IMG/VR virus record: IMGVR_UViG_3300025395_000007
Length of the DNA stretch: 64,000 nucleotides
Strand: one strand, 5' to 3'
From: a virus
The translations under genes and the position numbers were made by a program. Below, piece after piece: positions 1 through 64,000 of the stretch (the first letter of the stretch is position 1; every line of letters starts with the position of its first letter). Under the pieces are notes generated by a model. It was not told the origin of the DNA. It did not search any database and saw only the letters and a program-made list of their open reading frames with translations.

Positions 1-78
1 GTACACAGGGAGTCCTTATAAGGCTTTCAGCGGCAGATTACCGTTCTCGACAGGGTTCAAATCCTTGCACCCCTACCA
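1..78 (+). tRNA. tRNA with anticodon UAU (nominally Ile), long variable arm, 5' end outside window
   Basis: Anticodon stem GAGTC/GGCTT (10-14/22-26) with loop CT-TAT-AA; T arm CAGGG-TTCAAAT-CCTTG (51-67); discriminator A75 and encoded CCA at 76-78; 24-nt variable region 27-50. Confidence 0.85.
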
Positions 79-81
79 TCA

Positions 82-267
82 ATGGAGATTCAAATGGAAG
101 AATTATCTCTTAACTATTCTGTAGATATGATGAAAAAATACGCATTTATTGACGAACTGAATAATTATTTGAATATTCTTCCACCTGAAGATAAAGATAA
201 AAATAATCCCATAATTGAATATATTGAGAAAAGAATTGCACACATTGACAAGAAATATAAAAAGTGA
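82..267 (+). CDS. hypothetical protein
   Basis: Short ORF filling the gap between the tRNA and gp33; start uncertain (a GGAG at 84-87 could serve a slightly downstream ATG). Confidence 0.55.
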   Translation: MEIQMEELSLNYSVDMMKKYAFIDELNNYLNILPPEDKDKNNPIIEYIEKRIAHIDKKYKK

Positions 268-271
268 AAAA

Positions 272-499
272 ATGGTTTTAGAATTGAAGACAAATACCTT
301 TATCGAAGATATCGAAAAGCTTTGTAAAACTAAAAATTTAGAATATATTGATGCTGTTGTTCTTTGGTGTGAGAAAAATAAGTTGGAAGTAGAAACTGCA
401 GCTTATTGGATTAAGAAAGACCCAGCAATGAAAGCGAAGATTCAAGCAGAAGCCGAGAATCTTAATGTTCTTAAACGTGGTGCTCGATTACCAATCTAG
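272..499 (+). CDS. gp33: late promoter transcription accessory protein (T4 gp33-like)
   Basis: YIDAVVLWCEKN..EVE, KIQAEAENLNVLK and C-terminal LPI; position upstream of gp59/gp32; start moved to ATG 272. Confidence 0.85.
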   Translation: MVLELKTNTFIEDIEKLCKTKNLEYIDAVVLWCEKNKLEVETAAYWIKKDPAMKAKIQAEAENLNVLKRGARLPI

Positions 500-508
500 G
501 AGTATATT

Positions 509-736
509 ATGCCTTATGTGACTACAGATGTTTGGGTGGACGATCTCGATATTGAAGATTGTGATGATGAAGAGTTGATCGATGAACTCAAGAGTCGTGG
601 GTTTGAAGTTAGTAATCCTGGCGATAAGCTTAATATTGGAAACCTTTACACTACATACATGACAATGTCTCCTGAGTTCTTTGAGAAAGAACTGAAGAAG
701 TTCTTTAATGAAAATCTAAATGTATATGTGAGATGA
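509..736 (+). CDS. hypothetical acidic protein
   Basis: AGGAG SD before ATG; overlaps gp59 start (ATGA). Confidence 0.7.
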   Translation: MPYVTTDVWVDDLDIEDCDDEELIDELKSRGFEVSNPGDKLNIGNLYTTYMTMSPEFFEKELKKFFNENLNVYVR

Positions 737-1314
737 TGTCAGCACTTGAATGTTATCAGGAATACCTCGCTCTGAAGAATCACTTCAGTAAACCTTCTTA
801 TGATTATTTTAAATATAATGGTAAGGTAAGAGTTAATGCAAAAACATTCGATGCTCGTAAAGACAAATTGTTCTTTCAGAAACTAGCCAAACATCCAGAC
901 GTTCATAGTTTCTTAATTGCTAATCTTTCTGAAAATGAAAAAACATGGATTAAAGAATTAGCATATTCTGAAGTTGCTGAAAAAGTATACAAAGATTGGT
1001 CGAAACGCCAACAGTCTTTGTCTTATGTTTTTAAACAGGATCTAACAAAACTTGACCCTGTATTAAAAAATAACTTCAATTGTAAAGAAGGCGAACATCC
1101 ACTTCTTTTGAGGTTATATCTAGGGAAAGAAATTTCTTTAGAAACACTATGTCTCTTATTAGAATTCTCAGGTGTTAAACAAAAATGGGATTCTAGAATG
1201 GAGTACGATTTGGTTTGGGAATCTCTTAAAACCAAAATTGAAAAATATACCCCTTTCATCAAATATGATAAAGACAAAATAGTTAAAATTGCGCTTGACT
1301 TTTTTGATGAATAA
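733..1314 (+). CDS. gp59: helicase loader (T4 gp59-like)
   Basis: YLALKNHF..YDYFKYNGK..RKDKLFFQKLAK, ISLETL, KYTPFI; synteny with gp32. Confidence 0.92.
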   Translation: MMSALECYQEYLALKNHFSKPSYDYFKYNGKVRVNAKTFDARKDKLFFQKLAKHPDVHSFLIANLSENEKTWIKELAYSEVAEKVYKDWSKRQQSLSYVFKQDLTKLDPVLKNNFNCKEGEHPLLLRLYLGKEISLETLCLLLEFSGVKQKWDSRMEYDLVWESLKTKIEKYTPFIKYDKDKIVKIALDFFDE

Positions 1315-1328
1315 CGGTATACTAAATA
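1295..1328 (+). promoter_or_regulatory. sigma70-like promoter (TTGACT-N17-TATACT) with overlapping late-type TAAATA, upstream of gp32
   Basis: TTGACT 1295-1300, 17-nt spacer, TATACT 1318-1323, ACTAAATA 1321-1328. Confidence 0.75.
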
Positions 1329-1394
1329 ATGTTGCGAGTGAATATTATCGCTCAATAAACTGTCATACTGATATTAAACATACGGAGAATACAC

Positions 1395-2315
1395 ATGAAC
1401 TTTTCAAGTCTCAAGGCACAATCTGGCAAGAAGTCTCTCGAAGCTCTTAGCGCAGAACTAACTAAGCTTAGTGGAAACCAAGAATCAAAGGGTGCAGACG
1501 ATCGTTTCTGGACACCTACGGTTGATAAAGCTGGCAATGGCTATGCTGTTATCCGTTTTCTCCCTGCTCCCCCAAATGAAGATGTCCCATTTATTCGCAT
1601 GTTCGACCATGGTTTTCAAGGTCCAACTGGTTTGTGGTACATTGAAAATTCTTTGACAACTCTTGGTAAGCAGGATCCTGTTTCTGAGTATAACTCGAAG
1701 TTGTGGAATTCAAGCACTGACGATAAGTCTCCTGAACGTGCTCAGGCTCGTAAGCAGAAACGTCGTCTTCACTTTGTTTCTAACATTTATGTAGTTAGCG
1801 ATCAGGGTAATCCTGCAAATGAAGGTAAGGTATTCTTGTTTAAGTACGGCAAGAAGATCTTCGACAAGCTCAACGAAGCGATGAATCCTCAGTTCGAAGA
1901 TGAACAGGCGATGAACCCATTCGATCTTTGGGCTGGTGCAAACTTTAAGTTGAAGATTCGTCAGGTCGAAGGTTATCGTAATTATGATAAGTCAGAGTTC
2001 GATAAGTCTAAGCCACTTCTTGAAGATGATGAAGATTTGGAAAATGTTTGGAAGGGCGAACACTCTTTGAAGTCGTTCCTTGATCCTTCTAACTTCAAGT
2101 CTTTTGAAGAACTTCAGGGTCGTCTTTTGAAGGTTCTTGATGATGCACAGACACCTAAGAATAAGGTTGCTCGCGCAGAGGAAGAAGATCTTCCATGGGC
2201 TCGCGAAGATGCTGCTCCTAAGTTTAAAGAATCAGCTGCACCAAAGGTCTCTGCATCTACAGATGATGATGAAGATGATGATTTGATGGCCCACTTTAAA
2301 AGTCTGGCACGGTAA
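1395..2315 (+). CDS. gp32: single-stranded DNA-binding protein (T4 gp32-like)
   Basis: DDRFW..DKAGNGYAVIRFLP, WYIENSLTT, GKVFLFKYGKKIFDK, GANFKLKIRQVEGYRNYDKSEF, acidic C-terminal tail. Confidence 0.97.
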   Translation: MNFSSLKAQSGKKSLEALSAELTKLSGNQESKGADDRFWTPTVDKAGNGYAVIRFLPAPPNEDVPFIRMFDHGFQGPTGLWYIENSLTTLGKQDPVSEYNSKLWNSSTDDKSPERAQARKQKRRLHFVSNIYVVSDQGNPANEGKVFLFKYGKKIFDKLNEAMNPQFEDEQAMNPFDLWAGANFKLKIRQVEGYRNYDKSEFDKSKPLLEDDEDLENVWKGEHSLKSFLDPSNFKSFEELQGRLLKVLDDAQTPKNKVARAEEEDLPWAREDAAPKFKESAAPKVSASTDDDEDDDLMAHFKSLAR

Positions 2316-2340
2316 TATTTGGACTAATTTTTGGTGATGT

Positions 2341-2368
2341 AAAGGGGGGCTTCCGCTCCCCTTTTTTT
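2341..2368. terminator. intrinsic terminator between convergent genes
   Basis: AAA-GGGGGGC-TTCC-GCTCCCC-TTTTTTT hairpin with T-run on + and short A-run on the other side. Confidence 0.85.
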
Positions 2369-4556
2369 ATGAGAATTTTACGTTCTTAAGATCGTGTGGA
2401 TATGCACCTTTTAATTCAGCATACCATGATGGAGCAAATTCATTACCAAAGAATTTTTCAGTATTATGATCCATGCCAACTGCAGATCTTGATGGAGGTT
2501 GTCTATAATCATCTGGTGGTCTTGAACCTTCATTACCTCCAGTAGATTTCATAGAAGCTTCTCTAGCAAGTTCAGACATTGCTGTTTGCTCTACACCTCT
2601 TCTTGATAAATTTTCACCACGATCATGGCGGGTATCAACACGATATCCGCTTTCTTCATTATTACCACCACCAAGTAGCGATGAAAGTATATTAACACCA
2701 GCACCTATAAGACCGCCAGCTCCACCTCTACCACCAAGCATACTTTCCATCATACCCATAGGACCAGATTGAGCAAATCCAGCAGTACCTAATACACCGT
2801 GACCTATTTCGCCCTGACTAATTTTTCCTACATTACCAAGTTCTGGGAATGGTCCACCGCCACCGCCACCTTGACCTTGGTTAGCGAATCCAAAACTACC
2901 TTCATTTTGTCTTGGACCATGACCCTCTGAGGCAGCGCCACCGCCACCTCCTGCATACTGCCAATGCCATGGTTCTCTTGGAATATTACTGAATCCGAAT
3001 TTTCCTGCATTTTCTTGTAGCCATTTATTTTGTTTGCTGCCTTCTTGATTTGCACCGCCACCTAAATCAACAGCCAGACCCCAACCATGATTTGATGTTC
3101 CAGGAGTTGCAGCCAATCCGCCTTGAGAATATAAACCTTTTTGTTTTGCAAGTCTGAGTTGCTCATCATAAGTTCTATATGAATCTGTAACACTCCAAGA
3201 TATACCTTCAGATTTGGCAGCATCTAACATTTTCTTATATGCATCAGCGGCTTCTGGTTTTAATCTATGATTACCTTCACCGATAGATACTAATTCCGCA
3301 TCAGGTAAATTACCATTTCCACCTTGATCGCCACCTTGTGATAATTCACCACCACCTCTGCCCATCATAGGATTTGGTGCACTTACTTGTTCTCCACCAC
3401 TTTCTCTATTGTTACCGCCAGAAATAGGAGTTGTATCAGAACCATTAACTGATGGTGTATTGCCACCTTGTTGTGAAGGCGATGGAGGAACAGCTGTATT
3501 AGGTTGAGGTGTTACTGCACTAGCAACTTGAGTTTGCGTGGCGCCACCAGACATCTTTGAGTCTATCGAAGCTAATTTAGAACCATAATCGGGATCTGTA
3601 GCATAACCACTTTTAGATTGAGCAGCTATTGCTTCATCTATACTTTTAGCAGCCAGAACATCTTTATATCTTGGATTCTTCATTAAAAAATCAATATAAT
3701 CTCCAGCTGATTCTGAAGAATCTTTATATGATTTGAAATTTTGTTTTGTGTCAACCATTTTACCGTTGACAAATTCTTGTGTTCCTGCACTAACACTATC
3801 TGTATCATTTTTTCCAGCTTTGATACCAAAAGCATTATTACCAACCATATGTTGGCCATAACCAGTTTCAAGCGAAGTTTGTGTAGCCCCTAATTTGGCA
3901 ATAACTTCTGGATTTGGAACACCTTTTTCTTTTGCTGCTTTCAATAAAGAACTATACATTTTATCATAATATTCTTTTTGTTCTGCAGATGCAGGTTTAT
4001 TAGATTTTGCAGTTTCACCAGCTGGCGCACCACCTTTAGGTATTGTCGCTCCTGGCATGTTTTCGAAGCCAGTTTGCATTTTATTTTCTTTAGCTACCAT
4101 ATCGCCAGCAACTGTGCTAATACCTAAAGCACCTAGACCAACTTTTGCAGTATTAGAAATATTTAATTTACCACCAGTAGCTAAACCACCAATTTTTTGG
4201 AATAAACTGCCACTACTATTTCCTACATTAGAATTTTGATTACCTAATGATTGTATAGCAACAGCAAGATGTTGTAATTGTGTTATTACTTGATATTGCG
4301 CTTGTAAAGAAGCATTCAATATACTATTTGTTTGACTTAATTGTGAAGTAACACCTTGTTGACTATCAGAAAGAGCTTGCTGTATTTGTGGGCCAATACT
4401 TGATATTTGTTGTTTTTGAGAAGCAAATACATTGTGTACGTCTTTAAGAATTCGAGACATATTTTCATTGTGTTCATCTGCAGCTTCTCTGAAATTATTT
4501 GTTGCGGCATTCATACCGCTTGCTGCTTTTGCTATTTGACTTAGTTCATTTGCCAT
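2367..4556 (-). CDS. tape-measure-position (gp29-like) virion protein with GH73 glucosaminidase-like and M15 peptidase domains
   Basis: N-terminal Q/A/S-rich helical region; FlgJ/GH73-like LETGYG..NNAFGIKA..GYATDPDY (~3555-3985); VanY/M15-like DSYRTYDEQ..PGTSNHGWGLAVD..EPWHW (~2955-3300); follows gp26/gp51. Confidence 0.75.
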   Translation of the reverse strand: MANELSQIAKAASGMNAATNNFREAADEHNENMSRILKDVHNVFASQKQQISSIGPQIQQALSDSQQGVTSQLSQTNSILNASLQAQYQVITQLQHLAVAIQSLGNQNSNVGNSSGSLFQKIGGLATGGKLNISNTAKVGLGALGISTVAGDMVAKENKMQTGFENMPGATIPKGGAPAGETAKSNKPASAEQKEYYDKMYSSLLKAAKEKGVPNPEVIAKLGATQTSLETGYGQHMVGNNAFGIKAGKNDTDSVSAGTQEFVNGKMVDTKQNFKSYKDSSESAGDYIDFLMKNPRYKDVLAAKSIDEAIAAQSKSGYATDPDYGSKLASIDSKMSGGATQTQVASAVTPQPNTAVPPSPSQQGGNTPSVNGSDTTPISGGNNRESGGEQVSAPNPMMGRGGGELSQGGDQGGNGNLPDAELVSIGEGNHRLKPEAADAYKKMLDAAKSEGISWSVTDSYRTYDEQLRLAKQKGLYSQGGLAATPGTSNHGWGLAVDLGGGANQEGSKQNKWLQENAGKFGFSNIPREPWHWQYAGGGGGAASEGHGPRQNEGSFGFANQGQGGGGGGPFPELGNVGKISQGEIGHGVLGTAGFAQSGPMGMMESMLGGRGGAGGLIGAGVNILSSLLGGGNNEESGYRVDTRHDRGENLSRRGVEQTAMSELAREASMKSTGGNEGSRPPDDYRQPPSRSAVGMDHNTEKFFGNEFAPSWYAELKGAYPHDLKNVKFS

Positions 4557-5086
4557 TAACTGCTACCGTTCATTTTTGCTAGTTTCTCTTGACCTCTAGT
4601 CCAGGCAGCTACACCGAGAATTGCTGCAAACGAAAGATGTATTAATCCACCATTTGATAATGTTAAAGGAACCCATGGCGAATAAGTAAATTGAACACCA
4701 AGTCCTTTATATATTACTGGTAAAAATATTGTAATTCCAGGAAATCCAATAAAATCCATAAAACAAATAGCCATATAAAGCCAGCCCATCGCTGGTCTCC
4801 AATATGCTTTTATCCAATGCTCTTCTGATTCTTTTAATTGTTCATCAACAACTTCTTTATCAATAGAAGTTTGTGCAAGCCCAACAGAAGCTTGAGCTTG
4901 TGCAGTGGCCATCTGCATTGTTTGGTTGTTTTGATTATTGTAGTTATTGTTCCCACCATTATTATTGTTATTATCAATAACTACGACAGAAGGTGGAGGA
5001 GCTACAGGTGTGGGTGTTGGAACAGCCACATTGCTGATATCAGGCGATGATGGAGGAGGAGCGTTAGGGTCTGCTCTAATTACCAT
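4556..5086 (-). CDS. holin (GTA 3TM-holin-like)
   Basis: WRPAMGWLYMAICFMDF..P and HLSFAAILGVAAWTRGQEK hydrophobic segments typical of this family; Pro/Asn/Gln-rich N-terminal extension. Confidence 0.75.
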   Translation of the reverse strand: MVIRADPNAPPPSSPDISNVAVPTPTPVAPPPSVVVIDNNNNNGGNNNYNNQNNQTMQMATAQAQASVGLAQTSIDKEVVDEQLKESEEHWIKAYWRPAMGWLYMAICFMDFIGFPGITIFLPVIYKGLGVQFTYSPWVPLTLSNGGLIHLSFAAILGVAAWTRGQEKLAKMNGSS

Positions 5087-5264
5087 TTTGCTGTCTTTGT
5101 TTCGCTTCTTCTACTTCTCTTAGATAATTCATTAACATTTCGATATAAATGTCTCTTTCAAAAGGCATTAAATTTTCAATTTCACTAATGGAATATTTAT
5201 GATGCTGAGCCATTGAAAAAATTGTTGTAAAATAATTCTGTAAAGAATTATGACTCAGCGCCAA
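5076..5264 (-). CDS. gp51: baseplate hub assembly catalyst (gp51-like); possibly translated only as a -1 frameshift extension of gp26
   Basis: F.MAQHHKYSISEIENLMPFERDIYI motif; no SD before TTG; overlaps gp26 end in the -1 frame. Confidence 0.85.
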   Translation of the reverse strand: MALSHNSLQNYFTTIFSMAQHHKYSISEIENLMPFERDIYIEMLMNYLREVEEAKQRQQNGN

Positions 5265-5962
5265 GTAAAAAAATCATTTAACGAATTTAATACGATTTTT
5301 CTTTCATTACCTTTTTTATTTGTGTAATTGATAGTGTGTTCTAGTTTAGGAACAGATAGTAGAAAATTCTGAATAGATTCAAAAGTTTTCATATCTAGAT
5401 TTTCTAAGAAATCTTCTAATTCTTGCTTCTTATAGTTTTTAGATTCATAAACACTATCACCATAATACATTTTATCAATACATCTGATGATCAATTCAAA
5501 CATATAGTTTTTATCTAATTTAAGAAATTCTTCATCATCATATAAAGATGCTGGAGGATACTTCATAACAATACCAGATTTATCTGTTATTTTAATATTA
5601 TTTTCTAAATTTTTAGGGTATATAATTTCTATATCATTTAAATCTACAGTAAATGTATAAGTTTCTTCGTCTTCAAAATCTTTATATGTTAGCTTTGCTA
5701 TGTTATCTACAGAAACAGCTCTGAGCTTTAGAAAGATATATTCTAAATCAAAAACGGCTAATTTGTTAATGTCTAACTTATCATCTGTGCAGCAATTATT
5801 AACAATCTGTTTGATTGCTGATAAAATCTCAGCTTGACTTTCGCTTTCTCTAGCCATGAGAAGTAGTTTTTCTTCTTTGACTAAAAATGGTCTAAATTTA
5901 TAAACCTTTTTCAGAGAAGGTATTTTGATATTATATAAAGGGTATTCAATTTTAGGTAACAT
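5255..5962 (-). CDS. gp26: baseplate hub assembly protein (gp26-like)
   Basis: MLPKI..P.Y, FRPFLVKEEKLLLMA, FDLEYIFLKLRAVSV, MKYP; GGAG SD. Confidence 0.93.
   Translation of the reverse strand: MLPKIEYPLYNIKIPSLKKVYKFRPFLVKEEKLLLMARESESQAEILSAIKQIVNNCCTDDKLDINKLAVFDLEYIFLKLRAVSVDNIAKLTYKDFEDEETYTFTVDLNDIEIIYPKNLENNIKITDKSGIVMKYPPASLYDDEEFLKLDKNYMFELIIRCIDKMYYGDSVYESKNYKKQELEDFLENLDMKTFESIQNFLLSVPKLEHTINYTNKKGNERKIVLNSLNDFFTWR
5267..5273 (-). other. candidate -1 programmed ribosomal frameshift slippery heptamer T TTT TTT
   Basis: Minus strand GAT TTT TTT ACT TGG CGC TGA; a -1 slip reads TAC TTG GCG CTG AGT CAT, which is the gp51 frame. Confidence 0.65.
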
Positions 5963-5981
5963 ATTGTAACTCCATTATGAA

Positions 5982-6686
5982 TTAATAGTTTATTAAACCT
6001 GTCGAAAGTGATAAATTATCTATTGCTTCTTGTGATATTGATGATTGTTGACTAGCAGAAGGTGTTGTAACCTCCGAACTTTCAATTGTATATTCTGTGT
6101 ATGCAATGCCAAGATTTAATCTTAAAAGATTTCCTTGATCTGCCCAATTTAAATTTACTTCTCTCATTGAAGTCGGGAATGCTTCAAATAGATTAATTTC
6201 TTGAATTTTTTTACCAAAAATATCATACATTATAATTTGAATGGTTGTAGAATATTGATCTTTATATTCTGCAGTATATGATGGTATTTTGTTGGCTCTA
6301 CCGCCAGAACGGGCAGAAGAAGTTCCAGTAAATTCATATATTCCTCTTAACCAATTGTGCCAAAACTGCCACATATTACCGTAGCCGTCAGAGATCAAAG
6401 AAATACTTGTTTCTGAAAATTGAGCATTCATAGGTTGTTTCTGGGTTGGACCAACGCCATAGTGGTTAACGTCTGCATTGATTAATGTTATGCCAGGAGT
6501 TCTTATAGATTCTGCTCTGAATGATATATCTGCTGCTATATTATTGATCGAAGTACTAGATCCAGTATTATTAATAAAGGAATTGAATAGAATCGGCGGT
6601 GGGTTGAGAACAACTTTAAAACGGTTATTTGTTAAATAACCGCTCGCTGAAATATTAGTTTTAAAATTAACTATATTAAATGGCAT
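5982..6686 (-). CDS. gp54: baseplate tail tube initiator (gp54-like, tube-fold protein)
   Basis: Tube-fold pattern NRFKV..RAESIRTPG..F..W..LFEAFPTSM..V.LNW..; position next to gp2/gp26. Confidence 0.7.
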   Translation of the reverse strand: MPFNIVNFKTNISASGYLTNNRFKVVLNPPPILFNSFINNTGSSTSINNIAADISFRAESIRTPGITLINADVNHYGVGPTQKQPMNAQFSETSISLISDGYGNMWQFWHNWLRGIYEFTGTSSARSGGRANKIPSYTAEYKDQYSTTIQIIMYDIFGKKIQEINLFEAFPTSMREVNLNWADQGNLLRLNLGIAYTEYTIESSEVTTPSASQQSSISQEAIDNLSLSTGLINY

Positions 6687-6694
6687 TTCTATTC

Positions 6695-7294
6695 CTAGTA
6701 AGGTGGCGATGCTTTAGAAGAATATCTTCTATCTGGATTTATTTTCCACATTTGCATTGGTAATAGCAATGCTTTATCCCAGTCCTTTGGGTTAACATAT
6801 TGAAATGCACTTTTTACATGACCATATAGGTATCTTTTAACACAATTTTCAAACCCAGAGAATTTCGTAGAAGATTGTTTTAGAACATTATACGAAATAT
6901 TAAGTTTGGTCGAATTATTGTATTTATCATTATTTGCGATAGTATGTAAAGCGTTCATCAAACCAGCTCGCGCTTGTGGTGGTAAATAATGAAGGTTAAT
7001 TGCTAGAAATCCACTGGTGGAGAAATCTAATGGAAACACAAGAGGAAACATATCATAAAAAGGTAATGTTGCTTTAAACTTAGGGTCATAAACAAACATA
7101 AACATTTTACCGATTTGAGGGACACCAACATTCTTAAAGATTTTAAATGGGTCGGCGGTTTCCATTATTTGTTCTTGATTAACTTGATCTTTATTGATAT
7201 TCATGGCCTGATCGCGATACCAAGCTTGAGCTTCTTGTGTATCGCTGAAAGAAACGCTTTTAGCAGCCTGATTTATTTGTTGGAAAAGATACAT
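6695..7294 (-). CDS. gp2: DNA end protector protein
   Basis: GKMFMFVYDPKFKATLPFYDMFPLVFP, INLHYLPP, CVKRYLYGHV. Confidence 0.93.
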   Translation of the reverse strand: MYLFQQINQAAKSVSFSDTQEAQAWYRDQAMNINKDQVNQEQIMETADPFKIFKNVGVPQIGKMFMFVYDPKFKATLPFYDMFPLVFPLDFSTSGFLAINLHYLPPQARAGLMNALHTIANNDKYNNSTKLNISYNVLKQSSTKFSGFENCVKRYLYGHVKSAFQYVNPKDWDKALLLPMQMWKINPDRRYSSKASPPY

Positions 7295-7746
7295 TAATAC
7301 GTAATTCCTAATTCTTTTTCAGTAAAAATAACAAACTTCCATCCTCTATCTTTACAATATTCGGATGCAGCTTTCCACTTAGCTTCATTAATTCCCCATG
7401 TTTTAACTTCTGTAAGATATCTTTTTGTCATCTTTTGTTGCCTAACAGGGGGGTTTACTTGTTTAGCTGGTTTGACTTCAATTATAACAGTTTCTTTTAC
7501 ACTATCCTTATTTATTTTAGTTACAATAAAATCAGGATAATATCTATGTATTTTTCCATCTATAGGTGATCTATAATGTATAATAATCTCTTCAGATCCC
7601 CATGAAAGGATCTGTTTATCCTCGTCCAATCTCAACATTAATTTAAGTTCCCATCCAGAACGATAAATAATGTTGGTAGGATCACCTTTGTATTTTTGTG
7701 GATTTTTGGGTTTAAAGTACCCTTGATATAATTTCATCTTCACCAT
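7294..7746 (-). CDS. gp4: head completion nuclease
   Basis: FKPKNPQKYKGDPTNIIYRSGWE, WGSEE, HRYYPDF, EVKP, NEAKWKAA. Confidence 0.95.
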   Translation of the reverse strand: MVKMKLYQGYFKPKNPQKYKGDPTNIIYRSGWELKLMLRLDEDKQILSWGSEEIIIHYRSPIDGKIHRYYPDFIVTKINKDSVKETVIIEVKPAKQVNPPVRQQKMTKRYLTEVKTWGINEAKWKAASEYCKDRGWKFVIFTEKELGITY

Positions 7747-7750
7747 TTAT

Positions 7751-7775
7751 AATAAATATTCTTCTAATATTTAGC
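7751..7775. promoter_or_regulatory. pair of late-promoter-like boxes for the divergent gp4 and gp48 operons
   Basis: AATAAATA on + (7751-7758) and GCTAAATA on - (7775-7768) in the 47-nt intergenic gap. Confidence 0.5.
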
Positions 7776-7793
7776 CGATTCTAAGGAACATAA

Positions 7794-8567
7794 ATGCCAA
7801 TACCATCGAAGCCCTCTGGAGGATTTAAAAGTTATAGTTTTCCAGGAGATCTTGTAACAGCAGATCGAGGTAATGTATTCTACACACAAATTTATTTTAC
7901 ATCATACAGTAATCAATTTAATAGTACTCTTTCTTTAGCGGGTGATATTTTACCTAATTTTTTACAAACTGGTCCTACTATAACTGCTTCTGGTGGATTT
8001 AGTTTGCCATTGCCTAATAAAATTAATGAAGTTCAAACTGTTACATGGGAAGCTGCTGATGCAGTTTCTCAAGCAATGTCTTTGGCTCAAGGTGCGGCTG
8101 GTGCAGTTTCTGCCAGAGCTGGTAATATTCTTAATAATATTGCAAGTGTATCTGGTAGTGTTGGAGAGTTTGGTGGCGCCGAAACAGGCAAAGCTCTTAA
8201 TCCCCAATTGTATATGCTCTTCAAATCTCCTAATTTCAAAGAACATCAATTTTCTTGGACATTTACTCCAAATAATGAAAAAGAATCGAATGAATTAAAT
8301 GATATTATCAATTATCTAAAAAAATATTCTTTACCAAGTAAATCAGGAAATTTTCTTTATAATTACCCTTCAATTGCTATGATACAATTCAAACCAAATG
8401 ATGCATTTGCATTTAAAATTAAACCGTGTGCATTGGTTTCTGTTAACGTTGACTACAGTGGTGGGGGTAGACCTTCGTTTTTTAAAAATGGTGCACCAAC
8501 TGTTGTTAATCTTGGTTTAGCATTTAAAGAGATAGAACTTTGGACTCAAGATAATTATAATAAATAA
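7794..8567 (+). CDS. gp48: baseplate tail tube cap (gp48-like)
   Basis: LPLP, NPQLYMLFKSPNFKEHQFSWTFTP, CALVSVNVDY, GAPT...LAFKEIE. Confidence 0.85.
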   Translation: MPIPSKPSGGFKSYSFPGDLVTADRGNVFYTQIYFTSYSNQFNSTLSLAGDILPNFLQTGPTITASGGFSLPLPNKINEVQTVTWEAADAVSQAMSLAQGAAGAVSARAGNILNNIASVSGSVGEFGGAETGKALNPQLYMLFKSPNFKEHQFSWTFTPNNEKESNELNDIINYLKKYSLPSKSGNFLYNYPSIAMIQFKPNDAFAFKIKPCALVSVNVDYSGGGRPSFFKNGAPTVVNLGLAFKEIELWTQDNYNK

Positions 8568-8575
8568 GGTATTAA

Positions 8576-9469
8576 ATGGCTCAGGATAAATATTTCGATA
8601 AATTTCCAATAGTTCAATATGGCAATTCAGCATCAAATAATACGGTTGTTGATATTACTAAACGTGTGACTTTTTTAGATGTCGTATATAATAATCCATA
8701 TGTATTTTATCCATACGATCTTACAGATTTTGAAAGACCAGATCAGTTCAGTTATCGTTATTATAATGACCAGTATAAAAGTTGGATACTATATCTTTCA
8801 AATAAAATTACTGATCCTTATTATGGGTGGTATTTACCACAAGACGAATTTGATAATTTTGTAATCGCAAAATATGGTTCAGTCGATTTAGCATCTTCTA
8901 AAATAAAATATTATGTTAATAATTGGCCTGACCAAGAAAATATAAGCACATCTAGATATAATTCTTTAACTCCTGGCCAACAAAGTTATTGGCAACCTGT
9001 TTATGGTTTCAATAACAATATAATGTCATACTCTGCAAAACAAATCGATTGGACAGTTACTACCAATCAAATGGTTTCTTATTCTGTAGGAAATACAAAT
9101 TTTAATATCGATGAAATAGTTAATGTTGTATTTGATAATAATGATACTGGTCAAGGACAAGTTGTAGCGGCTGCTAATGGTGTATTGTATATTCAGCATA
9201 CATCAGGTACTACCCTTGCGAACGGTGGTGTGACTATAGCTAACACTAGTTATATTTACGGAACAGAATCAAATGTGAATACTATTTTTACCTCTGCTTC
9301 GTTGATAACAACTACAATTGATCCCGCTGAACAAACTTATTGGGTTCCTGTTACATATTATGATTACGAAAATCAAAAAAATGAATATAATAAAACGATT
9401 CAGGTTTTAGATAGCACTTATTCCACTGTTATAGTAAATAACATAAAAACATTATTGAGTAATACCTAA
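8576..9469 (+). CDS. gp53: baseplate wedge subunit (gp53-like)
   Basis: YFDKFP..Y, ERPDQFSYRYY..WILYLSNKITDPYYGW, YDYE..NE. Confidence 0.88.
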   Translation: MAQDKYFDKFPIVQYGNSASNNTVVDITKRVTFLDVVYNNPYVFYPYDLTDFERPDQFSYRYYNDQYKSWILYLSNKITDPYYGWYLPQDEFDNFVIAKYGSVDLASSKIKYYVNNWPDQENISTSRYNSLTPGQQSYWQPVYGFNNNIMSYSAKQIDWTVTTNQMVSYSVGNTNFNIDEIVNVVFDNNDTGQGQVVAAANGVLYIQHTSGTTLANGGVTIANTSYIYGTESNVNTIFTSASLITTTIDPAEQTYWVPVTYYDYENQKNEYNKTIQVLDSTYSTVIVNNIKTLLSNT

Positions 9470-10704
9470 TGCCAATTGGTGATATTAATTTTCAAACCTT
9501 TACTATAGGCAGTTTAGATGTCAACGATTCAACAGCTATTGGGCTTGTTGGTCTTAACATATATGAAGACATATTAAATCCTTTAGGTCCAGTTGGTGAA
9601 GCTAGATTAAATGACTTCAATGACGCTGTTGGTAAATCTAATATTAATGGTAAAGAAGATGTTACCATTAGTTTTTCATGCGATCAGGGCGGTGGATCTG
9701 CTAGTTTTAAATTTAAACTAATGAAAAATACAAATGGCAATGATGGTTCTATGGAATCAAAAGGTTCTGGCCATAGTAAAAGATCTGACTTTAGATTTGT
9801 AAGCCCAGAACTATTAGCTTCCCAAGGTAATTTTATATCAAAGAGTTATAATACACAAACCAGTGAAATGGTTAAAAATATGTTAACTGATTTTTTAAAA
9901 ACAGATAAATCAGTTGATATTCAAGAGCAAACAAAAGGTAATCGTAGATTAGTATTTCATAATGAACATTTTGCAGACGCTTATAAAAAATTAAATCACG
10001 AGCATGTTTCTTCTTCTCATGAATCTTCATGTTATGTTCTTTTTGTTCAGGGCGGTAGCTCTCCAAAATATGTGTTCTCTACATATGAACAATTATTTGA
10101 ACAAAGTCCAGTTACAAAATTAACACAATCTACAACTTTAGCGACTGGTAATATATCAGATAAAACTAAACAAAATTCAATGATTTGGTTTAAGCCATCA
10201 GATACTTTTTTTACACCAGCTCGTTCGTTAACAAAACCAAATGAAAAAACATATAATTTAACAACTGGTAAAGCCCATTCGGTACCACCGCAACAACCGC
10301 CATCTTTTAAATTTGCAGATGGTCAGGGTGTATTTACTACACCACCTTCAAGCGCAAATGGTGTACCTTCACATACTGTTAATGATCCTTCTAATAATAA
10401 AGATGATCCTTCTGTTTCTACTGCAAGAAAAAATAGAGCTGCTTTTCTAGCTTTCCTTTCTCAAAATTCAGCTGAATTAGAAATACCTGGAAATCCAGAA
10501 ATTACTCTTGGTAGTATGATTGAATTAGATGTTCCTAAAAAAGCCAATCAAGATACAGAACAAGGCGAATCTCAAATTAATGGTAAAGCTTTAGTTGTTT
10601 CTATTAGACACAAAATTAAACCTCTAGGCCAAACACCTAGATATACAATGGTACTAAGAGTAGTTAAAGGTTCTTATAAACAAGGTGGTGGTGGTAATGG
10701 GTGA
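9469..10704 (+). CDS. baseplate hub protein (gp27-like)
   Basis: LNIYEDILNP, EIPGNPEITLGSMIEL..GKALVVSIRH; immediately upstream of the gp5 OB domain. Confidence 0.65.
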   Translation: MPIGDINFQTFTIGSLDVNDSTAIGLVGLNIYEDILNPLGPVGEARLNDFNDAVGKSNINGKEDVTISFSCDQGGGSASFKFKLMKNTNGNDGSMESKGSGHSKRSDFRFVSPELLASQGNFISKSYNTQTSEMVKNMLTDFLKTDKSVDIQEQTKGNRRLVFHNEHFADAYKKLNHEHVSSSHESSCYVLFVQGGSSPKYVFSTYEQLFEQSPVTKLTQSTTLATGNISDKTKQNSMIWFKPSDTFFTPARSLTKPNEKTYNLTTGKAHSVPPQQPPSFKFADGQGVFTTPPSSANGVPSHTVNDPSNNKDDPSVSTARKNRAAFLAFLSQNSAELEIPGNPEITLGSMIELDVPKKANQDTEQGESQINGKALVVSIRHKIKPLGQTPRYTMVLRVVKGSYKQGGGGNG

Positions 10705-10996
10705 TTTATACGCTGCAGAAGTGAGAAATATCATGGACCCTTTGAAATCGGGTAGAGTTCAAGTAAGAGTATATGGCCATCATGACGATGAAAATTCTGT
10801 TAAAGATGCTGATTTGCCATGGGCATTACCTTTACAGCCAGTAACTTCTGCCGCCACAGGTAAAGTTGGAACTGTACCTGTTGGATTATTAGTAGGTTCG
10901 AGAGTTGTGATTACATATTTACACAGTGATACCGCAGAGCAATATCCAATTATACTTGGATCTTTTGCTCGTGGTGCATTGCCAGCTGGAGGATAA
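10697..10996 (+). CDS. gp5: stand-alone gp5 N-terminal OB-fold domain
   Basis: DPLKSGRVQVRVYGHH..LPWA.PLQP..G..VGSRV..D..QYPIILGS; ends after about 99 aa. Confidence 0.85.
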   Translation: MGDLYAAEVRNIMDPLKSGRVQVRVYGHHDDENSVKDADLPWALPLQPVTSAATGKVGTVPVGLLVGSRVVITYLHSDTAEQYPIILGSFARGALPAGG

Positions 10997-10997
10997 A

Positions 10998-12497
10998 ATG
11001 TCTATAGATACAGGGCCAGATAAAGGTGCAGGTAAAGCATTATTAGATATTATTAGTTTTGGTATTGATACTTTTGGATCTAAAGAAACGCATAAATTAG
11101 CACCTAATAATCCTAAAGTAGGTGGTAAACCTGTTGATACTAATCCAAAATATAATAATGCACCTGCAGTAAAAAATGATGCAGGTCAACCTGCAGTTTC
11201 GACATCGCGTTCGCAAAATGCACCAAACGCAGATAATCCAACTGTTGCTTCTGCTCCTGCAAATATGAAATTGCCAGACGCTTTAGCAAAGGTCGATCCA
11301 AAATCTGTAGCTGCTTCATTAAAAAATATGATGAGTTTACTTAACCTCGTTAAGAGCGTTATGAATAGTGCAAGTAGTCATTCTCAAACTAAATCTGTAA
11401 CAAAAGGTTTTTCTGGCGCTCTTTCTATTCTTGCGAACAAATATGGTTACAGTAAAGTTATAACAGCTTTTGATATAGCGTTAGAAAATAATGGTATTAA
11501 TCAAATTGAACCTGATTACCAAACTATTGTTAAAGAAGGTATATCTAACTTAATTCAGCAAGTTATGGTTTTCGGCGAAGATAAAATACCAGCTCCAGTT
11601 ATACCTCCAATTGTGTATGGTACAGTATTACCGCCAGCAAATTTGATAGTTTATTTTGCCAAAGTTCCTAACCTATATGTACAGCAATATTATTCATCAA
11701 CCAGCGATCCATATCCTGGGTATATTCAGTGGCTAGGACCAAATGGTGATTATCTATATTCTTTAAGACTATCGTATCAATATCCATATGCTTCTGCAGA
11801 TGAAGAAATATTATCAACTTCCCAGTTAGAAATAGCGGCTGCTTTTGATCCATATATTTTAAATAATAAACCTATTCCTATTTTTATTACACCTACCATA
11901 ATAAATACTGTTTTGGATATAGCAAGCGCGAATGTTCAAAAAAACGGTATGGAAAAAAATATGGGTAATGGCTCATCTGTTAATATAATGAGCTTATTAC
12001 CAGAATTGATGGGTATTGCTGGTACTACTTTAAATGTTTCGCAAACTTTACATTTACCAAACTCTGTTTTAAATCAAAGCACAGTTTCTGATTCGTTACA
12101 GAAATTTGCGACTAATATTTCTATGGCTAAATTAATGCAATCTAAATCTGCAGGAGCTTTTAATATTCCATCAGCGCTGAGTAGCCTTACAAATATTGCA
12201 TCACTGGCAGGAGCTTTAGGTTCATTGGGAATTTCTATACCAAGTTTAGCTGCTGTAGCTGGCCTTACAGATATTAGTAGTTTGGGCGCTGTTGCAGATA
12301 TTACTAAGTTATTAGCTTCTTCTTCGAATGCGCTGAATCAATTGAATTCACTTGGTATATCTCCTTCTGGATTGGCATATGATGCGTATACAGCTGCTGG
12401 AGCTACTTCGGCTTCTATAGCTCTTGGCTTACAACATTCTAATGTTTCTTCAGATGCTATTTTAGTGACTGAAAGCATATTAAATAAGGTATTGTGA
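10998..12497 (+). CDS. uncharacterised baseplate-cluster protein between the gp5 fragments
   Basis: GGAGG SD before ATG 10998; Ala/Leu/Ser-rich hydrophobic C-terminus; no recognisable lysozyme motif. Confidence 0.7.
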   Translation: MSIDTGPDKGAGKALLDIISFGIDTFGSKETHKLAPNNPKVGGKPVDTNPKYNNAPAVKNDAGQPAVSTSRSQNAPNADNPTVASAPANMKLPDALAKVDPKSVAASLKNMMSLLNLVKSVMNSASSHSQTKSVTKGFSGALSILANKYGYSKVITAFDIALENNGINQIEPDYQTIVKEGISNLIQQVMVFGEDKIPAPVIPPIVYGTVLPPANLIVYFAKVPNLYVQQYYSSTSDPYPGYIQWLGPNGDYLYSLRLSYQYPYASADEEILSTSQLEIAAAFDPYILNNKPIPIFITPTIINTVLDIASANVQKNGMEKNMGNGSSVNIMSLLPELMGIAGTTLNVSQTLHLPNSVLNQSTVSDSLQKFATNISMAKLMQSKSAGAFNIPSALSSLTNIASLAGALGSLGISIPSLAAVAGLTDISSLGAVADITKLLASSSNALNQLNSLGISPSGLAYDAYTAAGATSASIALGLQHSNVSSDAILVTESILNKVL

Positions 12498-12498
12498 A

Positions 12499-13347
12499 AT
12501 GGGTTTGTTAGATAATTTTAATAAATTTTTAGAAAAAGCTCCATATGATGATGGAAGATCTTCGCCAGATTATCCATGGATTCATGGTATTGGCGGCTTG
12601 CTTGGTGATAGAAAAATAGTTCATGCTAACCCAGATAAACCTGATGAAGCATATCATGAAAAAATACATCATGATGGCACTTTTGAACATAAAGAAGCTA
12701 ATGGTTTATTGAGCAGAATTTCTAAAGAAGTAAGAGAATATGTTTCTGGTGGTCACAGCCATAATTCTGATAGCCATAAAGCAGATCATACACAGGGTAG
12801 TAAAAATACTGACGCTAAAGGTGATATGGGAACCGCTTCTGGTGGAGATCATTTTAAAGGGCATGGCGGTAAAGAAATAGGTGGTTCTTCAGAAGGTGGC
12901 CACAACCATACAGATGGTGATGATTTTCGTACTTCAAAAGGAAATGTAGTTAGTTCACACGAAGGGGATATGCATACAAATCATGATGGAGATCATGTTT
13001 CAACTGTAAATGGTACAAATTATCATACAACAGTTGGTGACCATGCACTTAATGTGCAAGGTGGTCAATTAGATGTGCAGGTGAATAGTGGTAATACTCG
13101 TATATATTCGGCTAAAAGTATTTTAATACAAAGTGGAACAGAAATAACTTTAAGAGTAGGTAATTCTACATTATACATTAATTCTTCTGCAATGAGTATT
13201 GATATTCCTGGAGTTATTGGTATCGGAGCAAATTCTAATATTGGTGTATTTTCTAATACTAAAATTGGTCTTTTTGCGAATACTTCAGGCTCTGGATATG
13301 TTAAAATTGTTGGCCCAACTGTTACTATTAACCCACCTGGAGGTTGA
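12499..13347 (+). CDS. gp5 C-terminal-like central spike beta-helix protein
   Basis: PDYPWIH..EAYHEKIHHDGTFEH resembles the gp5 linker (YPYNH..ERIH..H.SGTF); ~8-residue G-D/N repeats; ITLRVGNSTLYI; precedes PAAR. Confidence 0.7.
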   Translation: MGLLDNFNKFLEKAPYDDGRSSPDYPWIHGIGGLLGDRKIVHANPDKPDEAYHEKIHHDGTFEHKEANGLLSRISKEVREYVSGGHSHNSDSHKADHTQGSKNTDAKGDMGTASGGDHFKGHGGKEIGGSSEGGHNHTDGDDFRTSKGNVVSSHEGDMHTNHDGDHVSTVNGTNYHTTVGDHALNVQGGQLDVQVNSGNTRIYSAKSILIQSGTEITLRVGNSTLYINSSAMSIDIPGVIGIGANSNIGVFSNTKIGLFANTSGSGYVKIVGPTVTINPPGG

Positions 13348-13349
13348 TT

Positions 13350-13556
13350 ATGGATCATAAATTTGTAATTTTAAATAATGGAATATTAGAAACTTATACT
13401 AACTATGATGATATACCTTTGTCATTTGATCATGTGATTGAATTTAAACCATGGATTGATGAAGATCATGATCATGTTCATACAGATCATGATCATGAAG
13501 AATTAGCTCAATGGAATATTAAATTACAAGAACTTATGAAAAGGGAAACAAAATAA
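13350..13556 (+). CDS. small His-rich hypothetical protein preceding PAAR
   Basis: GGAGG SD before ATG 13350; DHDHVHTDHDHEE; translationally coupled to PAAR. Confidence 0.7.
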   Translation: MDHKFVILNNGILETYTNYDDIPLSFDHVIEFKPWIDEDHDHVHTDHDHEELAQWNIKLQELMKRETK

Positions 13557-13849
13557 TGCCAGCAGCAACTCGAGTAGATGATGCAGACGTAGCACATTGT
13601 TCTGGTATGAAAAGAGCAGTAGGTTCTCCTAATGTTTTTGTCAATGGTAAAGCGTGGTCTAGGCAGGGCGATGTTAATACATCACATTTAACTCCAACAG
13701 ATGATCCATGCCCTTCTCATACTGCTCCGATAACCAAAGGTTCTACTACAGTATTCATTAATGGATTAGGTGCTGGAAGAGTTGGTGATGCTTTAACAAA
13801 TTGTACATCAGTGGCGGTTGGTTCGCCAAACGTATTTGCAGGCGGATAA
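13556..13849 (+). CDS. PAAR spike-tip protein (gp5.4-like)
   Basis: MPAATRVDD, GSPNVFVNG, C.SH, GSTTVFING..AGRVGD, GSPNVFAG. Confidence 0.93.
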   Translation: MPAATRVDDADVAHCSGMKRAVGSPNVFVNGKAWSRQGDVNTSHLTPTDDPCPSHTAPITKGSTTVFINGLGAGRVGDALTNCTSVAVGSPNVFAGG

Positions 13850-13850
13850 A

Positions 13851-14276
13851 ATGGCAGTAACAAGAGCGGACGTAATATTAAACACCAGAGGCAAACAAGA
13901 GTTTTTCTCTGATTTCTTAGATAGTTTTGCAATGACTCCAGTTGGTAATCAACTTGGTAGAGTAGTAGATTCAGAATCTGTTAATCAATCTATAAAAAAT
14001 CTAATATTGACGAGTATGGGTGAAAGGTTATTTCAACCATTAATTGGCAGTAATATATACAATTCTTTATTTGAATTGAACAGCACGATAGAAGCTTCTA
14101 CTATTGAATTTTTAATTGAAACAACTATTAAGAATAACGAACCAAGAGCTTCGGTTAATAGTGTTACTGTAATATCAAATCCAGATAATTATACTTTATC
14201 TATCAATATCGTTTATAATCTCATAAATAGTACTGATCCTATAACACTTAATTTTACATTAAAAAGAGTCCGATAA
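13851..14276 (+). CDS. gp25: baseplate wedge subunit / sheath initiator
   Basis: SVNQSIKNLILTSMGERLFQPLIGS, IKNNEPRA, C-terminal LKRVR. Confidence 0.93.
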   Translation: MAVTRADVILNTRGKQEFFSDFLDSFAMTPVGNQLGRVVDSESVNQSIKNLILTSMGERLFQPLIGSNIYNSLFELNSTIEASTIEFLIETTIKNNEPRASVNSVTVISNPDNYTLSINIVYNLINSTDPITLNFTLKRVR

Positions 14277-16118
14277 ATGGCCAATAGTGCACTTCAGTTA
14301 ACTTCTTTAGATTTTGATACTCTTAAACAGAATTTAAAATCTTTTCTTTCTACACAGTCGATTTTTAAAGATTATAACTTTGAAGGCTCTAACATCAATA
14401 CACTTCTTGATGTTATGTCATATAACTCTTATTTGAATTCTTTCTATTTAAATATGATCGCATCGGAAATGTTTCTTGATTCTGCGCAGAATCTCGAATC
14501 TGTTGTTTCACACGCTAAAGAACTTAATTATCTTCCTCGTTCTTCAAAGTCATCAGAAGCTAATATATCTTTCCAAGTTATAACTTCACCTAATATAACT
14601 ACTCTTACTATCAAAAAGGGTACATTATTTGGTGGTACTAATGCTAATGGTGCATTTAATTTCGTAACAGATCACGATTATTCTTTCACATCTTCTGTTT
14701 CTAATTCATCATCAATAACATATACTGTTCCTAATATATCAGTTTATGAAGGTAAATATATTACAGATACATATGTTAACAATATCAATAATGAAGCTCA
14801 AAGATTTATTCTTACAAATCAAAATGTTGATATTAGCAGTATTGAAGTTATAGTTACTGAAAACAATGTAAATACTAACTTCTCAGTAGCTTCTACATTA
14901 TATAATCTTACTAGCACTTCAAATGTGTTTTTTTTACAGGCTGCTCAAAATAATCAATATGAGATTATTTTCGGCGATAATAATTTTGGTAGAATTCCAA
15001 ATAATTTAGCTGTGATAAACATTTCATATAGAGTAACAAAAGGCACAGATTCTGACGGTGTTGTTTCCTTTATCTGTAATCAAGATTTAGGTGTAATGAA
15101 TAATGGCAGCGCGAGCGTTCAAACGCCGATAACTGTTCTTGCAAATTCTTCGGGTGGCTCTAATGCAGAATCAATTGACTCTATTAAATTTTCAGCCCCA
15201 AGATATTTCGCAACTCAACAAAGAGCTGTTACATCTGATGATTATTCCTCATTGGTTCTTACTAATTATGGTAGTATAATTTCAGATGTTAATGTTTATG
15301 GTGGAGAAACTTTAGAACCAAAACAATATGGTAGAGTTATAGTTGCAATTAAACCTTCTGGTGGCACTGTTGCTCCAGATTATGTTAAAAATGAAATCTC
15401 TCAATTCTTAAAACCATTCATAGCATTACCAAATAGAGTTGTTATAACTGACCCTGATTATCTTTATTGTCAAGTTAATACAACGGTTCAATATAATAAA
15501 ACTATAACAACTAAAACTTCTAGTGAATTACAAACCGTTGTTTTAGCAGCAATTTCACAATATAGTGTAAATAATATCGAGGCATTTGGTTCTGATCTTC
15601 GTTATTCTAAATTTATTTCTACTATTGATAATAGTGATTTAAGTATTACCAGTAATGATACATCTATTAACATCATTAAAAGATTATCACCTGCATTAAA
15701 TTATCCAACATCATTTAGCTTTAGTTTTAATAATCCAGTTGAACAAGAAATGGCTTCTCCTGGATACGTAAAGGGTGGAGCTTTTTCTGACGAGCCTGTA
15801 ATAACTTCTTCTGCTTTTACATACGTAGATAGTTCTGGGGCGCAATGGCCATTATCATATATCAGAGATGACAACAATGGAAATTTAGTTGTATATTCAA
15901 CTGTAAATGGTGTATTTACTATTTTAAATTCTATGATTGGAACAATCGATTATAAGACAGGTAATGTTGTAATTACTAATCTTACAACCTCTTATTACAA
16001 TAATTATATCGCTCTTTATATGGTTCCTATGAATAAAGACATTGTTGTTAGTAGTAATAAAATACTTATAATTGATCCTAATGATGTAACAATCACCATG
16101 ATGCAAACAGTAGTATAA
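14277..16118 (+). CDS. gp6: baseplate wedge subunit
   Basis: LDFDTLKQNLK..FKDYNFEGS, EMFLDSA, ESIDSIKF.AP..Q.RAVT..DY. Confidence 0.95.
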   Translation: MANSALQLTSLDFDTLKQNLKSFLSTQSIFKDYNFEGSNINTLLDVMSYNSYLNSFYLNMIASEMFLDSAQNLESVVSHAKELNYLPRSSKSSEANISFQVITSPNITTLTIKKGTLFGGTNANGAFNFVTDHDYSFTSSVSNSSSITYTVPNISVYEGKYITDTYVNNINNEAQRFILTNQNVDISSIEVIVTENNVNTNFSVASTLYNLTSTSNVFFLQAAQNNQYEIIFGDNNFGRIPNNLAVINISYRVTKGTDSDGVVSFICNQDLGVMNNGSASVQTPITVLANSSGGSNAESIDSIKFSAPRYFATQQRAVTSDDYSSLVLTNYGSIISDVNVYGGETLEPKQYGRVIVAIKPSGGTVAPDYVKNEISQFLKPFIALPNRVVITDPDYLYCQVNTTVQYNKTITTKTSSELQTVVLAAISQYSVNNIEAFGSDLRYSKFISTIDNSDLSITSNDTSINIIKRLSPALNYPTSFSFSFNNPVEQEMASPGYVKGGAFSDEPVITSSAFTYVDSSGAQWPLSYIRDDNNGNLVVYSTVNGVFTILNSMIGTIDYKTGNVVITNLTTSYYNNYIALYMVPMNKDIVVSSNKILIIDPNDVTITMMQTVV

Positions 16119-16123
16119 TTCAA

Positions 16124-19100
16124 ATGCAATTTTCAATTGAAAAAAAGATATCGAATTTTATTGAAAACCAATTTCCTAGATTTTATCAGGAAGAAGGCGA
16201 TAACTTCATTTTATTTGCTAAAGCATATTATGAGTGGATGGAAAGTAATAATCCATTAGTTGATTCTTCTAATAATGTAATATTAAATTCAGATTATACT
16301 TCTTTAATGCCTCCAATTTATGGAGCTAGAAATCTTTTAGACTATAGAGATATCGATAATACATTAGATGCATTTCTTGATCATTTTCAAAAGAAATATC
16401 TTTATGGAATACCATTCGATGTAATTGTTAATAAAAGATATCTTCTTAAACATATTTTAGACGTTTATCGTTCTAAAGGTTCTATTCAGTGTTATAAGCT
16501 TTTATTTAAATTAATATATGGTCAAGATGTTGACGTATATCTTCCATCTGAAGATATGCTTAAGATTTCTGATGGTACATGGACTCAACCTAGATATCTT
16601 GAAGTCAATGATAACGGCTCTCTTAGTAGCTATGTTGGCCAAACAATTGTTGGTGTTACTTCTGGTACAACAGCAATTATTGAAGACCTTGTAAGAAATG
16701 CTATTAATAGAGGTATCACTTGCAACCTTGCTCTTTCTAATATTTCGCCTGTAGGTGGTTATTTCATTAAAGGCGAAAAGATTATTATTCAAAATCAGAA
16801 TACGCCTGAAGATATTGCAGCAGCTCCTGTTGTTTTAGGATCGCTTGATTATTTAAATATTATCAATGGTGGCCAAAATTATAATGTAGGCGATGTTCTT
16901 AAAATAGCACAGTATGACCCAACAACAAATAAAATTGTTTCTTCTGGAACTAATGGCCGTTTAAGAGTAACAAGTGTTTCAAGACAACAAGGTTCGATTG
17001 CGTTTAATATAATCAGCGGTGGGTTTGGTTATATTGCAAATGCTAATATTTTCTTTTATAAGGGTGATGGAGATACTACTGGTAATGGAGCTTCTTTTCA
17101 ATTAGGTTCATTATCTTATCTACAAAACATTAATTATAATACAGATTTAATTTGTGATTATCTTAGTAAAGCTATTAATTCTTCGACATATGCATTACCA
17201 GGAAATGCAGCTGCTAATTCAACAGCGCAAATTGTACCTTCTTTAAAATATACTACTTCAACGTTTGGTAGTATTGCTACTTTAGCAAATACTTCATCAG
17301 GTAACGGATATACACAAACACCGTATGTTTTTGTTAGATCAACTCAACTTTCAAAAACATTACCTGGAACTGTAAATATTTCTACATCTTCAAATACAAT
17401 TACTGGTACCAGTACTAAATTTAAAACATATTTTGCAAATGGTGATGTTATTGCATTACAAGCTAATAGTACTGTGATCGACTATCAAATCATTCGAACT
17501 GTTACTAGTGATACTAGTATTCTTCTTTATGGTCCTTCAAAATATTCTAATACAGTAGCTACTGTTAAAGCGGCTCCTGTAATTTTACCGTCTAATTTTT
17601 CTATCTATAGCCCATTAATGGCCCGTAGCGATAATACAATTGATGGTAAAAATGAAATTATTTCTGCTAATCCATCAGCTGGTAACAATATTGTTAAAAC
17701 TGTAACAGCTATTGGTTCAGGTAAAGGTTATATAGATAACGAACTTGTAAAAGCATATCGTTATAATGCATTGACTATACCAGTAATTGCCAATGGTGGT
17801 AATAATTATAGTAATAATGATAGCCTATCATTTTCATCTGTAGATAACATAACTGTAGGAAATGGTTATGTTACCACAAATGCAACTGGTGGCATCACAG
17901 CTGTGATTATGAACTCATTAGGTTCTGGATATATTCAGGCTCCAACTGTTACTGTTAATAGCAATAATCGTCTTATAGTTTCTAATGTTACAAATAATAG
18001 TACATCAACTGGATATTCGAATACAGATTATATTACATTTTCAAATAATTCATTAAACGCTCCATACATTACTGCAGCTGGCTCTCATTATAGTAATAAT
18101 GATAGTTTGACGATTTCGGGAACTGCATATGCAACACCTGCATCTGGTCATATTTTAACAAATAACACTGGTGGCGTAACATCTGTTATTTTAGATAACA
18201 TTGGTTCTGGATATTTGGTAGCCCCTAGTATTACTGTCAGCAGTAACACTCAACAATATATTTCAGCACTTGCTATTAATGGTAATACAGTAGGGTATTC
18301 GAATAGTGATTATATCACAATATCAAATACACAGAATCAATTTTATAGCGGCAATGCATCAATAACTACAGATTCAACTGGTAAAATTACAGCGGTTACT
18401 GTTTCTAATACTGGATTGTTTAAAAGTACACAGGCTAATAGTGGTCTTGTATTAACAGTAACTAATTTCTATGGTGGCGAATCATCTGGATTTGGTTTGG
18501 GGTATTCTTCATTTAAAGGTTATATTTCTGCCAATACACTTACAGTTGTAGATATGCAAACGGCTCTTGCCAGTTATTATAGCGATATTGTTATTGGACA
18601 AAGAGTTAGTGGACCAGGAGTAACCTCTAATACATCAATAACTGCTTTTGTTTCTGGTTCTGGTGGTGTTGGAACATATACTTTGAATAAATCACAGACA
18701 GTTGGATCTAGTGGTACACCAATTAATATGATTTCAACTAATCTTACTGCTGGATTATCAAATGCAACTGCGCCATCGGGCGCGAGTATTGGTGTTACTA
18801 TTTCTTCAAATAATCAATTCTATAGTGGTAATGCATCAATAACTACTGATTCAAGTGGTAAAATTACATCTGTTGCAGTTTCTAATACTGGATTGTTTAG
18901 TAATAATCAAAGTATTAGTGGATTAGCAGTAACTATTGCCAATTCAATTGGTGGATCTTCTGCTGGTTCTGGGGCTAATATTTCATTTTCCCTATCGAAT
19001 ACTGCTGGTGGTTCTGGCGCAATATTAACTACATTCGTTCAGGAATATGATACAACTAGCTCGATTCAAGGATTCGTTGTTAAAAATGGTGTTGGTAGAG

Positions 19101-19480
19101 ACGAAGGTAATTGGTCTTCGACTAATGGTTTCTTAAATTCAGATAAATACATTCAAGACAGTTATTTTTATCAAGATTATTCGTATCAAATTCGAGCTGC
19201 TATTACGCTCGATAAATACAAAGATATATTATATAACACATTTCACTCGGCTGGTTCTGAATTATTTGGTGATTTTTATCTCATAGATAATGAAAAATCT
19301 TTGGCTGTATTAGAATTTGAAACTTACAATGCTGTTATAGGTATTACTTCTGATAGCACTTACTATACTTCAGATATGACAGGGATTACCTCTGATATGT
19401 TTGTTAACTATGGATTGACTTCGGATATTTCAACTATTACTTCTGATAGTACTTTGTATACATCAGATAACACATGTTAA
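16124..19480 (+). CDS. gp7: baseplate wedge initiator (gp7-like)
   Basis: F.KAYYEWME, YRDIDNT, YRSKGS..LLFKLIYG, IQDSYFYQDYSYQIR, H.AG..LFG; follows gp6. Confidence 0.75.
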   Translation: MQFSIEKKISNFIENQFPRFYQEEGDNFILFAKAYYEWMESNNPLVDSSNNVILNSDYTSLMPPIYGARNLLDYRDIDNTLDAFLDHFQKKYLYGIPFDVIVNKRYLLKHILDVYRSKGSIQCYKLLFKLIYGQDVDVYLPSEDMLKISDGTWTQPRYLEVNDNGSLSSYVGQTIVGVTSGTTAIIEDLVRNAINRGITCNLALSNISPVGGYFIKGEKIIIQNQNTPEDIAAAPVVLGSLDYLNIINGGQNYNVGDVLKIAQYDPTTNKIVSSGTNGRLRVTSVSRQQGSIAFNIISGGFGYIANANIFFYKGDGDTTGNGASFQLGSLSYLQNINYNTDLICDYLSKAINSSTYALPGNAAANSTAQIVPSLKYTTSTFGSIATLANTSSGNGYTQTPYVFVRSTQLSKTLPGTVNISTSSNTITGTSTKFKTYFANGDVIALQANSTVIDYQIIRTVTSDTSILLYGPSKYSNTVATVKAAPVILPSNFSIYSPLMARSDNTIDGKNEIISANPSAGNNIVKTVTAIGSGKGYIDNELVKAYRYNALTIPVIANGGNNYSNNDSLSFSSVDNITVGNGYVTTNATGGITAVIMNSLGSGYIQAPTVTVNSNNRLIVSNVTNNSTSTGYSNTDYITFSNNSLNAPYITAAGSHYSNNDSLTISGTAYATPASGHILTNNTGGVTSVILDNIGSGYLVAPSITVSSNTQQYISALAINGNTVGYSNSDYITISNTQNQFYSGNASITTDSTGKITAVTVSNTGLFKSTQANSGLVLTVTNFYGGESSGFGLGYSSFKGYISANTLTVVDMQTALASYYSDIVIGQRVSGPGVTSNTSITAFVSGSGGVGTYTLNKSQTVGSSGTPINMISTNLTAGLSNATAPSGASIGVTISSNNQFYSGNASITTDSSGKITSVAVSNTGLFSNNQSISGLAVTIANSIGGSSAGSGANISFSLSNTAGGSGAILTTFVQEYDTTSSIQGFVVKNGVGRDEGNWSSTNGFLNSDKYIQDSYFYQDYSYQIRAAITLDKYKDILYNTFHSAGSELFGDFYLIDNEKSLAVLEFETYNAVIGITSDSTYYTSDMTGITSDMFVNYGLTSDISTITSDSTLYTSDNTC
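18335..18899 (+). repeat. 88-nt imperfect direct repeat within gp7-like gene (18335-18422 and 18812-18899)
   Basis: Both copies encode NQFYSGNASITTDS.GKIT.V.VSNTGLF. Confidence 0.85.
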
Positions 19481-19500
19481 ACTAAGGATATAGGAAAAAG

Positions 19501-21543
19501 ATGGCTCAGGCAAATATTAGTATTGGAACAAATCCAAATGATGGTACAGGTACTCCACTTCGTACTGCAATGGGGTATATTCAAAATAACTTTACTGAAT
19601 TTTATTCAGTAATTACACCTACACCACTTGCTGGTAATAATGCCTCATTTGCTAATAATATTACAGTCGCTGCAAATGTTAATTCCAATAACCTTTTTGC
19701 CAATACTAAACTTCAAGTTGGATCTTCGTCAGGATATAATTTTGGATCTCTTGCTGTTATTGAAATTGACGCCAATCAAAATACTTATGTTCAAAGCGTT
19801 ATTCAAAATGCTAACTCTGGAACACAGGCTTCTGGTGATCTTATAATCACTGCTGATACTGGTAATGATTCATTTGGATATATCGATCTTGGTATTAATA
19901 GTTCTACATATTCTAATGCAAGTTATAATATCGGCGGCGCATTGGATGGTTATCTTTATTCATCAAATAGTAATTTACTTATTGGTACTGCTTCTGCAAA
20001 AGAAGTTGTGTTCCATGCTAATGGTACATTATCGACTAATAGAATTTTTACAATTAATGCAACTGCAGTAACTATCGCCAATGGCGCAGCATTGGTCGCC
20101 AATGGTTCTACTGGTACTGCTGGGTATTATCTTACTTCAAATGGCACTGGCGTTTATTGGTCTTCAGAAGCCTTCCTTGGTGCTAACCAAGCCGCGCAGT
20201 ATACTTGGTCAAACACCCAAACTTTTCAAAATACAATTACATTTAGTAGCATTCTTAATGCCAATACAATTAATGCTACTAATACATTCAATACTGCGTC
20301 AGGTTCTGGTGGAACTACTAGCGGTATTACCATTACGAATACAAATATTTCAATTGGTAATAGCTCAGTAAATACTTCTACTAACTCAACTCACTTCTTC
20401 TCTGGTAACTCAACTGTTTATGGGCTTGGTAATAATACATCAGAGGTTCTTGTAAATCCTACAGGTAATCTTTCCCTTACCGCTGTTTCGATAAATTTAG
20501 TTAATGCTTCAGCAAACGTGTTAGTTGCTAATCTTAGCGGTTTATATGTTAATGCGGCTGTTAATGCCACTTCTCATACCGCTGGTAGTAATGCTGTATT
20601 CAATAGCACAAACCTATTATATACTGGTAATACCACACTTCAACCAACTGTTACCTTGTCTAATACTGGAGCGTTCAGTATTGGTAATAGTAGCACTACT
20701 CAAACTACTTCAATTATTACAGTTGCTAACTCTGTGGGTAATATCGCCATTACTCCTATTTCTATTACATTAGCTAACACAACCCAGCCGTTCTTTGTTG
20801 CTAATAGTACAGCTGCAACTGCATATAATAAAGTGCAAATTGGTAACAATGCGTTAAATCCATACTCATATGGTACTGCAGCGGCTATTGAAATTGATTT
20901 GACTTCTAACGGATTCGTTCAGGTTGTTATTCAAAATGCTAACTCTCAGTTAAATGCCTCTTCTGACCTTGTTGCTGCAGCAGATAGCGGTAACGACGTA
21001 AGTAACTATGTGGATCTTGGTATTAATAGTTCTACATATTCTAATGCAAGTTATAATATCGGTGGTGCATTAGATGCATATCTTTACGCTTCTAACGGTG
21101 CATTAACTATTGGTACTGCTTCTGTCAAAGACGTCGTTATCCATGCTGGTGGTACAACGACTACTAATAGAATTCTTACTGTTAATACAAGCGGTGTTAC
21201 TGTAAATACTTCTTCTAACCTTACTGTTTTATCAAATACATTTAACCTTGGTACTTCAAACGTTTCTGGGCATACAACTTATGGTGCAGGTGGTTATACA
21301 TATCTACCAAACGGTTTGAAAATGATATTTGGAGCAATTACAACTGCTAACTCTACAGCTAACGTCATATCGTTTTCTGCACAAAGTGGTGTTTCATTTA
21401 CATCAAATTGTTACTCGCTAACGCTAACTTCAAACGCTGTGGCTTCTGTTGCAGCTGCATATACAGTTAATGCTACTAGCTTTACATTAATAACAAATAG
21501 TGCTACTTCATCGACTGTATCATTTATGGCGATTGGTATTTAA
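19501..21543 (+). CDS. baseplate-attached fibre protein (gp9/gp10-like N-terminus, lectin-like C-terminal domain)
   Basis: N-terminal ISIGTNPNDGTGTPLRTA..IQNNFTEFY; duplicated internal module; C-terminal GYTYLPNGL..FG..MAIG. Confidence 0.7.
   Translation: MAQANISIGTNPNDGTGTPLRTAMGYIQNNFTEFYSVITPTPLAGNNASFANNITVAANVNSNNLFANTKLQVGSSSGYNFGSLAVIEIDANQNTYVQSVIQNANSGTQASGDLIITADTGNDSFGYIDLGINSSTYSNASYNIGGALDGYLYSSNSNLLIGTASAKEVVFHANGTLSTNRIFTINATAVTIANGAALVANGSTGTAGYYLTSNGTGVYWSSEAFLGANQAAQYTWSNTQTFQNTITFSSILNANTINATNTFNTASGSGGTTSGITITNTNISIGNSSVNTSTNSTHFFSGNSTVYGLGNNTSEVLVNPTGNLSLTAVSINLVNASANVLVANLSGLYVNAAVNATSHTAGSNAVFNSTNLLYTGNTTLQPTVTLSNTGAFSIGNSSTTQTTSIITVANSVGNIAITPISITLANTTQPFFVANSTAATAYNKVQIGNNALNPYSYGTAAAIEIDLTSNGFVQVVIQNANSQLNASSDLVAAADSGNDVSNYVDLGINSSTYSNASYNIGGALDAYLYASNGALTIGTASVKDVVIHAGGTTTTNRILTVNTSGVTVNTSSNLTVLSNTFNLGTSNVSGHTTYGAGGYTYLPNGLKMIFGAITTANSTANVISFSAQSGVSFTSNCYSLTLTSNAVASVAAAYTVNATSFTLITNSATSSTVSFMAIGI
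19885..21062 (+). repeat. 50-nt exact direct repeat (19885-19934 and 21013-21062)
   Basis: GATCTTGGTATTAATAGTTCTACATATTCTAATGCAAGTTATAATATCGG occurs twice. Confidence 0.9.
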
Positions 21544-21552
21544 GGAATAATA

Positions 21553-23079
21553 ATGGGTAATCTTTTACCGAATTTTACAAAAAATATTATCGAAGAGATA
21601 AACAATAGTATCTCTTCGAATACATCGCAATATTATGCATTTGCTTCATTTTCTGCCAATACACCATCTTTGACAGAAGATCAAATGTTTGTCAATGAAT
21701 GGCAATTAATATTTGGTAAACAATTAAATTCAGGTAATTTTCTTCCTGTTATATCAAATATAATTTGGACATCTAATACTGTATATTCAATATACGACAA
21801 TCATATTGATTTATCAAATACTAATTTTTATGCAGCCGCACAAACTGTAGGTTATTATCATATCTATAAATGTATGGATAATGCAAATGGAAGCCCATCA
21901 ATTTCTAATCCAAGCGCCATAGCTTTACCTACACAAACCTCTACTTTTCAAACAGCTGATAACTATAAGTGGAAATATATAACTTCCATTACCAATGCAG
22001 TTTATAATAGATTTGCAACTGATGTGCATATGCCGATCTATTCCAATGTTAGTGTGGTTTCTTCAGCTGCTGAAAATAGTGGCGTTGATAATATACTAAT
22101 TTCTAATGGCGGTTTCTATAATACGTACCACAATGGAATTGTACAGGGTGGCAATTCATCAATTATTCAGGTAGCTGCTAGTGCAAATACAACCCTTGGT
22201 TATTATAATAATAACTCTATCTATTTGTATAATTCAGGCTCACCTACTACATCCCAGTTATTTCAAATCGCTAATTACTTTTCCAACAGTTCTGGTAATT
22301 GGGTTGTACCTAATAGCAGTGTTAATTCTGCTTCTGTTACAGCTGGTGTTACAAGTTATAGTATCTCCCCTTCTATCATAATTCAAACAGATGGTACAAT
22401 TCAGCCTCTTGCTTATTCAGTAATTAATGCATCTTCTAATAGTATTTCTAATGCAATTATCATTAATAGTGGATCAAATATAACTTGGGCTAATGTTAGT
22501 GTTTTTGGTAATCCAAGTTATGGTGGTTCGGGTGCTAATCTTCAAGCTATTGTTCCTCCTCCAGGAGGTCATGGTTATGATCCTGTAACAGAATTATATG
22601 CTAAAGGTATAGGTGTATACTTTACATTCTCCAATACAGAATCAGCAACTATACCAACAAATGTTTTATATAATGGCGTAGGTATAGCTAAAAATCCATA
22701 TGGTATGAATACTTCTACAGGCGTAATATCTTCTGTTATAGATACAAATACTTTTAGTGCATATTTAAATGCTAGTTTTGTTACACCATTATCTTCAACA
22801 CTATATACAGTTGGTGATACTGTAACAGGTAATACTTCAGGTGCAGTGGGCACTGTTGTATTTTGTAACACATCGACAATTTATTTAACAGGCGATAAAT
22901 ATTTTGTAAATGGTGAATATATTGTTAACAGTGGGAAAACTTTAGTTGCACAAACTACCATAAATACATTAGGTAGTGTATATACTAAGAATTTTAAACC
23001 TTTCTATGTTCAATCAGTTAGCACAGTTTCGAGATCTAATACTCAAAATGAAGCATTTAAATTGATAATTCAAATTTAA
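21553..23079 (+). CDS. gp8: baseplate wedge subunit (gp8-like)
   Basis: WTSNTVYSIYD, IYKCMDNANGSPS, TADNYKWKYI, PPPGGHGYDP..EL, R..Q.E.FKLII. Confidence 0.85.
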   Translation: MGNLLPNFTKNIIEEINNSISSNTSQYYAFASFSANTPSLTEDQMFVNEWQLIFGKQLNSGNFLPVISNIIWTSNTVYSIYDNHIDLSNTNFYAAAQTVGYYHIYKCMDNANGSPSISNPSAIALPTQTSTFQTADNYKWKYITSITNAVYNRFATDVHMPIYSNVSVVSSAAENSGVDNILISNGGFYNTYHNGIVQGGNSSIIQVAASANTTLGYYNNNSIYLYNSGSPTTSQLFQIANYFSNSSGNWVVPNSSVNSASVTAGVTSYSISPSIIIQTDGTIQPLAYSVINASSNSISNAIIINSGSNITWANVSVFGNPSYGGSGANLQAIVPPPGGHGYDPVTELYAKGIGVYFTFSNTESATIPTNVLYNGVGIAKNPYGMNTSTGVISSVIDTNTFSAYLNASFVTPLSSTLYTVGDTVTGNTSGAVGTVVFCNTSTIYLTGDKYFVNGEYIVNSGKTLVAQTTINTLGSVYTKNFKPFYVQSVSTVSRSNTQNEAFKLIIQI

Positions 23080-23092
23080 TTAGGGAAAAGAA

Positions 23093-26000
23093 ATGCCAAT
23101 TAATACTAATTTAGATGTAGCACCCTATTATGACGATTTTAATGCAAATAATGAATATTATCGAATTTTGTTTAGACCTTCAACAGCTGTACAAGCTCGC
23201 GAACTAACTCAAATACAATCTATCCTCCAAAATCAAATTGAAAACTTTGGTAACTGGGCATTTAAAAATGGCAACATCGTTTCTGGTTGCGCTATTCATG
23301 ATGACCCAAATGTACCATTCGTTCGCCTTCAAGATTATCAAAGCAATGGTGCGTCTTATGATGCAACGTCTTTTGCTAATTTACAGGTTGTCAGCGCTGT
23401 TTCAAACCTTACAGCTACAATCATCGTAAGTAATTCAGGTTTAACTGCGAACTATCCTAATACCAATGTTATCTATCTAAGATATATTAATACTGGTAAC
23501 AATGGCGCCAAAGTATTTTCTAATAACGAAATTTTAAATTTTTACGTCAATCCAAGAACAGGCAATAACGTAGCTGATATAGTAGCTATTGTTAATACAT
23601 ATGCTAATTCTACATCTGGTCAACTTACAACTGGCGCTGCTCATGGTATCCATGTTGACGCAGGTGTAGTTTTCCTCAATGGTGTTTTTGTTAATGTTCT
23701 TCAACCAACATATGGTCTTGTAAATAATTTTGGAACTTATGCAGGTAACAACGTAGTTGGGTTCCAACTAACAGAATCAATAGTAACTGAAAATCAAGAT
23801 TCATCTTTACTTGATAATGCTCTTGGATATCCAAATGAAAATGCTCCAGGTGCACATCGTTTAAAATTACTTCCAACTCTTGTTTCTTTAGATACATCAA
23901 ATAGCTCGACTAATACTAGCGGCTTCAATCCAATTGTTACATATAATTATGGTGCAATAAGCACCACATCAGTTGCTGGTCAAAATCTATATTCAATTCT
24001 TAACGATTCAATCGCCAAAAGAACTTATGAAACTTCAGGTAACTACGTAGTTAATCCATTCGTCGTTGATACAACTACAAATGGTCCTTCTGCATTAACA
24101 CCTGATTTGGTTTACGGTAGAGTAAATCCAGGTGTTGGATATGCCGAAGGTTATAGAGTAGAACTTCAAAAAACTCAGTACATTACTATGCGTAGAGGTA
24201 ATGATACTAATTCTAAATTAGAACAACAGATCACATTCAATTATGGTAGTTATTTTCTATTAGATGAAGTTGCAGGTGATTTCGGATTTAATACTGCAGG
24301 AACAATTTCTTTATATGATACACCCCAATTTTCTGTTACTAAAAGATTATTTGCATCTGCAACACCAGTAGGCAATGTCATCGGTACTGCTCAAGTTAGA
24401 TGTTTCTCATATAATGATGATAAAACACAAGGGTCCAATACTGCATTATATGCACTTCATGTGTTTAATATTAATATGAACAGTGGCAATGGTTATAACC
24501 TTAGTCAAGTTCAGTCTGTATATTACAATGCAGGTGGCATTAAGGGTATTGGCGACGTTGTTGGTAGCGGTATCAATAATGCTTCTACTAAAGATCAACT
24601 TTTTAGTTTCGGTGATGTTGGCTTACAATCTTTAAGAGATTCAAGTAACAACTTACATTCTGAGTATACATATAGAACTCGTGTAAGCACCCAAATGAAC
24701 ACTGTTGGTGATTCAACAATTACACTTCCTTCTTCTGCAGCTGGTGGTATTGATATTTTACCATATGGTACTGGTATATTAACTGATTTAAATGCAGCTA
24801 ATTTTACTCTTATTGTTACTGGTGCTAATACTGATACTGCAAATTTCTCAGGAACTGTGAGCGTCAACGCTACAAGTAATGTTGTGACAGGTACTAGCAC
24901 TTCTTTCATAATTAACTTTAATATTGGAGATCAAATTAAAGTTAATCAAGGCACAGCAACAGATGTAAGAACTGTTACTTCTATCGTTAATACTACTTCA
25001 TTGTCTGTTGATAATCCATTTTCAACGACCAATGGTACAGCTACATATGCAAAAACATACATAACTGGTAAAATTATACCAATCAATCAGTATCCTGCTG
25101 CGTATGGTGGACCTTCTTCATATATACAAGTAACAAATACTACTTCATTTTCGGTTAATACTTTAGAAGCTCCAAGCACTCCAGTTAATGTTGATGTTGT
25201 ATTTGATGTATTAAGAACATTTGCTACTCCAGCTAAAAAAGTTATCAATAAAAATCGTTTTGTTAAATTAGATACATCATTAAATCCAAATGGACCATGG
25301 TGTTTAGGGTTTAGTGATATACACCAAGTTAGTTTGGTAACAGGTTCATCTACTGCAAGTTATTCTCTTACTAATCAAGATATAACTTCTAATTTCGTAT
25401 TTGATACAGGTCAAAAAGATACTAGATACAGCCTAGGATACCTATACCCTGCAGCTGGTTACAATACATCAGCTAACCCATATCTATTAGTTCAGTTAGA
25501 TTATTTCACAACTAACACCGCTTCAGGTACAGGTTTCTATAGTGTTGAATCATATCCTGTAAATGATGGACTTCCTGGATTTGTTACTGTTTCTTCTGGT
25601 TCTACTGCAGTTGTTGGTAATAATACTACATTTACATCTTCGTTTATTGTTGGTGATTTAATCGAAATAGATTCGACATTTAGAACTGTTGCAAGTATAG
25701 CTAATTCTACATACATGACTATTAATACCCCATTTAATAATAGTTATACAAATGTTTCTTATTATAATGCTACTACTATACAAACTAAAGATATACCTCT
25801 TTATGTTGACGAAGGTGGCAAAAAAATATCACTAAGAGATTATGTAGATTTTAGACTTCCTGCAAATAGTAATGCTACTGATACAGGTAAATGTGACACT
25901 TCAAATTCAGCTCAGTTAACAGCCGCTATTGGTGCTGCTAGTACTAATCCTTCAAATACTGTTGCATATAATGTCTATACAACATTAAATGTACCATCAT

Positions 26001-27070
26001 ATGGTAAAAATTTCCAATCTGATTATACATATTATCTACCAAGAAAAGATTTGATAATGATGACATCAGATAATGTAATTAAGATTAAAGAAGGTCATCC
26101 AAGTGATTCGCCACAAACTCCATTGTATCCAGATAATGCGATGGTTCTTGCCACTATAAATGTACCTCCATATCCTTCATTATCTTCTGACCAACTTGAT
26201 ACATTGTTATCGATAAATCAACTTTCTAAAAATCTAACCAGAGATAATTCTCATGGTATATCTATCAATTTAGTTTCAAATCGTAGATATACTATGAAGG
26301 ATATTGGTAAGTTAGATTCTAGAATTACCAATCTTGAATACTATCAGGCTCTTTCTCTATTGGAGAAAAAAGCTACTGATATGAATGTCACAGATTCAAA
26401 TGGTCTTAATAGATTTAAAAATGGTATTTTCGTTGATGCATTTAATGACTTTACTCAAAGCGACGTAACAAATCCAGAATATTCTATAGCTATCGATACT
26501 ACAAGTGGCTTTGCTAGACCTAGAATTGTTCGTGAAATTGTTAATATTCAATTCAATGGTGGTATATCAAGTGCACAACAAACAGGGCGTGCAGTTTCTC
26601 TACCTTACACTGAAGTAGCATTTATGGCTCAACCGTTTGCTACTAAATATAGAAGTTCCGCCCACGTTTCTATGGCTTGGAACGGTACTTGTTTAGCTAT
26701 TCCTGCATATGATAATCATGTTGATACTAATAATACTGGATCAATTAATATTACTGTTGACCTATCTACTCCATGGAAAGATTTCGCTCAAAGCCCATTT
26801 GGATCTATTTGGAATGATTGGGCTACAACAACTTCAACTACTACTAATACTGTTGTTACTAATAGCGGTGCACCTATTTCTAATGTCAATCTTGGATTTA
26901 TTGGTACATTTACAGGTGGTGGTGGCGGTCAAAACCCAACGACTGAAAAAGAAGCTGAAACTGCTGCATTAGCGTTAATACATGCAAAGTATGGTAATAA
27001 TGTTACTATTGGTGCATTATCGTTAAAGCATGGCAGTGACGCCCCAGTTGTAATTGCCCCACCATTTTAA
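23093..27070 (+). CDS. large virion structural protein, VrlC/DUF4815-like, N-terminal part
   Basis: PYYDDF..YYRILFRP..AVQARELTQIQSILQNQ, NENAPGAHRLK, RTYETSGNY.V, RRYTMKDIGKL..RI.NLEYY..LSLLE, RFKNGIFVD.F. Confidence 0.85.
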   Translation: MPINTNLDVAPYYDDFNANNEYYRILFRPSTAVQARELTQIQSILQNQIENFGNWAFKNGNIVSGCAIHDDPNVPFVRLQDYQSNGASYDATSFANLQVVSAVSNLTATIIVSNSGLTANYPNTNVIYLRYINTGNNGAKVFSNNEILNFYVNPRTGNNVADIVAIVNTYANSTSGQLTTGAAHGIHVDAGVVFLNGVFVNVLQPTYGLVNNFGTYAGNNVVGFQLTESIVTENQDSSLLDNALGYPNENAPGAHRLKLLPTLVSLDTSNSSTNTSGFNPIVTYNYGAISTTSVAGQNLYSILNDSIAKRTYETSGNYVVNPFVVDTTTNGPSALTPDLVYGRVNPGVGYAEGYRVELQKTQYITMRRGNDTNSKLEQQITFNYGSYFLLDEVAGDFGFNTAGTISLYDTPQFSVTKRLFASATPVGNVIGTAQVRCFSYNDDKTQGSNTALYALHVFNINMNSGNGYNLSQVQSVYYNAGGIKGIGDVVGSGINNASTKDQLFSFGDVGLQSLRDSSNNLHSEYTYRTRVSTQMNTVGDSTITLPSSAAGGIDILPYGTGILTDLNAANFTLIVTGANTDTANFSGTVSVNATSNVVTGTSTSFIINFNIGDQIKVNQGTATDVRTVTSIVNTTSLSVDNPFSTTNGTATYAKTYITGKIIPINQYPAAYGGPSSYIQVTNTTSFSVNTLEAPSTPVNVDVVFDVLRTFATPAKKVINKNRFVKLDTSLNPNGPWCLGFSDIHQVSLVTGSSTASYSLTNQDITSNFVFDTGQKDTRYSLGYLYPAAGYNTSANPYLLVQLDYFTTNTASGTGFYSVESYPVNDGLPGFVTVSSGSTAVVGNNTTFTSSFIVGDLIEIDSTFRTVASIANSTYMTINTPFNNSYTNVSYYNATTIQTKDIPLYVDEGGKKISLRDYVDFRLPANSNATDTGKCDTSNSAQLTAAIGAASTNPSNTVAYNVYTTLNVPSYGKNFQSDYTYYLPRKDLIMMTSDNVIKIKEGHPSDSPQTPLYPDNAMVLATINVPPYPSLSSDQLDTLLSINQLSKNLTRDNSHGISINLVSNRRYTMKDIGKLDSRITNLEYYQALSLLEKKATDMNVTDSNGLNRFKNGIFVDAFNDFTQSDVTNPEYSIAIDTTSGFARPRIVREIVNIQFNGGISSAQQTGRAVSLPYTEVAFMAQPFATKYRSSAHVSMAWNGTCLAIPAYDNHVDTNNTGSINITVDLSTPWKDFAQSPFGSIWNDWATTTSTTTNTVVTNSGAPISNVNLGFIGTFTGGGGGQNPTTEKEAETAALALIHAKYGNNVTIGALSLKHGSDAPVVIAPPF

Positions 27071-27098
27071 TAATTTTTATGTTTTTTAGGAGATAATT

Positions 27099-30038
27099 TT
27101 GGCCACAACACCCGTTACACCTGTATTAGCCCCGCCGCAATTATCTGTTGGTAATGGTTATATCGTTACAAATACAACTACAACAATAACTACAACATCT
27201 AATGTTGGTGGCCAGCAAATAGTTGTTACACCTCATGCTAATACTGTCAGTATTGGTAACATTGTTACAGACGTTTCAATGCAACCATATATTGCAAATA
27301 GAATTGTTTCATTCTATGCATATAATATGCGACCAAATCAAAATCTTCATGTATTTTTTGATAATATTTTAGTCGACCAGTATTGCGCTCCAGGTATTGT
27401 CCCTCAATCTATAACTGATTCTTCTGATTATCATTCTATTCAAAAAAATGGTAATTGGGGTGATCCTATTGTTTCTGATCAGTTTGGTCAGGTTGCAGGC
27501 CAGTTTAATATTCCAGGTGGCACATTTAAAACAGGTGATCGTATTCTAGAACTTGCAGACGTAACTGATCTTACACAAGGTTTAGATGCATTAACAACTA
27601 AATCGACTGCGACATTTACAGCTTCTAATCTTAGTGTTACTAAAGAAAATGTAACTTTAACAACCATTAATCCAGAAATATCATACGTTCCTATATCAAA
27701 AAATGTTGTAACTACATCTGTAAATACTAGCATTACAATTAGACCAGATATTGGTACTGTATATGCAAATTGGAACGAACCAATTGCACAGGGATTGACA
27801 ATCAATACTCCATCGGGCGAAGCAGGTATATTTGCAACATCACTTGATATATTTTTCAAACAAAAAGCTCAAATTACCACTTATGGTGTTAGCGTATATC
27901 TTTGCGAAATTAAAAACGGCTATCCAGATGGTAATACAGTACTTCCATTCTCGAAAGTTCATTTACCATACGCTAATATTAATGTAAGTGCAGATTCTTC
28001 TATACCTACGAATTTTAAATTTGAAGCCCCTGTATTCCTAAACAATGGAACTGAATACGCATTTATTGTAAAACCAGATGCTGGTGATCCTGATTATTTT
28101 GTTTATAGCGCAGTTTTAGGTGACATTGATATTCAAACAGGTCAACAAGTATACACCCAGCCTACAGTTGGTGGTACAGCTTTTTATGGAGCAACCGATA
28201 CTGAGTGGACTGCTCTTCAAACTGAATATCTTAAATTTGAATTACATAGAGCTAAATTTACATCACAAAGCGCAGATGCTTATTTCAATAATCAGCCAGC
28301 TGAATTTCTTAAGATTTCTAATGTCGCTATGGTTAATACAACAGTTAGTATTATTCCAGGAGATTATGTTTTCCAAGCTACTAGTAATGTGGTTACAACT
28401 GCTCAAACTGCTGTTAATGCTATCCTCAATTACTATGATGATGTTAAAGATATTATCTACGCTGCAAATTCGTCTGGTACATTTGTTAATAATGGTGTTA
28501 TCCAAATACATAGATTTGCAAATACATTACTTGCAACTTCGCCAGGACCAAATACTACAACATTAATCGCTTCTGCTAATACAGGCGTATTATATGATGC
28601 TAAATTAAATAACATAGTACCTCAATTTGCAACTATTTCTCCTGCAGGTACTGCGCTTTCATTTAAGTATTCTGGTACAAGTAATACATATGCAGCAGAC
28701 ACTTATGAAACACCTATTAATGTAGGCAGATCAAATGAACTTTATGATTATGAAAGAATAGTTGCAAGTAGATCAAATGAAACTGGTCATATGAGCGGAG
28801 CAAGTTCTCTTACTTTACACGCTACTATGGCTACTGATTCTGAATTTCTTTCTCCTATAATCGATACTGTAAGAAATCAAGAACTTTTAGTATCTAATGA
28901 AATCGATCCAATTTCTTTCATATATGAAGAATTTTATACAAACGGTTCTTCAAAGTCAAAATATATTTCTAAAATTGTTACTTTGGCTCAAGGACAAGAT
29001 GCACAAGATCTTCAAGTAATTTTATCTGCTTATAGACCTCCAGGCTCTGATATTCAGGTTTGGACTAGATTTTTAAGTAGTCAAGATTCAGAACCTATGT
29101 CTAATAAAACATGGGTTCCTATGATCAACACGGGTGATTCATTATTCTCTAATCCAGGCAATCCATCTGATCTTCGTGAATTTACATATGTAATACCACA
29201 GTATTATGGTATGATCCCAACAAACGGTACAGCAAATGTTGTTTATAATAGTACAACATTAACAGGCAATGGAACTCAATTTGGCACAGACGTTAAAGTT
29301 GGATGGTGGATCAATTTCCTTGCTAATTCTACATTTAATGAAGCTTCTAGACAGGTTGTATCTATTGCAAATACCACTTCATTGACTTTAAGTAGCGCAT
29401 TTAATAGCAGTACAGGTTATGCAAATGTTCAATATTTTGTCGTTGCACCACCAACTACTCCATGGCTTTCAACACAAGCTTCTGTTCCATTAATCGGAAC
29501 TGTTTCTGTTAATACTACTTCGGCTGCTATTACTGGATTTAGTAATACACAATCGGGAACATTGAATAGTAATACATTAGTAACTAGCTTATCTAATACT
29601 GCTGCTTTAGTAGCTGGTATGATTGTTACTGGTACTGGTTTACCTTCAAATAGTGTAGTATATGTTGCTAACGTTGTTAATGGTACTTCTATTAATCTAA
29701 GTGCTAATGCAACTTCAACTGGTTCGCAAAGCCTTACGTTTACTTCTAACTTTGTTGGACAATTACTTCCAGGAACTATTGTAAATATTGCAAGCGATCA
29801 GCAAGTAATAGTGTCAGTAACAAATGCTATTTCTGCTGTTATTGGTACACCATGGTCATCAACGGTTTCTAATACAGCTGCTAGTATCATAACACCTACT
29901 GGTCTTTCATATTATAATTCATCGTTCAATCAATATTCAACTCTCAACAGATTTCAGATCAAAATTATTTTACAATCAAATGACAGTTCAGCTGTTCCGC
30001 TTGTAGATGATGTTAGAGCTTTGGCGATGCAACTATGA
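27099..30038 (+). CDS. large virion structural protein, VrlC-like C-terminal part
   Basis: AGGAG SD plus TTG; EPIAQ..GIFATSLDIFF, TNFKFEAPVFL..EYA, SKYISKIVTL, FQIKIIL..VP.V.DVRALA. Confidence 0.8.
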   Translation: MATTPVTPVLAPPQLSVGNGYIVTNTTTTITTTSNVGGQQIVVTPHANTVSIGNIVTDVSMQPYIANRIVSFYAYNMRPNQNLHVFFDNILVDQYCAPGIVPQSITDSSDYHSIQKNGNWGDPIVSDQFGQVAGQFNIPGGTFKTGDRILELADVTDLTQGLDALTTKSTATFTASNLSVTKENVTLTTINPEISYVPISKNVVTTSVNTSITIRPDIGTVYANWNEPIAQGLTINTPSGEAGIFATSLDIFFKQKAQITTYGVSVYLCEIKNGYPDGNTVLPFSKVHLPYANINVSADSSIPTNFKFEAPVFLNNGTEYAFIVKPDAGDPDYFVYSAVLGDIDIQTGQQVYTQPTVGGTAFYGATDTEWTALQTEYLKFELHRAKFTSQSADAYFNNQPAEFLKISNVAMVNTTVSIIPGDYVFQATSNVVTTAQTAVNAILNYYDDVKDIIYAANSSGTFVNNGVIQIHRFANTLLATSPGPNTTTLIASANTGVLYDAKLNNIVPQFATISPAGTALSFKYSGTSNTYAADTYETPINVGRSNELYDYERIVASRSNETGHMSGASSLTLHATMATDSEFLSPIIDTVRNQELLVSNEIDPISFIYEEFYTNGSSKSKYISKIVTLAQGQDAQDLQVILSAYRPPGSDIQVWTRFLSSQDSEPMSNKTWVPMINTGDSLFSNPGNPSDLREFTYVIPQYYGMIPTNGTANVVYNSTTLTGNGTQFGTDVKVGWWINFLANSTFNEASRQVVSIANTTSLTLSSAFNSSTGYANVQYFVVAPPTTPWLSTQASVPLIGTVSVNTTSAAITGFSNTQSGTLNSNTLVTSLSNTAALVAGMIVTGTGLPSNSVVYVANVVNGTSINLSANATSTGSQSLTFTSNFVGQLLPGTIVNIASDQQVIVSVTNAISAVIGTPWSSTVSNTAASIITPTGLSYYNSSFNQYSTLNRFQIKIILQSNDSSAVPLVDDVRALAMQL

Positions 30039-30247
30039 CGAATAAATATGTGAAGACAGACGTTGAAGGTTTTGTAAAAGACCCTAACAATGGCGCTGTT
30101 TTGAGCGTTGATTATGTAGGTTTAGATGCATATAGAAAACAAAAACAGAATGCTTTGAAAGCTGAACGTGCTAATATTAGATTAGATTCAGTTGAAAAAG
30201 ACTTAGGCGAAATTAAGCAAATGCTTCAACAGTTATTACAGAGATAA
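30035..30247 (+). CDS. small coiled-coil hypothetical protein
   Basis: VKDP..GAVL, LGEIKQMLQQLL; overlaps upstream stop (ATGA). Confidence 0.75.
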   Translation: MTNKYVKTDVEGFVKDPNNGAVLSVDYVGLDAYRKQKQNALKAERANIRLDSVEKDLGEIKQMLQQLLQR

Positions 30248-30252
30248 AATAA

Positions 30253-30942
30253 ATGACTTGGTTAATTACAAATATCGCAAATACAGATACTTTCCAGAAA
30301 TGGCTTGACACAACTAATTATCTCGTCAATGCTGTGTCCACTGCAGCTGTTACTGTCGGTAACGCTGCTGTAGGTTCAGCTGGTGTTACTGCTACGTTTA
30401 CAGCAAACGCTATTACAACAAATAACGTAACTATTAATGCTAATCTTTCAGTTAACGCTATTTCTATTGGCAATAGTAGTATTAATACCATCGCTAATTC
30501 TTCTATATTATTAATCTCTAATACAACTGCTAACATTTCATTGACAATACCAACGGCTGCGCAAATTTCAAATGGCCAATATTATCATAATGCAAATGGT
30601 GCATGGTCTGCAATTGTTTCTCCATATAGTCCTGCTACTAATAATTCTGTTACCACAACAGGTACTAGTGCGCAGGTTATTGACTCTTATCTAATTTCAA
30701 CATATCATGCGGCTGAATATTTGGTAAATGTTATTGATAATCAAACAAGTTATAATAGATATACATCTAAAATAATTGTATCGACCGATGGCGGCAGCAA
30801 TAATTTCATTACAGAATACGCTGAATTTGGCAATAACGCATTAGGTGTATTCACTGTTTCTTCTAATGCTAGTAGTATTATATTAAATTATACACCAGCT
30901 TCCGTAAGTACAACAGTTAGATATGTTAGGACTATCATCTAA
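30253..30942 (+). CDS. virion structural/fibre adaptor protein
   Basis: N-terminal TDTFQKW..TN; C-terminal VIDSY..YHAAEYLV..TEYA domain seen in phage fibre proteins. Confidence 0.65.
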   Translation: MTWLITNIANTDTFQKWLDTTNYLVNAVSTAAVTVGNAAVGSAGVTATFTANAITTNNVTINANLSVNAISIGNSSINTIANSSILLISNTTANISLTIPTAAQISNGQYYHNANGAWSAIVSPYSPATNNSVTTTGTSAQVIDSYLISTYHAAEYLVNVIDNQTSYNRYTSKIIVSTDGGSNNFITEYAEFGNNALGVFTVSSNASSIILNYTPASVSTTVRYVRTII

Positions 30943-31325
30943 TGGCTACAAAAGCTAACTTAGTAATCGATCAAGGCACAACATTTTCCACTGATTTATC
31001 GCTGCAAGATAAAAATGGTGATCCGCTCAGCTTGGGTGGATTTACTGCAAATTCTGTAATCAAAAAATGGTATACTTCTCAAACTTCTGTTCCATTTAAT
31101 GTTTCTATCAATACAGCTTCTGGAACTATTACTTTAGAATTAGATGCTAGTACTTCTGCTAATTTATATGCTGGAAGATATGTTTATGATGTTGATATTA
31201 CAGAAACTGCTACGGGTACGGTTTCTAGAGTAGTTGAAGGTATTATCACTGTTACTCCATCTGTTACTGCTGGAATTTTCTCAACCAATAATACATGGTT
31301 TGCCAATGGTTATACTAATGGTTGA
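30942..31325 (+). CDS. virion structural protein (BppU-like Ig-fold adaptor)
   Basis: NLVIDQGTTF, GRYVYDV, RVVEGIITVTPSVT. Confidence 0.7.
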   Translation: MATKANLVIDQGTTFSTDLSLQDKNGDPLSLGGFTANSVIKKWYTSQTSVPFNVSINTASGTITLELDASTSANLYAGRYVYDVDITETATGTVSRVVEGIITVTPSVTAGIFSTNNTWFANGYTNG

Positions 31326-31330
31326 TAATA

Positions 31331-31705
31331 ATGACCATTATATCTAATGTAACAGTATCTAATAAAAACGCAGTTGCAGTTTCTGTTTCGCAAAACGAGG
31401 GTATTACCATATCAAATACTTCCGCTATTACCACAATTACTAATGTAATAGTAGCTGATAAAAGATCAATATCAGTCTCTAGCAATGCTATAGCTGGCAT
31501 TATAAACACTACAACACCTGTTACTTTAATACCGACGCCGACTATGGCTAGTGGCGCTTCGACATTAGAATCTCTTACCGATGTGGTTTCTACTGGTGAA
31601 ACTACTGGTGACACTTTAGTTTATGATTCAAATACAAAAACATGGATTGCGCAACCGCTTGATTTGTCAAATGTTACTGGTGGATTAGACGGTGGGACCT
31701 TTTAA
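31331..31705 (+). CDS. small fibre-associated protein ending in LDGGTF
   Basis: LESLTDV..GDTLVYDS..W repeat-type motif and terminal LDGGTF. Confidence 0.65.
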   Translation: MTIISNVTVSNKNAVAVSVSQNEGITISNTSAITTITNVIVADKRSISVSSNAIAGIINTTTPVTLIPTPTMASGASTLESLTDVVSTGETTGDTLVYDSNTKTWIAQPLDLSNVTGGLDGGTF

Positions 31706-31740
31706 ATAATAAATAGATAAAATTATAAAGGGACCAAAAC

Positions 31741-33879
31741 ATGGCCAACAATAGAATTCAAATTAAAAGAAGTGCGGCGACTTCTTCGCCAACAACATTA
31801 AATCCAGGCGAACTGGCATTTAGTAACGTAACTGGTGGTTCAGGCGTTCTCTTCATTGGTTCTACTGATGGCGCTACAGTTGTTCCTATCGCTGGTGTTA
31901 GAAATCCAGGAACACTTACTGCAAACCAAGCATTGGTTGCAAACTCGACTTCTGGTATCAATCAGATTATCACTTCCAATGTTACCTTACAATATCTTTC
32001 CGCTAACGGTTCTTATGGTACTGGAGGTTATTTTCTAGCCTCTGGTGGTACTAGCACTAATGCATATTGGGTTTCTGCGGGTTCAGTTGGTGTTAATGTA
32101 AATGCTCAGTATGCATGGACTAATACACAATCCTATTCAAATACAATTACATTTAATGGTTGGATTCAATCTACAAATGCTATTTCAGCAAATGGTTCTA
32201 ATGGTACTTCTGGATATGTTCTAGCTTCTGGTGGTAATGGTAACGTATATTGGGTTGCACCTGCAAGTTTATCACTTAATACATCTGCACAATATACTTG
32301 GTCTAACACCCAGACTTTTCAAAACACTATTACGTTCAGTACTTCAATTCTTGCTAATACAGTTAACGCTGCATCATATACCGTCGGTACATGGGGCGGT
32401 GCAGCTAATGCATTCATTGCTAATAGCTCATTCGTTGGATGGGGTAATACAACAGCAAACGTGCAAATAGCATGGGATAGCACTGGTCAAGATTTACTAT
32501 CTATCGGTGGTAATATTAATAACTATGTAGAAGCTGCTATTTGGAATAGTAATACAGGCGTTTCGGCCTCTGCTGATTTTAGCATTAATGATAATAACGG
32601 TCTTTATTCTAATAACTATATCGATATTGGTATTAATGGTTCTAACTGGTCGAATACTCTTTGGACTATCAGTGGTCCTTCTGATGGTTATATTTACACA
32701 GGTAATACCAATCTTTCTATCGGTACAGCAGCTGCTTCGTATATTAACTTCTTTACCAATGGCACTCTTGCTGGTAATGAACGTATGCGTATTACTTCTG
32801 GTGGTAACGTTGGTATCAATAATACCGCTCCAACGAATCAGCTATCTGTAAACGGTTCAACTTATCTTGGTGGTACTGTTAACGTATCCGCAAACGTTGT
32901 TGGTGTTAATGCTTACTTTACAAATATTAACGCTTCAGCTAACGTTTATGCAACTACAGTTTACGCCAACGTAACTGGTACATACGCAAATATTACAGGT
33001 CAAGTAAATACAGCTACGATTTATGCAGCAACTTCTGCTAACGTAGGCACTTACTTTACTGTTAACTCAACTGCTATTTCTGCTGCAGTCAATACTACAA
33101 TTTCTGGCGCCAACCTTTACGTTAATACAACAAATACTGATTTTGCTTCAAATACAACGCTTGCTGGTACAAATACTTCAATTACCTCAAACGTTCAGAT
33201 ATCTGGCAGTAACACTTATATTAGTTCTAACGTAACATTTGCTGGCGCTAATATTGACGCTACATCATCTACTCTTCGTGTGCGTGATATCACTGCTTCT
33301 GGTAACCTTATAGTTACTGGTTCAGTTGTTACTGTTAATACAACCACGCTTCAAGTTAATGATAACGTAATTGAAATTGGTTTTAATAACGGTGGCCTTT
33401 CAACTGATCTTATCGACACTGGTATCTATTCGCCATCTAATACTGGTGGCAGTGTTATCTATTCTGGCGTTGCTCGTATTGCTGCTTCTTCAAATACAAC
33501 TGTTCCTTGGTATAAGATCTTTAATACAGCAACTAATCCAAATAGTGGGTTGACTATTGTAAGCTCTACAACTGGCGCTCTACAGGCTTATCTATATCCA
33601 TATGGTCTTGGTGGGGCTTTTGTTGCTAACTCAACTGTTGTTAATATAACAGCAAATGGTACTCTTTCAGCTACTATTACTGCTAATACTTTAACACTAA
33701 CAACTAACCTTGCTACTACTTCAGGCGGTACTGGTCAAAATGCATATTCTTCTGGTGATTTATTGGTTGGTAATACCGCCAATGCTTTAACAAGATTAGG
33801 TATCGGTACAGACGGATATGTTCTTCAAGTTAATGGAACAACTGTTGCTTGGAATACTTTAGATGGTGGAACATTTTAA
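31741..33879 (+). CDS. tail fibre protein with Mtd_N-like N-terminal domain
   Basis: IQIKRS..PTTLNPGELAF; ERMRITSGGNVGI; ends in LDGGTF. Confidence 0.8.
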   Translation: MANNRIQIKRSAATSSPTTLNPGELAFSNVTGGSGVLFIGSTDGATVVPIAGVRNPGTLTANQALVANSTSGINQIITSNVTLQYLSANGSYGTGGYFLASGGTSTNAYWVSAGSVGVNVNAQYAWTNTQSYSNTITFNGWIQSTNAISANGSNGTSGYVLASGGNGNVYWVAPASLSLNTSAQYTWSNTQTFQNTITFSTSILANTVNAASYTVGTWGGAANAFIANSSFVGWGNTTANVQIAWDSTGQDLLSIGGNINNYVEAAIWNSNTGVSASADFSINDNNGLYSNNYIDIGINGSNWSNTLWTISGPSDGYIYTGNTNLSIGTAAASYINFFTNGTLAGNERMRITSGGNVGINNTAPTNQLSVNGSTYLGGTVNVSANVVGVNAYFTNINASANVYATTVYANVTGTYANITGQVNTATIYAATSANVGTYFTVNSTAISAAVNTTISGANLYVNTTNTDFASNTTLAGTNTSITSNVQISGSNTYISSNVTFAGANIDATSSTLRVRDITASGNLIVTGSVVTVNTTTLQVNDNVIEIGFNNGGLSTDLIDTGIYSPSNTGGSVIYSGVARIAASSNTTVPWYKIFNTATNPNSGLTIVSSTTGALQAYLYPYGLGGAFVANSTVVNITANGTLSATITANTLTLTTNLATTSGGTGQNAYSSGDLLVGNTANALTRLGIGTDGYVLQVNGTTVAWNTLDGGTF

Positions 33880-33894
33880 TTAAGTGGAGTTATT

Positions 33895-34104
33895 ATGGAT
33901 ACTGAATTTGTAAATTTATATATTGAACGAATTGTCAAAGAAGTTGAGGAGTTGACTAAAGCTCGACTCCTCAATGAAGCTAAAACTAATTATCTTGAAA
34001 ATGCAAATCAAAAATTGATTAAGCATATCGAACAGTTAGAAATGCAAATAGAAAAACAAAATAAAAAAACTAAAAAAGAAGTAAATACTTTAGAACAATT
34101 TTAA
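33895..34104 (+). CDS. small coiled-coil protein (possible fibre chaperone)
   Basis: GGAG SD; charged heptad pattern; lies between two fibre genes. Confidence 0.65.
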   Translation: MDTEFVNLYIERIVKEVEELTKARLLNEAKTNYLENANQKLIKHIEQLEMQIEKQNKKTKKEVNTLEQF

Positions 34105-34135
34105 ACCTCGGTAAATACCGATATGAGGACGCCAT

Positions 34136-36916
34136 ATGGCTAATAATATATTTCAGGTAAAGAGAACCAGCACAGCTGGCAGAACTCCAAATACCACAAA
34201 TGCATCAAATAGTCAATATATTAATCCAGGCGAGCTCGCGCTCAATATGGCTGATGGTATTTTGTATACATCAGACGGTACAAATTTAATTAATATCGGC
34301 GCTAACTCAGTTAACGTCTCTGCTCAGTATACTTGGACCAACACGCAAACTTTCAGTAATACGATTACATTCTCTGGTGTTGGATTTGGTACAGTTACTG
34401 CCGCTTCGAATACAGATTTAACCAAACATATCGCACTTTACAGCACAACTTATGGTTTCAACGTTACCGCTTCTACACTAAACTATAACTCAGGTAGTGC
34501 TCATGTATTCAGAGCTGCAGGTACTGAGTATCTTCGCGCAAATACTATTGGTACAACAGTAAACGGCTATTTTGGTGTTGGTGCTTCTGCAGTTGCTGGT
34601 AGAACTGTTAACCTTGGAAAGACTATTACTGGCGCTGCTACTTCTTATGGTATTTACGGCGGCGGAACTGTCAATACTGACGTAATTACAACTGCATACG
34701 GTTTTTATTCTACACCAACGATGACTGCACAAGGCACTATCAGTAACATTATTGATTTTGCTAGTGCTGGCGCTGCACTTCCTGCAAATAGCTATGCTAC
34801 TAACAAATATAGTTATGTTTCTAGTGCTGCTTCTTATGGCATTAATAACTATGGTTTCTATAGTAATATGGGCGCAACTTATACTGCTACTATTAATAAC
34901 GTAGCAGTTACTTCATTGGTTGCAACTATCACTACTGCTGCAGTGCATAATATTCCTGTTGGACAAACAGTGGCAATCACTGGACTAACAAACTCAGTGC
35001 TTAATGGTACATATGTTGTTACTGCTTGCCCAACCACAACGACATTTACATTTACTACAGCTTCTGGTGATATAGCATCAGTAACTGACTCAGGTACTGT
35101 CACAATTGGTGTTGCTAATAATCGATATAACCTCTATATGCAAGGCAGTGCATCAAATTATCTAAACGGCAACACTGCTATCGGTAGCGTTTCAAATATA
35201 CCATACACAAAATTTAGTGTTACAGGTACCAATTTGGCCGTTGGTATTACTAATCCAGGTTCTCTCGGTAATACTGTTGCTGTGCCGAATGGTTATTTTG
35301 GTACAGGTAATAATAACGGTGGCGCTTTTTACTTTGGTGTAACAACTTTTGCAAATAGCTCCAGCCCTACAGGTGGCGTTGAGGCTGGTTGGCAAGGTAC
35401 AACAAATCCTTCTATAGCTATCGGTACACTTCGTGGTGATAACCGCAACTATATGATTCAAGATTATGGTGGTAGAACTTACTTCAACTACCAAACCACT
35501 CAGCTGGCTACGACTCTTGTATCTGGCGTCCAGTATACTATTCTTAGTAACAGCGCATCTTCGAACTCTACCGACTTTACACAGTTTGGCGCAGCTGACA
35601 GTAATCCAGGAACTGTATTTACTGCAACTATATCTGGTAATGCTGCATCTGGTAATGGTGCTGCTATACCTTCTGCAATCGGCGCCAATACTCGTTTATT
35701 CATTGCAGCTAATGGTAACGTAGGTATTGCTAACAACAATCCTGCAGATAAACTATCGGTTAACGGTACAGTAAATGCTACATCGCATACAGTTGGTGCT
35801 ACATTTACAGCCAATTCTACTGGTGTTTATACAACTGGTGTTGTCAATTCTGCTTCTCACACAGTAGGCACTGCATTTACAGCTAACTCATCGATGACTA
35901 ATACGGTTTCTTTAGTAGTCTCGACTAATGTGGCTACGATTGGCACAGCTGCATATTTTATATCAAATGGCAACATAGGCATTGGTACTAATACACCAAA
36001 TGCATCACTTTCGATTACTCCTTCAACTGCTTCTGGTACTGCAGGAGCAGTAAATAAGATACGCGTATATGATGATAATTCAGGATCATTATATGGTCTG
36101 GGCGTTTCAACTGCTTCTTTAGATATCGTGACGGGATATGGTGGACAGATTAATTTCTATGGTGGTGGCAACACTCCAATTTTACTTGCTAGGATAGATA
36201 GTCAAGGAAATGCTGCTTTTGGAGAAACTAGCGATACAGCCAGAGCTGCAATAACAGGATATGCTGTTAATAATGCTGCAGGTTTATATGTTTTTGGTGG
36301 CGGTGGCGGTGGCACATATACTGATATTATGGGCGCTAACTATGACAGTTGGACAGGTGGAGCTCCTGGTACTATAAGATTTTATGATAGTAATTATAGT
36401 GCTGATATAGCATTCTTGATGAAAACTCAAGGTGCTAGCACTACACCTAGCAACGAACGTGTTCGTTTTTCTGCTAACGGTAATGTGGGTATTGGTAATG
36501 CTGCACCAATTGATAAATTGTCAGTCAATGGCACAACTTATTTTGGAGCGAACGTAAAAATTGCAGCTGGTATATCTGTTATCGATTCAACAGGATCTGG
36601 AGGTACTATCGGTCAAGTACTGACTTCAAATGGAACAGGTAACGTATACTGGGCGGCAGTAACAGCATCAATAAATACTACTGCTCAGTATACTTGGTCT
36701 AATACTCAAACATTTTCAGCTAACCAAACATTATTTACTAGTAGCAATGCAGCGCCGAATGCGATTGCTGGCGCTATTATTTCAAATGGTGGTATAGCTG
36801 CAAATGGTAACATATATACTGCAGGTCGTATAGGTTACGCTAACTCAACTGGCGCTAACCAAGCTTATACATATTATAATGCAACAGTAGGTAGTCTTGA
36901 CACGGTGTTTGGATAA
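34136..36916 (+). CDS. tail fibre protein with Mtd_N-like N-terminal domain
   Basis: FQVKRTS..GRTP..INPGELALNMADGILY; repeated NGNVGI..P.DKLSVNG knobs. Confidence 0.8.
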   Translation: MANNIFQVKRTSTAGRTPNTTNASNSQYINPGELALNMADGILYTSDGTNLINIGANSVNVSAQYTWTNTQTFSNTITFSGVGFGTVTAASNTDLTKHIALYSTTYGFNVTASTLNYNSGSAHVFRAAGTEYLRANTIGTTVNGYFGVGASAVAGRTVNLGKTITGAATSYGIYGGGTVNTDVITTAYGFYSTPTMTAQGTISNIIDFASAGAALPANSYATNKYSYVSSAASYGINNYGFYSNMGATYTATINNVAVTSLVATITTAAVHNIPVGQTVAITGLTNSVLNGTYVVTACPTTTTFTFTTASGDIASVTDSGTVTIGVANNRYNLYMQGSASNYLNGNTAIGSVSNIPYTKFSVTGTNLAVGITNPGSLGNTVAVPNGYFGTGNNNGGAFYFGVTTFANSSSPTGGVEAGWQGTTNPSIAIGTLRGDNRNYMIQDYGGRTYFNYQTTQLATTLVSGVQYTILSNSASSNSTDFTQFGAADSNPGTVFTATISGNAASGNGAAIPSAIGANTRLFIAANGNVGIANNNPADKLSVNGTVNATSHTVGATFTANSTGVYTTGVVNSASHTVGTAFTANSSMTNTVSLVVSTNVATIGTAAYFISNGNIGIGTNTPNASLSITPSTASGTAGAVNKIRVYDDNSGSLYGLGVSTASLDIVTGYGGQINFYGGGNTPILLARIDSQGNAAFGETSDTARAAITGYAVNNAAGLYVFGGGGGGTYTDIMGANYDSWTGGAPGTIRFYDSNYSADIAFLMKTQGASTTPSNERVRFSANGNVGIGNAAPIDKLSVNGTTYFGANVKIAAGISVIDSTGSGGTIGQVLTSNGTGNVYWAAVTASINTTAQYTWSNTQTFSANQTLFTSSNAAPNAIAGAIISNGGIAANGNIYTAGRIGYANSTGANQAYTYYNATVGSLDTVFG

Positions 36917-37860
36917 TGGCTTTAGTTAGTAGATTATACAGTAATGGAAGTCTTTTAGTTTTAAATAACTGTTTAGATGAAGTTTCTTTAAATCCTCCTC
37001 TTGGTAGTTTATATTTTGCCTCTGCCGCCACGAATTATATGACTTATCCATCAAATACGGTATTTCAGGCTAATACTCCAGGTGGTTTAACTGCGGAAGC
37101 GTGGATATATCCTTTAGGTATTACGGCAAGCATGGGCATCATGGGATATAATGATGTTTCTCCAGGCAACGTTTCCAATGCTGGTGGCTGGATGTTCCAT
37201 ATAGCCACAACTGCTGGTCAGTTAAGTTTTGTTACATATCAAAATGATGCTGGTACATCAACCACAACTTTAAATAGCGGTACTAATTTAGTTACTAATA
37301 ATGCATGGAATCATGTAGCAGTTACTGTAAGTGGAACTACTGGAAAGCTTTGGTTAAATGGTACTAACGTTGGTAGTAATACAATAGGAGCCACTACTTA
37401 TGGAAATGCTATTCTTACAATAGCTGCTTGGAATTATTCCGCGCCAAGATTATTTAATGGATATATGACTGATATTCGTATAAGTAATACAGTTGTATAT
37501 ACTAGTAATTTTACTGCACCAACAACTAAATTGACAGCTAACTCATCTACTCAAATACTTTTTAATACACCATATAATCTTCCTACTAATAGTGCATTTT
37601 TTGATTCTAGCCCATATAGAAGAGATCTTACTGGATTGCTTGCTTATGGTCCACCTGCAAATGTTAGTAGTAGCCCATCGCTTACATATATAACTCCATC
37701 TTTAACAAGTCCGCCACAGAGATTAAATAGTAATGGTTTGTTTCAAGTTTTAGGTGGATTTGACGAAGTAACAAGTTTAACTGGACAAGCCTCTAGATTA
37801 TTCAGTAATGGTGTTTTAAATATAGCGGGTAATTTTGATGAGGTTTCGACACTTGTATAA
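36916..37860 (+). CDS. LamG/concanavalin A-like lectin domain protein
   Basis: TAEAWIYP, NAWNHVAVT, LWLNG, FNGYMTDIRISN..YTSNFTAPT. Confidence 0.85.
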   Translation: MALVSRLYSNGSLLVLNNCLDEVSLNPPLGSLYFASAATNYMTYPSNTVFQANTPGGLTAEAWIYPLGITASMGIMGYNDVSPGNVSNAGGWMFHIATTAGQLSFVTYQNDAGTSTTTLNSGTNLVTNNAWNHVAVTVSGTTGKLWLNGTNVGSNTIGATTYGNAILTIAAWNYSAPRLFNGYMTDIRISNTVVYTSNFTAPTTKLTANSSTQILFNTPYNLPTNSAFFDSSPYRRDLTGLLAYGPPANVSSSPSLTYITPSLTSPPQRLNSNGLFQVLGGFDEVTSLTGQASRLFSNGVLNIAGNFDEVSTLV

Positions 37861-37873
37861 TAGGGGATAATTT

Positions 37874-38953
37874 ATGGCGCTTCTTGCAAATGGAACAAGA
37901 ATATTCGGTACAGCTAACGTTGACACATCCATAACTGTTGGATCGAACAGTACAACTGTTACGGCTATTAATGCCACTTCTAATACTGGATATGGAGTGT
38001 ACTCTACTTCTAATAGCTCTATCGCTGTATTTGGCGTTTCTACAGCTGCGCAGGGTGGATATTTTGTATCAAATTCTGGTACTGCTCTTTATGCGCAGTC
38101 AAATACAGGTAGGTTAGCTTTATTTTCAAATAATACAAATACAATTGCAACTATTAACTCTAGTAGTGTTTACAGTAACGTTGGATTTACTTCTTCTGTC
38201 AATAACCAAAGATTATCATTTACACCTGTTGCAGGTGGCGCTAACGTATATTTCAATCAACAGAACGATGATAACTTTGTATTTTATTCTACTAATACTT
38301 CAAACCAGCCGAGAGCAATTTGGTCTATATTTGGTAATAATAATACCAGCAATCTTACTATAAGTGTGCCACTGAATGTTCAATCTGTTTTTATCGCTAA
38401 CTCTACTCAAGTAACTACTACTGTACCATTTTCTGCCAATGCTTCAGTTGGCACAGCTGGTCAAGTTTTAGTTTCGAACGGTGCTACTGGTTCGCCTTTT
38501 TGGAGTTCTGCTGTTAGGTCTGGTACAGCAGTCGCAACTACATCTGGAACATCAGTTGATTATCTTAGTATTCCATCATATGTAAAACGTATTACAGTAA
38601 TGTATAATGGGTTTTCGACGAGCAGCACCAGTAATTATTTAATTCAATTAATTACTGGTGCATCTACTGTAGTATCTACTGGTTATGTTTCTTCTTGCAG
38701 AAGTGCCACCAGCACTGCAGGTTTTTTAACAGTTGATGGACCATCAGCTGCAAGTTTGACATCTGGTTCAATTACTATATCTAATCTTAGTGGTAATATA
38801 TGGGTATCATCTGGCAATCTTCAGATATCTGGCGGTGTTGTATATTATTCTGCAGGTATAATATCACTTGCTGCAGCATTAACTGGAGTTAGAATAACTT
38901 CTGTGACGCCAGATACTTTAGACGCTGGTTCCGTCAACATACTTTACGAATGA
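37874..38953 (+). CDS. tail fibre / receptor-binding protein
   Basis: SNTGYGVY beta-helix repeats; GTAGQVLVSNG; C-terminal domain paralogous to 41544-42266. Confidence 0.7.
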   Translation: MALLANGTRIFGTANVDTSITVGSNSTTVTAINATSNTGYGVYSTSNSSIAVFGVSTAAQGGYFVSNSGTALYAQSNTGRLALFSNNTNTIATINSSSVYSNVGFTSSVNNQRLSFTPVAGGANVYFNQQNDDNFVFYSTNTSNQPRAIWSIFGNNNTSNLTISVPLNVQSVFIANSTQVTTTVPFSANASVGTAGQVLVSNGATGSPFWSSAVRSGTAVATTSGTSVDYLSIPSYVKRITVMYNGFSTSSTSNYLIQLITGASTVVSTGYVSSCRSATSTAGFLTVDGPSAASLTSGSITISNLSGNIWVSSGNLQISGGVVYYSAGIISLAAALTGVRITSVTPDTLDAGSVNILYE

Positions 38954-38960
38954 GGAAAAT

Positions 38961-39086
38961 ATGTCAATTATTCAAGTAGATGTTCAAACAGGTATTGTAA
39001 CTATTATCGAAGATGATGGAAGTATTACTGTTGTTACAGATCCAAATCTACCAGATACTTCTAATACATCAACATCAAATACTTAA
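38961..39086 (+). CDS. 41-aa hypothetical protein (not in ORF track)
   Basis: GAGG SD then ATG; MSIIQVDVQTGIVTIIEDDGSITVVTDPNLPDTSNTSTSNT. Confidence 0.55.
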   Translation: MSIIQVDVQTGIVTIIEDDGSITVVTDPNLPDTSNTSTSNT

Positions 39087-39129
39087 AATATGGGTTTCTT
39101 AACCAACGAGTTAACAAAACTATAATTTG

Positions 39130-39137
39130 TATAAATA
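39130..39137 (+). promoter_or_regulatory. T4-type late promoter
   Basis: TATAAATA in intergenic DNA ahead of the 39169 gene cluster. Confidence 0.8.
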
Positions 39138-39168
39138 AAAGAAATATCGCCAATAGGGAGAGTGAACT

Positions 39169-39753
39169 TTGGCCGACACTAATTTCATAGTTAAAGACGG
39201 TTTAACCGTCAATTCAACAGCTATAGTCAATTCAACAGCTATATATTTCGGCACGATTAGTGCATCATCTAATGGATATTTCTCCAATCAAACTATTATT
39301 ACCATCGGTAATTCATCTGTTAATGGTACGATAAATTCAACATCTGTATCTCAAACAGCAAATAATACTTTGTATGTTGGATCTACAACAGCTGCTAACG
39401 TAGTTTCGAATACACAATTAACTTCTAATTTAGCTAACTATGCAACATTATCTGGCGCTACATTTACAGGTAATGTTTATGTCGGTACTGGATCAAGTAA
39501 TACATGGGTTACAACTTCTGGTATTTACTTCGATGGTGTTCCTTTTTCTGGCGGTACTGATTATAGTAAAGGTAACTATGGTGCAGTTGGCTCTCCTTTA
39601 AATGCAGGCAATATGTTTAGAATTAATGCCAATACAGTTTCTAACAATGTAACTATTGACGCGCAAGATAATGCATCTGTTATTGGTCCTATAACAATCA
39701 GCGGTGCTTATTCGATAACAATTTCAACTGGCGGTAGATTGGTAATACTATGA
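39169..39753 (+). CDS. fibre adaptor-like structural protein
   Basis: GGGAG SD plus TTG; N-terminal NFIVKDGL; C-terminal NASVIGPITI..LVIL domain shared with 40534-40818. Confidence 0.65.
   Translation: MADTNFIVKDGLTVNSTAIVNSTAIYFGTISASSNGYFSNQTIITIGNSSVNGTINSTSVSQTANNTLYVGSTTAANVVSNTQLTSNLANYATLSGATFTGNVYVGTGSSNTWVTTSGIYFDGVPFSGGTDYSKGNYGAVGSPLNAGNMFRINANTVSNNVTIDAQDNASVIGPITISGAYSITISTGGRLVIL
39208..39243 (+). repeat. 18-nt perfect tandem duplication
   Basis: GTCAATTCAACAGCTATA x2, encoding VNSTAI twice. Confidence 0.9.
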
Positions 39754-40532
39754 GTACACTTAATGTAGCAAATATAAAATCATCAAATAGCATAACTGAT
39801 TTATCAGTCTCCTCTGCTAATACTACTAGCGGTTCATTAGTTGTATGGTCAAATGGTGCTGGTGTAGTTATCAATGGTAACTATGCTACGCCAGATGCAT
39901 ATTTCTATTCTAATGGGCAAGTTTATGTTCCAACACAAATTCTTGCAGGTACAAATTCGGGCGCTGTAACTGCTATTACTGGCATATCCAATACTGCATA
40001 TGGTGTTTATGGCAATTCGAATACTTTAATAGGCGTCTATGGATTTTCTAATACAGGTTATGGTGTTTATGGATCATCTCCATCTGGAACTGCTGGTGTT
40101 TACGGATTATCAAATACAGGTTATGGTATTATTGCTTCATCAAATACTGGACCTGCTCTTTATGCACAATCAAATACAGGTGTTGTAGCGCAGTTCTCTA
40201 ATGCTACTACTACACTTGCTAGAGTGGAAGCCAACGGTAACTTTACACTCGGTTCTTCTACTATTGCAGCTAACGGTTATTCTCGTTTACCAAATGGTTT
40301 GTTGATGCAATGGGGTTCAATGACAGCTACAGTTAACGCTTCAACTATTGCAATAGGATCTTTTACAACACCGTTTAACACTTTGTATTCATTCCTAATA
40401 ACTGGAAAAAACGTAGTTAACATAACTCAAGCTTCTACTGTTAGTGCAAATAATACAAATTTTTCATGGTATACAAATTATTCAGCTGGTGCAACTTCAA
40501 CTGTAATGAACTATATGGCAATAGGAGTTTGA
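39750..40532 (+). CDS. tail fibre / receptor-binding protein
   Basis: SNT.YGVYG repeats; C-terminal GYSRLPNGLLMQWG..MAIGV domain paralogous to the 19501 gene. Confidence 0.7.
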   Translation: MSTLNVANIKSSNSITDLSVSSANTTSGSLVVWSNGAGVVINGNYATPDAYFYSNGQVYVPTQILAGTNSGAVTAITGISNTAYGVYGNSNTLIGVYGFSNTGYGVYGSSPSGTAGVYGLSNTGYGIIASSNTGPALYAQSNTGVVAQFSNATTTLARVEANGNFTLGSSTIAANGYSRLPNGLLMQWGSMTATVNASTIAIGSFTTPFNTLYSFLITGKNVVNITQASTVSANNTNFSWYTNYSAGATSTVMNYMAIGV

Positions 40533-40533
40533 T

Positions 40534-40818
40534 ATGTCAACACTACAGGTAGCTAATATTTGGTTTGAATCGACTCAAAACAATGGTATACAGTATCTTG
40601 GTACTAACAACTATTCATTTATTGCAGCTGGTTCCAATGCTATGTATATAACACAGTCGGCGGTATCATTTGGTAGCGCCATTGTCGAAACAAGTAGAAC
40701 AATAGCAGCAAGTTACACAATTACAGCAGGTAAATCTGCTATGTCAATTGGTCCTTTAACCTTTAACTCAGGTGTGACTGTAACAGTTCCATCTAATAGC
40801 AAATGGGTGATATTATGA
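40534..40818 (+). CDS. small fibre adaptor-like protein
   Basis: MSTLQVANI start; SAMSIGPLT..VTVTVPSNSKWVIL end. Confidence 0.65.
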   Translation: MSTLQVANIWFESTQNNGIQYLGTNNYSFIAAGSNAMYITQSAVSFGSAIVETSRTIAASYTITAGKSAMSIGPLTFNSGVTVTVPSNSKWVIL

Positions 40819-41306
40819 GTTCATTAACGCTTAGTGGTGATACTAGCGGTTCAGTAGTTATTCAAGCACCTGCAGTATCAGGTTCTACCGCTCTTACATT
40901 ACCAACAACAAATGGTACTATTATAACTAATGCTTCAAGTAATGCATTACCAATTGCTGCCATACAAACTACTTCTGGTACTGCCAATAGCAGTACATAT
41001 CTTACAGGTAACGGCTCTTGGGCTTCAATATCAACTGCTGGCGGATTAAATGGCGCTTGGAGTAACGTAACTGCAACTAGAGCTCTTTCTACAACTTATA
41101 CTAATAGCACTGGTTATACCATTATGGTTTCTGTAAGCACATCAAGTCAAACTAGTAGTATAGTTGGATATGTTAATGGAGGCGCAATATTTGCTGCTTC
41201 ATGGGGAGGCAGTTCTTTCCAGTCAACTTGCGTTATGGCAGTTCCAAATGGCGCAACATATTCAGTTGTTGGTGGTACATTAGCTAGTTGGTGGGAGATG
41301 AGATAA
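40815..41306 (+). CDS. short fibre / receptor-binding protein
   Basis: LSGDTSGSV.IQAPAV.G..LTLP; RALSTTYTNSTG..VPNGATY..WWEMR; ATGA overlap with upstream stop. Confidence 0.7.
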   Translation: MSSLTLSGDTSGSVVIQAPAVSGSTALTLPTTNGTIITNASSNALPIAAIQTTSGTANSSTYLTGNGSWASISTAGGLNGAWSNVTATRALSTTYTNSTGYTIMVSVSTSSQTSSIVGYVNGGAIFAASWGGSSFQSTCVMAVPNGATYSVVGGTLASWWEMR

Positions 41307-41542
41307 TGAAATATTTTAAAAATACTATAACTGGTGAAGTTTTTGGATATGATGAAACTGATCTAACACAAATTCCTCACATGGAAATTCGTTTAGCTAG
41401 CGAACCACATGAAGATATTACTGACAATTGGCCTTTGCCACAGGAAGAATATATTGCCCCAAAATTAACGTTGGAACAATTACAAGCGCAACTTTCAGTT
41501 CTTACTACCCAAATAAAAGCATTAGCGAATACAGGAAGTTAA
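41306..41542 (+). CDS. putative tail fibre assembly chaperone
   Basis: MKYFKN..GEVFGY start and LEQLQAQL tail; coupled to the upstream fibre gene. Confidence 0.55.
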   Translation: MKYFKNTITGEVFGYDETDLTQIPHMEIRLASEPHEDITDNWPLPQEEYIAPKLTLEQLQAQLSVLTTQIKALANTGS

Positions 41543-41543
41543 A

Positions 41544-42266
41544 ATGGCAGTAATATTTAACGCAACAACAACTACTACTGGGCTACAAATATCATCTGAT
41601 AGTAGCGGTGCTTTTCAGTTTGAGACTAATGGCGCAAATACAGTAAGTATCAGTAATACTGGTACTATTACATCAAATGGTTTTTCAGGAAACTTAGTAT
41701 CTACTTCAGGTGGCATTTTAATTCCACCATCTACAGGTACAGTCACGATTCCAGCTGGTACGGGTACTGCTGCTGTCCAGGGTGTGTCGACGAATATCGT
41801 ACAGGGTACGTCACAAGCATCTACGTCTGGCACGACAATTACTTTCACAGGTATTCCAGCTTATGCAAAACGTATTACGATCATATTTAACGGCATTAGC
41901 ACAAACGGAAATTCCAATTACTTAATACAAATTGGTAGTGGTTCTATAACAAGTACTGGATATGTAAGTGCGTCAATATCAGCACAATCTAATGCCCAAA
42001 GTTCGGCTGGCGTTACGTCAACTACTGGTTTTATTGTTACAAGCGCAATTAGTGCCACATATCTTTTTAGTGGGTTTATTTATTTATTAAATATAAGTGG
42101 AAATACTTGGGTTGAAAACGCTACAATAGTTGATGCAATTGGTGATAGAGCTGAAAGTAGTTCGGGCAACGTGACTCTTTCTGGTTCTCTCGACCGAGTA
42201 CGCATCACCACAGTAAACGGCGCTGATGCCTTTGACGCTGGTTCCGTCAACATACTTTACGAATGA
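41544..42266 (+). CDS. short fibre / receptor-binding protein
   Basis: TSGTTITFTGIPAYAKRITI..LDRVRITT..FDAGSVNILYE. Confidence 0.7.
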   Translation: MAVIFNATTTTTGLQISSDSSGAFQFETNGANTVSISNTGTITSNGFSGNLVSTSGGILIPPSTGTVTIPAGTGTAAVQGVSTNIVQGTSQASTSGTTITFTGIPAYAKRITIIFNGISTNGNSNYLIQIGSGSITSTGYVSASISAQSNAQSSAGVTSTTGFIVTSAISATYLFSGFIYLLNISGNTWVENATIVDAIGDRAESSSGNVTLSGSLDRVRITTVNGADAFDAGSVNILYE

Positions 42267-42276
42267 GAGAAAATAA

Positions 42277-42843
42277 ATGTCAATAATAATAGACGGTACA
42301 AATGGTATTACATTTCCAGATACAAGTAATCAAACAGCAGCTGTTGTAATTGGAACTTCTAATATTGTTCCATCTGGTGTAGTTCTTCCATTTGCAGGCA
42401 GTGCAGCTCCAACAGGTTGGTTACTAGCGTATGGTCAACCTGTAAGTCGTACAACTTATTCTTCTTTATTCACTGCTATTAGCACTACATATGGTACAGG
42501 TGATGGTTCGACGACATTTAACCTTCCAGATCTTCGCGGTCGTGCAGTTGCTGGCGTTGATAATATGGGCGGTAGTGCTGCAAATCGTCTTACATCTGGC
42601 GGCTCTGGTATCACAGGAACCACCCTCGGTGCATCGGGTGGTGCTGAAACATTTACAATTACAACAACTCAAATGCCAAGTCACAGTCACAATCTTGGCG
42701 TTGGTGGTAGCGTAGGCGGTACTGCCAATGGTTATTATCCGCAGTCAGTTACTGGATCCTTAACGACTCAATCTGCAGGCAGTGGTGGCGCATCTAATGT
42801 AACTCAACCAACTATAGTTATTAACTATATCATCAAAACATAA
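42277..42843 (+). CDS. phage tail collar domain protein
   Basis: PSGVVLPFAGSAAPTGWLL..GQ.VSRTTYSSLF.AI..YG.GDGSTTFNLPDLRGR; HSH; NYIIKT. Confidence 0.9.
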   Translation: MSIIIDGTNGITFPDTSNQTAAVVIGTSNIVPSGVVLPFAGSAAPTGWLLAYGQPVSRTTYSSLFTAISTTYGTGDGSTTFNLPDLRGRAVAGVDNMGGSAANRLTSGGSGITGTTLGASGGAETFTITTTQMPSHSHNLGVGGSVGGTANGYYPQSVTGSLTTQSAGSGGASNVTQPTIVINYIIKT

Positions 42844-42852
42844 GAGGATATC

Positions 42853-43068
42853 ATGAGAGTAACAGTAATATTTCCTGATAATTCAATTGGTGTAGATGGT
42901 CAATTCAAACATCTAGATAAAGTAACTCCAACAGATGCAAACTGGAGAGTTATACAGTGGTATGATACATATGGAAACATCGAAGTATATCAAGGCGATC
43001 GTATTTGGCTTGATGATATAACTCTTGTACAGCCATACGTTGATCAATGGAATTCTGCAAATACTTAA
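42853..43068 (+). CDS. small hypothetical protein (possible fibre chaperone)
   Basis: GAGG SD; D..IGVDG..IQWY..G.IE pattern; follows the collar gene. Confidence 0.6.
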   Translation: MRVTVIFPDNSIGVDGQFKHLDKVTPTDANWRVIQWYDTYGNIEVYQGDRIWLDDITLVQPYVDQWNSANT

Positions 43069-43078
43069 GGACTAATTA

Positions 43079-44170
43079 ATGTCGATTATTGTCGTTGATA
43101 AACTATCATCTAATAATGTGTTATCGACAAATAGTATTGTTTATGCAACAAATACTAATGCAGCTACCATCAACACAACAGCTATAGCTTTACCTAATAT
43201 ATCATCAACCTTAGCATTGTCTCCAAATACAATAAGTGCATATGGTTCTAATGCTACTAGTGTACAAGGCGGTGGTATAACTATAAACACAACTGCTATA
43301 TCAGTTGGTAATTCTTCAGCCAATATAATAATAAAAGGTCAAATTAGTACACCTACGATTTATGTTGGTGGATTTGTTAATTCTGCTGCTTGGAATGGTC
43401 CGTTTACAGCGTTTAATTATGATTATACTCTTTTTGCAGCTAATGCTATTGGTAATAATGGCATTAGTGTTTCACCTGTCATGTTTCCAACTAATACAGA
43501 GACTGTTAATACTCAAATATTTACTGCAAATGGAACTTGGACTGCACCTTCTTGGGCAACAACTGGTTACGAGCTCGTATTCGTTCATATGTGGGGCGGT
43601 GGTGGTGGTGGAAACACAGGCTTAGGTGGCGGTGGCGGTGCTTTTGTTTATGGAATTTATACTATGAGTCAATTAGCAAATGCTTCATACACTGTAACAG
43701 TTGGTTCTGGTGGAGCCGCAGGAGTTGCTGGTGGCAATTCTAGTTTTAATACTGCTGGATCACAAGTTCCAACTTTAACTGCTTATGGCGGCGGACCTGC
43801 TAATACTACAGTGGTCGGCGGCGGAGGTGGATGGTTTGGAGCGGGTAGCGCAGGAACTGGTGGTGGACCCCTTGGGGGAAATAATTCAGCAATAAATAGT
43901 TCTTCAACTTTTGGTGGCGGTGGAGCTAATACTAATGGTACAGAAAGCCGAAATTCTATTTACGGTGGCGCTGCAGGTGGTACATCATCTCCAGGTATTT
44001 CAATATATGGTGGCGGTGGCGGCGGTAGTACAGGAATAGGATCTTCAGTGTACGGAGGATTTGGTGGGAATGGTTCAGTATCTGCTACTACACCAGGAGG
44101 CGGTGGTGGTGCAAATAATGCAGGCGCTCGCGGTGAAGTACGTATTTACACCATAAGGAAATTATATTAA
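43079..44170 (+). CDS. glycine-rich adhesin-like protein 1
   Basis: QIFTANGTWT.P, WGGGGGG, repeated S.YGGGGG, GARGEVRI. Confidence 0.75.
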   Translation: MSIIVVDKLSSNNVLSTNSIVYATNTNAATINTTAIALPNISSTLALSPNTISAYGSNATSVQGGGITINTTAISVGNSSANIIIKGQISTPTIYVGGFVNSAAWNGPFTAFNYDYTLFAANAIGNNGISVSPVMFPTNTETVNTQIFTANGTWTAPSWATTGYELVFVHMWGGGGGGNTGLGGGGGAFVYGIYTMSQLANASYTVTVGSGGAAGVAGGNSSFNTAGSQVPTLTAYGGGPANTTVVGGGGGWFGAGSAGTGGGPLGGNNSAINSSSTFGGGGANTNGTESRNSIYGGAAGGTSSPGISIYGGGGGGSTGIGSSVYGGFGGNGSVSATTPGGGGGANNAGARGEVRIYTIRKLY

Positions 44171-45207
44171 TGTCATCAGTAAACGTAGATACTATCTATT
44201 CAGGTACAGTTGCAACTAATAGTTTGTCATATGGTAATACATCAGGTAATTTGCAAATACAATATAATTCTTCTTCTTTAGTTGTAGGTTCAAATCTTAT
44301 AATTAATAGCTCAAATATTTTAATCAATAGCACTGCAATTTATGTTGGTAATAGTTCTGTTAATACTACTATAACTGCAGATGGTTTAACAACAAATAGT
44401 ATTATCATTAATGGTACTACATATAATACTTTTCCAACATTTGCAAATACAATAAATTATCAAGTATTTACTGCAAATGGAACTTGGACAAAACCATCTA
44501 ATGCTGGTCCAAATGATCTTGTTACTATTATGGCATGGGGAGGTGGTGGAGGTGGAGGTGGAACTACCTCAGGAAAAGCTGGTGGCGGTGGCGCATGTGT
44601 CGTAGTTAACCTTTTAGCATCTCAATGTAACGCAGTTTGTAATGTTGTTGTAGGATCTGGTGGAGCAAATGGTGGCGCTGTTGTAAATAATGGAGCTGCA
44701 GGACAATCATCAATATTCTACGCCAACTCTGTAGTTCCAACAATTATAACTGCATATGGTGGTGGCGGTGGAAGTGGAAATACTACTGCAGGAGCTTCAG
44801 GTAGTGGTGGTGGATGGTTTTCTACTGGAAGTACACCTTCTAGTACTACTGATGGAACTGCTCAAATTGGAGGTGGTCCTATTGGAGGAAATGGTACTAT
44901 ATTTGATTCTACATTTGGTGGTGGATTTGGAGCAAATAGTTCATTAAATGGCGGTGCTGGTGGTAATTCAATATATGGCGGTGGCGGTGGCGGTAGATCA
45001 TCAGGAGTTGGTGGTTCTTCTATCTATGGCGGTGGCGGTGGCGCGACAAGCGGCTCTACTGGTACATCTAATTTTGGCGGAAATGGCGGAAACTCTTCAG
45101 TACTAGCAACAACTCCAGGCGGTGGCGGTGGCGGTGGCCAAGGCTTAGTGAATGGATTTACAGGTGCTCGCGGTGAAGTTCGCGTTTGGATACAACACGT
45201 AGGATAA
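44170..45207 (+). CDS. glycine-rich adhesin-like protein 2
   Basis: QVFTANGTWTKP, WGGGGGGG, S.YGGGGG, GARGEVRVW. Confidence 0.75.
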   Translation: MSSVNVDTIYSGTVATNSLSYGNTSGNLQIQYNSSSLVVGSNLIINSSNILINSTAIYVGNSSVNTTITADGLTTNSIIINGTTYNTFPTFANTINYQVFTANGTWTKPSNAGPNDLVTIMAWGGGGGGGGTTSGKAGGGGACVVVNLLASQCNAVCNVVVGSGGANGGAVVNNGAAGQSSIFYANSVVPTIITAYGGGGGSGNTTAGASGSGGGWFSTGSTPSSTTDGTAQIGGGPIGGNGTIFDSTFGGGFGANSSLNGGAGGNSIYGGGGGGRSSGVGGSSIYGGGGGATSGSTGTSNFGGNGGNSSVLATTPGGGGGGGQGLVNGFTGARGEVRVWIQHVG

Positions 45208-45211
45208 TAAC

Positions 45212-46789
45212 ATGGAATTAGATGTATCAAATGTAAACGTCAATACGGTAATTACTAGCACACCATTAAATATTAATGGGTTATATCTTGACAATGACAC
45301 AACAATTGGATCAAATGTTCAACTTGCAAGTTCTCTTGGTAGTGGTCTGCTTGGTTATCAATATAATTTCGGAGCCGCATTATACGGAGCTTCTTGGAAT
45401 GATATTTTCACATATAGTCTTCAGCCCAATAACGTATCTTATTTTACTGATTTAGATTTTAGATCTTTTGCAAATGGCGCACCATATAGTGCAGATAGTA
45501 CATATATGTTTACTGGATATTTTTTAGCTCCAGTTAGTGGTAATTGGAATTTTAATGTTACTGGGGATGGTGCTAGTGTATTTAATATGTGGGTTGGCGC
45601 CAATGCTGGGCTAGGCGTTGCTAATAGTTCTAATTATTTTTTAGATACCAGTAAATCTGTTACTGGCGCTAATATCTATATGAATAATCAATATCAAAAT
45701 AATTATTTTAATATTAAATTTACTGCAGGTGTATATACTCCTGTAAGAATATTATTGGGTACATACGTATCATCTGGATTTACTTTATCATTTGCTCCTC
45801 CAAATAATATAGCTACATCTAAATTTGGAACTAATTTAACTGGATATTTTTTCAATGATGCACCATATGTTAGAGTAGGTGCAGGAACATATGGCCAAAT
45901 TAATTCATATTCTAGTACATACAATACTTCAAATGCAAGTATAATAACTGCAAATTCAATTTCAGTTCCTACCCTTACCCTTGGTGGATTAACTTGGAAT
46001 GGTATTAATTTTCCTGGAGGCATGGGAGGTATTGTCAATACCCAATATGTTACTACAACTGGTAACTGGATAAATCCATTAAATGATGTTACTAATCCAA
46101 TACAACCTCTATTAACTGGTAATGAGCAAGTTTTAGTTATGTTGTGGGGTGCTGGTGGTGGAGCTTCTACTAATGGTGGTTATATCAATTGTGGTGGCGG
46201 TGGTGCCTTTGCTATGGGAACTTATAAACTTTCTGATTTATCTAGTTCAGTTTATGTTACAGTAGGAACAGGTGGAGCTGATGGGGGTCACAGCCAAGGT
46301 GGTGATGGTGGATATTCTCAATTTTTTGGGAATGGTAATATACTTTATGCTTATGGTGGCGGTGGCGGTGTTGAAGCCTCAACATCTGGAACAAGTGGAG
46401 CTGGTGGAGGTTTAATTTCTGCAGCCAGTACAAATACAGCAGGTGGACCATTAGGTGGAGCAGTGGCCACTAGTGGTGTTAACGGAGGCGACTCGACATT
46501 TGGTGGTGGTGGATCTGCATGGGCCAATACTAATGGAAATTATGGAAACGCTGGTTCTTCTGTTTATGGCGGTGGTGGTGGCGGACAATGGCTTACGAAT
46601 AAAAGTAGTTATCCAGGAAATTCTATATATGGTGGTGGCGGTGGTTCGGTAAACACTGTAATAAGTACTTCTATTTTTGGTGGCGCGGGTGGAAATAATT
46701 CATTTGCTCCTCTGACTCCTGGAGGCGGCGGTGGCGGTATACAAAAAAATGGCGCGGATGGCCAAGTTCGTATTTGGGTAATCAGGTAA
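45212..46789 (+). CDS. glycine-rich adhesin-like protein 3 with PA14-like domain
   Basis: FTGYFLAPVSGNWNF..D..MWVG..AGVYTPVRI (PA14/GLEYA-like); Gly-rich C-terminal domain ending GQVRIW. Confidence 0.7.
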   Translation: MELDVSNVNVNTVITSTPLNINGLYLDNDTTIGSNVQLASSLGSGLLGYQYNFGAALYGASWNDIFTYSLQPNNVSYFTDLDFRSFANGAPYSADSTYMFTGYFLAPVSGNWNFNVTGDGASVFNMWVGANAGLGVANSSNYFLDTSKSVTGANIYMNNQYQNNYFNIKFTAGVYTPVRILLGTYVSSGFTLSFAPPNNIATSKFGTNLTGYFFNDAPYVRVGAGTYGQINSYSSTYNTSNASIITANSISVPTLTLGGLTWNGINFPGGMGGIVNTQYVTTTGNWINPLNDVTNPIQPLLTGNEQVLVMLWGAGGGASTNGGYINCGGGGAFAMGTYKLSDLSSSVYVTVGTGGADGGHSQGGDGGYSQFFGNGNILYAYGGGGGVEASTSGTSGAGGGLISAASTNTAGGPLGGAVATSGVNGGDSTFGGGGSAWANTNGNYGNAGSSVYGGGGGGQWLTNKSSYPGNSIYGGGGGSVNTVISTSIFGGAGGNNSFAPLTPGGGGGGIQKNGADGQVRIWVIR

Positions 46790-46790
46790 C

Positions 46791-46798
46791 TATAAATA
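46791..46798 (+). promoter_or_regulatory. T4-type late promoter
   Basis: TATAAATA upstream of gp13. Confidence 0.85.
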
Positions 46799-46819
46799 GA
46801 ATAAAAACAGGAGTTACTA

Positions 46820-47557
46820 ATGGCGCTACCAACAAGCAGACCTCAATTTAAAGAATATTGCCTTCGTAAACTCGGTAAACCTGTCATTGAAATTAACGTC
46901 GATGATGATCAGGTAGAAGATCGTATTGATGAAGCTCTACGTTATTTCTGGGATTATCATTTCGATGGCTCAGATAAAATTTATTATAAGCATCAAGTAA
47001 GCGCACAAGACATAACTAATCGTTATGTTACTATGCCAGACAATATTATTGGTGTTGTTAATATTTTTGAAATTGGTCAAGCTCTTAATACCAACAACCT
47101 ATTCAACATTCGTTATCAGATCGCATTAAACGATCTGTATACGCTTACATCTGTTTCTATGGTTCCATATTATATGGCTATGCAGCATGTACAGTTCCTT
47201 GAACAAATGCTTGTCGGTAAACAGCCCCTAAGATATAACCGTCACCAAAATCAATGTTTTATTGATATGGATTGGAATATCATCAACGTTGGTGATTATC
47301 TAATTATTGAAGCATATCAAATCGTAGATCCAGACTTATTCACACGTTGTTGGGGTGATCGTTGGTTATCACGTTATGCTGAATGTCTTATTAAACAACA
47401 ATGGGGTCAAAACTTAAAAAAATTCGAAGGTATGCAAATGCCTGGAGGATTAAAGTTTAATGGTCAAAAAATATATGATGAAGCAACTCAAGAACGTGCA
47501 GAACTTGAGAAAGAAATGATGACTATAACTATACCTGTTTCAGATCAGATAGGTTAA
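46820..47557 (+). CDS. gp13: neck protein
   Basis: YCLRKLGKPVIEINVDDDQVEDRIDEAL, IKQQWGQNLKKF.G..PGG..NG. Confidence 0.95.
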   Translation: MALPTSRPQFKEYCLRKLGKPVIEINVDDDQVEDRIDEALRYFWDYHFDGSDKIYYKHQVSAQDITNRYVTMPDNIIGVVNIFEIGQALNTNNLFNIRYQIALNDLYTLTSVSMVPYYMAMQHVQFLEQMLVGKQPLRYNRHQNQCFIDMDWNIINVGDYLIIEAYQIVDPDLFTRCWGDRWLSRYAECLIKQQWGQNLKKFEGMQMPGGLKFNGQKIYDEATQERAELEKEMMTITIPVSDQIG

Positions 47558-47561
47558 GTTA

Positions 47562-48284
47562 ATGGCGACTAATTTCTTCTTCAATAATTTTCAATCATCT
47601 CAAGAGCAATTGCTTATTGAGAATTTGATTATTGAATCCATAAAAATTTATGGAGAAGATATGTATTATATTCCACGTCAGCTGAATAACTATGATTCAG
47701 TTTACGGAGCCGACGACCAATCAAGTTATATTCATGCATATCCAATTGAACTGTATATTAAATCGGTTAATGGTTTCTCAGGCGATGGTAATTTTATGTC
47801 TAAATTTGGTCTTGAAATTAGAGACCAAGTTGTATTTTCTATCGCCCAAAGAAGATTTAACGAGGATATCGCATCATATAATGCACAATTAAGACCAAAT
47901 GAAGGCGACCTTATATATTTCCCATTAAATAAAAAATGTTTCCAAATTAAATTTGTATCTAAGTTTGAGATGTTTTATCAGTTAGGTGCATTACAAACAT
48001 GGGAATTAACCTGTGAATTATTCGAATATTCAAATGAAACGATCAATACAGGTATTCCTGAAATTGATATTCTTCAGAAAAAATTCAGCACTAATCAATT
48101 AGATTGGACTATTAAAACTGAATCTGGAGATAGCATTATGACAGAAGATGGTAATTATATAGTTCTTGAAGGTGCTATACTAAACAAACTTCTAGTCGCC
48201 GCAGACAATGATGAAATACAGAAAGAATCAGATATGTTTATTGATTTCAGTTCAAATGATCCTTTCAGTGAAGGTAATGAATAA
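47562..48284 (+). CDS. gp14: neck protein
   Basis: EQLLIENLIIESIKIYG..YYIPR, SKFGLEIRD, RPNEGDLIYFP, FYQLG, CELFEYS. Confidence 0.95.
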   Translation: MATNFFFNNFQSSQEQLLIENLIIESIKIYGEDMYYIPRQLNNYDSVYGADDQSSYIHAYPIELYIKSVNGFSGDGNFMSKFGLEIRDQVVFSIAQRRFNEDIASYNAQLRPNEGDLIYFPLNKKCFQIKFVSKFEMFYQLGALQTWELTCELFEYSNETINTGIPEIDILQKKFSTNQLDWTIKTESGDSIMTEDGNYIVLEGAILNKLLVAADNDEIQKESDMFIDFSSNDPFSEGNE

Positions 48285-49111
48285 TGTTCGGTCAAACTTT
48301 TTACTTCAGCTTAATTCGTAAATATGTTATACTTATTGGAACTTTATTCAATGATATTCGTATTACAAAAGAGGGCGAATCTGGAGATGAAACAGCTCTT
48401 ATAAAAGTACCTGTTACATATGCTGCCAAAGATAAAATGCTTGCACGTGTTCTTCAAGACCCTAATCTTGATAGACAAACAGCAACAACGACATTACCTA
48501 TGATTTCATTTGAAATGGGCCAGATGAGATATGATGGAACTAGAAAATTAAACACAGTTGGTAGATCAGCTATTTCTAATAGCAATACTTACATGAATTA
48601 TCAATATAATCCAGTTCCATATAATATAGAATTTAAAGTTAGTATCTATGTTAAAAATACAGAAGATGGAACTAAAATTATAGAACAAATACTTCCATTT
48701 TTTACACCAGATTGGACAACTACTGTCAAATTAATTCCTGAGATGGAAATAGTACTAGATATACCAGTGATTTTAAATGATATTAAATATGAAGATAAAT
48801 ATGATGGCGACTTTAAAGAACGTAGAGCAATTATTTGGACTCTTGATTTGCTATTAAAAGGCACATTATATGGACCAGTTAAAAAAGGTGGCGTTATTAA
48901 ATTCGTTGAAGCAAATTTCCTTATACCTGCAAATGTGGATTCTACAGCTGTAGGTAATACTCCAGTTTCTGAATATATTACTATTCAGCCTGGACTTACT
49001 GCCAATGGCACCCCTACATCAAATGCAAGTTTATCTATTCCGTACGAAGAAATATTAGCAACAGACGATTATGGCTTTATTACGGAAATAACTAATGTAA
49101 AACCAAGTTGA
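48284..49111 (+). CDS. gp15: tail sheath stabiliser / terminator
   Basis: IRKYV..GTLFNDI, LPMISFE, PVPYNI, QILPFFTP, RRAIIWTL. Confidence 0.95.
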   Translation: MFGQTFYFSLIRKYVILIGTLFNDIRITKEGESGDETALIKVPVTYAAKDKMLARVLQDPNLDRQTATTTLPMISFEMGQMRYDGTRKLNTVGRSAISNSNTYMNYQYNPVPYNIEFKVSIYVKNTEDGTKIIEQILPFFTPDWTTTVKLIPEMEIVLDIPVILNDIKYEDKYDGDFKERRAIIWTLDLLLKGTLYGPVKKGGVIKFVEANFLIPANVDSTAVGNTPVSEYITIQPGLTANGTPTSNASLSIPYEEILATDDYGFITEITNVKPS

Positions 49112-49115
49112 AAAA

Positions 49116-49529
49116 ATGACAAATAATTCTAATAATGATCCTTTAAGTGAAGCTCTTGGAATAAATCCTCTACCAACTAATAGTACGGTACAGAATATTA
49201 TAGCAACAGCCCACAATGATAGTGCGCTCAATGATTTTGAAGCAGCTCGCGCTAATATACACGAAGTAATTCAAAATGGTCAAGAAGCTATATTCAAACT
49301 TGGACAAATTGCAGACAGCTCTCAACACCCAAGAGCGTTTGAAGTATTAGCAAAGCTTATGGATACTATGCTTCAAGCTAATAAAGATCTTCTAGATCTT
49401 CAAACTAAAATTAGAGAAATTAACGCTGTCGATGCACCTACAAATGCACAGGCTAAAAATATAACTAATAATCTTTTTGTCGGTTCTACTGCTGAATTAC
49501 AAAAGGTTATATCTGATATGAAATCATAA
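49116..49529 (+). CDS. gp16: terminase small subunit
   Basis: DFEAARAN, HPRAFEV, NNLFVGSTAELQK. Confidence 0.95.
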   Translation: MTNNSNNDPLSEALGINPLPTNSTVQNIIATAHNDSALNDFEAARANIHEVIQNGQEAIFKLGQIADSSQHPRAFEVLAKLMDTMLQANKDLLDLQTKIREINAVDAPTNAQAKNITNNLFVGSTAELQKVISDMKS

Positions 49530-51181
49530 TGTTAACTCCAGATTTAGGTAAAGTAGCCACTGGCTATAATGGTAATACTCTATTAAAACGTGCTAACCAA
49601 CCGATAGAGTGGACACCACAGCTAGTTCAAGAGTACATTAAATGCTCTAAAGATCCAGTATATTTTACTGAGTCTTATATGAAGATCGTAAACGTCGATA
49701 AAGGTCTTATTGGGTTTACACTTTATGATTACCAAAAGGAAATGTTACGTTCCTTTGCTGCTAACCGTTTTAATATTATTACTACGGCTCGTCAGGCGGG
49801 TAAGTCAACTACCACTTGCGCATTTATTCTTTGGTATATTATTTTCCATGCTGATAAAACTGTAGCTCTACTTGCCAACAAAGGCGATACTGCTCGTGAA
49901 ATTCTTGGGCGTATTCAGCTGGCGTATCAACATCTTCCAGTTTGGTTACAACAGGGCATCAAAGAATGGAATAAGGGTTCGATGGAACTCGAAAATGGTT
50001 CAAGAGTTATAGCTTCCGCTACCTCAACAGACGCCATCCGTGGTTATTCGATCAACCTTCTATTCATCGACGAAGCAGCCTTTATCGAAAACTGGGATGA
50101 CTTTTTTACATCGGTTTATCCTACGATTTCTTCTGGTTCTGAATCTAAGATTATTCTCGTTTCAACACCAAATGGGTTAAACCATTTCTATAGTATTTGG
50201 ATTAATGCTATAGAGAAACGCAACCAATACCAAAGTATTCGTGTTGCATGGGAGAATGTTCCTGGAAGAAACGAGGCTTGGAGGCAAGATACTCTTGCTG
50301 CAATGAACTTCGATAATGAGAAATTCAATCAGGAATATTGCTGTGAATTTCTAGGTTCTTCTGGAACTCTCATTGCAGGTTGGAAACTGAAGGAGATGGT
50401 TCACCAAACTCCATTGGTTAATAAAGAAGGATTGGCTCAGTATTTCCAACCAATTAAAGACCATGTATATATGATGGTGTGTGACGTTTCTCGAGGTAAA
50501 GGTTTAGATTACTCTGCATTCCAATTAATGGATGTCACATCAATGCCTTATCAACAGGCGTGTACATATAGAAATAATCATATTGGCCCTGCTGACTATG
50601 CTGAAGTTATACATAGAGTAGCAAAAGCATATAATAATGCATCAGTTCTTGTTGAAGTAAATGATATTGGTGAGCAGGTTGCTCATACTCTACACTATGA
50701 TTTGGGATATGAAAGTGTTCTCTTTACTGAAAATGCAGGTAGATCAGGTAAACGTATTACCAGCGGTTTCGGTGGAGGTAGCGTAGATAAAGGTATTCGT
50801 ACTACAAAAATTGTTAAATCAATTGGTTGTTCTATTTTAAAATTATTAATAGAACAAAATCAGCTTTTGATTAACGACTTTCATACTATTCATGAGTTTT
50901 CTACTTTCTCTAAGAAAGCTAACTCGTTTGAAGCTGAGTCTGGAAAACATGATGACATGGTTATGCCATTGGTGCTATTTGCTTGGCTTTCTGAACAGCA
51001 ATATTTTAAAGACTATACTAACATAAACACTCTCTTATCAATGAAAGAAAAGTCTGACGAAGATCTAGACCAAGACATGGTTCCTTTCGGATTTTTTGAG
51101 GATGGAAGAGATGAATATGATGAAACTATTGAAAAATTTGTGCCTGATAGTTGGATGTGGAATGTAAGAGAAGACTTTTAA
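49529..51181 (+). CDS. gp17: terminase large subunit
   Basis: Walker A RQAGKSTT, Walker B LFIDEAAF, STPNG, DVSRGKGLDYS, HDDMVM. Confidence 0.98.
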   Translation: MLTPDLGKVATGYNGNTLLKRANQPIEWTPQLVQEYIKCSKDPVYFTESYMKIVNVDKGLIGFTLYDYQKEMLRSFAANRFNIITTARQAGKSTTTCAFILWYIIFHADKTVALLANKGDTAREILGRIQLAYQHLPVWLQQGIKEWNKGSMELENGSRVIASATSTDAIRGYSINLLFIDEAAFIENWDDFFTSVYPTISSGSESKIILVSTPNGLNHFYSIWINAIEKRNQYQSIRVAWENVPGRNEAWRQDTLAAMNFDNEKFNQEYCCEFLGSSGTLIAGWKLKEMVHQTPLVNKEGLAQYFQPIKDHVYMMVCDVSRGKGLDYSAFQLMDVTSMPYQQACTYRNNHIGPADYAEVIHRVAKAYNNASVLVEVNDIGEQVAHTLHYDLGYESVLFTENAGRSGKRITSGFGGGSVDKGIRTTKIVKSIGCSILKLLIEQNQLLINDFHTIHEFSTFSKKANSFEAESGKHDDMVMPLVLFAWLSEQQYFKDYTNINTLLSMKEKSDEDLDQDMVPFGFFEDGRDEYDETIEKFVPDSWMWNVREDF

Positions 51182-51228
51182 TAAATAACATAAACAAAAT
51201 TATATTCTCGTTTAAAAGGAGAGAAAAA

Positions 51229-53547
51229 ATGGCAGTTCAACTAAGTCCAGGCGTTAATATTACGGAAATCGATCTTACTACAGTTGTTCCATCAGTTGCT
51301 AGTTCTGATGGTGCGATTGCTGGTGTATTCCGTTGGGGTCCAGTATCCCAAAGAGTACAAGTCGATTCAGAATCAAAATTGGTTAACTTATTCGGTAAAC
51401 CAACAAATTATAACGCTGAAACGTTTTTCACAGCGGCTAACTTCCTATCATATTCAAATAGCCTATATGTATCACGTGCAGCTAATACTAGCGGTGCTAC
51501 TCCAGTAGTTTCAGGTAACGTCACCGCAACCGCTGCTAACGTATATGTTTCAAATACAGCTGGTCTTTCGACTGGTATGTATGTAACTCAAATTACTAAT
51601 GCAAATGCATTTGTTCCTGCCATATCTACTGTAATTACCGCAATTGTTAATACCACTTGCTTTACTATGTCTAATACTTCTGGCGTAACAAATGGCGCTG
51701 TTGGTATCTATTTTGGTCACCCAGAAACATCATATACTGCTTTAGCTTTCGATCCAGTAACAGCGACTCCATATACTGCAAACCTTTCTAACCAGATTGT
51801 TACCAATTCAACTACATACTTAACAGTTAATGGTAATTTCGATACAGGCGTTAGCTACGTTGCAAGATATCCAGGTGCAATCGGTAATTCTTTAAGAATT
51901 TCTGTTTGTGATTCTGTAAATGCTTTCTCTTCAAACGTAACATATGCAAACGGTTATGCTAACTCTTCAGTTGGTACAGGCGCAGTTGCTGGAGCTGCTG
52001 GTTCTTATCAATACGGTGTAGTATCGTTTAATATTGGTAGCAATACAGCTTCTGTTGTGTTCTCTGGCCAGTCTAATGGTTTTGCTAATGCTGCTCAGTA
52101 TTCTGTCGGAGATCAGATCCTTGCAGGTAATGCAGCCATTGGTTTCCAATATTTACAAATTGCAAATACTTTATCAGTAACTGCAAACGTTGCTGCTAAT
52201 ACTACAACACTAACAATGCAGTTCCAAGCTCCTTATAGACTTGCTACAGCGTATTCAACTAGCACAGTTTCTCGTTACTGGGAATTCCATAATCTTGTTA
52301 ACGTTGCTCCAGGAACTTCTGATTACGTTATTAATAACGGTAACTCAGCTGCTATCGACGAGCTTCACGTTGTTGTTGTTGACGACAATGGTTTATTTAC
52401 TGGTACTCCAGGTACTATTCTTGAAACATTCGCGAATATGTCAAGAGCTACTGATTCTAAAACAGATGATAATTCTGTAAATTACTATAAAGAAGTAATT
52501 AACCAGAATTCGACATATATCTGGTGGGCAAATGATCGTTCAGGTTCTCCTTCAGCTAATGCTGCTCTTGTATCATCTTCAACTGATAGCAACCCATCAA
52601 ATATGCAGCTTGTTCTTGGTTCAGACGGTTTAGATGAAACAAATGCAAATAATCTTGCGATTATTGCAAATGCTTATAATTTATTCCAATCTGCAGAAGA
52701 TGTAGATATTTCTCTAGTTCTTCAGGGTCGTCCTCTTGGACCTTCTGGCCAGACTTATCAGCTAGCTAACTATATCATTGATAATATCGTAACACTTCGC
52801 GCCGATTGTATTGCTCTTATTTCACCAGACAAATCTCTTGAAATTGGCCAATATGGTTTAGAAGCAGCTAATCTAGTTGGTTGGAGAAATAATCTTCATT
52901 CTACTTCATACGCTGTAATGGATTCTGGCTACAAGTATCAATACGATCGTTACAACGATATCTATCGTTGGATTCCGTTGAATGGTGACGTTGCTGGTCT
53001 ATGCGCTCGTACAGATCAAACTAACGATGCATGGTGGTCACCTGCTGGTTTCAATCGCGGTCAAATCAAAAATATTGTTAAGTTAGCGTATAACCCAAAA
53101 CATACTGATCGTGATACTCTATATAAGAATGGTATTAATCCAGTTGTTGCATTCCCTGGACAGGGCATTGTTCTTTATGGCGATAAAACTCTTCAAGCAA
53201 AACCATCTGCATTCGACCGCATCAATGTTCGTCGTCTGTTCCTTGTTCTTGAAAAAGCAATATCAATCGCTGCAAAGTATTCGCTCTTTGAATTCAACGA
53301 TGCATTTACAAGATCACAGTTTAAAAATCTTGTAACTCCATACCTACGCACTATTCAAGGTCGTCGCGGTATTACTGACTTCTTAGTTGTCTGTGATGAC
53401 ACCAACAATACACCTACTATTGTTGATTCGAATCAGTTCGTTGGCGATATCTATATTAAGCCAGCTCGTTCTATCAACTTTATCCAATTGAATTTCGTAG
53501 CTGTTGCTACTGGTGTTCAGTTCTCCGAAGTTGTTGGTCAGTTTTAA
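51229..53547 (+). CDS. gp18: tail sheath protein
   Basis: SPGVNITEIDLT, WWSPAGFNRG, FDRINVRRLF, IKPARSINFIQLNFVA; start moved to ATG 51229 after AGGAG and an AATAAATA box at 51180. Confidence 0.97.
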   Translation: MAVQLSPGVNITEIDLTTVVPSVASSDGAIAGVFRWGPVSQRVQVDSESKLVNLFGKPTNYNAETFFTAANFLSYSNSLYVSRAANTSGATPVVSGNVTATAANVYVSNTAGLSTGMYVTQITNANAFVPAISTVITAIVNTTCFTMSNTSGVTNGAVGIYFGHPETSYTALAFDPVTATPYTANLSNQIVTNSTTYLTVNGNFDTGVSYVARYPGAIGNSLRISVCDSVNAFSSNVTYANGYANSSVGTGAVAGAAGSYQYGVVSFNIGSNTASVVFSGQSNGFANAAQYSVGDQILAGNAAIGFQYLQIANTLSVTANVAANTTTLTMQFQAPYRLATAYSTSTVSRYWEFHNLVNVAPGTSDYVINNGNSAAIDELHVVVVDDNGLFTGTPGTILETFANMSRATDSKTDDNSVNYYKEVINQNSTYIWWANDRSGSPSANAALVSSSTDSNPSNMQLVLGSDGLDETNANNLAIIANAYNLFQSAEDVDISLVLQGRPLGPSGQTYQLANYIIDNIVTLRADCIALISPDKSLEIGQYGLEAANLVGWRNNLHSTSYAVMDSGYKYQYDRYNDIYRWIPLNGDVAGLCARTDQTNDAWWSPAGFNRGQIKNIVKLAYNPKHTDRDTLYKNGINPVVAFPGQGIVLYGDKTLQAKPSAFDRINVRRLFLVLEKAISIAAKYSLFEFNDAFTRSQFKNLVTPYLRTIQGRRGITDFLVVCDDTNNTPTIVDSNQFVGDIYIKPARSINFIQLNFVAVATGVQFSEVVGQF

Positions 53548-53578
53548 TAAATAGATAAAACTCAAAGGAGTAATGTAG

Positions 53579-54193
53579 ATGCCTTTTAATATTAGTGCTT
53601 TCAAATCTAATGGTCTAGTATACGGTGGTACTAGACCATCCCTCTTCAATGTATTCATGTCAGTACCAACTGGCATTGGTATCGACAATGTTTCAGTAGA
53701 CAAGTTTCGTTTCGTCTGCCGTGCAGCTGAACTACCAGATTCAACTGTAGCTTCAATCGACGTTCCATATTTTGGTCGTAAAATTAAAGTTGCTGGCGAA
53801 CGTACTTTCTCTGATTGGTCAGTAACAGTAATGAATGACGAAGATTTCGCTGTTCGTGCATTGTTCGAAACATGGTCAAACGGTCTTAATCGTCTTGTAT
53901 CAAATGTTCGCGATCCTAACCTTAACTTCGAACTTTATAAGCAAGACCTTGAAGTTATTCAATATGGTAAAGACGGTTCTGAACTTAGATCATATCTAAT
54001 AGTTGGAGCTTTCCCAACCACTATTGGTCCAATTGCTCTAGACTGGGATTCAGCTAACCAAGTTGAAACATTCACAGTTAACTTTGCTTATGATTATTGG
54101 ATTCCAGGAATCGAAGCTTCTGATAAAAAAGCTGGTGGCGTAAACGTCTATGGCCAAGCAGCTCTCGAAGATGGCCCAGCTGGTCCAGCCTAA
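53579..54193 (+). CDS. gp19: tail tube protein
   Basis: GGTRPSLF, AAELP.S, VPYFGRKIKVAGERTF.DW..TVMNDEDF, F.V.FAYDYW. Confidence 0.97.
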   Translation: MPFNISAFKSNGLVYGGTRPSLFNVFMSVPTGIGIDNVSVDKFRFVCRAAELPDSTVASIDVPYFGRKIKVAGERTFSDWSVTVMNDEDFAVRALFETWSNGLNRLVSNVRDPNLNFELYKQDLEVIQYGKDGSELRSYLIVGAFPTTIGPIALDWDSANQVETFTVNFAYDYWIPGIEASDKKAGGVNVYGQAALEDGPAGPA

Positions 54194-54212
54194 ATATTAT
54201 TACAGTGATAAC

Positions 54213-54241
54213 GGAGAGGGGATAAAACCCCTCTCCATTTT
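54213..54241 (+). terminator. hairpin terminator/attenuator between gp19 and gp20
   Basis: GGAGAGGGG-ATAAAA-CCCCTCTCC followed by ATTTT. Confidence 0.7.
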
Positions 54242-54251
54242 GGAGATTTAA

Positions 54252-56021
54252 ATGGCAGAACTATTTGGGTTTGAATTCAAACGTAAAATACCAGTTGATA
54301 CGCTACCTTCATTCGCCCCAAAGGAGAATGATGACGGAGCAGTAGTAGTAGCAGCAGGTGGTGCTTATGGCACATACGTTGATCTTGACGGTACAGTAAG
54401 AACAGAAGCAGAATTAGTTACAAAATACCGCGAAATGGCTCTTCAGCCAGAATGTGATGCAGCGGTTGATGAAATTGTAAATGAATCATTATCTTGTGAT
54501 GATGAAACTATTGTCGATATTAATTTAGACAATACAGATATTTCCGATAATATTAAAAAAGTTATTAGAGAAGAATTTCAGCAATGCTTGAAACTTCTTG
54601 ATTTCAACAAACATGCATATGACATTTATCGCCGTTGGTATATCGATGGCCGTTTATACTATCATGTTCTTGTTGATGACAAAGCAGTTAAAGAAGGCAT
54701 CAAAGAACTTAGATACGTAGATCCACGCAAGATCCGTAAAGTTCGTGAAGTTGCTAAAAGAAAACTACAAACTGGTATGACTACTGGTGAAGGTGTTATG
54801 ACAAAAACTGTTAATGAATACTTTATCTTCAATGATAAAGGTTTCAATTACGGTAACAAAGCAGTTGGGCCAAGTTCAAATGGTTTAAAAATTGCTAAAG
54901 ATTCAGTACTTCACATTGTATCTGGTTTAACTGATAACCAAGGTACAATGGTTCTATCATATCTACACAAAGCTATTAAGGCATTGAACCAGTTGCGCAC
55001 ACTTGAAGACGCATTGGTTATCTATCGCCTTGCTCGTGCACCTGAACGTCGTATTTGGTATATCGACGTTGGTAACTTACCTAAGATGAAAGCTGAACAA
55101 TATGTTCGCGACATTATGGTTAAGCATAAAAACAGATTGATTTACGACGCCTCATCAGGCGAAGTAAGAGATGACCGCAAATTCATGACGATGCTAGAAG
55201 ATTACTGGTTACCACGTCGTGAAGGTGGAAAGGGTACAGAAGTGACCACACTTCCAGGCGGTCAGACTTTAGGCCAGATGGATGACGTTCTTTATTTTCA
55301 GAAGAAATTTCTTCAGACATTGAATGTTCCTATCAGCCGTTTAAATTCAGATGCATTGTTCTCTATTGGACGTGCAACAGAAATTACCCGTGACGAATTG
55401 AAATTTGACCGTTTCGTTGTTCGTTTACGTTTGAGATTCTCTAGCCTATTTACTAAAATTCTTGAGAAACAATTAGTTCTTAAGGGTGTAATGACTATTG
55501 AAGAATTTCAAAAACTTGCTATGGATTTCAAATATGAATATTCAAGAGATAATTATTTCACTGAATTAAAAAATAATGAAATTACTGAAGGTCGTGCAAA
55601 CCTTGCTCGTAATCTTCAAGATATGGTTGGTAAATATTATTCCCATGCTTGGATTCGTAAAAATATCCTTCATCAAACTGATGAAGATCTTGAAAAAATG
55701 GACGAGCAAATTACCGAAGAAACACAATCACAAGATCCACGTTGGATTAATCCAACTATTGAACAGAATGTGCAAATGCTTCAACAGCAACAACAGGCTG
55801 CACAACCTCCAGCTGATGATAATCAACAACCTGAAGCTGATCCAAATAAAATTGAAGAAGTTAGACAGGCAATGATTACTGTAGATCAAATGAAGAAAAA
55901 ACCTAAATCACAGCGTTCAATTCAAGATCAATCCAAATACAAAGCTGCTGTACAAATAGTTGCCAAAAATCCAGATGTAGTGAAAAAAATGGGTACTGGT
56001 GGCGGTACTACTGCCCAATAA
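54252..56021 (+). CDS. gp20: portal protein
   Basis: LFGF, RWYIDGR, LVIYRLARAPERRIWYIDVGNLPK, EDYWLPRREGGKGTEVTTLPGG, EITRDELKF. Confidence 0.98.
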   Translation: MAELFGFEFKRKIPVDTLPSFAPKENDDGAVVVAAGGAYGTYVDLDGTVRTEAELVTKYREMALQPECDAAVDEIVNESLSCDDETIVDINLDNTDISDNIKKVIREEFQQCLKLLDFNKHAYDIYRRWYIDGRLYYHVLVDDKAVKEGIKELRYVDPRKIRKVREVAKRKLQTGMTTGEGVMTKTVNEYFIFNDKGFNYGNKAVGPSSNGLKIAKDSVLHIVSGLTDNQGTMVLSYLHKAIKALNQLRTLEDALVIYRLARAPERRIWYIDVGNLPKMKAEQYVRDIMVKHKNRLIYDASSGEVRDDRKFMTMLEDYWLPRREGGKGTEVTTLPGGQTLGQMDDVLYFQKKFLQTLNVPISRLNSDALFSIGRATEITRDELKFDRFVVRLRLRFSSLFTKILEKQLVLKGVMTIEEFQKLAMDFKYEYSRDNYFTELKNNEITEGRANLARNLQDMVGKYYSHAWIRKNILHQTDEDLEKMDEQITEETQSQDPRWINPTIEQNVQMLQQQQQAAQPPADDNQQPEADPNKIEEVRQAMITVDQMKKKPKSQRSIQDQSKYKAAVQIVAKNPDVVKKMGTGGGTTAQ

Positions 56022-56033
56022 GGAGAATATAAC

Positions 56034-56240
56034 ATGACAGAGAATAATAAATACAGTATAGAAGATTTAATTGCAACATCTACCAATCAACAACCATTAG
56101 ATTTTGAACATGTGTTTGGTGAGTTAATGGTAGATAAAATACAAGCTGCGGTTAATGATAGAAAAATTCAAATCGCACAAAGTATGTATTCTTCAGAAGA
56201 AGATTTTGAAAGCGAATATAACTCAGAGGAAGATTACTAA
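56034..56240 (+). CDS. small acidic prohead core protein (gp67-position)
   Basis: Acidic ORF directly after portal; AGGAG SD. Confidence 0.6.
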   Translation: MTENNKYSIEDLIATSTNQQPLDFEHVFGELMVDKIQAAVNDRKIQIAQSMYSSEEDFESEYNSEEDY

Positions 56241-57130
56241 TGGCTAAGAAACCCCTAAGAAGTGTTGCTCCTAAAAACTTAAAGGAGTTGGAAGGCGTAA
56301 ATAAATCTAAGGTTAGAGCTGGTTCAACTGGAGAACTTCCAGGGGTTGACTACATGCCAAAAGATGAAATGGGTCAGAAGTTTGTAAAAGCTCATGACAC
56401 TGAAGAATGGGAAGGTCGCGCAGGTAATAAAGAAGATGTATACAATGGCGACAAAGTAAAGTATTCTTTAAAGACTCCTCAAAATAAACTTATGGGTAGA
56501 GATCAAAAAGAATCAGAAAAAGTATACGAAGATTCTAAAATGAGATGCGAAGCATGCGGTAATATGTATGAAGGTGCATCATGCGATTGTGGTAAAATGA
56601 AAAAAGGTACTAAAAAAAACCTTATCCTCAGTGGCGGTAAAGGTCTCCAAGAAGTCATTACAAAAAAAACTCCTACTAGTGAAGTAATAAATGACTTTGT
56701 TCATTCAAAAAATAAAATGTTTGCTGGCGATTCGAAAGAACAACGTATTAAGAGAGCTCTTGGTGCAAAATATGCCATGATGCGTTCTGAAGAAAAAGAT
56801 CATGATGATACAGAAGAAGAAATAAGCATGGTTGGTACTGAGCTTAGAGCCATCTGCTCTGATGCAGAAGATCTTCTAGCAAGAATGCCAAAAGATATGC
56901 ACATTGAGCCATGGGTTCAATCAAAGGTTGCTGTTGCAAAATCAATGATTTCAGGCGTTCGTGATTACATGCTTAATAAAAAGTCTGTCAAAGAAGATTT
57001 AGCAATGCCAATGCTTGAAGATGGCAAAAAGAAAAAGAAAAATAAGAAAATGGAAAAAGAAGAAACTTCTCCAGCCGACAGCTCAATGAATTTAAACACA
57101 TATGGCACTATTGATCAAGGGAGAGTATAA
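56240..57130 (+). CDS. putative internal head / prohead core protein
   Basis: K/E-rich, CEAC..CDC motif, EPWVQSK module; between portal and protease. Confidence 0.6.
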   Translation: MAKKPLRSVAPKNLKELEGVNKSKVRAGSTGELPGVDYMPKDEMGQKFVKAHDTEEWEGRAGNKEDVYNGDKVKYSLKTPQNKLMGRDQKESEKVYEDSKMRCEACGNMYEGASCDCGKMKKGTKKNLILSGGKGLQEVITKKTPTSEVINDFVHSKNKMFAGDSKEQRIKRALGAKYAMMRSEEKDHDDTEEEISMVGTELRAICSDAEDLLARMPKDMHIEPWVQSKVAVAKSMISGVRDYMLNKKSVKEDLAMPMLEDGKKKKKNKKMEKEETSPADSSMNLNTYGTIDQGRV

Positions 57131-57486
57131 TGGCGTATATATCACCAGCAGCTGGAGCTTTTAATCCAATTGGAAATACTGTTACTTTTTTAGGTAACAC
57201 TGCAGCCCCAACTGCGATACAAGCTGTTGGAACTACTGCAAATATTAATTATAGCTATTGTCAATATCGTATTTTTAACTCAGGTTCGTATTTAACATTT
57301 ATTGGATATGGCTCTAGTGCAACTATTGCAAATAATAATGCTATTGTTGTTTCTACTAGTAATACTGGTTTACCAATTCTTCCAGGAACAGTAGAAATTA
57401 TTTCGGCACCTGCTAATTCTTATTTTACTGGAATTACTGCTTCTGGCACATCTCAAATTTATGTAACTCCTGGATTGGGTGTTTAA
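57130..57486 (+). CDS. hypothetical beta-rich protein (possible capsid decoration)
   Basis: Almost uncharged; YRIFNSG, LPGTVEI, IYVTPG.G. Confidence 0.6.
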   Translation: MAYISPAAGAFNPIGNTVTFLGNTAAPTAIQAVGTTANINYSYCQYRIFNSGSYLTFIGYGSSATIANNNAIVVSTSNTGLPILPGTVEIISAPANSYFTGITASGTSQIYVTPGLGV

Positions 57487-57487
57487 T

Positions 57488-57718
57488 ATGACTGTTAAAG
57501 CATCTATCCAAACTGGTACTAGCGTTACTATTGGCGGCAGCGGTTCACCAACTATTGCTTATGGTACTGGCGCTCCTAGTGGAACAAAAGTTACTGGTGC
57601 AGCATCTTCTGCTACTGGCACCCCTGTTACTGGTTCACAATATATCAGAACAGATGGTACTACTGGTGCAAGAATATATTGGTACTACGGTTCTTGGACC
57701 GCACAATCATCTCCATAA
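57488..57718 (+). CDS. hypothetical small protein (possible head fibre/decoration)
   Basis: GTGAP..GSQYIRTDG..IYWY..W motif. Confidence 0.55.
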   Translation: MTVKASIQTGTSVTIGGSGSPTIAYGTGAPSGTKVTGAASSATGTPVTGSQYIRTDGTTGARIYWYYGSWTAQSSP

Positions 57719-57728
57719 GGGAACTAAA

Positions 57729-58406
57729 ATGAAGTTAATTACAGAACTAACTGAAGAAGTAGAATATCTTTCTGAAGCCAAAGAATCTGGCGAAAAGGAA
57801 CATTTTATTCATGGTGTATTTCTTCAAGGTAATTTAAAAAACCGTAACGGTAGAATTTATCCAATTGATATTCTATCGAAAGAAGTAGATCGTTATATGA
57901 AAGATATGGTCAAGCATAATCGTGCTTTCGGCGAGCTTGGTCATCCAGCTGGTCCTGCTATTAATCTTGACCGTGTTTCACATATCATTGTCGATCTTAA
58001 AAGAGATGGTTCTAATTTTATTGGTAAAGCAAAACTTACTGATACACCAATGGGCAATATTGCAAAAGGTCTTTTAAAATCAGGTGGTAAAATTGGTGTT
58101 TCATCACGTGGTTTAGGTTCATTAAAAGCAGGTAAAGACGGCATTATGGAAGTTGGACCTGACTTCAAACTTGCTACTGCTGCTGATATTGTTCATGATC
58201 CATCAGCACCTCATGCTTTCGTCGAAGGCATTATGGAAGGCGTTGAATGGATTTATGATCCAATTAAAGACACTTGGTATGAAGAAAAAGTTGATGGTAT
58301 CAAAAAAGCTATTAGTAAAATGTCTAGATCCCAACTTGAAGAACAAAGACTAGCTATTTTTGAAGATTATATCGCTTCATTAACAGTAAACCAACATATT
58401 ATATAA
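57729..58406 (+). CDS. gp21: prohead protease
   Basis: MKLITE, NRNGRIYP, GELGHP, INLDRVSH, GVSSRGLGS, DIVHDPSAP.AFV.GIME; start moved to ATG 57729. Confidence 0.97.
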   Translation: MKLITELTEEVEYLSEAKESGEKEHFIHGVFLQGNLKNRNGRIYPIDILSKEVDRYMKDMVKHNRAFGELGHPAGPAINLDRVSHIIVDLKRDGSNFIGKAKLTDTPMGNIAKGLLKSGGKIGVSSRGLGSLKAGKDGIMEVGPDFKLATAADIVHDPSAPHAFVEGIMEGVEWIYDPIKDTWYEEKVDGIKKAISKMSRSQLEEQRLAIFEDYIASLTVNQHII

Positions 58407-58409
58407 ATA
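58402..58409 (+). promoter_or_regulatory. T4-type late promoter
   Basis: TATAAATA upstream of gp22. Confidence 0.8.
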
Positions 58410-58440
58410 ATTCTAAAATCTATTAAAGGAGACTTTTCTA

Positions 58441-59796
58441 ATGGCTGATATCGAAAACAATACCGACCTTCAAGAAATCTTCAGAGCTTCATTAGAAGAA
58501 GCTAAGAAGAAAGCTCGCGCTAAATCAAAGAAGCGTGAAGAGGAAGAAGAAGGCGAAGAGGAAGAAGAAGAGGAAGAAGAGGGCGGTCATCGTAAGATGG
58601 AAGAAGCTCGTCGTGAAGAAGAAGAGGAAGAAGATAGCACTGAGTCAGAACGTGAACAGGGCTGGTCTAAAACTAACAAAGTTTCCGGAAAGCGCGATGA
58701 AAAAGATGACGAAAAAGCACAAAAGGGTAAGAAAAGACCTGCTGCATATGGTTCTGTAAAAGAAGACACTCTTTCAGCTTCAACTCTCAAGCCAGCTGCT
58801 CGTTCTGTTTCTGATTCAAAAGCTCTTACTAAGTCAAAAATTGGTATGATGACTGGCATGATGCACATGATGAATGGCATGGGTAAGTCAGACATGGTTG
58901 ACTTTTTCAATAAAGTTATCGGTCTTTATGGCCCAAATAAAAACTGGGGTGTTGATAATTGGGAAGGTAAAAACGAAGCATCAATTCGTATGAATCCATC
59001 ACACGCTGTAAGCAGCAAAGGTCCATCAACTAATATGCCAATGCCAAAACTTAATGTCAAAGAAGACGTTGAGGAAATGTTTGATGGTCAAGACCTATCA
59101 GAAGAATTTAAAGAAAAAGCATCAACTCTATTTGAAGCAGCTATCAGCGCTCGTTTAATCGCTGAATCAGCTCGTCTTGAAGAAGAATTTGAAGCAAGAT
59201 TTAATGATGAACTTTATACTTTCACTGAAGAAGTTACTAACAAACTCGACACATATCTCGATTATGTAGTTGAAAATTGGATGACAGAAAATGAAGTAGC
59301 CATCGAATCATCTCTCCGTAATGAACTTTCAGAAGAGTTCATGGATGGATTAAAGAATCTTTTTGCTGAACATTATATCGATGTACCACAGCAAAAGGTT
59401 GATGTTCTAGAAGCTCTTGCCGATAAGGTAAATGCACTAGAATCAAAGCTTGACGAAACAATTACTGAAAACACAGAGTTAAAAGGATTTGTTTTAGAAA
59501 ATCATAAAAATGAAATTCTAGAAGAAATTTCCTCTGACCTTGCACTAACACAGCAGGAAAAATTTGCTGCTCTTGTTGAAGGTATTGAATTCGATGGCGA
59601 TCTTAACACATATGCAAGAAAGCTTATGATCGTTAAAGAAAACTATTTCAACAAATCAACAACTTCATATTCTTCAAATATCGAAGAAGAAACTTTTGAA
59701 GGCGATATCGAAAATACTAATGGTTCAGGTTCAAGATTCGTTGATCCACAAGTTAACCGTTATGTACAAGCAATCGCTAAAACAGTTAAGAAGTAA
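58441..59796 (+). CDS. gp22: prohead scaffolding protein
   Basis: LSEEFKEKASTLFEAA, YLDYVVENWM.ENEVAIE, GLKNLFAEHYIDVP, KENYF. Confidence 0.95.
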   Translation: MADIENNTDLQEIFRASLEEAKKKARAKSKKREEEEEGEEEEEEEEEGGHRKMEEARREEEEEEDSTESEREQGWSKTNKVSGKRDEKDDEKAQKGKKRPAAYGSVKEDTLSASTLKPAARSVSDSKALTKSKIGMMTGMMHMMNGMGKSDMVDFFNKVIGLYGPNKNWGVDNWEGKNEASIRMNPSHAVSSKGPSTNMPMPKLNVKEDVEEMFDGQDLSEEFKEKASTLFEAAISARLIAESARLEEEFEARFNDELYTFTEEVTNKLDTYLDYVVENWMTENEVAIESSLRNELSEEFMDGLKNLFAEHYIDVPQQKVDVLEALADKVNALESKLDETITENTELKGFVLENHKNEILEEISSDLALTQQEKFAALVEGIEFDGDLNTYARKLMIVKENYFNKSTTSYSSNIEEETFEGDIENTNGSGSRFVDPQVNRYVQAIAKTVKK

Positions 59797-59801
59797 TCTT
59801 A

Positions 59802-59809
59802 TATAAATA
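59802..59809 (+). promoter_or_regulatory. T4-type late promoter
   Basis: TATAAATA upstream of gp23. Confidence 0.85.
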
Positions 59810-59848
59810 AATTGAACAATACCTTTAAAAGAAACGAAAGGAACTACT

Positions 59849-61252
59849 ATGTATCTAGCTGAGGAAATCCAAAACAAGTGGGCTCCAGTCCTAGACCATG
59901 ACGCTCTTGGCGCCATTAAGGACCAGCACCGCCGTTCCGTAACTGCTATTATGCTTGAGAACACTGAACGTGCTCTTACAGAATCAGCAGCTCACGGTTC
60001 GTATCAAACTCTTTCTGAAACATCATCTGCACTTCCAGCAAACTTCATGGGCTCAAGCTCATCAACTGCTGGCGCTGGTGGTATCGATACTTTCGATCCA
60101 GTATTGATCTCCCTAGTTCGTCGTGCAATGCCTAACCTTATTGCATATGACATCTGCGGCGTTCAGCCAATGACTGGCCCAACTGGTCTTATTTTCGCGA
60201 TGCGTTCGCGTTATGCTAACCAGACTGGTACAAACGGTCTTGCTAACGGTCAGAGCCAAGATAACGAAACATTCTATAACGAAGTTAACACTGCCTTCAC
60301 TGGCGCTGGTGGTCTAACTGGCGTTAACTCAAACAACTTCGGTTTAGGTTTCAAGGGTACTATTCCAGGTGCAACTAATACTTCACCTCTAACAGCTACT
60401 AACACCTATAACACTGGTGGTGGTATGACTACTGCTGCTGGCGAAGCACTTGGTGTTGATTCTGGTAACGTATTCCCACAGATGGCCTTCACAATCGAAA
60501 AGGTTACTGTTACTGCTAACACTCGTGCTCTAAAAGCAGAATACACTATGGAACTTGCTCAAGATCTTAAGGCAATCCATGGTCTAGACGCTGAAACTGA
60601 ACTTGCTAACATTCTTTCGGCTGAAATTCTTTCAGAAATCAACCGCGAAATCGTTCGTACTATCAACATCACTGCTGTTGCTGGTGCTCAGGACAATACA
60701 ACTACTGCTGGTGTATTCGATCTTGATACCGACTCAAACGGTCGTTGGTCAGTAGAAAAGTTCAAGGGTCTTATGTTCCAGCTTGAACGCGAAGCTAACC
60801 AGATTGCCAAGCAGACTCGTCGTGGTAAGGGTAACATCGTTATCTGTTCTTCGGACGTTGCTTCCGCACTTCAGATGGCTGGTGTTCTTGACTACGCTCC
60901 TGCTCTTAACTCAAACAAGCTTGAAGTTGACGATACTGGCAATACTTTCGCTGGTGTTCTTAACGGTCGTCTTAAAGTTTATATCGACCCATACGCAATC
61001 GGTGGTAACTATATCACTGTTGGCTATAAAGGTTCGTCAGCTTTCGACGCTGGTCTATTCTATTGCCCATACGTTCCTCTACAGATGGTTCGTGCGGTTG
61101 ATCAGTCAACCTTCCAGCCTAAGATTGGTTTCAAGACTCGTTATGGCGTTGTAGCGAATCCATTCGCTCAGGGTCTAACTAAGGGTTCAGGCGCTCTTGC
61201 TATTAACACTAACGTATACTATCGTCGCGTTATCGTCAATAATCTTATGTGA
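59849..61252 (+). CDS. gp23: major capsid protein
   Basis: DPVLISLVRRAMPNLIAYDICGVQPMTGPTGLIFAMR, RALKAEYTMELAQDLKAIHGLDAE, QPKIGFKTRYG. Confidence 0.99.
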   Translation: MYLAEEIQNKWAPVLDHDALGAIKDQHRRSVTAIMLENTERALTESAAHGSYQTLSETSSALPANFMGSSSSTAGAGGIDTFDPVLISLVRRAMPNLIAYDICGVQPMTGPTGLIFAMRSRYANQTGTNGLANGQSQDNETFYNEVNTAFTGAGGLTGVNSNNFGLGFKGTIPGATNTSPLTATNTYNTGGGMTTAAGEALGVDSGNVFPQMAFTIEKVTVTANTRALKAEYTMELAQDLKAIHGLDAETELANILSAEILSEINREIVRTINITAVAGAQDNTTTAGVFDLDTDSNGRWSVEKFKGLMFQLEREANQIAKQTRRGKGNIVICSSDVASALQMAGVLDYAPALNSNKLEVDDTGNTFAGVLNGRLKVYIDPYAIGGNYITVGYKGSSAFDAGLFYCPYVPLQMVRAVDQSTFQPKIGFKTRYGVVANPFAQGLTKGSGALAINTNVYYRRVIVNNLM

Positions 61253-61283
61253 GGACTCGTTTTCTCATATCTATACACTAAAT

Positions 61284-61319
61284 AAAGTCAGGGGTTTGAA
61301 ACCCCTGACTTTTTCTTTT
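61284..61319 (+). terminator. intrinsic terminator after gp23
   Basis: AAAGTCAGGGGTT-TGA-AACCCCTGACTTT followed by a T-rich tract. Confidence 0.85.
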
Positions 61320-61327
61320 GGAGGTAG

Positions 61328-61522
61328 CAATGGTCAAATGGTTCTAGAAAAAGAGCAGAGCCAAAAATATCGATGACACGTGAAGAGCAAGATAAACTTT
61401 GTTCAGGACAACTTAAAAACAGATGGGCTGATCCAGTATGGGCCACTAATCAAAAAATAAAATTAAAAGAAGCTTGGATTAAAAGAAAAGAAAAACTAAA
61501 TATCAATGAACTTGCTCAATGA
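61328..61522 (+). pseudogene. probable homing-endonuclease C-terminal remnant
   Basis: Basic ORF 61373-61522 (..LKNRWADPVW..KLKEAWIKRKEK..) resembling NUMOD-type DNA-binding tails; the GGAGG-ATG at 61330 is out of frame and stops after 5 codons. Confidence 0.45.
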
Positions 61523-61566
61523 AGGCAAGATATTTTAAGACGGTTTCAAGCCGCAAACTTTAAGAG

Positions 61567-61589
61567 GAGAGCTTCGGCTCTCATTTTTT
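61567..61589 (+). terminator. intrinsic terminator with UUCG tetraloop
   Basis: GAGAGC-TTCG-GCTCTC-ATTTTTT. Confidence 0.9.
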
Positions 61590-61593
61590 CACA

Positions 61594-61601
61594 TATAAAT
61601 A
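61594..61601 (+). promoter_or_regulatory. T4-type late promoter
   Basis: TATAAATA upstream of gp3. Confidence 0.85.
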
Positions 61602-61623
61602 GTAGGTGATATTGGAGGAATAT

Positions 61624-62181
61624 ATGTCAGCTGCAGAAAACACCCCATCAAATAAAAACTTTTTATCTCCACTTAATTTTCAATTTCAAATTAAGAAAAC
61701 ACCGTATACTAACTTCTTTATTCAAAAAGTTAATATACCATCTATGGCTCTGCAAGCATCGGAAACACCTACACCATTCGTAAAAACGCCAGCTCCAGGC
61801 GATCATATTAATTTTGGAACTTTAGAAATTACTTTTAAAGTAGATGAAGATTTACAAAATTATCTAGAACTTTTTAATTGGATGACTCATTTAGGATTTG
61901 ATCAAAATTTTAATCAATATTATGATATTGAAAAACAATCTCCTACTAGCGGTAACGGTATATATTCTGACATTTCAGTTACAGCTTTAACGAGTTCACA
62001 TCAACCAAATTATGTTATTTCATATATAGATGCATTTCCTGTAAATCTCGGAGCAATTACTTTTAATACAACTGATCCGAATGTTAATTATATCGAATGT
62101 AGTGCTACTTTTAAATATACGTATTTTACTGTAGAACAAATAAACAGTATTAATGTTTCTATTGTTGGAAATACTGGTTGA
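61624..62181 (+). CDS. gp3: tail completion / tube terminator protein
   Basis: NFLSPLNF.F.I, VNIP, PGD.I.F..L.ITFKVDEDL.NY.E..NW, DAFPV.L, ATFKY; GGAGG SD. Confidence 0.9.
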   Translation: MSAAENTPSNKNFLSPLNFQFQIKKTPYTNFFIQKVNIPSMALQASETPTPFVKTPAPGDHINFGTLEITFKVDEDLQNYLELFNWMTHLGFDQNFNQYYDIEKQSPTSGNGIYSDISVTALTSSHQPNYVISYIDAFPVNLGAITFNTTDPNVNYIECSATFKYTYFTVEQINSINVSIVGNTG

Positions 62182-62206
62182 CTTTTTCTTTATTATGTAG
62201 TATACT
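62178..62206 (+). promoter_or_regulatory. sigma70-like promoter TTGACT-N17-TATACT upstream of uvsY
   Basis: TTGACT 62178-62183, TATACT 62201-62206; same hexamers as the gp32 promoter. Confidence 0.75.
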
Positions 62207-62242
62207 ATATGATAATTGAAACAGTTTCAAAAGAGTTTTATA

Positions 62243-62677
62243 ATGAAAATCGAAGATATTTTTAATCAATGGAAAGAAGATTCTGAAATTGATAAAACAG
62301 AGCTCGGAGATGAAGCTCTTAAAATTCCTAAGTTACATCATAGATATTATCAAATGTTTATTAACGAACGCCTTTTGCTTCGTTCATATGACGCAGAGAT
62401 GAAGCAACTTAAACTTGATAAGTGGGAATTTTACACTCAAGGTCCAAACGAAGAAACAAAAGAAAAAGGTTGGACTTTACCAGCCAAAGGATTAATCCTT
62501 AAAGCTGACATTCCTATGTACATGGAAGCAGATAAAGATATTATTAAACTTTCTCTTAAGATTGGTATTCAACAAGAGAAAATAGAACTATTAGAATCTA
62601 TAATTAAATCATTGACCAATAGAGGGTATAACATCAAGGTGGCTCTTGATCACCAGAAGTTTACTATGGGAGCATAA
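62243..62677 (+). CDS. uvsY: recombination mediator UvsY
   Basis: WKEDSEID...EALKIPKLH, Y.EAD, I.SL.NRGYNIK..D..KF..G. Confidence 0.92.
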   Translation: MKIEDIFNQWKEDSEIDKTELGDEALKIPKLHHRYYQMFINERLLLRSYDAEMKQLKLDKWEFYTQGPNEETKEKGWTLPAKGLILKADIPMYMEADKDIIKLSLKIGIQQEKIELLESIIKSLTNRGYNIKVALDHQKFTMGA

Positions 62678-64000
62678 TGGATACAGTAAGCATTGAGAAG
62701 ATTAACGAAGTCTATAATAAAATTCATTGCGATCCATCTATCGCATATGAACTCAATGATTATTTCACATTTGATGTTCCAGGCGCTAAGTTTATGCCTG
62801 CATATAAAAATAAATTTTGGGATGGCAAGGTTAGATTATTTCAGTTAATGACTGGATACCTTTACGCTGGCCTTAATGGTTATGTTGAAGAATTTTGTAG
62901 ATCAAGAAATTATGTCGTTGACTATATCAGCGAATTTGCTTCCACTGAATTTTCAGTAACAGAAGCCAACCAATTTATTAGTAAATTAAATCTTCCAGAA
63001 AAATATATACCTAGAGATTATCAGCTCGAAGCTTTTGTATATGCAGTTCGTAATCGTAGAGCTGTATTATTATCACCAACTGCTTCTGGTAAATCTTTTA
63101 TCATTTATCTCCTTATGAGATATTATAGTGTTAAAACACTTATCATTGTACCAACCACTTCTTTGGTTAGTCAACTATATTCTGATTTTGCAGATTATGG
63201 ATTTCAATCTGACATTTTCTGTCATAGAATTTATTCTGGCCAAGAGAAACATTCTAATCGGCCGATTACTATTTCGACTTGGCAGTCGATATACAAACTT
63301 CCTAAAGATTATTTCTCGCAGTTTGATTTAATCATTGGCGACGAAGCTCATTTATTCAAAGCTAAATCTTTAACATCAATAATGTCTAAGATGGAAACGA
63401 CTCCATATCGTTTTGGTTTCACAGGTACACTTGATGGAGCGCAAACTAATAAACTGGTGTTAGAAGGTTTGTTTGGTCCAGTTCGTAAAGTTATTACGAC
63501 AGCTGAATTGATCGAACAGAAACATGTTGCTGATTTTAAAATTAAAGCAATCGTTCTTTCTTATCCAGAAGAAATCCGCAAAGCCGTTTCTAAAATGGAT
63601 TATCAAACTGAAATGGATTATCTTGTTCGTTTAGAACCTAGAAATAGGTTTATTCGTAATCTTGCATTATCCCTTGAAGGTAATACTTTATTATTGTTTC
63701 AATATGTAGATAAACATGGTAAAGGATTATATGAAGCTCTAAAAAGAGAAACAGATCGTCCAGTGTATTATGTTTCTGGATCTGTCGATGGTGAAGAAAG
63801 AGAAGAGATTCGTAAAATTGTTGAACAACAAAACAATGCAATTATCGTTGCTTCTTATGGAACATTCTCCACTGGTGTAAATATTAAAAATCTCCATAAT
63901 GTTATTTTTTCTTCTCCTTCGAAATCCAGAATAAGAAATCTTCAGTCGATCGGGCGTGGTTTACGTAGGTCGGAAACAAAGACGGAATCAACTCTATATG
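62677..64000 (+). CDS. uvsW: DNA helicase UvsW (runs off window end)
   Basis: Not in ORF track; ATG 62677 overlaps uvsY stop; WDGKVRLF, PRDYQ, SPTASGKS, IGDEAH, GFTGT, ASYGTFSTGVNI, LQSIGRGLR. Confidence 0.95.
   Translation, partial: MDTVSIEKINEVYNKIHCDPSIAYELNDYFTFDVPGAKFMPAYKNKFWDGKVRLFQLMTGYLYAGLNGYVEEFCRSRNYVVDYISEFASTEFSVTEANQFISKLNLPEKYIPRDYQLEAFVYAVRNRRAVLLSPTASGKSFIIYLLMRYYSVKTLIIVPTTSLVSQLYSDFADYGFQSDIFCHRIYSGQEKHSNRPITISTWQSIYKLPKDYFSQFDLIIGDEAHLFKAKSLTSIMSKMETTPYRFGFTGTLDGAQTNKLVLEGLFGPVRKVITTAELIEQKHVADFKIKAIVLSYPEEIRKAVSKMDYQTEMDYLVRLEPRNRFIRNLALSLEGNTLLLFQYVDKHGKGLYEALKRETDRPVYYVSGSVDGEEREEIRKIVEQQNNAIIVASYGTFSTGVNIKNLHNVIFSSPSKSRIRNLQSIGRGLRRSETKTESTLY

Follow-up and report, generated by a model that had tools for sequence, protein, structure and literature searches.

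A candidate programmed −1 frameshift joining the gp26- and gp51-like reading frames of an uncultured T4-like myovirus

Described two-form genes and the gp26/gp51-like locus

The tail assembly chaperone genes encoding lambda gpG/gpGT and P2 E/E+E′ use a −1 frameshift, and such a frameshift is reportedly conserved in the tail assembly chaperone genes of long-tailed phages. In Escherichia coli dnaX, a −1 frameshift at a homopolymer-type heptamer with a downstream stem-loop underlies the tau/gamma pair of products. In phage T4, gp26 and gp51 are hub assembly chaperones (Leiman et al., 2010, PMC3004832, Table 2). The initial annotation of the DNA studied here took T4 genes 26 and 51 to be separate genes, and this stands, the two being divergently transcribed, with the refinement that they are paralogues each carrying a full PF12322 domain, as both gp26 (208 aa) and gp51 (249 aa) match this family end to end. 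No published report of a gp26/gp51 frameshift was found in an incomplete literature search.

The window, i.e. the whole 64 kb stretch of DNA that was analysed, derives from an uncultured T4-like myovirus with a GC content of 36%, whose nearest isolates are marine cyanophages and their relatives at ∼40% protein identity. All genes described here lie on the minus strand. A gp4-like gene (7294–7746) and a gp2-like gene (6695–7294) are followed by a tail-tube-like gene (5982–6686; a gp54/gp19 paralogue matching phrog_45 ‘tail tube’ with E = 1.8e-19 and, weakly, PF23849 and PF06841), whose counterpart by position is called baseplate-tail tube initiator in phage Assk and gp19.2 in phiM12. This gene is the direct upstream neighbour of the overlapping gp26-like gene (5255–5962) and gp51-like frame (5076–5264; 62 codons when counted from a TTG). 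On the downstream side, the end of the gp51-like frame is overlapped by the ATG of a holin-like gene (4556–5086) encoding 176 aa with three transmembrane segments (phrog_3427, E = 9.5e-7; PF11351 below cut-off), beyond which lies a gene for a 729 aa protein with glucosaminidase and VanY lytic domains (2367–4556; PF01832, PF02557 and a partial match to phrog_16823). The phiM12 gene that occupies this last position carries the annotation ‘similar to tape measure proteins’, and from that annotation, the position and the size only we infer that the 729 aa protein is a putative tape measure; a comparison with T4 gp29 revealed no similarity.

The gp26-like gene, with GGAG placed 12 nt 5′ of its ATG, encodes a putative baseplate hub assembly chaperone of 235 aa that matches PF12322 with E = 1.3e-55 (189 bits against a gathering cut-off of 24.5), residues 10–232 covering profile positions 4–218 of 219, and phrog_150 with E = 4.4e-59. 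Re-reading of the minus strand confirmed that the gene ends in GAT TTT TTT ACT TGG CGC TGA. The heptamer T TTT TTT at 5267–5273 consists of the last base of Asp230 (codon 5275–5273) followed by Phe231 (5272–5270) and Phe232 (5269–5267), and thus has the X XXY YYZ phase that permits tandem re-pairing, as had been claimed. The frame-0 stop-codon TGA (5255–5257) is located 9 nt past the heptamer. After a −1 slip, reading would continue as TAC TTG GCG CTG AGT CAT and remain open until the TAG at 5078–5076. This extension of 63 codons plus the stop-codon (5076–5267), joined with 5267–5962, would give a long product of 232 + 63 = 295 aa, in agreement with the size first proposed, with the predicted junction peptide ...NDFFYLALSH... 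(window peptide ...SLNDFFYLALSHNSLQNYF...).

The 62 aa gp51-like frame matched phrog_634 (E = 3.4e-25), and the extension matched positions 242–276 of the 282 positions of phrog_150 and was found by tblastn in 540 phage records. For one relative the Pfam family PF28602 (Gp51_C) is on record; the 62 aa frame gave no match in the copy of Pfam used. A search of the 64 kb window revealed a single PF12322 gene and no second copy.

The slippery run and the start of the downstream frame among relatives

Following a suggestion of the initial annotation, conservation of the Phe-Phe slippery run and of the −1 overlap was examined in gp26/gp51 homologues, for which gp26 loci were gathered from IMG/VR and from named phages (87 distinct loci in 41 clusters at 60% amino acid identity). 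The run T TTT TTY was present in the same codon phase in all 87 loci, as T TTT TTT in 68 and as T TTT TTC in 19. Likewise, the gp26 stop-codon was invariably situated 0, 3, 6 or 9 nt (zero to three codons) past the heptamer, and the gp51-like frame was the −1 frame in every locus. The residue preceding Phe-Phe varied (Asp, Ser or Asn) and the third base of its codon was always T; in the remainder of these gp26 genes, 66% of the Phe codons are TTT and 75% of the Asp codons are GAT. Because this third base is fixed and the Phe-Phe codons of T4 gp26 are TTC TTT, with no slippery run, selection appears to act on the nucleotides and not on the residues alone.

The same pattern was seen in ∼23 further loci beyond the 87; it occurs in Sinorhizobium phage phiM12, Methylophilales phage Melnitz, Vibrio phages VmeM-32 and D479, Paraglaciecola phage GD1, Pseudomonas phage Astolliot, Aeromonas phage Assk, S-PM2 and Syn1, and in 18 more IMG/VR loci. 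These data bear on the possibility that the junction is a product of chance or artefact, that is, an error in sequencing the homopolymer or a gene junction in decay, with no functional long product being made. T7 runs are individually common, the window holding 21 where shuffles lead one to expect ∼51, so that a T7 run taken by itself could well be due to chance, and the significance of the one in gp26 derives from its placement and its conservation among relatives. One apparent in-frame fusion, P0033 (192 aa), was dismissed as a natural fusion, its contig having been assembled from long reads and gp26 being split there too. Against an artefact, the arrangement recurs across several phage families, in isolate genomes and independent assemblies that together number more than 100, and the extension is conserved coding sequence. 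The loci are related, and counts of lineages overstate their independence. The comparative data thus effectively refute such an origin, which we consider hardly worth entertaining.

A different explanation holds that these are two ordinary genes, a 62 aa gp51 being translated from the TTG at 5264 or the ATG at 5213 by coupling or re-initiation near the gp26 stop-codon. The −1 phase would then be the usual geometry of overlapping genes and the T-run the spelling of a conserved Phe-Phe pair in a genome rich in A and T. As had been noted initially, no Shine-Dalgarno (SD)-like motif is present within 20 nt upstream of either of these codons, but such a motif accompanies only ∼60% of the 49 long ORFs of the window, and the ∼40% without one leave room for this explanation. 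Also in its favour are the TTG at codon +3 and the ATG which, in some relatives, overlaps the stop-codon (TAATG, TGATG or ATGA). In the window this TTG stands three codons past the slip site, and coupled re-initiation there could yield a separate 62 aa protein. Independent initiation of gp51 had been named from the outset as evidence that would speak against frameshifting; in the stretch between the upstream −1 stop and codon +6 after the slip, we detected no conserved start, and ATG, GTG and TTG were all absent from 51 of the 87 loci ahead of the conserved LSHN motif in the −1 frame. What is conserved among the 87 loci, from the slip onward in the −1 frame, is the peptide FFY[LVI]xLSHNxLxNYY. 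The codon matching the TTG at 5264 is TTG, ATG, GTG, CTG, GTT, ATT or CTT in relatives and, given this range, marks the position of a hydrophobic residue and not a start codon. Among public annotations and gene-calling programs there is no agreement on where gp51 starts, and some miss the gene altogether.

Probable cases of separate translation were provided by the ViI-like (Kuttervirus) phages and by Vibrio phage K362, which share with the window a homologous gp26 and extension, the gene order and the −1 phase. Unlike the window, they carry ATT TTC or CTT TTC in place of the slippery run, and the ATG of the small ORF overlaps the stop-codon (TAATG), on which account this ORF is probably translated on its own. 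The extension would therefore be able to exist as a separate protein. As the T-run has been lost both in these phages, with their TAATG, and in T4, with its two genes, it seems to be kept exactly where a slip would be needed.

Comparison with T4 bears further on the two-gene explanation. T4 gp51 ends in an addition of ∼48 residues with a match to the gp51-stub family, and residues 147–246 of the protein match phrog_634, as does the 62 aa frame of the window. An HMM trained on 85 conceptual fusions aligned residues 116–246 of T4 gp51 without interruption across the junction, and placed the end of T4 gp26 (...EFFELL) at the slip position. BLASTP of the 62 aa frame against T4 gp51 gave no alignment, the relation being visible with profiles only. 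By these matches T4 gp51, the product of one ORF, has the layout that is predicted for the fusion, i.e. a PF12322 body plus the extension. T4 and the window thus share the PF12322 domain, and T4 gp51 is collinear with the predicted fusion both across the junction and along the extension. They differ in that T4 has two divergently transcribed paralogous genes without a slippery run, whereas the window has one gene from which both forms are predicted. Among complete genomes, T4 contains two PF12322 genes, and S-PM2, Astolliot, Assk and Melnitz contain one each. Two separate genes would not account for a T4 gp51 that bears the extension on a PF12322 body, and the single-copy genomes would otherwise be unable to make a gp51-type protein. 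Nor would they account for the invariance, at synonymous sites, of the first Phe codon and of the last base of the codon before it in the 87 loci, a constraint that is relaxed in T4. We therefore regard two ordinary genes as an unlikely explanation.

RNA structure downstream of the heptamer

The inverted repeat at 5232–5251, to which the initial annotation had drawn attention as a weak candidate stimulator, does exist and folds in this sequence as an AU-rich hairpin of 8 bp with the loop UUAC. It is lineage-specific, however, with only 46.9% of the cells paired in an alignment with 50 relatives, and its role as a conserved stimulator was ruled out. The hairpin is nested within an outer stem of 9 bp that the initial annotation had not noticed, formed by a 5′ arm (GCUGAGUCA, 5251–5259), which begins 7 nt past the heptamer and holds the UGA stop-codon, and a 3′ arm (UGGCUCAGC, 5204–5212); in part of the clade three extra pairs (5261–5263 with 5200–5202) are added. 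In the outer stem 91.8% of the cells were paired over 50 sequences, as compared with 26–47% for slid partners, and five of the nine pairs showed compensatory changes, with both sides altered; for example, UGA becomes UAA while the facing C becomes U, or Leu CUG/UUG goes with Gln CAG/CAA. The covariation score, although modest (29 cells), was reached by none of 500 shuffles. Pairing conservation is in part a protein-level effect, because the peptides encoded in the two arms (ALSH and [ML]AQH) are themselves conserved. The 69 nt past the heptamer have a minimum free energy of −18.1 kcal/mol (z = −5.4). An Rfam search of positions 4900–5500 revealed no family. Other clades show different stems at similar spacing. 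From these sequence comparisons, the outer 9 bp stem, rather than the 8 bp hairpin, is the probable stimulator.

In 17 of the 19 TTTTTTC loci an SD-like motif was found 4–15 nt upstream of the heptamer, and none was found upstream of the heptamer of the window. Both the stem and the SD-like motif are elements that act on ribosomes, and this is relevant to the alternative of transcriptional slippage, in which RNA polymerase would stutter on the T7 run and add one U to a fraction of the mRNAs, so that these would carry the fusion as one uninterrupted frame. The protein outcome would be identical to that of ribosomal slippage, and the homopolymer of seven to eight T in this clade is of the kind that this alternative calls for. 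However, 19 of the 87 loci and many of the named phages have only six T followed by C, and a run of T6 is short for efficient stuttering by bacterial RNA polymerase. Furthermore, the run always occupies the X XXY YYZ codon phase, and the conserved stem lies at the 7 nt spacing typical of ribosomal stimulators. Owing to the codon phase, this spacing and the T6C variants, ribosomal slippage is favoured, and slippage by the polymerase is in our estimation highly improbable.

Proposed mechanism and relation to lambda G/GT

Taken from sequence comparison, the reading that we prefer is a programmed −1 ribosomal frameshift by which this locus would make both gp26 and gp26-51, and to this we assign a probability of roughly 85%. 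Most ribosomes translating the gp26 mRNA would stop at the UGA at 5257–5255 and release the 235 aa gp26. A minority, pausing on account of the stem 5259–5251/5212–5204 with its nested hairpin 7 nt downstream, would slip by −1 as the pair of tRNA-Phe re-pairs on UUU UUU within U UUU UUU (5273–5267), and would then read the −1 frame to position 5076 to yield the 295 aa gp26-51 fusion. The short and long forms would be the counterparts of the T4 hub assembly chaperones gp26 and gp51 and, by analogy with lambda gpG/gpGT, an abundant short and a rare long form might help the central hub/tape-measure complex to assemble. That slippage occurs, as well as its rate and the binding partners of both proteins, we infer.

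The proposed site resembles that of dnaX in the type of heptamer and in the downstream stem, and the TTTTTTC relatives also in an upstream SD-like stimulator. It differs in that the slip shortens the dnaX protein and would lengthen gp26, and in that the window has no upstream SD-like motif.

The likeness to lambda G/GT is more extensive. In both cases overlapping frames lie between a tail-tube-type gene and a large gene which, here, is a putative tape measure; an X XXY YYZ site precedes the stop-codon of the short form by a few codons; the long form, as predicted for the window, consists of the whole short form plus a C-terminal extension; and the frame of the extension has no conserved start of its own. 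A chaperone fold is moreover predicted for the N-terminal part of gp26. The AF2 model of gp26 had a pLDDT of 90.4, and comparison of its residues 1–94 with 48 161 chains by VIA-align returned as the top three 3fgx (Z = 7.6), 2ob9 (Z = 6.3), which is the HK97 tail assembly chaperone, and 3klu (Z = 6.2), which is Bacillus subtilis YqbN; 3fgx and 3klu are presumably prophage chaperone-type proteins. All matches concern one domain with Z below 8 and, these values being middling, the match is supportive but not proof. A Foldseek search of the gp26 model against the PDB gave no match at E ≤ 0.001, and a sequence profile search of solved structures returned only noise. The chaperone-like fold predicted for the first 94 residues therefore lends support to a lambda G/GT reading.

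There are differences as well. The family to which gp26 belongs, PF12322, is not classed among the tail assembly chaperones. At 235 aa, and with an additional domain at its C-terminus, gp26 is the larger protein. The window has U UUU UUU as its heptamer and lambda has G GGA AAG, a gene with three transmembrane segments intervenes between the chaperone gene and the putative tape measure, and the T4 homologues, unlike lambda G/GT, have their role in hub assembly. The initial proposal that gp26 and gp26-51 are the G/GT equivalents of this lineage is thus supported by the conserved slip site, the scarcity of starts, the architecture of T4 gp51 and the predicted N-terminal fold. We view the two as a lambda G/GT-type pair in logic and probably also in fold.

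A more far-reaching reading joins these strands: gp26/gp51 would be true, distant homologues of lambda G/GT, T4 gp51 would be the GT-type long form, and each clade would have its own control of the short-to-long ratio. On this we are evenly divided. Under such a reading, the clade of the window would set the ratio by U7 and a long-range stem made from the codons of two conserved motifs, and in the cyanophage clade their place would be taken by UUUUUUC together with an upstream SD-like element.

If the frameshift is true, the conserved tail-chaperone frameshift would be extended to the T4-like phages, the best-studied group with contractile tails. It would explain why most T4-like genomes appear to have a gene 51 stub of 40–120 aa with inconsistent starts, and a joined CDS would be needed in the annotations of hundreds of cyanophages, pelagic phages and phages of Vibrio, Aeromonas, rhizobia and Pseudomonas. 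T4, in which Phe-Phe is kept and the T-run lost, and the ViI-like phages, with a separate start and the T-run likewise lost, would together constitute a natural experiment in the gain and loss of a recoding site. If the homology to lambda G/GT is also true, a two-form chaperone made by −1 frameshifting would be ancestral to the T4-like myoviruses too, and the long-puzzling ‘catalytic’ gp51 of T4 would be a long form that became a separate gene after duplication in the Tevenvirinae.

Sequence surroundings of the predicted slip site

Runs of T7/A7 are under-represented in the window, where 21 were observed on both strands as compared with approximately 51 expected from dinucleotide shuffles, and retention of the slip-site run in gp26 (T TTT TTT, positions 5267-5273, minus strand) therefore counters genome-wide homopolymer avoidance. 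Among the related loci compared (numbered with the prefix L), the TTTTTTC class, which includes L084, L087, L099 and L100, shows a GAGG/GGAGG motif 4-15 nt ahead of the heptamer in 17 of its 19 loci; the motif lies within conserved LEGL codons and could possibly serve as a dnaX-like upstream stimulator. The motif precedes the heptamer in only 17/68 loci of the TTTTTTT class, and is absent from this position in the window.

The gp51-like frame in public records

No annotation of the gp51-like frame was present in the GenBank records of S-WAM1 (L016), ACG-2014d (L017), S-PRM1 (L018), Assk (L102) and VmeM-32 (L108). In Syn1, Melnitz, Astolliot and D479 the frame is annotated from an internal ATG, and its conserved N-terminal motif is thereby cut off. 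An apparent natural gp26-gp51 fusion was encountered in a 191 kb ENA long-read contig (L105:1178-2079), in which gp26 occurs in two pieces of 108 and 192 aa, the second continuing in frame into the gp51 part; the precomputed Pfam tags at this locus include PF28602 (Gp51_C). As the contig derives from long reads and gp26 itself is split, this arrangement was rejected as evidence of a natural fusion and probably reflects a set of homopolymer indel errors.

Genes following the chaperone gene in the window

The chaperone gene is separated from the putative tape-measure gene by a minus-strand ORF (4556-5086), the ATG of which overlaps the gp51 frame at its end. The 176-aa product has an N-terminus that is Pro-rich and contains poly-Asn, three TM segments and weak matches to holin families; small, unrelated ORFs occupy the equivalent place in phiM12 and Melnitz. 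The next gene (2367-4556, minus strand) has the position of the tape-measure-like gene in relatives, and its 729-aa product combines a coiled-coil-like N-terminus and extended Gly-rich stretches with glucosaminidase (PF01832) and VanY peptidase (PF02557) domains. No similarity to T4 gp29 was detected, and the protein may represent a tape measure bearing two cell-wall hydrolases.

Related loci without the slippery run

The T4 gene 26 protein ends in ...EFFELL, with the Phe-Phe codons TTC TTT (L104:2303-2360); judged from sequence, the T4 lineage, with its separate gene 51, has kept the slip-site residues and lost the slippery run. T4 gp26 also weakly matched phrog_1140 (E 9e-4), the 'baseplate hub distal subunit' family of gp28, which hints that T4 gp28 (L104:4849-5382) may be a further distant paralogue. 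The slippery run is likewise absent in the ViI-like Kuttervirus and in Vibrio phage K362 (L103:2040-2213; L109:1600-1800), in which a small gp51-like ORF has an ATG start that shares bases with the stop codon of gp26 (TAATG). This start is a third solution, besides the slip and the two-gene state of T4.
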